From positions 1 to 37,105 of the forward strand of contig JBKBOT010000014.1 of assembly GCA_046293555.1 (NCBI GenBank): a DNA stretch of 37,105 nucleotides. Reading direction: 5' to 3'. Shown here in pieces: positions 1 to 37,105 of this stretch. The notes below the pieces were generated by a model. That model did no database searches. It was given only the letters and a program-made list of their open reading frames with translations, and was not told the origin of the DNA. The DNA is from Pyrobaculum sp. GTDB taxonomy: Archaea; Thermoproteota; Thermoprotei; Thermoproteales; Thermoproteaceae. Numbering within the stretch: the first letter of the stretch is position 1; every line of letters starts with the position of its first letter. The translations under genes were made by a program, and so were the position numbers.

Positions 1-1
1 T

Positions 2-913
2 TGTCTATGCGTCTGGTGGGAACTAGCCGAATCTATACCAATACGAACCGCAAAAGCGCCATTGGCGATAACGTACATAGACGGCGGGACTTACAACAAG
101 TACATATATAGAGTCGGTCATCATCATAAAATCATTCTTTCTGAAAAAACCAGTACTGTTATTTCATTTGACATGTCTCTGTCTTATAAAGATGTGACGC
201 TTGTACCAGGACCCGGCGTTAGTTTTGATATAAATAACGTTAGGACTTCCGACTTATTTGATTTAAGCTGTAGATTTATGAAACAAGGAAGAGGAGATTC
301 GACATGTCGTTATTTCAATACTTATGATACAATCATTGATGAGTTTGGCGATTCGGCACTTATAGCTACCGGAATTTTTGCAGACATATATGTAGTGCGT
401 TATAATCTCGTGGAGTGGACGTGTACATACGGCTATCGGGTTGTAGACAGCGCTTGGGGCGTTTGGATGGCGCCTTATGCAAATAGCGACGGGAGATTTC
501 TGCCGTGGTACGGCGTGTCGAAAGCAGGCGAGGGAGAGCTCTGGGAAGTATTCCAAAAAATACGCGAAAAAGCCTACTCAAAATCCCTCCAATCAGTAAC
601 TACTCAATACTACTATGTAACGGGCAAAGAGTTGTATACTAGGTCTTCTTCCAGTCGTTATTTTGGAATCGCAATACCTGTAGGCACTGTCGCGGCTGGA
701 GCTAATCCACACATTGCCGCTGTAGTCTCAGCGCTTTCTGTCGGCCTAGATATAGGCGGTGAAGGCGCTGAGATATTTCCCTTCTTATCAAAGTGTGACT
801 ACACGGCAGATCGCACTGTGACTTACTACCCGCTTTATTATGAGTACCGGTCCTACCTCATAAGAGAGGAAGGCAAATATTATAACGTCCCCATTATGGC
901 AATCTGGCCCTAG
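2..913 (+). CDS. Hypothetical protein, 5'-truncated by the window edge, lower GC than flanking genes
   Basis: The frame of the 62..913 ORF stays open back to base 2. Tyr/Ser/Thr-rich, no recognised motif, T-run right after the stop. Confidence 0.7.
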   Translation, partial: CLCVWWELAESIPIRTAKAPLAITYIDGGTYNKYIYRVGHHHKIILSEKTSTVISFDMSLSYKDVTLVPGPGVSFDINNVRTSDLFDLSCRFMKQGRGDSTCRYFNTYDTIIDEFGDSALIATGIFADIYVVRYNLVEWTCTYGYRVVDSAWGVWMAPYANSDGRFLPWYGVSKAGEGELWEVFQKIREKAYSKSLQSVTTQYYYVTGKELYTRSSSSRYFGIAIPVGTVAAGANPHIAAVVSALSVGLDIGGEGAEIFPFLSKCDYTADRTVTYYPLYYEYRSYLIREEGKYYNVPIMAIWP

Positions 914-969
914 TTTTTTCGCGGAGGAGTTATCAACTCCGCCCTGCCTTGCAGGGCCCCCTCTTTTTT
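914..969 (+). terminator. Oligo-T terminator region with two short hairpins
   Basis: TTTTTT at 914-919; GGAGTT-atc-AACTCC (926-940); GCCCTGC-ctt-GCAGGGC (941-957); second T-run at about 964-969. Confidence 0.5.
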
Positions 970-1033
970 ATACGCGTTGTGGTTGGCGGGTGTTCGTGGG
1001 CTCTCTGTTTAATAAATATACGTATTTTTTGGC

Positions 1034-1822
1034 ATGTTTCGTGTCGGTGTTGTCCAGATATCTCCGGGGCGTTTGGAGGAAGTCCCGAAGCTAGTGGGTA
1101 GGTCGTCGCCGGATTTGCTCCTATTGCCGGAGTACTCTCTTTTCGACCCCACAGGCCTGCCGCCGGGGGAGGTATACCAAAAAGCCGTCTCCCTAGAGGA
1201 CTACGTGGAGAGGTTAGCCGCTATTGCTAAAATTATCGGCGGCTATGTGGCCGGGGCGTTTTTAGAGAGGGGGCCCCGTCCCAGGGTGTATAACACCACT
1301 GTGTTAGTAAACTCCGGCGGCTCTGTGGTGGGGATATACCGCAAGACGCATCTGTTTGACGCCTATAGCTATAGGGAGTCCGACTTTGTGGAGGCTGGCG
1401 TCTCGCTGTCTGACGTCTATGTGGTGCGTGGGGTTAGGGTGGGTTTTGCCGTCTGTTTTGAGTTACGTTTTCCAGAAGTCTTCCGGGAGTTGGCCCTACG
1501 GGGGGCAGAGCTTGTGGCGGTCCCCGCGGCGTGGTACTCCGGGCCGCTGAAGGAGGAGATGTTACAAGTTTTGGCTAGGGCGAGGGCTGTGGAAAACGGC
1601 ATGTATGTAGCGGTGGCGGCGCTGTGGGGCCAGCGTTTTACCGGCCGGTCTATGGTGGTCGACCCCTATGGCGTGGTGGTAGCCGAGCTGGGGGCTGGGG
1701 AGCGGTATAGAGAGGTGGAGATAGATCCCGCCATGGTGGAAGAGGCGAGACGTGTAGTGCCGACGTTAAGGCTAAGGAGGCCGCAGCTTTACAACAAGCT
1801 CTGTCACTCTGATATTATATAA
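1034..1822 (+). CDS. Carbon-nitrogen hydrolase (nitrilase/amidase family)
   Basis: Catalytic triad motifs LLLPEY, YRKTHLFD and AVCFELRFPE; also ARAVENG. Confidence 0.92.
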   Translation: MFRVGVVQISPGRLEEVPKLVGRSSPDLLLLPEYSLFDPTGLPPGEVYQKAVSLEDYVERLAAIAKIIGGYVAGAFLERGPRPRVYNTTVLVNSGGSVVGIYRKTHLFDAYSYRESDFVEAGVSLSDVYVVRGVRVGFAVCFELRFPEVFRELALRGAELVAVPAAWYSGPLKEEMLQVLARARAVENGMYVAVAALWGQRFTGRSMVVDPYGVVVAELGAGERYREVEIDPAMVEEARRVVPTLRLRRPQLYNKLCHSDII

Positions 1823-1826
1823 ATAC

Positions 1827-2312
1827 TTGATATTTCTAGTGGACACTTTTGGGAGAGGGATCTGGGGGAGTTTGGCCGCCGCCGTGTTGATTATGGCGGT
1901 TTTATTTATGCCTTACGGCTTGTTTCACCCCGCGGCGTTAGCCATAATGTCCATCTTAGTCGTCATTGCGGTTTATGTATATGCCAACTTCCGCGTGGCG
2001 TTGGGGGAGAGGTGGTTTAACGCGCTTGGCCCTCCCGTCATTGGCCTTGCCGCAGTGGGGGTCGTTCTGCTCTGGGCTGGCCGTTGGGAGGGGGCAGTGG
2101 CCATTGCCGCGGCCTATTTCGGCGAGCCGTTTATGGGCTATTTTATCTACAGGAGGCTGAGAGAGAAAAATGGCTTTTTTGCCATATTGTTTCTCGCCTC
2201 TGCTGCCGCCTATGCTTACACCCTCCCGTTAGTCTTGTGGGGGCTTTGGGCCGTGCCGGCGGCGGCCAATCTGGCCAAACTAGTGGCTTTGACTTATTTC
2301 GTATGGAGATAA
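1827..2312 (+). CDS. Multi-pass membrane protein, unknown function (start uncertain)
   Basis: About 5-6 hydrophobic segments; overlaps the ATG of the next gene. Confidence 0.7.
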   Translation: MIFLVDTFGRGIWGSLAAAVLIMAVLFMPYGLFHPAALAIMSILVVIAVYVYANFRVALGERWFNALGPPVIGLAAVGVVLLWAGRWEGAVAIAAAYFGEPFMGYFIYRRLREKNGFFAILFLASAAAYAYTLPLVLWGLWAVPAAANLAKLVALTYFVWR

Positions 2313-3184
2313 CGCCCGTGGGCGAGGAGTCTCTGGGGGTGAGGTCTATGTGTATGTATGTAGAGTCTAAAGACCTCCGTATTCTTCTCGACGCGGGGGT
2401 CTCTCTGGCGCCGAGGAGGTTCGGCCTGCCGCCCCACTCCAGAGAGCTGGAGAGAGCTAGAGAGGTGAGAGGCCGCATGTTGGAACTGGCGGCGGCTGTA
2501 GAGGTGGTTACAGTAAGTCACTACCACCGGGATCACTTCACGCCGTGGTACCCAAGCCCCTATATGGCTACAGACGGGGAGACATACGTGAAGATCTACG
2601 GCGGGAGGAAAGTGTATATGAAGGAGCCGGGGGATTTGAACTGGTCTCAACGGCGGCGTCACTACGGGCTTGTGAACGCCCTTAGGCAGATAGGCGCAGA
2701 GGTCATATATGCAGACGGCGGTGAGTGGCAAATAGGCTCTACAACCCTCAGGGCCTCTGCCCCCTTGTGGCATGGCGCCAGCGGCTCTAAGACCGGCAGG
2801 GTGTTAGGCTTCGCCGTGTTAGACGGGGAGGAGAGTCTGGTCTTTCTCCCCGACGTGGAGGGGCCTATAGAGCCGGAGCCGGTACAATTCGCCAAGTCCG
2901 TCAGGCCTACCATAATAGTGGTGGGGGGCCCCGCCACATATCTAGAGGTCGACGTGGCGGCTGCAGTGAGGCGGCTGAGAGAGCTAATCGACCTACGGCC
3001 TCACACCCTGGTGTTGGCCCACCACCTCCTGAGAGATGGGGACTGGCGGGGGAAGGTGGGGGAGGTGTTTGGCCACGCGGAGAGGCGTGGGGTAGTTATA
3101 GCCACCTACGCCCAGCTGGCGGGCGTGGCCGAGGAGCTGCTAGAAGCCAACAGGAGGGCGCTATATGGCCTTCGTCCTTCTTAA
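2303..3184 (+). CDS. Metallo-beta-lactamase-fold hydrolase (UPF0282-like); start corrected to ATG 2303
   Basis: MEITPVGEESLGVRSM N-terminus, SHYHRDH metal motif, HG and HHLLRD motifs. Confidence 0.85.
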   Translation: MEITPVGEESLGVRSMCMYVESKDLRILLDAGVSLAPRRFGLPPHSRELERAREVRGRMLELAAAVEVVTVSHYHRDHFTPWYPSPYMATDGETYVKIYGGRKVYMKEPGDLNWSQRRRHYGLVNALRQIGAEVIYADGGEWQIGSTTLRASAPLWHGASGSKTGRVLGFAVLDGEESLVFLPDVEGPIEPEPVQFAKSVRPTIIVVGGPATYLEVDVAAAVRRLRELIDLRPHTLVLAHHLLRDGDWRGKVGEVFGHAERRGVVIATYAQLAGVAEELLEANRRALYGLRPS

Positions 3185-3683
3185 TGTCGCCACGGCGGTG
3201 TTGGCGCTATATGTCGCATATAGGGTGTTTCAAGCTTGGAGGAGGCTTTCCGACATAAGGCTTTCTCTCTACTTTACAGGCATGGCGCTGTTGGCGTTTT
3301 CTCTCCTACTGGAGGCTGTGGCCGAGCTTTTCCTACCGCCGAGGCCCCGCCACCTCTGGAGACACCTCTGGCCCGTGGAGCTCGTAGTGGCGTTGATAAC
3401 TCTGGCGGCGTTGGTGCTTATAGCTATCGCCGTCACTCCCGCCACGGCCTACGTGTTACCTATCGTAATGCCTGTCAACATCTTTCTAGCTCTCTACATC
3501 GCCGTCGTGACGTTAATAAAAGCCGCAGAGCGGCAGACGGCGCCTTGGATCTCGCTGGCGTTTATCTTTCTCGCCGCGTCTATGGCCACGCCGGCTTTCA
3601 GCCTCCTAAACGCGCTGTTTAGACTACTTACCGCGGCCTTCCTCGCCCTCAGCCTGGCCTATGCCGCGAAGACGGAGAAGTAG
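3165..3683 (+). CDS. Multi-pass membrane protein
   Basis: About 6 hydrophobic helices; overlaps both neighbouring genes. Confidence 0.7.
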   Translation: MAFVLLNVATAVLALYVAYRVFQAWRRLSDIRLSLYFTGMALLAFSLLLEAVAELFLPPRPRHLWRHLWPVELVVALITLAALVLIAIAVTPATAYVLPIVMPVNIFLALYIAVVTLIKAAERQTAPWISLAFIFLAASMATPAFSLLNALFRLLTAAFLALSLAYAAKTEK

Positions 3684-3918
3684 GCTAGAAATAGTTGCAG
3701 ATATCCTCACGTTGCTCTCCCACGGCTGCAAGCCCCCCACCAGGCTGGCCACAGAGGCAAACCTGGCCTACGACCGGATGGCTAAACTAATAAAGACCTT
3801 AGTAGAGAGGGGGCTTGTTAAAGAGGGGGCGGAGGGGTTTTGTATCACTGTGGAGGGGCTTAAGTTTCTGGAGGCCTACCAGGGCTGGAGGAGGTTTTTA
3901 GACGCCTTAGGGCTATAA
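3661..3918 (+). CDS. Small archaeal winged-helix transcription regulator
   Basis: RRSRLEIVADIL...TRLATEANL...L.ERGLV...ITVEGLKFL pattern typical of archaeal wHTH proteins. Confidence 0.85.
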   Translation: MPRRRRSRLEIVADILTLLSHGCKPPTRLATEANLAYDRMAKLIKTLVERGLVKEGAEGFCITVEGLKFLEAYQGWRRFLDALGL

Positions 3919-5272
3919 ATAAGAGTGCTGCCAGGAATACCGCCAGGGGGGTTAATATCAGGGGCCATTGTGTAGAGGCGGTTGGGGCTTCTAACATCTT
4001 TTTCACCTGTAGATATCTAGCCCTAGCCGCCTCTCTCCACGCTTGACGTAACTGATCTCTATAAGCCGGGTCTCTGGCCACCGCGTCGTTTATCGCCACC
4101 GCGTCTTCATATGTAAAGACTCTAACCCGCCCCGTGGCTGGGTCTGTGTAGTTCAGCGGGGCGGCTAGAATACTCCAGAGTTGTTGAAACTGAGCTGCAG
4201 TTATCTTCCCCTCTTCTCTAGTTTTCACGAGGCTAATCCACGTCTCTGTGAGGAGGTCCTGGAGGTCTACCAAAGTGGCCTCGTAGTAATAGACAAAGGA
4301 GTAGTAGTAAGAGGCGCCCTTCTCTGGCGGCACCGCCACGATCTTCGTTCGTGTCAACTTAGACCAATGTTCTTTCAGCAACCTGGCCTTGGCTTGGTCT
4401 ACCTCTGGGGAGTCTAGTAGAGACAAGTTGCCGGGGATTATATAGCGGTCTATAGTACTCCTGGCAATTTTAGAAAGGAAGATATCAAGAAGCGCCTTGG
4501 CTTTTGTCATATTGGCCCCCTTGGGTATGGCGATGGGGTCGTACAACACATCTGTGCCGTCTTGCGGAATGCAGTAGTCCAGCCCAGCCAAAAAGACGTA
4601 GTAATCCACCATTGGGCCGAGGAGGGCCTCTCCCCTCTTTACCAGATCTCTCACGGCGCCGCTGGAGTCCACAAATCTAGCCACGGCGGCCATGGCTGTG
4701 AGATATCTCCACCCCTCCTCCCAGCCGTATATCTCGGTAACTAGTTGCATCATGGCGGCGGTGGAGGTGGACTTGGTGGGCTTGGCGATGGCTATAGGCC
4801 GGCTGGCGGTAGCGGCGTAGTACTTAGCCAGCTCCGGGGAGGCCAGCTCCCTCCAGCTACAGACGGGGCGTAGGCCGGCTTTTGTCACAGCCTCGGCGTT
4901 GTAGCCAATCACATAGCCGAGGAGGGCGTATATCACATAGTACACCCTCCCGTCTGGCCCCACGCGCTTCAGCCTTATGCCCCCCGCCACCTCTGGGATT
5001 TGCGGCAAGTCGGGCATGGGGGCTAGATATCCCTCTCTGTATAACGCCTCGTATAACACCGGCGCGCCTGCCCACAGGAGGTCTGCCTCCCCCCTCTCGA
5101 TGATGGCTCTCCACTGGACGGGCTCCACATTTAGAATCCTCACGTCGGGGAAGTGGCTTCTGAGTATGGGGAGGGCCACGTCTATAGATGCAGGGTCGGC
5201 CCTGGTGAGAATAGTGGTGGGGAATACAGACGCCGCAAGTAGTAACGTCAGAGCTAAGAGGGGGCGAGCCAT
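3860..5272 (-). CDS. ABC-type solute-binding protein (Fe3+/thiamine-like cluster) with signal peptide and C-terminal membrane anchor
   Basis: N-terminal signal peptide; ADLLWAG, SWRELASP, PTKSTST, YGWEEGW and DPIAI motifs; C-terminal TM helix plus basic tail. Confidence 0.85.
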   Translation of the reverse strand: MARPLLALTLLLAASVFPTTILTRADPASIDVALPILRSHFPDVRILNVEPVQWRAIIERGEADLLWAGAPVLYEALYREGYLAPMPDLPQIPEVAGGIRLKRVGPDGRVYYVIYALLGYVIGYNAEAVTKAGLRPVCSWRELASPELAKYYAATASRPIAIAKPTKSTSTAAMMQLVTEIYGWEEGWRYLTAMAAVARFVDSSGAVRDLVKRGEALLGPMVDYYVFLAGLDYCIPQDGTDVLYDPIAIPKGANMTKAKALLDIFLSKIARSTIDRYIIPGNLSLLDSPEVDQAKARLLKEHWSKLTRTKIVAVPPEKGASYYYSFVYYYEATLVDLQDLLTETWISLVKTREEGKITAAQFQQLWSILAAPLNYTDPATGRVRVFTYEDAVAINDAVARDPAYRDQLRQAWREAARARYLQVKKMLEAPTASTQWPLILTPLAVFLAALLFIALRRLKTSSSPGRPPET

Positions 5273-5300
5273 GGGGGAGATGTAAGAGATGTTTTAAATA

Positions 5301-6485
5301 TTACGCCCTTTCTAGCACCACGGCGGCTCCCTGGCCGCCGCCCACGCAGAGGGTGGCCACGCCGTGGTCTACGCCGTCTGTCTGTAGCTGTCTTGCCAAC
5401 GTGCCTATTATCCTGGCGCCCGTGGCGCCTAGGGGGTGGCCGATGGCTATGGCGCCCCCCCTCGTGTTGACAGCCTCCGGGTCTATCTCCAGCTGTTTTA
5501 TGGCGTAGAGAGTCACCACTGCGAAAGCCTCGTTGATTTCCCACCGGCCTATCTGCCTCGGCGTTAGTCCCGCCTTCTGGAGGGCCTTCCTTGTGGCGGG
5601 CACGGGCCCCATCCCCATCACGTCGGGTGGCACCCCGGCGAAGGCCACGGCCTTTATCTTGGCTAGCGGCTGGAGGCCATGCCGCCGGATGGCCTCCCTA
5701 GAGGCCAACATGAGGTAGGCGGCGCCGGAGTTCAGTGGGGAGGAGTTGCCGGCGGTGATGACGCCGTCTGGCTTGAAGGCTGGCGGCAGTTTGGCCAGAG
5801 CCTCTGGGGTTGTGTCTGGCCTTACCGACTGGTCTCTATCTACCACCCGCCTCTCTCCATCTCTCTCTATGGCCACTGGGGTTATCTCCTCTGTGAAGTA
5901 GCCTATTGCATATGCCTCCACGGCCCGCCTGTGGCTTCTGTGGGACCACAGGTCCATCTCCTCTCTGGTGATTCCTGACATCTCGGCGAGTTTCTCTGCG
6001 GTGAGGCCCATGACATATCCAATGGGCAGGTTGTAAAGCCTGACGTACTCCTCGTCGGCGAGGAACTTGGGGTTTATCTCGATGTGGGGGTTTTGGTACA
6101 TGGGGGTTTTAGACATTTTCTCCACCCCGCCGGCTATCACCAGGTCTGCCACCCCTGTGGCTATCTCCATGGCGGCCATGGCCACCGAGTTTATAGAGGA
6201 GGCACATTGTCTATCCACATGTGCCGCCGGGATGCTGTGGGGGAGTTTTGCCGCAAATACCACATGTCTCCCGCCGTATAGCCACTGTTCCCCCACGGGG
6301 AGGGCGGTGCCTGTAATTAAGTCCTCTATGGCTTCCGGCTTGACGCCTGTTCTCTCTATCAGCGCCCTTATGGGGGCCGCCGCAATTTCCTCCGGCCTAA
6401 GCTCCCAGAAGTCGTCTTTTTGTGGGTCTTTACGAGAAAACCTTGTGAATGCCGTCCGGGCGAACCCCACTATGTAGACATCCAT
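5301..6485 (-). CDS. Acetyl-CoA C-acyltransferase (thiolase)
   Basis: RQCASS, GNSSPLNSGA, INEAFA, GHPLGATG and CVGGGQG motifs. Confidence 0.95.
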   Translation of the reverse strand: MDVYIVGFARTAFTRFSRKDPQKDDFWELRPEEIAAAPIRALIERTGVKPEAIEDLITGTALPVGEQWLYGGRHVVFAAKLPHSIPAAHVDRQCASSINSVAMAAMEIATGVADLVIAGGVEKMSKTPMYQNPHIEINPKFLADEEYVRLYNLPIGYVMGLTAEKLAEMSGITREEMDLWSHRSHRRAVEAYAIGYFTEEITPVAIERDGERRVVDRDQSVRPDTTPEALAKLPPAFKPDGVITAGNSSPLNSGAAYLMLASREAIRRHGLQPLAKIKAVAFAGVPPDVMGMGPVPATRKALQKAGLTPRQIGRWEINEAFAVVTLYAIKQLEIDPEAVNTRGGAIAIGHPLGATGARIIGTLARQLQTDGVDHGVATLCVGGGQGAAVVLERA

Positions 6486-6533
6486 AGAGATGTGTGGGGT
6501 GGTTTATTTAAATATTGAGGAGTTCTATAGCTT

Positions 6534-7685
6534 ATGCTTCCCAGGGCGTTTATAACGTCGGTGGTGGGGTCGTGGCCGCGGCCCAGCTGGCTTATAGAGG
6601 CTTTTGAGAGGCTTGAGAGGGGGCAGCTGGAGCGGCAGCTTTTCGACCAGTATCTAGACGACGCGGTTAAGCTTGCCATCAAGGACCAGGAGGAGGCTGG
6701 CCTCGACGTAATTACAGATGGGGAGCAGAGGAGGACATCCTTCGTGGCGTTTGTGGGGCAGAAGCTACGGGGCTTCAAGGTGGTAAGGGTGGAGGAGCTA
6801 CATCCAGACGCCAGAGAGATAATGAAGAGACACAAGGCGCCTCTCACCCTCTGGAGGCCAGTGATAGCAGGCTATATTGAAGACAGCGTGTTAGCCGTCG
6901 ACGAGGTGCAATACGCAAGGAGGGTTACCTCCAGGCCGCTTAAGGTCACCCTCCCGTCGCCCTACTTAGCCATGTGGGAATCTTGGCACCACAAGATCTC
7001 CTCGCCGTATTACCCAAGGCCTGAAGACGCCGCCGAGGCTTACGTAAAGGTGCTGCGGGGTGAGATAGCCAGGCTGATAGAGGCGGGGGTCGCCTTTATA
7101 CAACTGGACGAGCCCATGCTCGGCGACTTGGTTGAAGCCGAGGGGGACAAGCCCGATAGATATAAACAGGTGGCCTCTGAGCTCTATGGCCAGAGGTACA
7201 GGGGGCTGAGAGATGAGATACAGCTGGCGGTAGATCTGGTAAACGAGACGGTGCGGGGTTACACCACGGCGGTGCGCATCGGGATGCATCTAGACAGGTG
7301 GCCCGCCGAGGACTCGCCGGTGGTGGGATACGAGAGGCTGGCCCCCCAAGTCTTCGACATAAAGGTGAGGCAATATGTGGTGGAGTATAAACACCCGCGG
7401 ATGGGGAGCCCGGAGGAGTTCGCCAAGATCTTGCCAAGCGACAAGGAGATTGGGCTTGGCTCTATAGACGTGCGTGACCCCAGGCGGGTAGAGGCGGTGG
7501 AGGAGGTGGTGGCACACGTGGAGCGGGTTGTGAGATATGTAGACCCCACCCGCATCTGGCTAAATCCAGACTGCGGCTTTGCCCCCGGCATGTACAGAGC
7601 GTTCCCCAGAGCCGTGGCGTTAGAAAAGCTAAAGACGATGGTGAAAGCCGCCAAGGCGCTTAGAGAGAGGTACTGGTGGGCATAA
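6534..7685 (+). CDS. Cobalamin-independent methionine synthase (MetE C-terminal domain) family protein
   Basis: VGSWPRP, GLDVITDGEQRR, IQLDEP and NPDCGF motifs; HxC appears as HxD. Confidence 0.85.
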   Translation: MLPRAFITSVVGSWPRPSWLIEAFERLERGQLERQLFDQYLDDAVKLAIKDQEEAGLDVITDGEQRRTSFVAFVGQKLRGFKVVRVEELHPDAREIMKRHKAPLTLWRPVIAGYIEDSVLAVDEVQYARRVTSRPLKVTLPSPYLAMWESWHHKISSPYYPRPEDAAEAYVKVLRGEIARLIEAGVAFIQLDEPMLGDLVEAEGDKPDRYKQVASELYGQRYRGLRDEIQLAVDLVNETVRGYTTAVRIGMHLDRWPAEDSPVVGYERLAPQVFDIKVRQYVVEYKHPRMGSPEEFAKILPSDKEIGLGSIDVRDPRRVEAVEEVVAHVERVVRYVDPTRIWLNPDCGFAPGMYRAFPRAVALEKLKTMVKAAKALRERYWWA

Positions 7686-7762
7686 CTCCCCTCTGGGTCT
7701 CCCTTTTTCAAGGCCAGCTGGGGGCCCTCTGTATCCCCCGGCGGTTTAAATGCAGGTGGGAT

Positions 7763-8629
7763 TTGCCACAATGTGTCGCAGTAGGGCTGTTGTTAGAAAA
7801 GTGGAAACTCTGTAGGACGGAGGCCTCTGGGCGGATGGTGGGGGAGTGGGGCGGCGTGGCGATTGCCGCCCTAGGCCCGGGGGAGGTGAAATGCCGCTGG
7901 GTCTTGGCTAGAAATTGCGCCGAGGCCTACACGCCGGCTTTCACCCCGCCGGAGTACCCCCGCCTTATTATCGACTTGTGGCAGTGGGGGGAACACAGGG
8001 AGGGGGAAAAACACGAGCTTGTGGAACAGATCTTGGCCTCTCTCAACGTGGTTAGGTCTTTTCTTTGGGATGGAAACCTGTGGCTTACCCACACGCCGGG
8101 GGAGTTTTTAGAGCTCCTATCTCGACACGCCAGGGGGCTGAGACACAGGGTGAACGTGGCTTGGGAGCTGCCGCCGTTGAGGTCGCCGGTGGTGTTAGAC
8201 CCGGAGGGGCCCTGCGTCTTGACTGAAGAGGAGGTCTTCCAGAGGTCTGAATTCATCGTTGGGGGCATTGTGGACAAGGAGCGTGTGGCTAAAGGCGCCA
8301 CGGGGAGGTTGGCGAGGGCGTTGGGGGTAGAGAGGCGGTGTAGGATAGAGCTCAGGGGGTCCACGGTGGGGGTGCCCGACAGGATCAACAAGGTGGTGGA
8401 AATACTGGTGAGGACGCTGGCGGGCGAGCCGCTTGAGGTAGCCATATTGAAGACACAAGCCAAGAGGGATAGGGTGTATAGACTCATGTGGGAAATACAG
8501 AGGCGGGCCAGGCGGAGAGGCGGCGTCTTGGCCATATCGAGAGAAAGCCTGGCGGAGGCCAACTGGCTGGGTGCCCCCGAGGAGGAGGTGGCGCTGGCGG
8601 TTAGGAAAACCGGCGTAGTTCTGTCCTGA
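7763..8629 (+). CDS. trm10: tRNA m1R9 methyltransferase Trm10 (SPOUT); start uncertain, TTG 7763 chosen
   Basis: VVLDP, FIVGGIVDK and GVPDRINK motifs of archaeal Trm10. A TTTAAA box at 7745-7750 argues against the 7676 start. Confidence 0.82.
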   Translation: MPQCVAVGLLLEKWKLCRTEASGRMVGEWGGVAIAALGPGEVKCRWVLARNCAEAYTPAFTPPEYPRLIIDLWQWGEHREGEKHELVEQILASLNVVRSFLWDGNLWLTHTPGEFLELLSRHARGLRHRVNVAWELPPLRSPVVLDPEGPCVLTEEEVFQRSEFIVGGIVDKERVAKGATGRLARALGVERRCRIELRGSTVGVPDRINKVVEILVRTLAGEPLEVAILKTQAKRDRVYRLMWEIQRRARRRGGVLAISRESLAEANWLGAPEEEVALAVRKTGVVLS

Positions 8630-8912
8630 CGGCCACCGCGGCTACCAGCAGTAGGTAGAGAAAGAGGGGGACGTGCTCCAAGGCCAGCCCCCCGAAGCCA
8701 GTGGTGGGCGACCAGATGGTGCGGGAAACCCTCCCGGCGTTGAAGAGTGCCACCAACGCCGTGAGTAGGGCGGCGTGTCGCCATCTTAAGAACGCCAAGG
8801 CGAGATATATGGCCGCCAGCGTTATGTTTTCTGCCACCAACAGTGGGGGGAGGCCCACCAGATTTATGGCGAGGTACCCCGCCGAGAGGAGTAGCAGAAG
8901 TCCTCTCAACAT
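8601..8912 (-). CDS. Small membrane protein
   Basis: Hydrophobic 103 aa; start overlaps the aconitase stop. Confidence 0.65.
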   Translation of the reverse strand: MLRGLLLLLSAGYLAINLVGLPPLLVAENITLAAIYLALAFLRWRHAALLTALVALFNAGRVSRTIWSPTTGFGGLALEHVPLFLYLLLVAAVAVRTELRRFS

Positions 8913-11476
8913 AGCCGCCTCAACACGTGGGGCAGTATGCCGCCGTGTTTGATATACTCCACCTCCGCCCAGGTGTAGACGGCGGCTTTGCCTCTCACCT
9001 CCCGTATTTCATCCCCCTTACGTATCCTAATTGTAAGCTCCTTGCCGGGGTGGAGGCCTTCAGAGAGGCCGACGACGTCTATCTCCTCGGAGCCGTCCAC
9101 GTCGAGGGTGGCCACTATGGGCACTATGCCCACCATGGCGAGATTCGCCCTGTGTATCCTCTCGAAACTTTCGGCAATTACAGCCCTCACGCCCAGTAGC
9201 CTCGGCCCCTTGGCCGCCCAGTCCCTACTAGAGCCGGCGCCGTAGTTCCTGCCGGCTACCACCACCAGGGGGGTGCCCTCTTTCCCATAGGCCTCAGCCG
9301 CCTCGTAGACAGTCATGACTTTCCCCTCTGGGAACTTTATTGTATACCCTCCCTCCAGCCCGCCGATCTTGTTCCTATAGCCCCTACTGGAGAAAGTGCC
9401 GCGGGTCATCACCTGCCAGTTGCCCCTCCTGGCGCCAAAGGTGTTGAAGTCCTTTGGGCTGACCCCCAGCGAGGTTAGGTACCTCCCGGCGGGGTTTTCT
9501 GGAGATATGGCGCCCGCCGGCGATATGTGGTCCGTGGTGATGTTATCGCCTAGCACCAACAGCGGCCTGGCCCCCCTTATGTCCTCAAGAGCTCCCCCCA
9601 GCTCCACGATGGGGGAGGGCTGTATGTAGGTATCTCTGGGGTCCCAGGGGTAGAGAAGGCCCGTGGGGGCCTCTAGCCCCTCCCACAGCTCGTTTCTCCA
9701 CTCCCCCCTGTAGACCTCCGCCGTGGCCCACTCCTCCACCACCCTACCTACCTCCTCCGGCTTTGGCCACAGGTCCCTTAGGTAGACCGGCCTCCCCTGG
9801 GTGTGGGCCAGAGGCTCTTTGTCTAGATCTATGTAGATGGTTCCGGCGAGGGCGTAGGCCACCACCAGCGGCGGCGAGGCGAGGTAGGCGGCCTTGACGT
9901 CTGGATGTACCCTAGCCTCGAAGTTCCTATTGCCAGACAGCACCGCCGCCGCCATTATGTCATGTTCCCTAATGGCTCTCGCCACGGGTTGGGGCAGCGG
10001 GCCGGAGTTGCCTATACAGGTGGTGCAGCCAAAAGCCACCACGTGGAACCCCAGCTGGTCTAGATACCTCTGGAGGCCACTCCTCTCTAGTATCTCCGCG
10101 GCCGCCCTGGAGCCCGGCGCAAAGCTGGTCTTGACGTAAGGCGGCGGCCTTAGCCCCAGCTCCACTGCCCTCTTCGCCAGAAGCCCCGCCGCCACGAGGA
10201 GGTGGGGGTTGCTGGTGTTAGTACAGCTGGTGATGGCGGCGATGGCCACGTCGCCGTCGCCAAAGAGGACCCGCCTCCCGTCGACCTCAATCTCCACCCT
10301 CTTTCTCTCCCGCCTCTTCCTCTCCTGTAGGAACTGGGCGAAGCTTTTGGGCACCTCCTCAAGCCTCCTCCTCTGCCAGGGCAGCGTGGGGCCCGCCACG
10401 TGGCGCTCCACTGTAGATAGGTCGATCTCTACCACCTGGCTGTACTCAACGCCGTCGACGCCGCCAAAAAGGCCTTGTAGCTGGTAGTAAGTCTGGACGA
10501 GAGCTATGTGTCCCTCAGGCCTCCCCGTGGCCCTTAGGTAACGTATGGTGGCCTCATCTACTGGAAATAACCCCACCGTGGAGCCGTACTCCGGCGCCAT
10601 GTTGGCTATGGTGGCTCTATCTGGCACCGAAAGCCTCCTCACCCCCTCGCCGAAGAACTCCACAAAGGCGTCCACGACGCCCACTTTCCTCAAGGCTTCT
10701 GTCACTGTGAGGACCACGTCTGTGGAGGTGACCCCAGGCCTAATCTCGCCGTAGAGGCGTACCCCCACCACTTTTGGCACAGGTATGACGATGGGCTCTC
10801 CCAACATGGCGGCTTCTGCCTCCACGCCGCCTACGCCCCACCCCACTACCCCCAGCCCGTTTATCATGGTGGTGTGGCTATCCATACCCACCAAGGTCTC
10901 GAAGTGGGCCACGTCGCCGTCTGTCGCCACCACCTTGGCTAGCTGCTCCAAGTTGACCTGGTGGATAATGCCGGCGCCGGGGGGATATACGCGCAGGTTT
11001 CTAAACGCCTGTTGTGCCCACTTGAGGAACCTATATCGCTCCCTATTTCTCTCCACCTCTAGCCCCATGTTTCTCCACAGGGCGTCGGGGGAGCCCCAGA
11101 AGTCCACCTGTACCGAGTGGTCTATCACCAGGTCTACAGGCACCCTGGGGTTCACCACAGAGGGGTCTCCCCCCCGCCTCGCCACCACGTCGCGCATGGT
11201 GGCTAGATCCACCACCGCGGGGACGCCGGTGTAGTCCTGCATGACGACTCTAGATATCCTTATGGCCACCTCGCCCCGGGGGCTCTTTGGGCTCCACCTC
11301 GCCAAGGCCTCTAGGTGCTGCCGCGTGATGTCTCTGCCGTCTAGATTCCTGGCGACGTTTTCAAGCAGCACCCTGATGGAGTAGGGCAGTTTAGCCACGT
11401 CGTATCCCTCCCTCTCGAGGCTTTTTAGTGGGAGATAGCGAAAGGTCTGCCCACCTGCGGAGAACTTTTCAAACAT
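8906..11476 (-). CDS. acnA: Aconitate hydratase A
   Basis: QDYTGVP, DHSVQVD, DSHTTM, ITSCTNTSNP, GCTTCIGNSG, TTDHISPAG and GSSRDWAAKG motifs. Confidence 0.97.
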   Translation of the reverse strand: MFEKFSAGGQTFRYLPLKSLEREGYDVAKLPYSIRVLLENVARNLDGRDITRQHLEALARWSPKSPRGEVAIRISRVVMQDYTGVPAVVDLATMRDVVARRGGDPSVVNPRVPVDLVIDHSVQVDFWGSPDALWRNMGLEVERNRERYRFLKWAQQAFRNLRVYPPGAGIIHQVNLEQLAKVVATDGDVAHFETLVGMDSHTTMINGLGVVGWGVGGVEAEAAMLGEPIVIPVPKVVGVRLYGEIRPGVTSTDVVLTVTEALRKVGVVDAFVEFFGEGVRRLSVPDRATIANMAPEYGSTVGLFPVDEATIRYLRATGRPEGHIALVQTYYQLQGLFGGVDGVEYSQVVEIDLSTVERHVAGPTLPWQRRRLEEVPKSFAQFLQERKRRERKRVEIEVDGRRVLFGDGDVAIAAITSCTNTSNPHLLVAAGLLAKRAVELGLRPPPYVKTSFAPGSRAAAEILERSGLQRYLDQLGFHVVAFGCTTCIGNSGPLPQPVARAIREHDIMAAAVLSGNRNFEARVHPDVKAAYLASPPLVVAYALAGTIYIDLDKEPLAHTQGRPVYLRDLWPKPEEVGRVVEEWATAEVYRGEWRNELWEGLEAPTGLLYPWDPRDTYIQPSPIVELGGALEDIRGARPLLVLGDNITTDHISPAGAISPENPAGRYLTSLGVSPKDFNTFGARRGNWQVMTRGTFSSRGYRNKIGGLEGGYTIKFPEGKVMTVYEAAEAYGKEGTPLVVVAGRNYGAGSSRDWAAKGPRLLGVRAVIAESFERIHRANLAMVGIVPIVATLDVDGSEEIDVVGLSEGLHPGKELTIRIRKGDEIREVRGKAAVYTWAEVEYIKHGGILPHVLRRLC

Positions 11477-11520
11477 GGGGCCACGTTGGAGATGTATTTA
11501 TAATTGTGCCGCCACGTGGC

Positions 11521-11703
11521 TTATAGCTGGTTGTGCCTAGCCGCGGCCTCTCTCGCGGCGTCTAGATCCCCCACCGCCAGCACCGCGGCGTCTTCTATTG
11601 GAAAGATCTTGCCGCAGTAGGGACACTGCCTACGTCTTGTCCCCATCTTGGCCACGCTTGCCCTCCCGCAGTGGGGACACGCCACCGCCACGTATCTCCT
11701 CAC
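11521..11703 (-). CDS. Small zinc-ribbon protein (DUF1922-like)
   Basis: YVAVACPHCG...CPYCGK. Confidence 0.75.
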   Translation of the reverse strand: MRRYVAVACPHCGRASVAKMGTRRRQCPYCGKIFPIEDAAVLAVGDLDAAREAAARHNQL

Positions 11704-12250
11704 GGAGGATTTTCTTCATTAGCCTTAAAGCCTTTCCTAGCTGGTAGTGGAAACAGCCGTATCGCGCCAGCTTGAGGTCCACGCCGCCTCTGGCCTCGGG
11801 GCTGTAGAGAGCCTCTACCACAAAGAGGAGGCCTCTGTGTTTAACCACGGCGTGTCTACCCCTCAACGTCACCCTCCCCACGTGTTTCACCGTGGGGATA
11901 TGTAGAGATATATACCCCGCCGGGGGGGCCGTGGGGGCTATGGGCTCCAGGCAGATATCCACCCGCCGTATGTACACATCTAGCGCATAGGGGGCAGTGG
12001 GGTGTGAGATGGGGGCACATATGGAGATATCTGCCGGCAACGTGGCGCCACGCCATTTTACCAGCAGGAGGCCTACCGTCGGGGGCTGGGGGGAGGGGCA
12101 GAGGGCGCCCCCCCACTCCGAGGCTATAAGCTCTCTCGCCTTGGGGAGGTCCTCTTCTATCCACAGCCCAAGCGGCTTTGGGCTCCTCAGGTCGATGCGG
12201 TATTTAACCCGCCTCTGCGCCAACCCCTGGATGTAAGCACGTCTGGCCAT
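11630..12250 (-). CDS. Hypothetical protein
   Basis: 206-aa ATG-started ORF filling the space; no motif recognised; overlaps the downstream zinc-ribbon gene by 74 nt. Confidence 0.65.
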   Translation of the reverse strand: MARRAYIQGLAQRRVKYRIDLRSPKPLGLWIEEDLPKARELIASEWGGALCPSPQPPTVGLLLVKWRGATLPADISICAPISHPTAPYALDVYIRRVDICLEPIAPTAPPAGYISLHIPTVKHVGRVTLRGRHAVVKHRGLLFVVEALYSPEARGGVDLKLARYGCFHYQLGKALRLMKKILREEIRGGGVSPLREGKRGQDGDKT

Positions 12251-12263
12251 AAGGCATGTAACG

Positions 12264-12271
12264 TTTATAAA
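12264..12271 (+). promoter_or_regulatory. TATA box for the acidic microprotein (palindromic, possibly bidirectional)
   Basis: TTTATAAA starts 27 nt upstream of ATG 12291, the usual leaderless spacing in this window. Confidence 0.65.
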
Positions 12272-12290
12272 TAAGCCACTTTCGGGGGTT

Positions 12291-12374
12291 ATGCCGTTTA
12301 GAGAAGAGGAGTGGGAAGAAGAGGAAGAGCTTTGGGAGGAGTTTGAAGAGGAGTGGGAGGAGGAAGAGTGGTAA
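12291..12374 (+). CDS. 27-aa hyperacidic Glu/Trp microprotein MPFREEEWEEEEELWEEFEEEWEEEEW (not in the ORF track)
   Basis: ATG to TAA, upstream TATA box, T-run right after the stop, mixed GAA/GAG codons. Confidence 0.7.
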   Translation: MPFREEEWEEEEELWEEFEEEWEEEEW

Positions 12375-12375
12375 C

Positions 12376-12415
12376 TTTTTCAAAAGGGCCCCCTTTATCC
12401 TCTTTATTTTTTTTT
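12376..12415 (+). terminator. Oligo-T terminator after the microprotein
   Basis: T-run immediately after TAA, an AAAGGG/CCCTTT inverted repeat, then a second longer T-run. Confidence 0.55.
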
Positions 12416-12517
12416 ACGAGGTTCCTCTATTCCTACAGGTAGGGTATCTCTATGTACAGAGGTGTAGTTTCAAGATTGTTGGGGTTAAGTTTTTAAATGG
12501 CGGAAAATAGGGGATAC

Positions 12518-12895
12518 ATGGCGGGGGGCGTGGGGGAGAGGGTAGTAGTGGGGAGACACATATATGGGAACCTATATGGCTGCGACCCCGACCTTCTCCG
12601 CGACGAGGCGGCTCTCATCACGGTGGTAAAAGAGGCCGTAAAGATGGCTAACGCCTTACTGCTGTCTATAGGGTCCTACAGGTTCGGCCCGGCGGGCGGC
12701 CTCACGGTTTTTGCAGTGGTGGCAGAGAGCCACATCTCTATCCACACCTGGCCTGAACACGGCTTCGCCACGGTGGATGTCTACACCTGTGGGGACCACA
12801 CAGACCCCAAAGCCGCTTTTGACTACATAGTCTCTAGGCTGAAGCCACATAGGGTCGAGATCCACCATGGCGACAGGTCGATGTATAGTGAGTAA
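12518..12895 (+). CDS. speD: Pyruvoyl-dependent S-adenosylmethionine decarboxylase proenzyme; start corrected to ATG 12518
   Basis: VGRHIYGNLY, AESHISIHTWPE (E/SH self-cleavage site) and VDVYTCG; TTTTAAA box 27 nt upstream of 12518. The paralogous arginine decarboxylase is not fully excluded. Confidence 0.85.
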   Translation: MAGGVGERVVVGRHIYGNLYGCDPDLLRDEAALITVVKEAVKMANALLLSIGSYRFGPAGGLTVFAVVAESHISIHTWPEHGFATVDVYTCGDHTDPKAAFDYIVSRLKPHRVEIHHGDRSMYSE

Positions 12896-12924
12896 ATATT
12901 TAAAACGTGGCCTTTCTTTCGGCC

Positions 12925-13533
12925 ATGACTATATGTTTTAAAAAGGCCTATTTAGAAATTGCAAATTTTATATTAAACACGCTGGAGAAAATAGATCTAC
13001 GGGAAATAGAGGTTTTTATAGACACGCTAGAGGAAATATATAGAGCAAACAGGAAGATCCTGGTGGTGGGGGTAGGCCGTAGCGGCTTGGTGGGCAGGGC
13101 TTTCGCCATGCGGCTTAGACACCTGGGGGCCCGGTCATATGTGTTGGGAGAGACTATAACCCCCTCTGTGGAGGAGGGAGACCTAGTGGTGGCAATCTCT
13201 GGGAGTGGCTCCACGCAGATAGTAGTGGCGGCGGCTGAGGCCGCCAAGAGGGTGAAAGCCAGGGTGGCCGCCATCACCTCTTATTACGACTCCCCCCTGG
13301 GGAGGGTGGCGGATTTGGCCATCCGGGTGCCGGGGAGGACCAAGCTGGCCACTTCTAACGACTATTTTGCCCGCCAGATCTTGGGCCTCCACGAGCCTCT
13401 CTCCCCGTTGGGAACCCTCTTTGAGGATACAGCCATGGTGCTTCTAGATGCCGTCATCGCCGAGTTGATGAAAAGACTAGGTAAAAACGAGGAGGAGCTG
13501 GCGCGGCGCCATGCGAACATAGAGATGCCGTAA
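12925..13533 (+). CDS. hxlB: 6-phospho-3-hexuloisomerase (SIS domain)
   Basis: [29 protein letters not shown] and RHANIE motifs; ATG 12925 preferred from TATA spacing. Confidence 0.92.
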
Positions 13534-13534
13534 G

Positions 13535-13583
13535 TCAGCTTTGTCACCACCGCTCATCCTCGCCACACACCTGCCGTCATCAC
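13535..13583 (-). ncRNA. C/D-box methylation guide sRNA
   Basis: Minus strand reads GTGATGA-cggcaggtgtgtg-GCGA-GGATGA-gcggtggtgacaaag-CTGA (C, D', C', D boxes); TATA-like TTAATAAA about 26 nt upstream. Confidence 0.8.
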
Positions 13584-13629
13584 GTGGCCATATTGCCAAC
13601 ATTTATTAAGTTTTTCCACATGTGCCACC

Positions 13630-14325
13630 ATGTACTACCTACATCCAGCCAAGGCGCTGCTGTCTAGCGCCACAGATGTGAGATATGTAAAGTCGCTTGT
13701 GGCGGAGCTACTGGGCGGCGGCCCCGTGGTTTTCGGCAGGGGGGACGAGCCCATCTTGGCGCTATCTGGCTTCTTCCCGGAGGACGCCCCGGCGGCTAAC
13801 CTCCTCGCCCTTCTTGTCTACCGCTGGCGGAGGGGCCTTCTCGACCTCCCCCCCGTGGCGGCTGCGCCTGTGGTGGATGTGGAGGCGCTTCGGGGCGGGG
13901 CGGCGGCGGTGTATTACGACTTCCTGGAGCTAAGAAGCGAGGCGGCGAGAGAGGTAACGCGGTTTTACCACATGGCGAGGCCCCGGGCGGTGGTGGTGCT
14001 TCTCGGCGGGGTGGAGTTCGACGTGGCTGCCACCACGGAGGTGGCTGCAGAAATCCTGTCAGTACGGAGGGTGACGCCAGATGTCCACACGCCGGAGGGG
14101 GTGGCCACGTTGAAATATAGCCACGGCGTTGTGGTCAAAGTGCCCCCCCGGCATTTCCAGAGGTTTGAACGCCGGGTGGCAGAGCTTGTGAGAAAGGCGG
14201 CGGCGCTGCCGGCGGTGGAGAGGCCTAGAGTCAAGGTGCCGCGGAGGGAGATATATCTGCTCCACGGGGGGGCGCCTCTAGAAGACGGCGTGGAGCTAGA
14301 CAACGAGGTGTATGTCTACATTTAG
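13630..14325 (+). CDS. Hypothetical protein, possibly a degenerate M14 peptidase/deacylase-like fold
   Basis: 231-aa ORF with an upstream TATA box, overlapping ubiX; the fold guess rests on the pattern of hydrophobic strands only. Confidence 0.65.
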   Translation: MYYLHPAKALLSSATDVRYVKSLVAELLGGGPVVFGRGDEPILALSGFFPEDAPAANLLALLVYRWRRGLLDLPPVAAAPVVDVEALRGGAAAVYYDFLELRSEAAREVTRFYHMARPRAVVVLLGGVEFDVAATTEVAAEILSVRRVTPDVHTPEGVATLKYSHGVVVKVPPRHFQRFERRVAELVRKAAALPAVERPRVKVPRREIYLLHGGAPLEDGVELDNEVYVYI

Positions 14326-14884
14326 GGTCTTCCTCGGCGTCACGGGGGCGTCGGGGGCCATATATGGCGTCAAGGTGTTAGAACTTCTGAAAAAAGTGGG
14401 GGCTGAGGTACACCTGTCGGTCTCAAAGACGGCTGAGAGGGTGTTGCAGCTGGAGACAGATTACGACGTGGCTTACCTAAAGTCTCTAGCTGACTACTTC
14501 TGGGAGGAGACAGACCTCTCCGCCCCTCCCGCCTCCGGCAGTTTTGCCATAGACGCGGTGGCGGTGGTGCCGTGTTCAACTAAAACCCTCGCGGCGATAG
14601 CCCACGGCCTGTCGCTAAATCTTATCGTCAGGGCGGCTGAGGTGGGGCTTAAGGAAAGGCGGCGGGTGGTGCTGGTGGTGAGAGAAAGCCCCCTGTCTCT
14701 AGTCCACATAAGAAACATGGAGTTAGCCACTCTCGCCGGCGCTGTGGTGATGCCAGCCGCCCCTGGTTTCTACACACGGCCGAAATCCATAGAGGAGCTT
14801 GTTGCCACCTTCGCCGGGAGGGTACTCGACGCCCTGGGGGTTAGACATGGCCTCACCCCCAGGTGGGGGCCCCACGGGCGTTAA
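14312..14884 (+). CDS. ubiX: Flavin prenyltransferase UbiX
   Basis: GVTGASGAIYG, PASGS, PCS, LKERR, RESPL and PAAPGFY motifs. Confidence 0.95.
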   Translation: MSTFRVFLGVTGASGAIYGVKVLELLKKVGAEVHLSVSKTAERVLQLETDYDVAYLKSLADYFWEETDLSAPPASGSFAIDAVAVVPCSTKTLAAIAHGLSLNLIVRAAEVGLKERRRVVLVVRESPLSLVHIRNMELATLAGAVVMPAAPGFYTRPKSIEELVATFAGRVLDALGVRHGLTPRWGPHGR

Positions 14885-14909
14885 GTTGGCTTTAACCTCA
14901 TGTCTATAC

Positions 14910-15149
14910 ATGAGACGGAGGGGGAGTTATCCAAAAGTTTTCTTTAAACTAGCCCGCAGCTGGGGCAACATACCGGAGTCAGAAGTCCTGGCGTTGTTAA
15001 AACTAGGCGTCAGATGTGACATGTGTGGCGGCAGGGTGAGAGAGCTGGGCTACATGAGGGTGGGTAGAGAGATAGAGCTGGCGCTATGTAAAAACTGTCT
15101 TATAGACTACATAGAGGCTTTAGACATCCAGCCCTCACGATGTCTATAA
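14910..15149 (+). CDS. Small zinc-finger protein (79 aa); start corrected to ATG 14910
   Basis: CDMC...CKNC pairs; the 14799 start would lie inside ubiX. Confidence 0.65.
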   Translation: MRRRGSYPKVFFKLARSWGNIPESEVLALLKLGVRCDMCGGRVRELGYMRVGREIELALCKNCLIDYIEALDIQPSRCL

Positions 15150-15172
15150 GAGCGTATTTACGCCGGGCGGCG

Positions 15173-15838
15173 CTACAGTGTCTCCACCACCTTGAGGAAA
15201 ACCTCTAGAAACCTCTGCCTCAAGTCTACCACCTCGTGTTTTCCAACAACATTGGAGATAACCAACACGCAGCCCGTCTTGAAGCCTTTTAGCCAGCCCA
15301 GCGCCATCGCGGCGGCGCACTCCATCTCTACTGCCAACGCCCCGCGGCTACGCCAAAACTCCACAAAGTGGGGACCCTCGCCGTAGAAGGCGTCGCTAGA
15401 CACCACGTAGCCCACTGGCGCCTTTAGGCTTTGGGCCAGTCTTACTGTCAACATGGGGTCTGCAGAAAGTGGGGGGCAGTGGCTGTGGAAGTAGGCGTTA
15501 TAAAGCCCGCCCGGCGTGGCCGCCGCGCCGGCGGCTACAACCACGTCGCCTACCTGCAGCCCGCCGAGGGAGCCGGCGGTTCCAATACGGATAAAGGTCT
15601 CCATGCCTAAACTCCTTAGCTCCTCCAGCGTGATGGCTATGGAGGGCCCCCCAATGCCGTGGGCAGCCACGGTGACCCACCTTCCCAACACGCGGCCGGT
15701 GTATACTAAAAACCTGTTCTCATTGACCAGCCTGACGTCTTCCATTATGGAGGCATACAGCTTGGCTCTAGCCGGGTCACCCACCCCGATTACCGCCGGC
15801 GAGATGTCTCCCGGCCTCGCCCAGATGTGGTAAGGCAT
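15173..15838 (-). CDS. Purine/uridine nucleoside phosphorylase (DeoD/Udp family); start corrected to 15838
   Basis: MPYHI, GDPARA, HGIGGPS, IRIGTAG, SDAFY and VEME motifs. Confidence 0.92.
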   Translation of the reverse strand: MPYHIWARPGDISPAVIGVGDPARAKLYASIMEDVRLVNENRFLVYTGRVLGRWVTVAAHGIGGPSIAITLEELRSLGMETFIRIGTAGSLGGLQVGDVVVAAGAAATPGGLYNAYFHSHCPPLSADPMLTVRLAQSLKAPVGYVVSSDAFYGEGPHFVEFWRSRGALAVEMECAAAMALGWLKGFKTGCVLVISNVVGKHEVVDLRQRFLEVFLKVVETL

Positions 15839-15863
15839 ATTAAATAGAGAGAATTTTAGATAT

Positions 15864-16808
15864 ATGTTAGAAGTGTTTACAAGAGCCCTCGGCGTCTCGG
15901 GCTTCGAGGAGGAGGTCAGGCAGGCAGTCCTGTCGGTAGTAAAAAACGGCGAGGTGGACCACCTGGGTAACGTCATCGAGGTGGGCAAAGCCAGGGTGGC
16001 CTTTGTGGCACATATGGACGAGGTGGGGCTTTTGGTGACGTCAATAGAGGAAGACGGGAGGCTGAGATTTAGAAAGGTGGGGGGGATAGACGACAAGGTT
16101 TTACCCGGCACGTCTGTGGTGCTCTACGGCGGGGGGCTTAAGGTAGAGGGCGTTATAGGCATCTCCCCGCCCCATTTCCAACAACAGACACAACCCACTT
16201 GGCAAGACCTCTATATAGACATTGGCGTTTCTAGCAGACAGGAGGCGGAGGCCCTGGGGGTAACCCCAATGACGCCTGCGGCATTCGCCAGGAGGTACGT
16301 GGAGATGGGTAGATACATCTCGGCCACCGCTCTAGACGACAGGGCGGGCTGTTGGGTTTTGGCCGAGGCCTATAGGGGCGGCGTGGATGCCACCTACGTC
16401 TGGACCGTCCAGGAGGAGGTAGGCCTTATGGGCGCAAGGGCTTTGGCCAAAAGGCTTGAGGGCAGCGTGGTGGTAGTGGTAGACACCATGGCCTGCTGCC
16501 ACCCTAACTACACGGGCCCCGCCCGCCCGGGCCAGGGGCCGGTGTTGCGGCTTTTTGACAACTACGGCGCATATTTCCACAAGCTGGCCAGGAGGGTGCT
16601 GGAGGTGGCCAGACGTAGGGATATCCCCATCCAGCTTGGGTCCGGGGGCGGCGGCACAGACGCAGCTGCCTTCACCGCGGCGGGGGTCCCGGCGGTGGCA
16701 ATTGGCATCTTGGCTAAATACTCCCACTCCCCCGTGGAGATGGCACATAGGGAGGACTTGAAAAACGCCGTTAGGCTTCTAGAGGCGTTGGGAGAAGAGC
16801 TCGTATAG
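15864..16808 (+). CDS. M42 family metallo-aminopeptidase
   Basis: GVSGFE, AHMDEVG, ALDDRAG, QEEVGL, GGTDA and HSPVE motifs. Confidence 0.93.
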
Positions 16809-17468
16809 GGCCTTCTTGCGTAGGTACTGGTCGACAGTGGCCACGGGCCTCGCCGGGACTCCCGCCACCACGACGCCTGGCGGCACGTCTCTAGTGACCA
16901 CAGCCCCCGCCGCCACGACGGCCCCCTCCCCCACCTCTATCCCCGCCACGAGGGTGGAGTTGGCCCCCACCACGGCGCCTTTTTTTATCACCACGGGCGC
17001 CAGCCTCCTGCTTGGGGGGTACCTGTCGTTTGTAATGACGGCGTTTGGGCCTATGAAGACGCCCTCCTCTATCACCGTGCCGTTGGGGATATAGGCCATG
17101 GATTGTATCCACGCCCCGTCGCCTATCCTCACGCCGCGTTCTATCACCGTCTGGGTCCCCACCCTCGCCCCGTTGCCTATCTTGGTCTGTTCTCTAACCA
17201 GGACGTTATGGCCTATCTCCACGCCGTCGCCAATCTCCACCCCCTCATATATCACCACGCCCCACCTCACCACGACTGACCCCCCTATCTTGGCGCCGTC
17301 GCTGGCCTCCTCCAGGTTTTTAATACGTAGCAGCTTGTCTCTAGCTGGGTACCCCACCACGGCGGCGTCTATAAAGCTGCCTTCCCCCACCACGGTGGGG
17401 CCGTAGATATGTGCCTCTGGAGATATGTAGCTAGCGGCAATTTTCGCCCTCGGCGATATAAAGCCCAT
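16779..17468 (-). CDS. Hexapeptide-repeat (left-handed beta-helix) acyltransferase
   Basis: Repeated IGxxxx hexads, [15 protein letters not shown] and AGVPAR. Confidence 0.9.
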
Positions 17469-17515
17469 GGGGGGCCCGGGGCGATACCTTTAAAATATTA
17501 CACACAGCCCGTGCC

Positions 17516-17809
17516 ATGGACGAGTTTACAGAGCTGGCAGAGGTGTTGGCCGAGCTGAGAGAGCTGAAGAGGAGAGTCGCCGAACTGCAGCGCGACGTGG
17601 CTGAACTATCCAGGAGGCTTTCCGAAATAAGGGCTGGAGACCCTGAACACGTCCTGCGGGAGGGGGTGGCTAGGCTCAACGCGGTGGCGGAGGCCATCTT
17701 GGAGAACGCCAGCTTCATTAGGGCCATGTTGGCCGAGGGGGGGCTGAGGCGAGACGAGACGTGTGTAGCCCTGCTGGAAAGACTGGCGGCGCTACGGGGA
17801 CATGTTTAG
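17516..17809 (+). CDS. Small coiled-coil protein
   Basis: Heptad Leu/Val pattern; TTTAAAA upstream; stop overlaps the next start. Confidence 0.7.
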   Translation: MDEFTELAEVLAELRELKRRVAELQRDVAELSRRLSEIRAGDPEHVLREGVARLNAVAEAILENASFIRAMLAEGGLRRDETCVALLERLAALRGHV

Positions 17810-19028
17810 ACGGGAGGACGCCGGCAGGAAGCTAGAGGAGGTCCTGGCGAAGCTGGCCGCAGACCTAAACGCCCTGGCTAGCCGCGTGGAGGAGGTGCGA
17901 AACGAGCTGAAGGCAGAGGTGAAGGCCAGCTCTCTCGAGGCGAGAAAGGGGGTAGAGGGCCTCGCCACGTTGCTCAACAAGACGATTAGAGACCTCACGG
18001 AGGGCGTGGCGCAGCTAGAGAAGGCCAAGAGGGAGCTAGAGGTCACTGCCGGCAAGCTCGCCGAGGTTGCCACAGCTGTGGAGAGGCTAAACGCCGCCGC
18101 CAAGTCTGTGACAGATGCCGCCAACCAGTTCATCTCGCTGGGGGAGAGGCTGGAGGGCATGTGGGCCAGGGTGGAGGGGCTTGCGGAACAGCTCAACTTG
18201 ATAAAGACGCAGGGGGAGCAGATTAGGACAGTGGCGTCGGCCATGTTGGAGCTAATGAAGGACTTTAGCTCCAAGGCGCAGGAATATGACGGCAAGTTGA
18301 GACAACTGGCCTACAGGGAGGCGGAGGTGAGGGCTAGAGACGAGGCGCTCCGGCGGAGGGAGGGGGAGCTGGCGGCGTCGCTGGAAAACGTCAGGAGGTT
18401 CACAGAGCTGGCGGAGACAGCCAAGTCGACGCTGGAGGAGGCCAAGAGGTCTACCGCCGTGTTGACAGCCAGGTGGCAGGAGTTGGCTAAAAGGGAGGAG
18501 GAGCTAAAGGCGCTGCGGGAGGAGTTAATGCGGAAAGAATTCGAGCTTAAGAAGTTAGAGCAGGAGCTGGCGGTGAGGCAGAGACAGCTGGCGGAGCAGG
18601 AGGAGCGGCTTAAAGCCCTCGTGGAGAGAGCCTCTGAGGTGGAGAAAAAGCTGGAGGAGTTGTCGCAAAGAGAGAGGGAGCTCGCCAGGCTGCAGGCCGA
18701 GGTGGAGGAAAAGAGGAGAGCGCTAGAGGAGCTGGCGGCCAAATATAGGGCTTTTGAGGCCGTTGTGGCGAGGAAGGAGGAGGAGCTGCGGAGGCTAGAG
18801 GAGGCGGTGAGAGCTAAGGAGCTGGAGCTTCTTGACAACTTGGGGAGATTCGCCAAGAGGCTTGTAGAGGAGGAGGCCAAGCTGGCCGGGTGGGAGAGGC
18901 GGCTTTTAGAACAGGAGAGGGAGGTGTTGGCTTTCTACCGGAGCCTACTGCTGAGGGAGGCCATGTTGGCCCAGTGGAAAACACAGCTGGAGGAATGTAG
19001 GAAGAAGCTAGGCGAGAAAGGGGAATAG
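17802..19028 (+). CDS. Long all-coiled-coil protein (408 aa)
   Basis: E/L/A/R/K-rich, no proline, continuous heptads, no Walker motif or TM segment. Confidence 0.8.
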   Translation: MFRREDAGRKLEEVLAKLAADLNALASRVEEVRNELKAEVKASSLEARKGVEGLATLLNKTIRDLTEGVAQLEKAKRELEVTAGKLAEVATAVERLNAAAKSVTDAANQFISLGERLEGMWARVEGLAEQLNLIKTQGEQIRTVASAMLELMKDFSSKAQEYDGKLRQLAYREAEVRARDEALRRREGELAASLENVRRFTELAETAKSTLEEAKRSTAVLTARWQELAKREEELKALREELMRKEFELKKLEQELAVRQRQLAEQEERLKALVERASEVEKKLEELSQRERELARLQAEVEEKRRALEELAAKYRAFEAVVARKEEELRRLEEAVRAKELELLDNLGRFAKRLVEEEAKLAGWERRLLEQEREVLAFYRSLLLREAMLAQWKTQLEECRKKLGEKGE

Positions 19029-19304
19029 GGCCCTCAGAAGGCTGTAGCTCAGGACCGCCGTCGTGACTATAAAGGTGGCTACTAGTAACATCTGGATGGT
19101 TCTATATTCGGCTCTCTCCCTTTCGTCCGCCGCGATGTCCAACATGGCTGAGACGTCCTTTAGGGCGATCCTAAAGAGCGCCACGGCGATGACTATAAAC
19201 ACCAGGTCGAGTGTCCACGCCAGCTGGTAGCCTGTCCCCAACAACAGGAGGCCTAGTGTCAACACCCCCACGAGGTACAAGACGGCGTAGAGGCTCCACC
19301 ACAC
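19008..19304 (-). CDS. Small three-TM membrane protein
   Basis: Three hydrophobic segments with a charged loop. Confidence 0.65.
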   Translation of the reverse strand: MWWSLYAVLYLVGVLTLGLLLLGTGYQLAWTLDLVFIVIAVALFRIALKDVSAMLDIAADERERAEYRTIQMLLVATFIVTTAVLSYSLLRALFPFLA

Positions 19305-19373
19305 GGCGTAGACATATTAGATTATTTTAACGTTTTCAACCCCACCTATTTAACTACGGCGGGGTGTAATCAT

Positions 19374-20843
19374 GTGTTTGGACTGCTGTTTGTCATAATT
19401 AACGCGACGGCGATGGCGGTGCCCATAGCCACGATACCCTTTCAATACACCACACAGCTTGGGGGTTGTGCCAACTTCTCCACCTATCTGGACCCCCTCT
19501 CCCCCTGGGGGCTGGCGTCTATATATGTCGTCACGGGCGACGGCAGGCTGTCTGCCCCCACGCTAGAGCCCTACCCCACGCCTAAATACGCCAGGGGGCG
19601 GGCCTGCGGCGACTTTCTCTCAGTTAGGGTAGATAGATGGAGGGCAGTGGGGCCGCTTGTCTCTATCTCCATTGGGGGGGAGGACGCCTTCTATGTATCT
19701 AGCGTCTATCTGCTAAACCGCACGGCGGTGGTGAGGGTAAAATCCCTCACGCCCCCCGTGGCGTCTGGCGACTTTGTCTATAGGGTGAGCTCTCTCTCCG
19801 TGGGGGGGATATATGTGGAGGAGTACGTGGCCTACGGCCCCGCCCAGCTGACGGCATATGGCGTCATCAACGTGACGTATATAAGCCTCGGGGAGGAGAG
19901 GCCGGACTTCTATATATACATCCCCACGCCGGGGGTTAGGGCAGAGGGGCTAAAGCCCTGGGCTCCAGACGTGCCGCTGTGGTTTTCTCCAAACCAGACG
20001 GCCGGCGTGGGGCGGCCGAGAGTGGTGGTAGAGCAGATATCCATACCCGTGGGGGGGGAGTGCGGCGGCGTGGCTGTGGTGATTAACCCGCTGGAGAGAC
20101 CCCTCTCTATATACGTAAGGCTGGAGGACGGCAGTTCACACATCCTCTCTCTATACCAGCTGCCAGCCGGCATAGCCACGTGGCGGCTTCGAGGCGCCGT
20201 GGCTAAAACGCTAGACGGGAGGGAGCTCCCCGTCGAGGAGATTACCGCCGGAGACGGCGCGCCGGTTGGCATCTGTCTGGTGGAGGGCATGCGGTACTAC
20301 GTGAAGACCTACGGCTATAGGTACCCGGCGGAGGTGAGACAAGGCCGCCTGGAGGCAGAGACAGACCTGGTGGCGCCGGAGGTGGCCGCCCCCGGGGGGC
20401 TAAACGCGGTTGTGGTGCCCCAGGTGGCTAGAGGTGGCTCTGCCGTCACGGTGAGGCTTTACTACAACGGCACACCTGTGGGGGAGGTTGTAGCCAAGGC
20501 GTCACCCCTAATTGTCATAAACGCCAGCCAGCTCTATAGAGAGGTGAGGGTGGTGGACCTCTTGGGGGAGCCCGTGCCCCACTTCGCCGTCTATGTGGGC
20601 GGCCTGAAGTTTATAGGCCGTGACGGCGTGGCGGAGGTGATCCCCACTGGGGACACCATAGCCGTTGAGATAAACGGCGTGAGGTATGTAACCCGCCTCG
20701 CCCCAGAGGTCAAAATCCCCATCTTGACGTGGGGGAGTTTCCTCAAGGTCGCCATGGCGGCGGCTGTGGTGGGCGTGGCGGCGGCTCTGGGCGTAAGGAG
20801 GCGGGAGAAAGAGATATATGGGGAGGAAACCGTAGAGGTGTGA
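19374..20843 (+). CDS. Predicted cell-surface protein with C-terminal membrane anchor
   Basis: Hydrophobic N-terminus, several N-x-S/T sequons, beta-strand-rich composition, C-terminal TM followed by RRREK. Confidence 0.72.
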   Translation: MFGLLFVIINATAMAVPIATIPFQYTTQLGGCANFSTYLDPLSPWGLASIYVVTGDGRLSAPTLEPYPTPKYARGRACGDFLSVRVDRWRAVGPLVSISIGGEDAFYVSSVYLLNRTAVVRVKSLTPPVASGDFVYRVSSLSVGGIYVEEYVAYGPAQLTAYGVINVTYISLGEERPDFYIYIPTPGVRAEGLKPWAPDVPLWFSPNQTAGVGRPRVVVEQISIPVGGECGGVAVVINPLERPLSIYVRLEDGSSHILSLYQLPAGIATWRLRGAVAKTLDGRELPVEEITAGDGAPVGICLVEGMRYYVKTYGYRYPAEVRQGRLEAETDLVAPEVAAPGGLNAVVVPQVARGGSAVTVRLYYNGTPVGEVVAKASPLIVINASQLYREVRVVDLLGEPVPHFAVYVGGLKFIGRDGVAEVIPTGDTIAVEINGVRYVTRLAPEVKIPILTWGSFLKVAMAAAVVGVAAALGVRRREKEIYGEETVEV

Positions 20844-20887
20844 TGAGGGGATTGACGCTGATTGGTGAAAGGGCCTTCGATCTCTGA
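20840..20887 (+). ncRNA. C/D-box methylation guide sRNA overlapping the upstream stop codon
   Basis: GTGATGA-ggggattgacg-CTGA-t-TGGTGA-aagggccttcgatct-CTGA (C, D', C', D boxes). Confidence 0.85.
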
Positions 20888-20923
20888 AAACTTTTAAAGA
20901 CACATTGATGTGGGGCTGTGTTG

Positions 20924-22027
20924 ATGCAGATAGGCCAGTTTGACCCCTTGTGGTACCTCGTGATGTTAATGTTCTGGATAGTACTGTTGATGTTCTTCCA
21001 GGAGATACAGGTCTGGAGGTACTTAATGCAGGTAGGCAACTTCCTCCACTATCTAGGCCAGCTGTTAAACACCACTTCTGGCAACGTCCTGGCGGCGTTG
21101 GAGAAAATGAGGAGGAAAGAGGTAAACAAGGCCGAGCTGGAGTCCACCTTGAGGAAAATGGTTGACTTCGCGGTGATTGAACCCACGGCGCTAGACCCCA
21201 ACGGCGTTGTGCCTAAATATAAACATATTATAAACACCTATGTCTCTACCTACGAGGAGGAGATCAAAAAGATCGTGGAGGATGGCGTCGCCGTGAAGAA
21301 CATGTCCACAGCCGTGGAGGCTCTACGCTACATGAACCTTGTCTACAAGGTGATAGATCATTACTACAGGATGGCAAAGAAGTACAAGATTTACTACCTG
21401 GTGATTCAACTCACCATGTTGTTACCACTACTGAAAGAACTTACAGATACTGTAAACGAGGCTGTCACCTCCTTCATAAAGGGGCTCCCCATAGGCGATA
21501 GCGCCGGCCCCCAGGTGGCGTATAACATCCTCACCCAGTGCGGCGACGTGAAGTACCACCACGAGGTGAGAGACACCGTGGTGGCAGAATGTCTCTACCA
21601 AGACAGGAGGCTATATGTCATAAAGGCGCATGGGCCTGGCAGCACTGTGGGCAGGCTGGACGAGGCTGTGGAGTATGTCTTCAAGCTGGGGGTCACGCCT
21701 AGATATATCGTCACAATTGACGCCGCGTTGCGGCTAGAGGGCGAGAAGACCGGCGAGGTGGCTGAGGGCGTCGGCGTGGCTATAGGCGGCATAGGGGTGG
21801 AGAAATTCAACATAGAGTCTTACGCCACTAGGTACGGCGTGCCGCTATACGCCTTCTTGATAAAAATGCGGCAGTCTGAAGCCCTAACCACTATGACCAA
21901 GGAGATATACGACGCGGTACAACACACGTCCAGAAGGGTGCTAGACTTCGTCACCACACAGATCCCCCCCGGCGGCTCGGCGTTGGTGATCGGGGTGGGC
22001 AACACGGTGGGTGTAGGGCAGCCGTAA
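20924..22027 (+). CDS. DUF1512-type conserved archaeal membrane-anchored protein
   Basis: PTALDPNG, PIGDSAGP, GPGSTVG, IDAALRLEGE and GVGNTVG motifs; N-terminal TM helix. Confidence 0.8.
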   Translation: MQIGQFDPLWYLVMLMFWIVLLMFFQEIQVWRYLMQVGNFLHYLGQLLNTTSGNVLAALEKMRRKEVNKAELESTLRKMVDFAVIEPTALDPNGVVPKYKHIINTYVSTYEEEIKKIVEDGVAVKNMSTAVEALRYMNLVYKVIDHYYRMAKKYKIYYLVIQLTMLLPLLKELTDTVNEAVTSFIKGLPIGDSAGPQVAYNILTQCGDVKYHHEVRDTVVAECLYQDRRLYVIKAHGPGSTVGRLDEAVEYVFKLGVTPRYIVTIDAALRLEGEKTGEVAEGVGVAIGGIGVEKFNIESYATRYGVPLYAFLIKMRQSEALTTMTKEIYDAVQHTSRRVLDFVTTQIPPGGSALVIGVGNTVGVGQP

Positions 22028-22055
22028 GTTTATAAATGGCAGAAAAGTTCTAGAC

Positions 22056-22352
22056 ATGAGGCTTAAAACCCCTTTTTTGAGATTAGCTCTCACAAACTCC
22101 CACATGGAGTTAGAGCTAGATAACGTCATGGTGTTTGGCGAGGTGAGGAGAGGCCAGCTCTATGCGGAGATATATATCGGGGAGACGAGCTATATATATG
22201 AGAGAAGGCGGTGGTATGTCTACAACGGCGAGGGCAAGTTACGGCATATGACAGATAAAGACCGGGCTGAGTTAAGACAGCTGGCGAAAATGCTGTCTAC
22301 CCTCCCACACTACCTGGTGTTAGAAAAGCTAATAAAGGCGCTGTCGTATTAA
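22056..22352 (+). CDS. Hypothetical protein
   Basis: ATG 27 nt after a TTTATAAA box; 98 aa. Confidence 0.7.
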   Translation: MRLKTPFLRLALTNSHMELELDNVMVFGEVRRGQLYAEIYIGETSYIYERRRWYVYNGEGKLRHMTDKDRAELRQLAKMLSTLPHYLVLEKLIKALSY

Positions 22353-22389
22353 TCCATCACTTTTATAAATACCTACAGATTTAGACAAT

Positions 22390-22611
22390 ATGCCAAAAAA
22401 CAAGAGTCCAGACAAGATGTCTCTGATCTCTGTCCACGTCCCGAGGAGGATGATTGAAGAGATAGACGAGTTGGTGCGGCGGGGGATTTTCCCCAGCCGG
22501 AGTGAGGCCATTAGGGCGGCGCTACGCGACTTTTTATACAAGGAGAGCTTCAAGACTAAACCCCTCATCGGGGAGGAGGAGGTGCCTTTCAGCTTGTTGA
22601 AAGGCAGGTAG
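22390..22611 (+). CDS. Ribbon-helix-helix (CopG/MetJ-like) DNA-binding protein
   Basis: ISVHVP...IDELVRRG.FPSRSEAIRAALRD; TTTATAAA upstream. Confidence 0.9.
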   Translation: MPKNKSPDKMSLISVHVPRRMIEEIDELVRRGIFPSRSEAIRAALRDFLYKESFKTKPLIGEEEVPFSLLKGR

Positions 22612-22617
22612 CCCTAC

Positions 22618-24081
22618 ATGGAGGTCCCCCCGCCGCTTTTCGACCTCTTAAAGAAGGCTCAAGACTGGCGGCTGTTAGAAGATGTGGCGGCGGAGCTCGG
22701 CGTAGCCGCCGAAAGCCTAATGCGGCACGTAGAGGAGGGGAGGGCCAGGGGGCTGCTGGCCGTAGAGAGAAAGATGGCGGTGCGTTATGAGCTTACAGAA
22801 GAGGGCAGGCGGAGGGCGGCAGAAGGCCTCCCGGAGTACAGAGTGTTGAAAAACGCCCAGTGTGGGCAGAGCCGCTGTGTGGCCTCTCTAGACCAGCCGG
22901 AGGGCGACATAGCTGCTGCCAACTTGGCCAAGCTGGGGGTAAAGCCCAGGGGGCGGGTGCTGGAGATGGGGGAAGATCTCTACAGGGCGGTCCTCCAGAG
23001 GGTAGAAGAGAGGCAGAGAGCTCTTGCAGACCTGGAGTCGGCCTCCCCCGAGGCGATACAGGAGTTTCTAAAGAGGGGGCTTGTGAGGAGGGTGGAGAGG
23101 ACTTTGGTGTATATAAAGGCCGTGGTGCCGCTAGACTCCCTCAAGCCCACCGCCGTCAAGACCGCCCTAACTTCTGAAGATATTGCTACAGGCCGCTGGC
23201 GGGGGTACTACCTAAAGCCTTTCGACCTCTCCATCGAGGTGCCGGAGCACCCGGCGCCGGTGCCCCACTTCTTCAGCGAGTTTCTTGACTACGTGAGGGA
23301 GGTGATGGTTGGGCTGGGGTTTGAGGAGGTGAGAGGCCCCATCTTAGAGCTGGAGTTCTGGAATTTTGACGCCCTCTTCCAGGCTCAAGACCACCCCGCC
23401 AGGGAGATACATGACACCTTTTATGTAGGGTGGCAAGGCGCCGTGGGGAGGCCGCCGGAGGCCTTGATGAAGGCGGTGGGGGAGATACATGAGGCGAGTT
23501 GGCGATACCGCTGGAGTGTAGAAAAGGCCCTCAACCCTGTCCTCAGGACGCAGACCACGGCCACTACCATCAGGGCGCTGGCGGAAAGGGGGGAGGGGCA
23601 CTACAAGGTTTTTACAGTCGGTAGGGTCTTCCGGCCGGAGAAGCTAGACCCAAAACACTCCATGGAGTTCCACCAGCTAGACGGCATTGTGGTGGGGAGG
23701 GGCCTCGCCTTCAGGCACCTACTCGGCCAGCTGGAGGAGATCGCAAAGGCGTTAGGCATGAGGGACGTCAGGTTCAAACCGGCCTACTTCCCCTTCACCT
23801 CGCCCTCGGTGGAGGTCTACGCCGAACACCCCACCCTGGGCTGGGTTGAGTTTGGCGGCGCCGGCGTGTTTAGGCCGGAGGTTACAGAGCCGCTAGGCGT
23901 TAAGGAGAGCCGCGTCTTGGCGTGGGGCTGGGGGCTAGACAGAATAGCCATGATACTCCTACAGATAGACGACATTAGGGATCTCTTCACCAGAGATATC
24001 AACAAGCTTAGGGAGTACTACGCCAGGTGGGAGAAATATAGACGCGCCGTGGGCGCAGTGGGGCTGAGATACACGCTGTAA
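22618..24081 (+). CDS. pheS: Phenylalanine--tRNA ligase alpha subunit
   Basis: WNFDALFQAQDHPAR, LRTQTT, VFRPE, EFHQLDG, YFPFTSPS and AWGWGLDR motifs. Confidence 0.97.
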   Translation: MEVPPPLFDLLKKAQDWRLLEDVAAELGVAAESLMRHVEEGRARGLLAVERKMAVRYELTEEGRRRAAEGLPEYRVLKNAQCGQSRCVASLDQPEGDIAAANLAKLGVKPRGRVLEMGEDLYRAVLQRVEERQRALADLESASPEAIQEFLKRGLVRRVERTLVYIKAVVPLDSLKPTAVKTALTSEDIATGRWRGYYLKPFDLSIEVPEHPAPVPHFFSEFLDYVREVMVGLGFEEVRGPILELEFWNFDALFQAQDHPAREIHDTFYVGWQGAVGRPPEALMKAVGEIHEASWRYRWSVEKALNPVLRTQTTATTIRALAERGEGHYKVFTVGRVFRPEKLDPKHSMEFHQLDGIVVGRGLAFRHLLGQLEEIAKALGMRDVRFKPAYFPFTSPSVEVYAEHPTLGWVEFGGAGVFRPEVTEPLGVKESRVLAWGWGLDRIAMILLQIDDIRDLFTRDINKLREYYARWEKYRRAVGAVGLRYTL

Positions 24082-24614
24082 TGCGGGCCCTCTTCCCCGG
24101 CCGCTTCCAGCCGCCCCACTGGGGGCATATATACGCAATACGCGAAATCTTGAAGGAGGTAGACGAGGTGGTGGTGACAGTGGGGTCCGCCCAGTTTAAC
24201 TACATCGCGAGAGACCCCTTCACCGCCGGGGAGAGGATCTGGATGTTAAGAGAGGGGCTGAGGGAGGGAGGGGTAGATCTCTCCAGGGTGTTGCCAATAC
24301 CGGTGCCCAACGTGGAAAACAGCTGGGAGTGGCTGGGGCGGGTGAGGTCCTACATCCCCCCGGCACATATGGCGTATACGGGCAATCCCTACGTGGCGCT
24401 TCTCTTGAGGCAGGCGGGCTACGAGGTGAGACAACCTCCCCCATTCCGGCGGGAGGTATATAACTCCACCAAGATAAGAGAGCTCATGCTAAAAGGCGAC
24501 CCCACCTGGGAGGAGCTAGTCCCCAGGTCGGTAGCCTCCATAATTAAACAAATTGGGGGAGTGGAGAGGGTGAGGATAATATCTCTAGGCGAGGCGGAGC
24601 CACACAGGTGGTGA
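24081..24614 (+). CDS. nadM: Nicotinamide-nucleotide adenylyltransferase (NadM type)
   Basis: GRFQPPHWGH, GSAQ, PFTAGER, STKIRE and WEELVP motifs. Confidence 0.92.
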   Translation: MRALFPGRFQPPHWGHIYAIREILKEVDEVVVTVGSAQFNYIARDPFTAGERIWMLREGLREGGVDLSRVLPIPVPNVENSWEWLGRVRSYIPPAHMAYTGNPYVALLLRQAGYEVRQPPPFRREVYNSTKIRELMLKGDPTWEELVPRSVASIIKQIGGVERVRIISLGEAEPHRW

Positions 24615-24728
24615 ACAGACCAAACGGCCTGGGGCTCAGATAAAATAGAGGCCCCCCTCTTGGGGCTCGAAAACTGGGTTTACGTAAGGTTTATCAACAC
24701 GTCACTTGATGGTATAATGTGACGCTTT

Positions 24729-24798
24729 GGGCCCGGGGTGTGGGGGCATAGCCGTGAAGCCTCAAGGCGAATGCCCCCTGCGAGGGGGAGGACCTTAC
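24729..24798 (+). ncRNA. Candidate structured RNA or IS200/IS605 end-like relic
   Basis: GGGGGCAT (24742-24749) pairs with ATGCCCCC (24771-24778) around an inner GCC-TCAA-GGC hairpin; lies between convergent genes. Confidence 0.4.
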
Positions 24799-25115
24799 GG
24801 TAGGTCAGAACGGTGGCGATATATTACGATCTTTATGTGCCGCCGTTGTTGTTTAACTCTTGTGGCTGGGCGGAAGGTCGCCGTGTAAGTCCCGTCGTCA
24901 TGTTGGATATAGCTCTCTACAGCCCACCTCTCGTTTCTACATTCGGAGAGGAGTTCTGCAAAGTCTTCAAAGTAGTCGTAGGCGCCACAGGTGTGACACA
25001 TGTTGCCGTAGAAGTGGACAGTTAGGAAGTCGCCGCCTGTCTCCACCACCTCTATCTTAGCCTCGGCGCCGAAGATCTGCCTAAATTTCCCCACAGCCTT
25101 TGCCACACAGTCCAT
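24795..25115 (-). CDS. Small conserved-looking CxxC protein (NifU-C-like motif)
   Basis: LTVHFYGNMCHTCGAYDYFEDF. Confidence 0.7.
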   Translation of the reverse strand: MDCVAKAVGKFRQIFGAEAKIEVVETGGDFLTVHFYGNMCHTCGAYDYFEDFAELLSECRNERWAVESYIQHDDGTYTATFRPATRVKQQRRHIKIVIYRHRSDLP

Positions 25116-25246
25116 GTCTCTTCCGGGGGGCGTATTTAAGTCTTTATTTGAGCTATATAGTATAGTAAATATTGTTAAGTCAATGTCGTCTTAATTAATT
25201 TTTTAAAAAATTGCTATGGTTATATAGATAAATAAGCCATATATCC

Positions 25247-26221
25247 ATGTCCCATCTCTCGCCTGTGTGGAAAATATTGGGCGTCGTGGCGCTAGTGGCC
25301 GCGGTGGCCATCCTCCTGGCGGCTTTCTATATCAGCCAGACGGCTACGGCGGCCGGCCAACCTACAGCAGCCGGCTGTCCTAAAGACGTGTTGGTCTACG
25401 CCGCCCCCACCCTCGTGAGGCTGGGGAGAGATGTGTTAACTCAAGCCGGCTCTTTTACCGCCGGGCTTCTATCTATCGGCTCTGTGGAGGCCGTCAAGCG
25501 GATTTCACAAGGCGCGGTGCCCGACCTCTACCTTTCTGTAGACATAGAGCTGGCAAAAGAGGTGGAGAGGGCGCTGGAGATCTACCCACTGGGCCGCTTC
25601 AGAATTTCGCTAGTCTGCAGAAAGCCGCTGGGCTCCCCCCAGGAGTTGGCCCGCCTTAGGACCGCCCTCTCCGATCCCAGCAAGGCGCCAATTGGCTATA
25701 GAGAGCTGGCGTTAGTCTGGATGCTGTATAGAGACGGGTGGGCTGACCTCTTGGGGAGATATAGGGAGTTGGGAATAGGCTTTGTGGAAAGCGGCGGCGT
25801 GGTGAATATCACCACGCCCATCGTGTTGCCCTCCACCAGCTCGGTGGCTGTGGCGCCCAACCTAGACGCCAGCTGGACTCTCTTCGAGACAGGCGGCGTG
25901 GATTGCGTCTTTGCCCACACGCCGTTTTTAATGGGCCGGGTGGAGCTGGGGGAGGCGGTGGCTTCTACAGGCCTTTGGACTATCCACCGTGGGCAATACG
26001 GGAGGGATGCGGTATATGTCCACATATTTAAGCCGCCTTACGACTTTTTTGACGACCCGCCGTATGAAATATATATAAACTTTGTGGACTCCGGCAGGTT
26101 GGTGAGGCGGCTTAAGGTGATCCACTTTGAGGCTTTTGCCGCGGCTTTCAGCCAGAAGGGGGCATGTATCCTCGACGTAATTAAGAAGATGGAGCTAGGC
26201 CGATATGGCATATATCGCTAG
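25247..26221 (+). CDS. Tungstate/molybdate ABC transporter substrate-binding protein (WtpA/ModA-like)
   Basis: N-terminal TM anchor; GSVEAVKRI, PDLYLSVD and SDPSKAPIGYR motifs; first gene of a three-gene ABC operon. Confidence 0.72.
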   Translation: MSHLSPVWKILGVVALVAAVAILLAAFYISQTATAAGQPTAAGCPKDVLVYAAPTLVRLGRDVLTQAGSFTAGLLSIGSVEAVKRISQGAVPDLYLSVDIELAKEVERALEIYPLGRFRISLVCRKPLGSPQELARLRTALSDPSKAPIGYRELALVWMLYRDGWADLLGRYRELGIGFVESGGVVNITTPIVLPSTSSVAVAPNLDASWTLFETGGVDCVFAHTPFLMGRVELGEAVASTGLWTIHRGQYGRDAVYVHIFKPPYDFFDDPPYEIYINFVDSGRLVRRLKVIHFEAFAAAFSQKGACILDVIKKMELGRYGIYR

Positions 26222-26948
26222 CCCACATGCCGTCGCCGGGACGGTGGCGGCAGCCCTCTTGTTTCTCCTCGCCGCACTTCCGCTAGTCTACCTACAGCCC
26301 CCGCCGCCGGGCTTCCTGGAGAGCATAGCTCTAACTGCGGTCTTTGGCGCCATCTCGGCGGCGCTCGCCCTGGCGCCCGGCCTAGCTGCCGCCATGATTA
26401 CACGTAGCGGCTGGGGCCTCTTGTCGCAAGTTTTTTACATCCCGGCGGTGGTGCCCCCCACCTCCGTGGGGGTGCTCCTACTGGCCTCCTTCCAAGTCCC
26501 ACGGGCGGCGTGTATAGGCGGGGTGGAGTGGACATGTGGCCTTGCCGCATTTGTGTCTGAACATGTGGTAAACAAGCCTCTAGGCATCTTGATAGCCATG
26601 TGGGTCATGGCGCTGCCAATAGCCTTCTCTATCTACGACGGCGCCTTGAGGGAGGAGAGAGCCGAGGTGTTCTTCAAGTCGCTGGGTTATTCCGGCATGC
26701 GGCTAATGTGGGTTATGATGCGGTCGCTGAGGTCTGCCACAGCCTCCGCCTTTATATTCGCCTGGATTAGAAGTTTCGGCGAGTTGGGAGTCCTACTTAT
26801 CTTCGCCTCCTACCCCCCCACGGCGGCTATATATATCTACAACGCCTGGCTGACATATGGCGTCGGTCCCGCCGTGGGGGCCTCTCTAGCAGTAGCCACG
26901 GTGGCCTTCATGATGGCCTATCTGGCCAGACGATGGCTCTCCAGATAG
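26205..26948 (+). CDS. W/Mo ABC transporter permease (WtpB/ModB-like)
   Basis: PAVVPPTSVGVLLL and AWIRSFGELG motifs; multiple TM helices. Confidence 0.8.
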   Translation: MAYIASPHAVAGTVAAALLFLLAALPLVYLQPPPPGFLESIALTAVFGAISAALALAPGLAAAMITRSGWGLLSQVFYIPAVVPPTSVGVLLLASFQVPRAACIGGVEWTCGLAAFVSEHVVNKPLGILIAMWVMALPIAFSIYDGALREERAEVFFKSLGYSGMRLMWVMMRSLRSATASAFIFAWIRSFGELGVLLIFASYPPTAAIYIYNAWLTYGVGPAVGASLAVATVAFMMAYLARRWLSR

Positions 26949-27595
26949 AGAGGCTACACGCCAGGCGGGGGAACTTCAGCCTATATGTGGAGAGACTTGA
27001 GGTAAACTCCATTGTGGCCGTACTGGGGAGAAACGGCTCTGGCAAAACCACGCTCCTAGACGCAGTGGCTGGGGTGATAAAAGCCACAGGCCGTGTGGCG
27101 GCCTGTGGGAGAGATGTCTCCACCTTGCCTCAAGAGAGACGCGGCTTGGCGTACATACAGGCAACCCCAGTGGAGCCGCCCGGCCGCGTGGAGAAATTCC
27201 TTAGAGACGTGGCGAAGCTACATGGCGCCGAGAGGGAGGTGGAAGAGGTGGCCAAGTCGCTGGGGGTATGGGATCTGCTCCCCAGGGGGGGAGGCCGCCT
27301 CTCTACCGGCCAGAGGCAGCTGGTCAACCTGGCCGCAGCGCTTTTGGCAAAACCCTGTGCCTTCCTGATGGACGAACCCACGTCGCATCTAGACTGGATA
27401 AACAAGAGGAGGTTTATGGACCTAGTTAGGGGTCTCGACAGGCCTGTACTATACGTCACACACGACCCCTTTGAGGCCATGTATATATCAGACCACATAT
27501 GCGTCATGGAGGGCGGCCAGCTGAAAAGATGTACTCCAAACAGGGAGGGGGGCATACTGGAGGCATACATGTTGGCCGAAAGGCTCCTATCTTGA
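26933..27595 (+). CDS. ABC transporter ATP-binding subunit (WtpC/ModC-like)
   Basis: GRNGSGKT, LSTGQ, MDEPT and YVTHD motifs. Confidence 0.88.
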   Translation: MALQIERLHARRGNFSLYVERLEVNSIVAVLGRNGSGKTTLLDAVAGVIKATGRVAACGRDVSTLPQERRGLAYIQATPVEPPGRVEKFLRDVAKLHGAEREVEEVAKSLGVWDLLPRGGGRLSTGQRQLVNLAAALLAKPCAFLMDEPTSHLDWINKRRFMDLVRGLDRPVLYVTHDPFEAMYISDHICVMEGGQLKRCTPNREGGILEAYMLAERLLS

Positions 27596-28357
27596 CGCCT
27601 CCACACGCCTCTCTCTCAGCTCGACCACATGTATGGCCCCCCTGCCGGCAAGCAGCCTAGCCACATCCCGCCAGCTGTCTCTCTCGGCCACCACCGCCAG
27701 TACCCCCTTCTTGGCGAAATACCCCACCACCCCCGGCGCCCCCTCTAGCAGCTCGGCCCACCGCGGCAGGAAGCCCACCCTCCTGGAGAACTGCCTGGCG
27801 TGGTGGAGAAAGGCGTCAAAAGTGGGGTCCTTTAGGAAGGCGGCCACCGCCTCTCTGCCAGCCTCCCTAATGGCGCCGGCCCTTTCTGTCAACATGGCCC
27901 TGGTGTCGTATCTAGACAGGTCGACTGTAATCAACACGACGTTGGGACATGGGGTGGGGTAAGCCTCCCCCACCCCCGGGGCCCCTGGCCTTATCCTAAC
28001 CACAAGACAGCCGCCGGTGTATATAGCCAAGACGTCGCCAAGGCCCGTCATGTTGAGAACTTCCCGCATGTGGGCAGTCACAAAGGCGGCTGGGGACAGC
28101 CCCACCTCGGCCACACCCATCGCTATATTTATAACTGCCGAGGCGGCGTAGCCGTAACCAGCCGGATATGGGGAGGAGATCTGGACGCCGGCCCTCCTCG
28201 CTACCACCACGCCGTTATACACCACCTCCCCCCCGGCGAGCTCTATCTCTGCCTCAGCCAGGAGGAGGCCAGCGCCAGTCGACCCCGTGGCCACGGGGCT
28301 TTTGTCGTAATGTGGGAGCCAAAAGCCCGTGAGGTGATGCGGTATCTTCAGCCGCAT
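27587..28357 (-). CDS. Pantoate kinase (GHMP family)
   Basis: PHHLTGFW, GSTGAG, GYGYAASA, TGLGDV and PGAPG motifs; pantothenate cluster context. Confidence 0.88.
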   Translation of the reverse strand: MRLKIPHHLTGFWLPHYDKSPVATGSTGAGLLLAEAEIELAGGEVVYNGVVVARRAGVQISSPYPAGYGYAASAVINIAMGVAEVGLSPAAFVTAHMREVLNMTGLGDVLAIYTGGCLVVRIRPGAPGVGEAYPTPCPNVVLITVDLSRYDTRAMLTERAGAIREAGREAVAAFLKDPTFDAFLHHARQFSRRVGFLPRWAELLEGAPGVVGYFAKKGVLAVVAERDSWRDVARLLAGRGAIHVVELRERRVEASR

Positions 28358-29172
28358 CTCTCCTCCAGCGTCTTGACCAGTAGGTAAAGCGCCTTGTTGT
28401 AAGGAGTGGCTACCCCCAGCCTCTCGCCGTATTTAACCACCGCGCCGTTTATATAATCCACCTCCGTCTTTAGACATAGCCGTATATCTCTGGCGGTAGA
28501 GGAGAGATTTCTCGCCGTCGCCGCCGCCACTCTGTACACCTCCTCCACGGGGTCCGCCGGGAGTTTTACCCCCAGCGCCGCCGCCACAGCCGCGGCCTCT
28601 CTCGCCACAGCCGCCGCGAGCTCTCCGGCATGCGGGCTTTCTGCCACCACCCCGTTTTCTCTCTGCAGTACCGCAGTTATGGCGTTTATCGCCGCGTTTA
28701 CCGCCAGCTTAAGCCAGCGGTATGGCTCCACGTCGTCTACAATTTTCACAACGGCGCCGCCGCGCCTCAGCCACTCCCCCAACTCCTCCGCCTCTCTGGG
28801 CAGAACTATCTCGCCGACGCCCCGTAGCTCGGAGCGGCAGCCCTCCCTATAGACGCCGTAGGTCACCACGGCCGGCACCGCCCTGTGTCTCTCCCTAATT
28901 GCCTCAAGCCCCCCGACGCCGTTTTGAGCCACCACCGCCAGCCCCCCGACGTGTACAGCCGCCGCGGCGCTGTCGTAAGCCTTCACGGCCACCACCGTGT
29001 ATTTCACGGGGGGTAATTCAGACGTGGGCACAAACTGGAGCTGACGGCATGTGGGGCTACAGAAGGTGTACTCTACACACCTCCTCGTGATTACATATGG
29101 CGTAATGCCCCCCTGGTTTAAAAAGTGGACAAATAGCGACCCCACTGCGCCTAGGCCCACGACGCCAATCAC
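28348..29172 (-). CDS. panE: 2-dehydropantoate 2-reductase
   Basis: GLGAVG, VKAYD, QNG, WLKLAVNAAIN, NLSS and TEVDYING motifs. Confidence 0.92.
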   Translation of the reverse strand: MIGVVGLGAVGSLFVHFLNQGGITPYVITRRCVEYTFCSPTCRQLQFVPTSELPPVKYTVVAVKAYDSAAAAVHVGGLAVVAQNGVGGLEAIRERHRAVPAVVTYGVYREGCRSELRGVGEIVLPREAEELGEWLRRGGAVVKIVDDVEPYRWLKLAVNAAINAITAVLQRENGVVAESPHAGELAAAVAREAAAVAAALGVKLPADPVEEVYRVAAATARNLSSTARDIRLCLKTEVDYINGAVVKYGERLGVATPYNKALYLLVKTLEERCG

Positions 29173-29196
29173 AAATTTTTATTGATTATAATATTT

Positions 29197-29955
29197 ATGA
29201 GGCGGGTGACTGACTTCAAAAAGGGCGGGGGGCCATACGTGTGGATAACCGCATATGATTACCCCACGGCGCGGCTGGTAGACGGGGCTGGAGTAGACGG
29301 CATACTGGTGGGAGACTCTCTAGGCATGGTGGTATTAGGCCTCCCAAACACTCTCTCCGTCACTTTGGCGGACATGGTGAGACACACCGAGGCGGTAGCT
29401 CGCGCCAAGCCTAAAGCGTTAGTGGTGGCAGACATGCCCTTTATGACTTACGAGACCGGCGTTAGAGATGCGTTAAAAAACGCCGCAAGGCTGATCAGAG
29501 CTGGGGCAGACGCGGTGAAGCTAGAAGGCGGCGTGGAGTACGCCCACGTGGTGGAGAGGCTGGTCAAGGCCGGGATACCCGTAATGGGCCACATCGGCCT
29601 TAACCCCCAACGGGTCTTGGCGATGGGGGGCTTCAAGATGGTGGGGAAGACCGCCGAGCAGAGAAAAAAACTTGTTGAAGACGCCAGAGCCCTAAGAGAG
29701 GCGGGGGTTTTCTCCATAGTGATAGAGTTCGTCCCCGCCGATGTTGCAAAAGAGGTCACAGAGAGCGTAGACGTCCCCACTATATGTATTGGCGCGGGGC
29801 CTCATTGCGACGGCCAGATATTAGTGCTACACGACGTAATAGGCCTCACCGAAAGGCCCCCGAGCTTCGCCAAGAAATACGGCGATGTGGCTGCCGCCAT
29901 AAAAAACGCGGTGTCGCAATACGTACAGGAGGTTAAGGCCGGCCGGTTCCCCTAA
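29197..29955 (+). CDS. panB: 3-methyl-2-oxobutanoate hydroxymethyltransferase; start ATG 29197
   Basis: [31 protein letters not shown] and IGAG...DGQILV motifs. Confidence 0.96.
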
Positions 29956-30706
29956 CGAGCCCGCGGGCCAGCTCGACAAGCCTTTTGCCGATATGGTAAA
30001 TAGCCTCTCCCAACGCCGCCCTGTTGTCATAATTCTTCAAGATCTCTCCTAGATTTGGCGCAGTCTTGAGGATCTTTACATACTCCACGAGCTTGGGCAT
30101 AGCCCTAGTGATGTTATCCACAATGGTGATTGACGCCGCCCGCGCCGTGCGGCTAAGGGGGTTGAGGTCAATAGCTATGACGGTCTTCCCCATCTTCCTA
30201 AGCGCCTCGGTCCTGTCGCCATCTTCAAGAGGCACCAACACCACATCTGCCTTGTAGATACCCACACAGCTTACCCTCCTCCTCTCGCTAAAAAGCTCTG
30301 GGATCGCACATGCGGCGTCATCACCCACGCCAAGTATCTCCACTGCGCCGTGTTGCCGCAGTATCTGGGCTATTTTCTCCTCCCTCTCTCCACTCCGGTA
30401 GAACAGATTCACCTCTATCCTTGCCGGCACGGCGGCGGCAAGCTCCACCACCTCTCTCGGCGTAAGCGCCGCCACGTTGCCGTTTACGCTTATGACAGGC
30501 CACCTCGCTAAAAGCAAAGCCGCGGCCGCCGCCTCGATTGCCCTCAGCGCGAAGGGCATAGTGGCCTCGCCGATTAGGTAGTCAAAACACTCCCCCCTCC
30601 CCTGGGCTATAAGCCCCTGCGGGGCGACATACCCCCCCTCGACCCCCTTCACCACCTTCTCCCGCTCCAGGAGGCTTCTGTACCTAGGGTGTGTGGGCGG
30701 GATCAT
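29933..30706 (-). CDS. 4-phosphopantoate--beta-alanine ligase (phosphopantothenate synthetase)
   Basis: [32 protein letters not shown] and IDLNPLSRT motifs. Confidence 0.93.
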
Positions 30707-30732
30707 GTGTAATACGACGGGGATAAATACAT

Positions 30733-30848
30733 TCGGCCCGCCGGGATTTGAACCCGGGACCGCCCGCTACAGGCCTGGGGGTCTGCAAGAGGTGTCCCCC
30801 CAGGGGCTGTCTACAGCCGGGCGCTCTCGACCGCTGAGCTACGGGCCG
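30733..30848 (-). tRNA. tRNA-Tyr(GUA) with a 42-nt intron (30767-30808) at non-canonical position 39/40; CCA not encoded
   Basis: Removing the intron gives a 74-nt cloverleaf with C1-G72, A73, anticodon loop CTGTAGA and T-loop TTCAAAT. The junctions fold as a bulge-helix-bulge. TTTATAAA promoter at 30871-30878. Confidence 0.95.
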
Positions 30849-30871
30849 CCATGTTCAACACACGTCGGTGT

Positions 30872-31708
30872 TTATAAATTTTTCGCGTCCTCCATGCGGA
30901 CAAACCTGGCGGACTTATGTATGGCCAGGTCTAGGTAGACCTCAGCCGAGTTGGCTAGGTAGTCTAAAACTCTCACCGCGTGTAAGGCCTGTAGCTGCCC
31001 CTCAGTTTTCTGCAATACCTCAAACCTGAGGGAGGGGATAGAGAGGAGGAAGTCAAAATGGGCGGAGGGGTCCCCCGCCTCCGCCGCCTTTTTTAACCTC
31101 GCCGCGGCGTTAGATAACAAAACCCAAACCTCCCTGCCGGGCTTCTCCCTGTAGAGATCTAACACGTGGTCTACAGCCCTCTCGAAAAACCTAGCCAGCT
31201 GGATGTAGAAAACACAGCTGGGATAGGGCCGCTTGGTGCAAAGCCTGTTGGCAGTAAGCCTCAGTCTATCCACCTCGTCGTCAACCGCCTGTAGGGTCTT
31301 CAAGGTGGCTGTCTCTTTCGTCAAGCCTTCCAACATGTAGACAAGGGCGTCTAACATCCTGTCCACCACCTCAGCCATGTCTAGATACCTGTCTACATAC
31401 CGCACCACATGCCCCCCGCCAGCTGGCGCCATCTCGCCAAAAACCTTCTCCAAGGCCCTCTCCACCTCCTCCCGGGGGGCCTTGAGGTAAAGCTTATCCA
31501 GCCCCGCGGCGTATCCAGCCACCACGGCGGCTGTCACATCTCCATTTTCCACCTCGGCCACCCTTTCCCCCACGGGCGTGATCCCCACGTAGAAATCCTG
31601 CCAGTACACCTCCACGGCGGTAGGAGAAATTTCTTGAAACATATGTTTGGGGAGATAGACTAGGTAAGACCCACGTACGCGAATAACTTTCCTCACCTCA
31701 AACCTCAC
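30872..31708 (-). CDS. Phosphate uptake regulator-like protein (AbrB-like N-domain plus PhoU-like repeats); start probably GTG 31708
   Basis: RKVIRVRGSYLVYLPK, AGYAAG, DDEVDRL and ARFFERAVDH motifs; divergent from pstS. Confidence 0.82.
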   Translation of the reverse strand: MRFEVRKVIRVRGSYLVYLPKHMFQEISPTAVEVYWQDFYVGITPVGERVAEVENGDVTAAVVAGYAAGLDKLYLKAPREEVERALEKVFGEMAPAGGGHVVRYVDRYLDMAEVVDRMLDALVYMLEGLTKETATLKTLQAVDDEVDRLRLTANRLCTKRPYPSCVFYIQLARFFERAVDHVLDLYREKPGREVWVLLSNAAARLKKAAEAGDPSAHFDFLLSIPSLRFEVLQKTEGQLQALHAVRVLDYLANSAEVYLDLAIHKSARFVRMEDAKNL

Positions 31709-31739
31709 AAACAATACGACAGCTATAAATTTTTTCACA

Positions 31740-31751
31740 AGACATATGAAA
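31740..31751. promoter_or_regulatory. Candidate operator AGACATATGAAA (site 1)
   Basis: The identical 12-mer recurs at 34946-34957 upstream of pstB. Confidence 0.5.
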
Positions 31752-31795
31752 GACGGCGAAACCCAGCCCCCTAAAAAACTTTTCTAACAAAAAAA

Positions 31796-31805
31796 TTCAT
31801 ATGAA
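31796..31805. promoter_or_regulatory. Candidate operator, perfect palindrome TTCATATGAA (site 2, pstS promoter)
   Basis: CATATG begins 40 nt before the pstS ATG, directly upstream of a BRE/TATA-like element. Confidence 0.55.
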
Positions 31806-31837
31806 GAAGGACTAAATACATATAGTAACCCCACCCC

Positions 31838-33103
31838 ATGTCTAAAACTCCACTCAACCCAAAGATATTGGCGATAATAGCAGTGGTGGTCATCGCGGCG
31901 GTGCTGGCGGCCTCCTTCGCGTTACTCCAACAGCCCACAACTACCTCAACACCTCAGACCACACCCACGGCGACCACACCCCCGCCACAAGCCACGCCGC
32001 CTCCAGCTACCACGCCTCCACCTCAGACGCCGTCGTTTTTGCCGGGGGCTATTACTGGCGGTGGGGCCACGTTTGTAAATCCGCAGATGGTTTCTTGGTC
32101 TAGAAAGGTGTATGAACTATCTGGTACTGCCTTTCAGGTGAATTACCAGTCTATTGGGTCTGGAGCTGGTGCCGCACAGTTTTTGGCTAAGAAGCTTGAT
32201 TTCGGCGCTTCTGACGTCCCCATGCCGGCAGATAGGTTCAAAGAGGTGGCTGGACGTATGGTACAGTTCCCCGTCATAATTGGCTCTATCGTGATGGTAT
32301 ACAACATACCTGAGCTAGCCTACAAGAAGACCGGCAAGTATCTAAACCTCACCTCTGAGGTAATTTCGCTGATCTACATGGGCGAGATCAAGCAGTGGTG
32401 TGACGAAAGGGTTCAAAAACTAAACCCGGGCCTTAAGCTCCCCTGTAGGGACATCGTCGCCGTACATCGCAGCGACGGCTCTGGCACGACGGCGGCATTT
32501 ACGCTTTATTTAACTAGAGCCTACCAGCCGTGGAATCAAACAGTGAGTTGGGGATATACTGTGAAGTGGCCTGCAGACGAGAAGGCAAAGGGCACTGGGG
32601 CTAAGGGCAATGAGGGCGTGGCTCAAGCTGTGCTCACCACCCGTTACTCCATTGGGTATATAGAGTATGCCTACTGGGCTAAAAACAGGGATAAATACGA
32701 CGAGGTTGGCGGGGTGGCTTTCATAAAGAACGACAATGACGGCAGGTATTACTTCCCCACTGAGGAAAACGTCAAGTTGGGAGCCGCGGCCGGACTGGAG
32801 AGATACCGGCAGAAATATGGCAGTTATCCAACTCCGGACCAGGACTGGAACCCTGTATCTATAGAGTTTTCCAACCCGCCGCGGGGGTATCCCATCATGT
32901 CTTTTACATATGTCTTCTTGTGGAAAGACTACGCCGCCGAGGGGTTTGCAGATGCCTCCACAAGAGTCAAGTTGTTGAAACAGTTCTTTAGGTGGGTTTT
33001 GACAGATGGACAGAGGGCTGAAAACGTGGTGGAGGGCTTTATTTCACTACCCAAAGAGCTATCTGAGCTGGGGCTTAAGGCGTTGGACTTAGTGAAATCT
33101 TAA
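31838..33103 (+). CDS. pstS: Phosphate ABC transporter substrate-binding protein
   Basis: GGGATF, YQSIGSGAG, DFGASD, RSDGSGTT, GNEGV and YPI motifs; N-terminal TM plus Pro/Thr linker. Confidence 0.96.
   Translation: MSKTPLNPKILAIIAVVVIAAVLAASFALLQQPTTTSTPQTTPTATTPPPQATPPPATTPPPQTPSFLPGAITGGGATFVNPQMVSWSRKVYELSGTAFQVNYQSIGSGAGAAQFLAKKLDFGASDVPMPADRFKEVAGRMVQFPVIIGSIVMVYNIPELAYKKTGKYLNLTSEVISLIYMGEIKQWCDERVQKLNPGLKLPCRDIVAVHRSDGSGTTAAFTLYLTRAYQPWNQTVSWGYTVKWPADEKAKGTGAKGNEGVAQAVLTTRYSIGYIEYAYWAKNRDKYDEVGGVAFIKNDNDGRYYFPTEENVKLGAAAGLERYRQKYGSYPTPDQDWNPVSIEFSNPPRGYPIMSFTYVFLWKDYAAEGFADASTRVKLLKQFFRWVLTDGQRAENVVEGFISLPKELSELGLKALDLVKS
31930..32032 (+). repeat. Low-complexity Pro/Thr linker (TTPPP repeats) in PstS
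   Basis: QPTTTSTPQTTPTATTPPPQATPPPATTPPPQTP. Confidence 0.7.
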
Positions 33104-33124
33104 AAACCACCCCCTTTTTTCACC

Positions 33125-34048
33125 ATGCTTGGCCTGGTCCTACTATTCTCAGCCTTGGCATACCTGGTGTCTATATTCATCCTGATTGCACTTAAATTCA
33201 GGTGGGGCATGCGTCTAGCTGGGTTTGTGTCTCTCGCCATTATTGGCGGCATGATGGCTGTCTTTCTGTACGAGGCAATGCCCGCCTTGGAGCGATATGG
33301 CTTCAGCCTGTTGATCACCGCCGGCTGGGACCCGCCGAGGGAGGAGTATGGCCTATTGCCTGCAATTGTGGGCACTTTGGCTACCTCAGCTGTGGCTATA
33401 GCTATCGCCATGCCTCTAGCCATCAGCGTCGCCGTTGTGATAAACGAGATGCTGCCCCGCTCCCTGCGGAATGTCTTCAGCTCGCTGGTGGACCTAATAG
33501 CCGCAATGCCCACTGTGATCTTCGGGCTGTGGGGCCTCTTCGTGTTGGGGCCCATGTTGGCCGACTTTTTGAACAACGTCGCGGGGGATTACGTCGCCGC
33601 GCCGCTTTCTCTACTCACCGCCTCTATCCTCCTGGCGGTTATGATTACCCCATATGCGGCTGCGGTGATTAGGGAGGGGTATGCCCTCGTGCCGAAAGTA
33701 GTAGAGGAGGCCATATACTCAATCGGCGCCACGAGGCTAGAGGCCATCTTGATAAAATTGAGATATGTAAAGAACTATATCTTCGGCGGGTTTTTCCTCG
33801 CGCTGGGTCGCGCCATGGGCGAAACTGTGGCTGTGGCCATGGTGGTAGGCGGTAATTACTCCAGGCTCCCTCAAAGCCTTCTCGAGAGTGGCATCACGTT
33901 GTCGTCACTAATCGCGTTACAGTTCCCAAACGCGTTTGCCTATACATACATGGTGCCGGTGTTGTTCACAGCCGCGCTTATGGTGGCTCTCCTCGGCGTG
34001 GTGATAAACGGCGTGGCGATATATATTCTCTACAGGACGCAGATATGA
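33125..34048 (+). CDS. pstC: Phosphate ABC transporter permease
   Basis: AAMPTVIFGLWG and LGRAMGETVAV motifs; operon position. Confidence 0.93.
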   Translation: MLGLVLLFSALAYLVSIFILIALKFRWGMRLAGFVSLAIIGGMMAVFLYEAMPALERYGFSLLITAGWDPPREEYGLLPAIVGTLATSAVAIAIAMPLAISVAVVINEMLPRSLRNVFSSLVDLIAAMPTVIFGLWGLFVLGPMLADFLNNVAGDYVAAPLSLLTASILLAVMITPYAAAVIREGYALVPKVVEEAIYSIGATRLEAILIKLRYVKNYIFGGFFLALGRAMGETVAVAMVVGGNYSRLPQSLLESGITLSSLIALQFPNAFAYTYMVPVLFTAALMVALLGVVINGVAIYILYRTQI

Positions 34049-34947
34049 GGAGGGCGCTAAACACGGCGGGTCTGGCGCTATTTGCAATATTGGCCTTCCT
34101 GGCGGTACTGCCGTTATTCCTAATAATTATAGATGTCTACACGAAGGGTATCTCCGCCATATTGAGGCTAGGGGGTTTAAACTTCCTGTTTGACATCCCG
34201 CCTAGCCCAGACGCAGAGCGAGGTGGGGTGGGGCCCCTCCTAGTGGGGACTCTCTACATGACTCTCCTTGGCGCAATTGTTGGCATCCTGTTGGGCTTCC
34301 CCCTCGGCGTATATATAGGCGAGTTCAGAAAGGAGTATTTTGCCAACATCAGTAGGGGTGGTGTAAACATCTTGGTGGAGTTCCCCACCATCACGGTGGG
34401 GCTTTTCGTATATGCCCTCTTCTCGTTGTCGCTAGTAGACATAAACCCCATACTTGAAAATATGGCCAACGTCTTGAGTGGCGCCGTGGGGGATTGGGTT
34501 AAGTACTTCGTGGGGGGTTTAAGCCAGTTTAACGCATATGCCGGCGCCTTGGCTCTAGCCATCATAATGGTGCCATATGTGGCCTTGTTTACAGCTAGCG
34601 CATACGCCACCATAGATCAAAACACGAGGGAGGCTGCCTACGCCATTGCGGGGAGGGAATATAAGGCTGTCTTTATAGTGCTCAGAAAGGCGGTCTCCAG
34701 GGCCGTGTTGGTAGCCGTCTTGCTGGGCACCGCCAAGATAGCCGGCGAGACGGCGCCCCTTCTGTTTACCGCCTATGGCAACTACTTCTATAGCCCCTTC
34801 ACGCAGGCTACTGGCGCCATACCCCACTGGATTTGGTACGCCGCCCAGACCCCATATGACGTACAGATAGCCTCTGCCTACGGCGCCGCGGCGGTTTTGT
34901 TAACAATAGTGCTGGCCATCTTCCTCGCGGCTAGATCCAGGCGGTAG
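34045..34947 (+). CDS. pstA: Phosphate ABC transporter permease
   Basis: PTITVGLFVY, REAAYAI and AGETAPLLFTA motifs. Confidence 0.93.
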   Translation: MRRALNTAGLALFAILAFLAVLPLFLIIIDVYTKGISAILRLGGLNFLFDIPPSPDAERGGVGPLLVGTLYMTLLGAIVGILLGFPLGVYIGEFRKEYFANISRGGVNILVEFPTITVGLFVYALFSLSLVDINPILENMANVLSGAVGDWVKYFVGGLSQFNAYAGALALAIIMVPYVALFTASAYATIDQNTREAAYAIAGREYKAVFIVLRKAVSRAVLVAVLLGTAKIAGETAPLLFTAYGNYFYSPFTQATGAIPHWIWYAAQTPYDVQIASAYGAAAVLLTIVLAIFLAARSRR

Positions 34948-34969
34948 ACATATGAAAAAGGTTTATAAT
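34946..34969 (+). promoter_or_regulatory. Internal pstB-phoU promoter with candidate operator (site 3)
   Basis: AGACATATGAAAAAGG-TTTATAAT; TATA starts 27 nt and CATATG 40 nt before the pstB ATG. Confidence 0.6.
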
Positions 34970-34988
34970 TGCCGTAGTAAAAGGCGCC

Positions 34989-35741
34989 ATGGCTCATATA
35001 GACATTAGAGAGCTAAAGGTGTGGTTTGGAAACCTGCAGGTATTTAACGGGGTTAGCCTCCAGATACCTAAAAATGTCGTCTTTGCGCTAATGGGGCCGT
35101 CAGGTAGCGGCAAGTCCACCGTCTTGAGGGTATTAAACAGGCTGGTGGAGCTCTACCCAGAGGCTAAAGTCGCGGGGGAGGTCTATATAGATGGGCAAGA
35201 CATATTTAAGATGGACGTAGTTGAGCTCAGAAAGCGGGTACAAATGGTCTTCCAGATCCCAAACCCAATACCCAACCTCTCTATCTATGAAAACGTGGCG
35301 CTGGGGCTTAAGCTGAACAAACTAGTTAGGTCAAAAGACGAGTTGTATAAAGCCGTGAGGACAGCCCTAGAGAAAGCCCAGCTGTGGGAAGAGGTAAAAG
35401 ACCGCCTCAAGTCCCCGGCGGGGAAGCTCTCCGGCGGGCAGCAACAGAGGCTGTGTATAGCCAGGGCGCTTGCCTTCAACCCGGAGATAATCCTTATGGA
35501 CGAGCCCACGGCGAACCTGGACCCAGAAAACACGGCGAAGATAGAAGAGCTCATTCTAGACATGAAGAAGGAGAGAACTGTGGTAATAGTGACTCACTAC
35601 CCGCCGCAGGCCGCCAGGATAAGCGACTACGCGGCTTTTCTCTACAAGGGCACTATCGTCGAGGCTGGCCCCACGAGGGAGGTGTTTACAAACCCGCGGC
35701 ACGAGCTTACTGAGAGATACGTCACCGGCAGGGTGTATTGA
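34989..35741 (+). CDS. pstB: Phosphate ABC transporter ATP-binding protein
   Basis: [33 protein letters not shown] and TERYVTG motifs. Confidence 0.96.
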
Positions 35742-35742
35742 C

Positions 35743-36354
35743 ATGAGGCGGCTGCTTGACCTGGCGGAGGAGAAAATCACCCAGCTGCTGAGAGAGGCTA
35801 GAGACCACGCGGTAAGAGCCCTGGAGCTATCTATAGAGGTCTATAAAAACAGCCCTAAGTCCGGCGAGATAATGGCCCTCGCCTCCAGGCTACATGACAT
35901 CCACCACGAGGTCACAGAGCTGGCAATGGAGGCCGTGGCTAGGTTCAACCCAGTGGCGTCAGACTTAAGGTTCTTGCGGGGAGCTCTCTTCGTCTCGTAT
36001 GACCTCTACCGCGTGGCCAGATATGCATACGACGTCGCCGTGGTGGTAGAGAGGCTGGGGGGCGGCTGTACATCGCAGAGAGTAGGAGAAGTGGGCAGCG
36101 TGGTGATAAAAATGGTGTCCACGGCGGTAGATATGTTCCTCACGCGGGATATCTCCAGAGTGGAGGAGCTAGACAGGCTAGACGACGTGGTGGATAAGAC
36201 CTATGAGGAGGCCCTTGGGGAGGTGTTGAAGGGGCCGGATAGATGTGGCGTCATTGAGACCATGGCCTTGAGGCTTTTCGAGAGGGCGTCAGACCACGCG
36301 GTGTATATTGGAAACCATACCTACTACCTAGCCACCGGCTTATTGCGGAGGTAG
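35743..36354 (+). CDS. phoU: Phosphate transport accessory protein PhoU
   Basis: ARFNPVASDLR, DDVVD and ERASDHA motifs. Confidence 0.92.
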   Translation: MRRLLDLAEEKITQLLREARDHAVRALELSIEVYKNSPKSGEIMALASRLHDIHHEVTELAMEAVARFNPVASDLRFLRGALFVSYDLYRVARYAYDVAVVVERLGGGCTSQRVGEVGSVVIKMVSTAVDMFLTRDISRVEELDRLDDVVDKTYEEALGEVLKGPDRCGVIETMALRLFERASDHAVYIGNHTYYLATGLLRR

Positions 36355-37104
36355 TTTGTCACACGCCGCGCCGCGTGTTAGACAGAGGTACTTATAGAGG
36401 TTTTCCGAAATCTTCCTCTCCCTAAATTTCAGCAGCCTCTTTAACGCCTCGGACTTCACCTCCCTCCAGTCTCTATCGAGGGGGGCCCGCAGCTTGATGC
36501 GAATAATTACGTAATCCTTATCGCTCTGTTCTGTGTAGTCTATAGCCACTACGTCAAAGCCCGTCAGCTCTCTAGCTATCTCCTCTTGTAGCGTGTCTAT
36601 AGAGATGACAGAAAGCGGCAGCTCCAACCTGAGGTAAACTATCTGCCTTTCGCTCCACTGGGGGGTGTAGTCCACCACGCCTGAGTTTAACAACACCATG
36701 TTGGGCACCCTTAGCTCATACCCCGTGTCCAGCAGGACGGTGGAGTAAAAAAGGCCCACCTCTACCACCCTCCCCTTGTAGCCAGGCGCTATGTAGTCAG
36801 GCGAGAAGTACTTATAGGCCGGCAAAAAGGCCCACTGGTAGGGCAGCTGGGATGCCACTAGCCTCACGGTGTCTCCCACTGTGACGAACCTCGTCGCCAG
36901 GATCAGCAGCCCGGCGAACATGTTGCCCAACACTGGCTGTAGGGCGAGACCTAAGATCAAACCCGTGGCAGTGCCTCCCAACACCGCCAGCTCTGGCCCA
37001 ACTCCAGACATCACCAACGCGACGAGGAGGACAAAGAGGACGCCCACGAGTTTTATCACGTTGCCCACCGCGTAAGCCCTCTGGCCTATCGTAGGCCTCA
37101 GGTG
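36340..37104 (-). CDS. MscS-family mechanosensitive channel, 5'-truncated by the window edge
   Basis: GLALQPVLGNMFAG, F..GD.V, GRVVEVGLFYST and VPN motifs; frame open to the window end. Confidence 0.88.
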   Translation of the reverse strand, partial: HLRPTIGQRAYAVGNVIKLVGVLFVLLVALVMSGVGPELAVLGGTATGLILGLALQPVLGNMFAGLLILATRFVTVGDTVRLVASQLPYQWAFLPAYKYFSPDYIAPGYKGRVVEVGLFYSTVLLDTGYELRVPNMVLLNSGVVDYTPQWSERQIVYLRLELPLSVISIDTLQEEIARELTGFDVVAIDYTEQSDKDYVIIRIKLRAPLDRDWREVKSEALKRLLKFRERKISENLYKYLCLTRGAACDKLPPQ

Positions 37105-37105
37105 G

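Follow-up and report, generated by a model that had tools for sequence, protein, structure and literature searches.

Leader peptides and upstream ORFs such as MAGDIS and SpeFL control polyamine genes in other organisms. Amino-group carrier proteins of the LysW/ArgW type consist of a zinc-ribbon globular domain and carry their substrate on a C-terminal Glu. In archaea, the conserved C-terminal hydrophobic residues of the stalk protein aP1 bind to NBD1 of aABCE1 and are required for activation of its ATPase, as stated in passages of PMC6125642; the aP1 tail also binds translational GTPases (passages of PMC4267659 and PMC5887453). The small acidic protein DSS1 shuts down DNA binding by BRCA2 HD-OB1 (parts of PMC11329725 and PMC8442969). 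We compare with these systems an archaeal micro-gene found in a Pyrobaculum sp. genome. The window (the whole stretch of DNA analysed, 37,105 nucleotides) contains it between a divergent 206-aa orphan ORF and speD, with the following features:

12264 to 12271, + strand: TATA box TTTATAAA, a palindrome, beginning 27 nt 5' of the micro-ORF ATG
12291 to 12374, + strand: micro-ORF of 27 codons plus TAA (ATG at 12291, TAA at 12372-12374)
12376 to 12380, + strand: T5 run, a likely archaeal oligo-T terminator, one base past the micro-ORF stop
12407 to 12415, + strand: T9 run, a back-up terminator ahead of the speD promoter, one of the T-runs recurring in related loci
12489 to 12496, + strand: speD TATA-like box TTTTTAAA, at leaderless distance from the speD start at 12518

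The translated peptide, MPFREEEWEEEEELWEEFEEEWEEEEW, is extremely acidic and studded with Trp. Glu makes up 17 of its 27 residues (6 GAA and 11 GAG codons) and the acidic run begins at codon 5. Trp is found at positions 8, 15, 22 and 27, and Trp, Leu and Phe together occupy 8, 14, 15, 18, 22 and 27. The calculated net charge is about -16, the pI 4.05 and the mass 3.75 kDa; there is one Arg and zero Lys. The initial annotation, made from the letters alone, had read the same ORF, codon counts and four Trp, a TATA box 27 nt upstream and a T-run past the stop, and all of this was verified exactly. Identity as a LysW/ArgW carrier was rejected: the peptide is without Cys or His, ends in Trp and matches no Pfam or NCBIfam family. 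The position of the TATA box implies a leaderless mRNA, and the promoter appears to be near consensus. A scan for bacterial-type promoters and terminators, which does not cover archaeal signals, returned 0 and 0. The gene downstream belongs to PF02675 AdoMet_dc (speD-family, E 7.4e-38), and its start was set at 12518, not 12497, as judged by the conserved N-terminus.

Such a reading frame is far from chance, because its acidic density is unmatched among all 50,118 stop-to-stop segments of at least 20 aa in the whole 1.75-Mb genome. It is the sole segment with at least 13 acidic residues per 20-residue window; it reaches 15, and the next two segments, which lie inside frames of 405 and 868 aa, reach 12. 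AlphaFold2, supplied with a 26-row alignment, predicts a single helix over residues 3-31 (pLDDT 92.6). Prediction of a four-copy complex gave a score of 0.01, i.e. "no answer", which counts for neither side.

Of 62 Thermoproteales genomes, 42 have the motif W[DE]EFEEEWEEE, each in one copy, and the reversed control gave 0 matches. Permitting 2 mismatches added just 1 further orthologue. With the central residue left free and D or E allowed at every acidic position, the motif was found in 43 of the 62 genomes, and Phe was central in every orthologous match. Among 39 loci, variable columns at codon positions 1, 2 and 3 number 1/16, 1/16 and 14/16, and pairwise differences are 4073 synonymous vs 446 non-synonymous. 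For the 15 Pyrobaculum loci that were located via speD, mean pairwise identity at the three codon positions is 0.992, 0.992 and 0.618, and that of the far flanks 0.31. Selection on the peptide, proposed initially from mixed Glu codons, is well supported by this pattern; orthologous loci have kept ATG and stop and not a purine tract only. The stop codon itself varies (TAA, TAG, TGA), each time immediately 3' of the final residue. That residue is Trp, Leu or Phe in 39/39 loci of the window type, by which we mean the form with the core motif Leu-Trp, two Glu, Phe, three Glu, Trp; the window peptide ends Trp-TAA. The core motif is confined to Pyrobaculum, Thermoproteus and some of the Thermocladiaceae-type family. 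Across families, the Trp, Leu and Phe residues and the distances between them are kept exactly, together with the C-terminal residue.

The flanking signals are conserved as well. A regular expression found a TATA-like octamer at -27/-28 in 16 of 17 speD-anchored loci, and the seventeenth (L003) has CTTATAAA at the corresponding position. T-runs of at least 5 starting no more than 7 nt past the stop occur at 15 of the 17 loci, and second and third T-runs recur at related loci. The conserved spacing of TATA box and T-run bears out the earlier claim that the gene has its own promoter and terminator. ORF 12291-12374 is thus very probably a real gene, and the micro-gene appears to be a stand-alone coding unit, independently transcribed, with selection on its peptide. 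RNA run X1 is uninformative on expression: the orthologous P. islandicum locus has a 41-nt partial match only, in a contig diverging beyond it, and a contig covers the neighbouring gene with none over the micro-ORF.

Despite its conservation, the micro-gene is almost never annotated, and gene callers miss it. Exact peptides were missing from a collection of 15 billion proteins in 6 cases of 6. A 40-aa query against protein collections gave 2 matches, and when 1.84 billion representatives were searched exhaustively with a profile, 4 matched, all of them peptides of 30-34 aa of the same family. There was no match to the peptide in Pfam, NCBIfam or PDB sequences. In hmmscan with four micro-peptides and E up to 10, 0 families were reported, DSS1_SEM1 (which we take to be PF05160) and PF00428 included. 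The ESM Atlas returned unnamed clusters only, below 0.8, and viral contigs 0 matches. The best Rfam score for window positions 11400-13100 was 17.2 bits vs a gathering score of 65, and 5 related loci had no Rfam match. In the literature, motif strings of the peptide were in no paper found and topic searches turned up nothing relevant; a text search of the Pyrobaculum small-RNA paper PMC3388794 found no mention of speD, a decarboxylase, a peptide or a small protein, and the supplements of PMC6640164 contain no such peptide string. Gene finders and similarity searches alike fail on a sequence of such low complexity, and with a single Arg and no Lys the peptide is unlikely to be seen by standard tryptic proteomics. 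The microprotein family, 22-61 aa in length, is undescribed.

Similar genes occur in another setting. An acidic aromatic micro-ORF lies 5' of ABCE1, on the same strand, at 22 of 70 ABCE1 loci. These look-alike Glu/Trp-Phe micro-ORFs span nine families of the class and include the sister genus of Pyrobaculum; as related genomes inherit gene order, nine families of one class are not nine independent events. By coded genus, they are found at 2/2 loci of g3 (the sister genus, in Pyrobaculum's own family), 2/2 of g4 and 3/4 of g8; by coded family, at 5/5 loci of f4 and 2/2 each of f5, f8, f10, f11 and f12. The other 48 of the 70 loci have none, including f15 (16/16), f6 (4), f9 (2), f14 (2) and g6 (4). 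A zinc-ribbon ORF separates micro-ORF and ABCE1 at 10 of the 11 oriented loci, and at 4 of these it starts 0-17 nt past the micro-ORF stop. It encodes 84-103 aa, resembles the N-terminal half of TFS and is not markedly basic (pI 5.0-9.0). The ABCE1-linked form shares with the window type the length range of 22-61 aa, Glu runs split by single Trp/Phe and one copy per genome, and Trp, Phe or Tyr is the last residue in 18 of the 21 peptides listed.

The two forms exclude each other. The window-type motif is absent from the genera with the ABCE1-linked form (g3, g4, g8), and ABCE1 loci from window-type genera are without a micro-ORF (g1 3, g2 9, g5 1, g9 8; one of the g2 loci is only 503 nt and no g7 locus was read). 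Alignment of the two profiles by hhalign gave a probability of 93% and E 2.4e-7 over 23 columns, though both are of low complexity, so composition alone could account for the scores, and the forms could owe their likeness to convergence, not homology. We regard their orthology as quite probable. The window peptide is more than half Glu/Asp, with single aromatics spaced by 2-6 acidic residues, and has its terminal aromatic/hydrophobic residue directly before the stop. A position 5' of the zinc-ribbon gene and ABCE1 is found in g3 and eight other families, whereas the window gene adjoins neither of the two and has a core motif of its own. Here these genes are unlinked, with the zinc-ribbon homologue at 34532-34792 of contig C6, ABCE1 around 27560 of C18 and the micro-gene on C14, so the latter is tied to ABCE1 by family only. 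Our reading is that the window's gene is a relocated family member, not a cluster member.

We suggest, tentatively and with doubt slightly stronger than belief, that the window holds a real leaderless gene, a relocated member of an undescribed archaeal family that would dock on the translation machinery. Because related micro-genes precede ABCE1, a helper of protein synthesis is likelier than a role in polyamine metabolism. In many lineages of the class, the micro-ORF heads a cluster in which the zinc-ribbon gene is second and ABCE1 third. In Pyrobaculum the three genes are dispersed, and in the model we propose rearrangement would have placed the micro-gene beside speD. The peptide, an acidic helix or a disordered chain, would act in trans: the stripe of aromatics, together with the aromatic residue at the C-terminus, would fit into a hydrophobic pocket of the translation machinery with basic residues on its flanks. 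The likeliest target would be ABCE1 at or near the NBD1 site of the aP1 tail, or an ABCE1-associated factor, and docking would tune ribosome recycling. Coding status, conservation, promoter and terminator geometry, family distribution and gene neighbourhood are observed features of these genomes; for binding, partner and effect of the peptide our confidence is lower still, and they are best taken as a working model.

In a more specific version, the peptide would be a free-standing mimic of the stalk tail, competing with or supplementing aP1 at ABCE1, perhaps also at translational GTPases, and thereby setting the recycling rate. Since ribosomes have difficulty in translating an N-terminal acidic run, synthesis of the peptide could possibly be gated by Mg2+/polyamine state, and ribosome recycling would then be coupled to polycation status. 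We consider this version unlikely, albeit worth stating. The idea of a stalk protein with an unusual tail was rejected, the aP1 tail of this genome (contig C11) being ordinary: an acidic run, then a hydrophobic tip.

Among the alternatives, a general polyanionic mimic or chaperone, DSS1/Sem1-like and with no special tie to ABCE1, survives best. It might bind the basic surfaces with which chromatin proteins, single-stranded DNA-binding protein, RNA polymerase or ribosomal proteins contact nucleic acids, and serve there as nucleic-acid mimic, competitor or assembly aid. A net charge of about -16 within 27 residues, invariant aromatics and the near-consensus promoter would suit such a role, as would the free-standing occurrence at varied loci in Pyrobaculum, Thermoproteus, Vulcanisaeta and Thermococcales, and DSS1 at BRCA2 HD-OB1 provides a precedent. 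In P. islandicum, moreover, three small orphan proteins have the same acidic/Trp stretch as their C-terminal tail, suggesting that it is a docking module of a portable kind; the N-terminal domain of these proteins is confined to that genome and so gives no functional clue. Yet this explanation leaves the recurrent position before ABCE1 unexplained, and the missing Pfam, NCBIfam and PDB-sequence matches, DSS1_SEM1 included, do not favour it. We hold it to be possible at a low probability. The initial annotation had offered a nucleic-acid mimic or a chaperone of basic proteins, and in this general form the idea keeps a low probability; a histone chaperone was rejected, because histone-fold genes do not track the peptide, being found in 0/17 Pyrobaculum and 0/9 Thermoproteus and in all genera without the window-type motif.

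It is improbable that translation itself is the signal, with the acidic codon run destabilising the ribosome, yield or occupancy reporting Mg2+ or polyamine, and the product perhaps buffering polycations. N-terminal acidic runs, which proteomes avoid, abort translation stochastically in both bacteria and eukaryotes (sections of PMC9718836 and PMC12673854); here the run starts as early as codon 5, and in Pyrobaculum a polyamine-pathway gene adjoins. However, the literature support for ribosome destabilisation is bacterial and eukaryotic, with none found for archaea, and a mere acidic run would need neither the conserved spacing of Trp, Leu and Phe nor the C-terminal residue. In Thermocladiaceae-type genomes the micro-gene converges on its neighbour, so that there is no downstream gene to control.

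The neighbourhood of speD could suggest a leader peptide or uORF of this gene, or else a partner dedicated to binding polyamines for the pathway. The micro-ORF is indeed located 65-246 nt 5' of speD, on the same strand, at 15 Pyrobaculum and 2 Thermoproteus loci. Against this, speD has its own TATA-like box, and T-runs part the two genes; no speD accompanies the micro-gene at 18 Thermocladiaceae-type and 6 other Thermoproteus loci (24 in total); and in the sister genus g3 the micro-gene is found by ABCE1, while speD loci L019 and L020 are without it. A leader of the MAGDIS/SpeFL type was rejected on the same grounds. The speD-specific reading, including the link to polyamines drawn initially from adjacency, is largely refuted by synteny and we give it very little credence; the adjacency appears, on gene order, to be a lineage-specific accident.

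Other neighbours were considered as shared context. In genera g9 and g7 a THUMP-domain gene adjoins the micro-gene. As shared context it was rejected, since it is on another contig here and the THUMP loci of g6 and g8 have no acidic micro-ORF. The 206-aa divergent neighbour, which is unrelated to the THUMP-domain gene, was rejected too, and so was Cdc48, which is not in the window, lies about 2 kb off in one g9 locus (L062) and is adjacent in Thermococcales.

A purine-rich DNA/RNA element, or a true gene on the antisense strand, is hardly credible: the wobble between GAA and GAG changes no residue in one antisense frame either (TCY = Ser), so that variation at third positions is not enough to assign the strand, but this frame has no conserved start or stop, shows His/Gln variation opposite sense Leu wobble and in register gives 37 different peptides at 39 loci vs 4 in sense, while sense ATG, stop, TATA distance and T-runs are conserved and Rfam has no match near the gathering score.

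If the peptide is made, it is among the most acidic conserved gene products known, with Trp/Phe invariant across an archaeal order, and belongs to a family nearly all of which was missed by gene callers and curated libraries. Under the reading we prefer, a member of a family docking on the translation machinery, the place before ABCE1, the essential ribosome-splitting ATPase universally conserved in archaea and eukaryotes, would point to an unknown accessory of ribosome recycling. Were the stalk-tail mimic true, it would represent a translation factor of a new kind, present at a minimum in Thermoproteales and eight more families of the class, perhaps beyond, and overlooked by annotation owing to its size and composition. 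A tempting misreading is also corrected, as the neighbouring polyamine gene is not a functional pointer.

Comparison with similar proteins places the microprotein as follows. Thermococcales possess an undescribed micro-gene of 44-64 aa, seen in 56 of 99 genomes at a single locus each and equally unannotated: 10/10 exact peptides are missing from the protein collection, and a protein search with a Thermococcales peptide gave no match. Like the window type, it has Asp/Glu runs with Trp every 4-5 residues and a strong promoter, and a terminal Trp at 27 of 30 loci read; hhalign relates the two with a probability of 90%, both sequences being of low complexity. Unlike the window type, it mixes Asp with Glu, has a basic, Pro-Pro-Lys-rich N-terminal head and a Shine-Dalgarno-like site and is not leaderless, and its neighbours are a 263-aa ORF and Cdc48 (6/6 loci), not ABCE1.

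DSS1/Sem1 and CSNAP, which are eukaryotic and disordered, are likewise very small and very acidic with functionally important aromatics, and the excerpts on them describe docking on basic surfaces and DNA mimicry. The microprotein is archaeal, 2-3 times shorter than these, far more uniform in composition and predicted as a single helix, and hmmscan with E up to 10 detected no sequence relation between them. In comparison with aP1, it is free-standing and not tethered to the ribosome, its Trp/Phe are distributed along the chain in place of a Leu/Phe tip, and it has no match to the aP1 family Ribosomal_60s (PF00428), so that the resemblance is functional only. What the two have in common is that an acidic run leads up to a few conserved hydrophobic residues at the very end of the chain.

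An unannotated 27-aa Glu/Trp reading frame upstream of speD, with a promoter and a terminator of its own, was proposed in the initial annotation. The frame was confirmed: it encodes MPFREEEWEEEEELWEEFEEEWEEEEW, with 17 Glu (6 GAA and 11 GAG codons) and Trp at residues 8, 15, 22 and 27. Judged from its sequence, this micro-ORF is almost certainly a real gene. It lies in a gap of 246-267 nt, according to the speD start chosen, together with the following features:

12264-12271, + strand: TTTATAAA box of the micro-ORF, 27 nt before its ATG
12291 (ATG) to 12372-12374 (TAA), + strand: the micro-ORF
one base past the micro-ORF stop, + strand: T5 run
12407-12415, + strand: T9 run
11630-12250, - strand: divergent 206-aa ORF on one flank, without a Pfam or NCBIfam family
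12518 (start), + strand: PF02675 AdoMet_dc (speD-family) gene on the other flank, its start taken from the conserved N-terminus; the gene's own TTTTTAAA box precedes this start by 21 nt

The micro-ORF alone, among 50,118 stop-to-stop segments of at least 20 aa in the genome, has at least 13 acidic residues in a 20-residue window. An Rfam scan around it gave no match near threshold. No stop codon separates the frame of the 206-aa ORF from the micro-ORF's antisense Ser frame, into which it continues, and a P. islandicum locus has a similar N-terminus in the same place. The 3´ end of this ORF is overlapped by a 60-aa CxxC...CxxC zinc-ribbon ORF (11521-11703, - strand), whose DUF1922 match is weak and below cut-off.

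The gene is conserved for a polyanionic peptide, in which the aromatic positions and an aromatic or hydrophobic C-terminus are fixed, and in many relatives it is linked to the gene for ABCE1, the ribosome-recycling ATPase. Across 39 loci, 37 distinct DNA sequences give 4 distinct sense peptides, the kind of synonymous Glu variation expected beforehand from a coding sequence, and variable columns at codon positions 1, 2 and 3 amount to 1/16, 1/16 and 14/16. Because these loci had been picked by peptide motif, the test was rerun on 15 speD-anchored Pyrobaculum loci; identity is 0.992, 0.992 and 0.618 at the three positions, bearing in mind that GAR wobble is silent also in one antisense frame (TCY, Ser), and 0.31 in the flanks (40-90 nt upstream, 45-95 nt downstream). 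Neither a start nor a stop is conserved in the antisense Ser frame, which switches between His and Gln at the wobble of a sense Leu codon. The earlier suggestion of selection on the peptide is thus upheld, and that of separate transcription signals holds as well. A TATA-like box was found by regular expression 27-28 nt ahead of the ATG in 16/17 loci, and locus L003 has CTTATAAA at the equal position. All three stop codons are used, each immediately after the last residue, and a T-run of at least 5 starts no more than 7 nt from the stop in 15/17 loci. These signals are consistent with an mRNA that lacks a leader and measures roughly 90-125 nt.

A check upstream of speD in relatives, recommended initially, gave a positive result. 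When the speD protein was used to retrieve loci from the family's 29 genomes, independently of the peptide, the micro-ORF recurred at 17 of the 28 orthologous speD loci (15/17 in Pyrobaculum, 2/9 in Thermoproteus). Both Pyrobaculum loci that lack it are truncated by a contig end, and both genomes have the ORF on a different contig. The motif W[DE]EFEEEWEEE, searched as a degenerate DNA pattern in 62 genomes of the order Thermoproteales, occurs as a single copy in each of 42, and its reversed control in none. Carriers are 16/17 Pyrobaculum, 7/9 Thermoproteus and, in three further genera, 1/1 (g5), 4/7 (g7) and 13/13 (g9); none was found in g3 (the sister genus of Pyrobaculum, 0/2), g4 (0/2), g6 (0/6) and g8 (0/4). 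A search permitting two mismatches adds just one orthologue plus two paralogues, so the gene is not accompanied by a swarm of decaying copies. A pattern with the centre free and Asp or Glu at every acidic position matched 43/62 genomes, with Phe central in all orthologous matches. Within the class, the motif is present in 43/120 genomes, every one in the order. A profile search of the phylum, not highly sensitive as it overlooked 3 known carriers, yielded 27/401 genomes, all in two families save for one weak match in a 169-aa frame. Scanning bacteria and archaea (one genome per species) gave 29 stretches, 28 of them in records whose titles name Pyrobaculum, Thermoproteus, Vulcanisaeta or Thermoproteales-type MAGs and one in a Thermococci-titled MAG. 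Viral contigs searched for the motif contained none.

A similar micro-ORF is found next to ABCE1. ABCE1 (PF04068) was detected in 113/120 genomes of the class, and 22 of the 70 loci read have an acidic aromatic micro-ORF upstream on the same strand. These comprise g3 (2/2, in Pyrobaculum's own family), g4 (2/2), g8 (3/4, the fourth locus being truncated by a contig end) and, among other families of the class, f4 (5/5, a Glu/Phe variant) and f5, f8, f10, f11 and f12 (2/2 each). Loci without it belong to families f15 (0/16), f6 (0/4), f9 (0/2) and f14 (0/2), to g6 (0/4), and to Pyrobaculum, Thermoproteus, g5 and g9 (together 0/21); a laxer scan of 26 such loci (16 from f15, 2 each from f6, f9 and f14, 4 from g6) found none. 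Between the micro-ORF and ABCE1, 10/11 oriented loci have an ORF of 84-103 aa, which starts 0-17 nt after the micro-ORF stop in 4 loci. Its N-terminus matches Zn_ribbon_RPB9 (in all 6 cases tested) and also, under the NCBIfam cut-off, the N-terminal half of TFS. Examples are L262:1614-1925, L265:1715-1987, L246:1700-1954 and L200:1081-1377, and the window's genome has a homologue at C6:34532-34792. The zinc-ribbon protein consists of just an N-terminal RPB9/TFS-type ribbon and a charged tail, with pI 5.0-9.0. In f4 (L249, L256, L258, L264, L266), Phe and Leu replace Trp within repeated Glu-Glu-Phe units, hence it is the aromatic position that is kept and not Trp itself; 2/5 of these peptides have Glu as the last residue in place of an aromatic one.

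Genera g3, g4 and g8 have the ABCE1-linked form and lack the window-type motif, and the peptides of g8 and g3 closely resemble those of sister genera. Alignment of the two forms by hhalign gave 93% probability over 23 columns, a score to be taken with caution since both are low-complexity. Three separate contigs of the window's genome carry the micro-gene (C14), the zinc-ribbon homologue (C6) and ABCE1 (C18). We read the two forms as one gene family, the ABCE1 cluster being probably the older position, from which the micro-gene has apparently moved away in Pyrobaculum, Thermoproteus, Vulcanisaeta and two genera related to them.

Translation, namely ribosome recycling through ABCE1, is the best-supported functional lead, by family association only. 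One study reports that conserved hydrophobic residues at the C-terminal end of aP1, the archaeal ribosomal stalk protein, bind NBD1 of archaeal ABCE1, whose ATPase activation requires them (PMC6125642); two others have the same tail binding translational GTPases (PMC4267659, PMC5887453). By analogy, the microprotein might dock on ABCE1 or a partner via its aromatic residues and C-terminus, aided by its charge, and once docked it would modulate ribosome recycling. We propose this tentatively, at somewhat less than an even chance. AlphaFold2 (26-row alignment) predicts one helix at residues 3-31 (pLDDT 92.6), one face of which holds the core Trp-Phe-Trp plus the Leu/Phe of the other family four residues after the last Trp; such clustering is only a little tighter than expected from random positions (P 0.014 to 0.17, by sequence).

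The main rival, which we regard as unlikely, is a general mimic of nucleic acids resembling DSS1/Sem1. Its histone-directed form, a mimic or chaperone, is ruled out, as histone-fold genes are missing in Pyrobaculum and Thermoproteus. Possibly the gene is a translation-coupled sensor: according to PMC9718836, N-terminal acidic runs cause intrinsic ribosome destabilisation. The conserved aromatic pattern would be left unexplained. A general leader-peptide or polyamine-specific role is ruled out by loci without speD, by speD's own promoter and by the T-runs between the genes.

The linkage of micro-gene and speD is local. No speD homologue is present (1.5-5 kb each side) at 18 micro-gene loci of the Thermocladiaceae-type family or at 6 further Thermoproteus loci, and the polyamine reading offered initially is therefore unsupported. 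In g9 and g7, the micro-gene is divergent from a THUMP-domain gene and convergent on its other neighbour, so there is no downstream gene for it to regulate. A second AdoMet_dc-family paralogue, with 49-59% identity to the window's, is present in 28/29 genomes searched (here at C11:32535-32885). One crenarchaeal AdoMet_dc paralogue functions as an arginine decarboxylase.

One Thermoproteus micro-gene adjoins a TnpB-like fragment. In Pyrobaculum islandicum, paralogous orphans of 88-116 aa (Pisl_0642, Pisl_1275, Pisl_1178) have acidic/Trp C-terminal tails like the micro-ORF's:

L153:4959-5309, - strand: orphan gene
L154:4755-5075, + strand: orphan gene
L155 near 5000-5270: orphan gene

Their N-terminal Cys-containing domain was found in this genome only. 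Every copy is in a repeated region adjoining an ORF of roughly 420 aa, which in the one copy tested has a Cas12f1-like TNB (TnpB-type) domain. It seems that a mobile-element gene captured the acidic module.

The micro-ORF family is essentially unannotated and undescribed, with no curated model. None of the 6 distinct Pyrobaculum-type peptides has an entry in a protein collection some 15 billion strong, and the peptide has no match in Pfam, NCBIfam or PDB sequences. A 40-aa reading of one Vulcanisaeta-type locus matched two entries, one also in NCBI and nameless, and searching 1.84 billion representatives exhaustively with a profile returned four proteins, each 30-34 aa long and a member of the same family. 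The literature searched for motif strings and the relevant topic contained no description, which other papers or supplements could still hold; the searched passages of a Pyrobaculum small-RNA paper (PMC3388794) do not mention the peptide.

In the scan of one genome per species, the sole match beyond the order led to a 47-codon ORF in the Thermococci-labelled MAG (L157:9830-9973, + strand). Its Trp/acidic pattern occurs at one locus per genome in 56/99 Thermococcales genomes (reversed control none) and in none of 34 other genomes of their phylum. The gene has a near-consensus BRE/TATA, and its identity at codon positions 1, 2 and 3 is 0.909, 0.909 and 0.576. At 6/6 loci checked it is syntenic with Cdc48 and a 263-aa ORF lacking a Pfam family, and is divergent from them; no ABCE1 lies within about 6 kb (three genomes read further downstream). 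Exact peptides are missing from the protein collection (10/10). With hhalign, it aligns to the window type at 90% probability over 19 columns, a similarity that either homology or convergence may explain. The 30 loci read (L164-L193) encode peptides of 44-64 aa that share with the window type the Asp/Glu runs with regularly spaced Trp and the terminal Trp (27/30), but differ from it in a Pro-Pro-Lys-rich head and a Shine-Dalgarno-like site.
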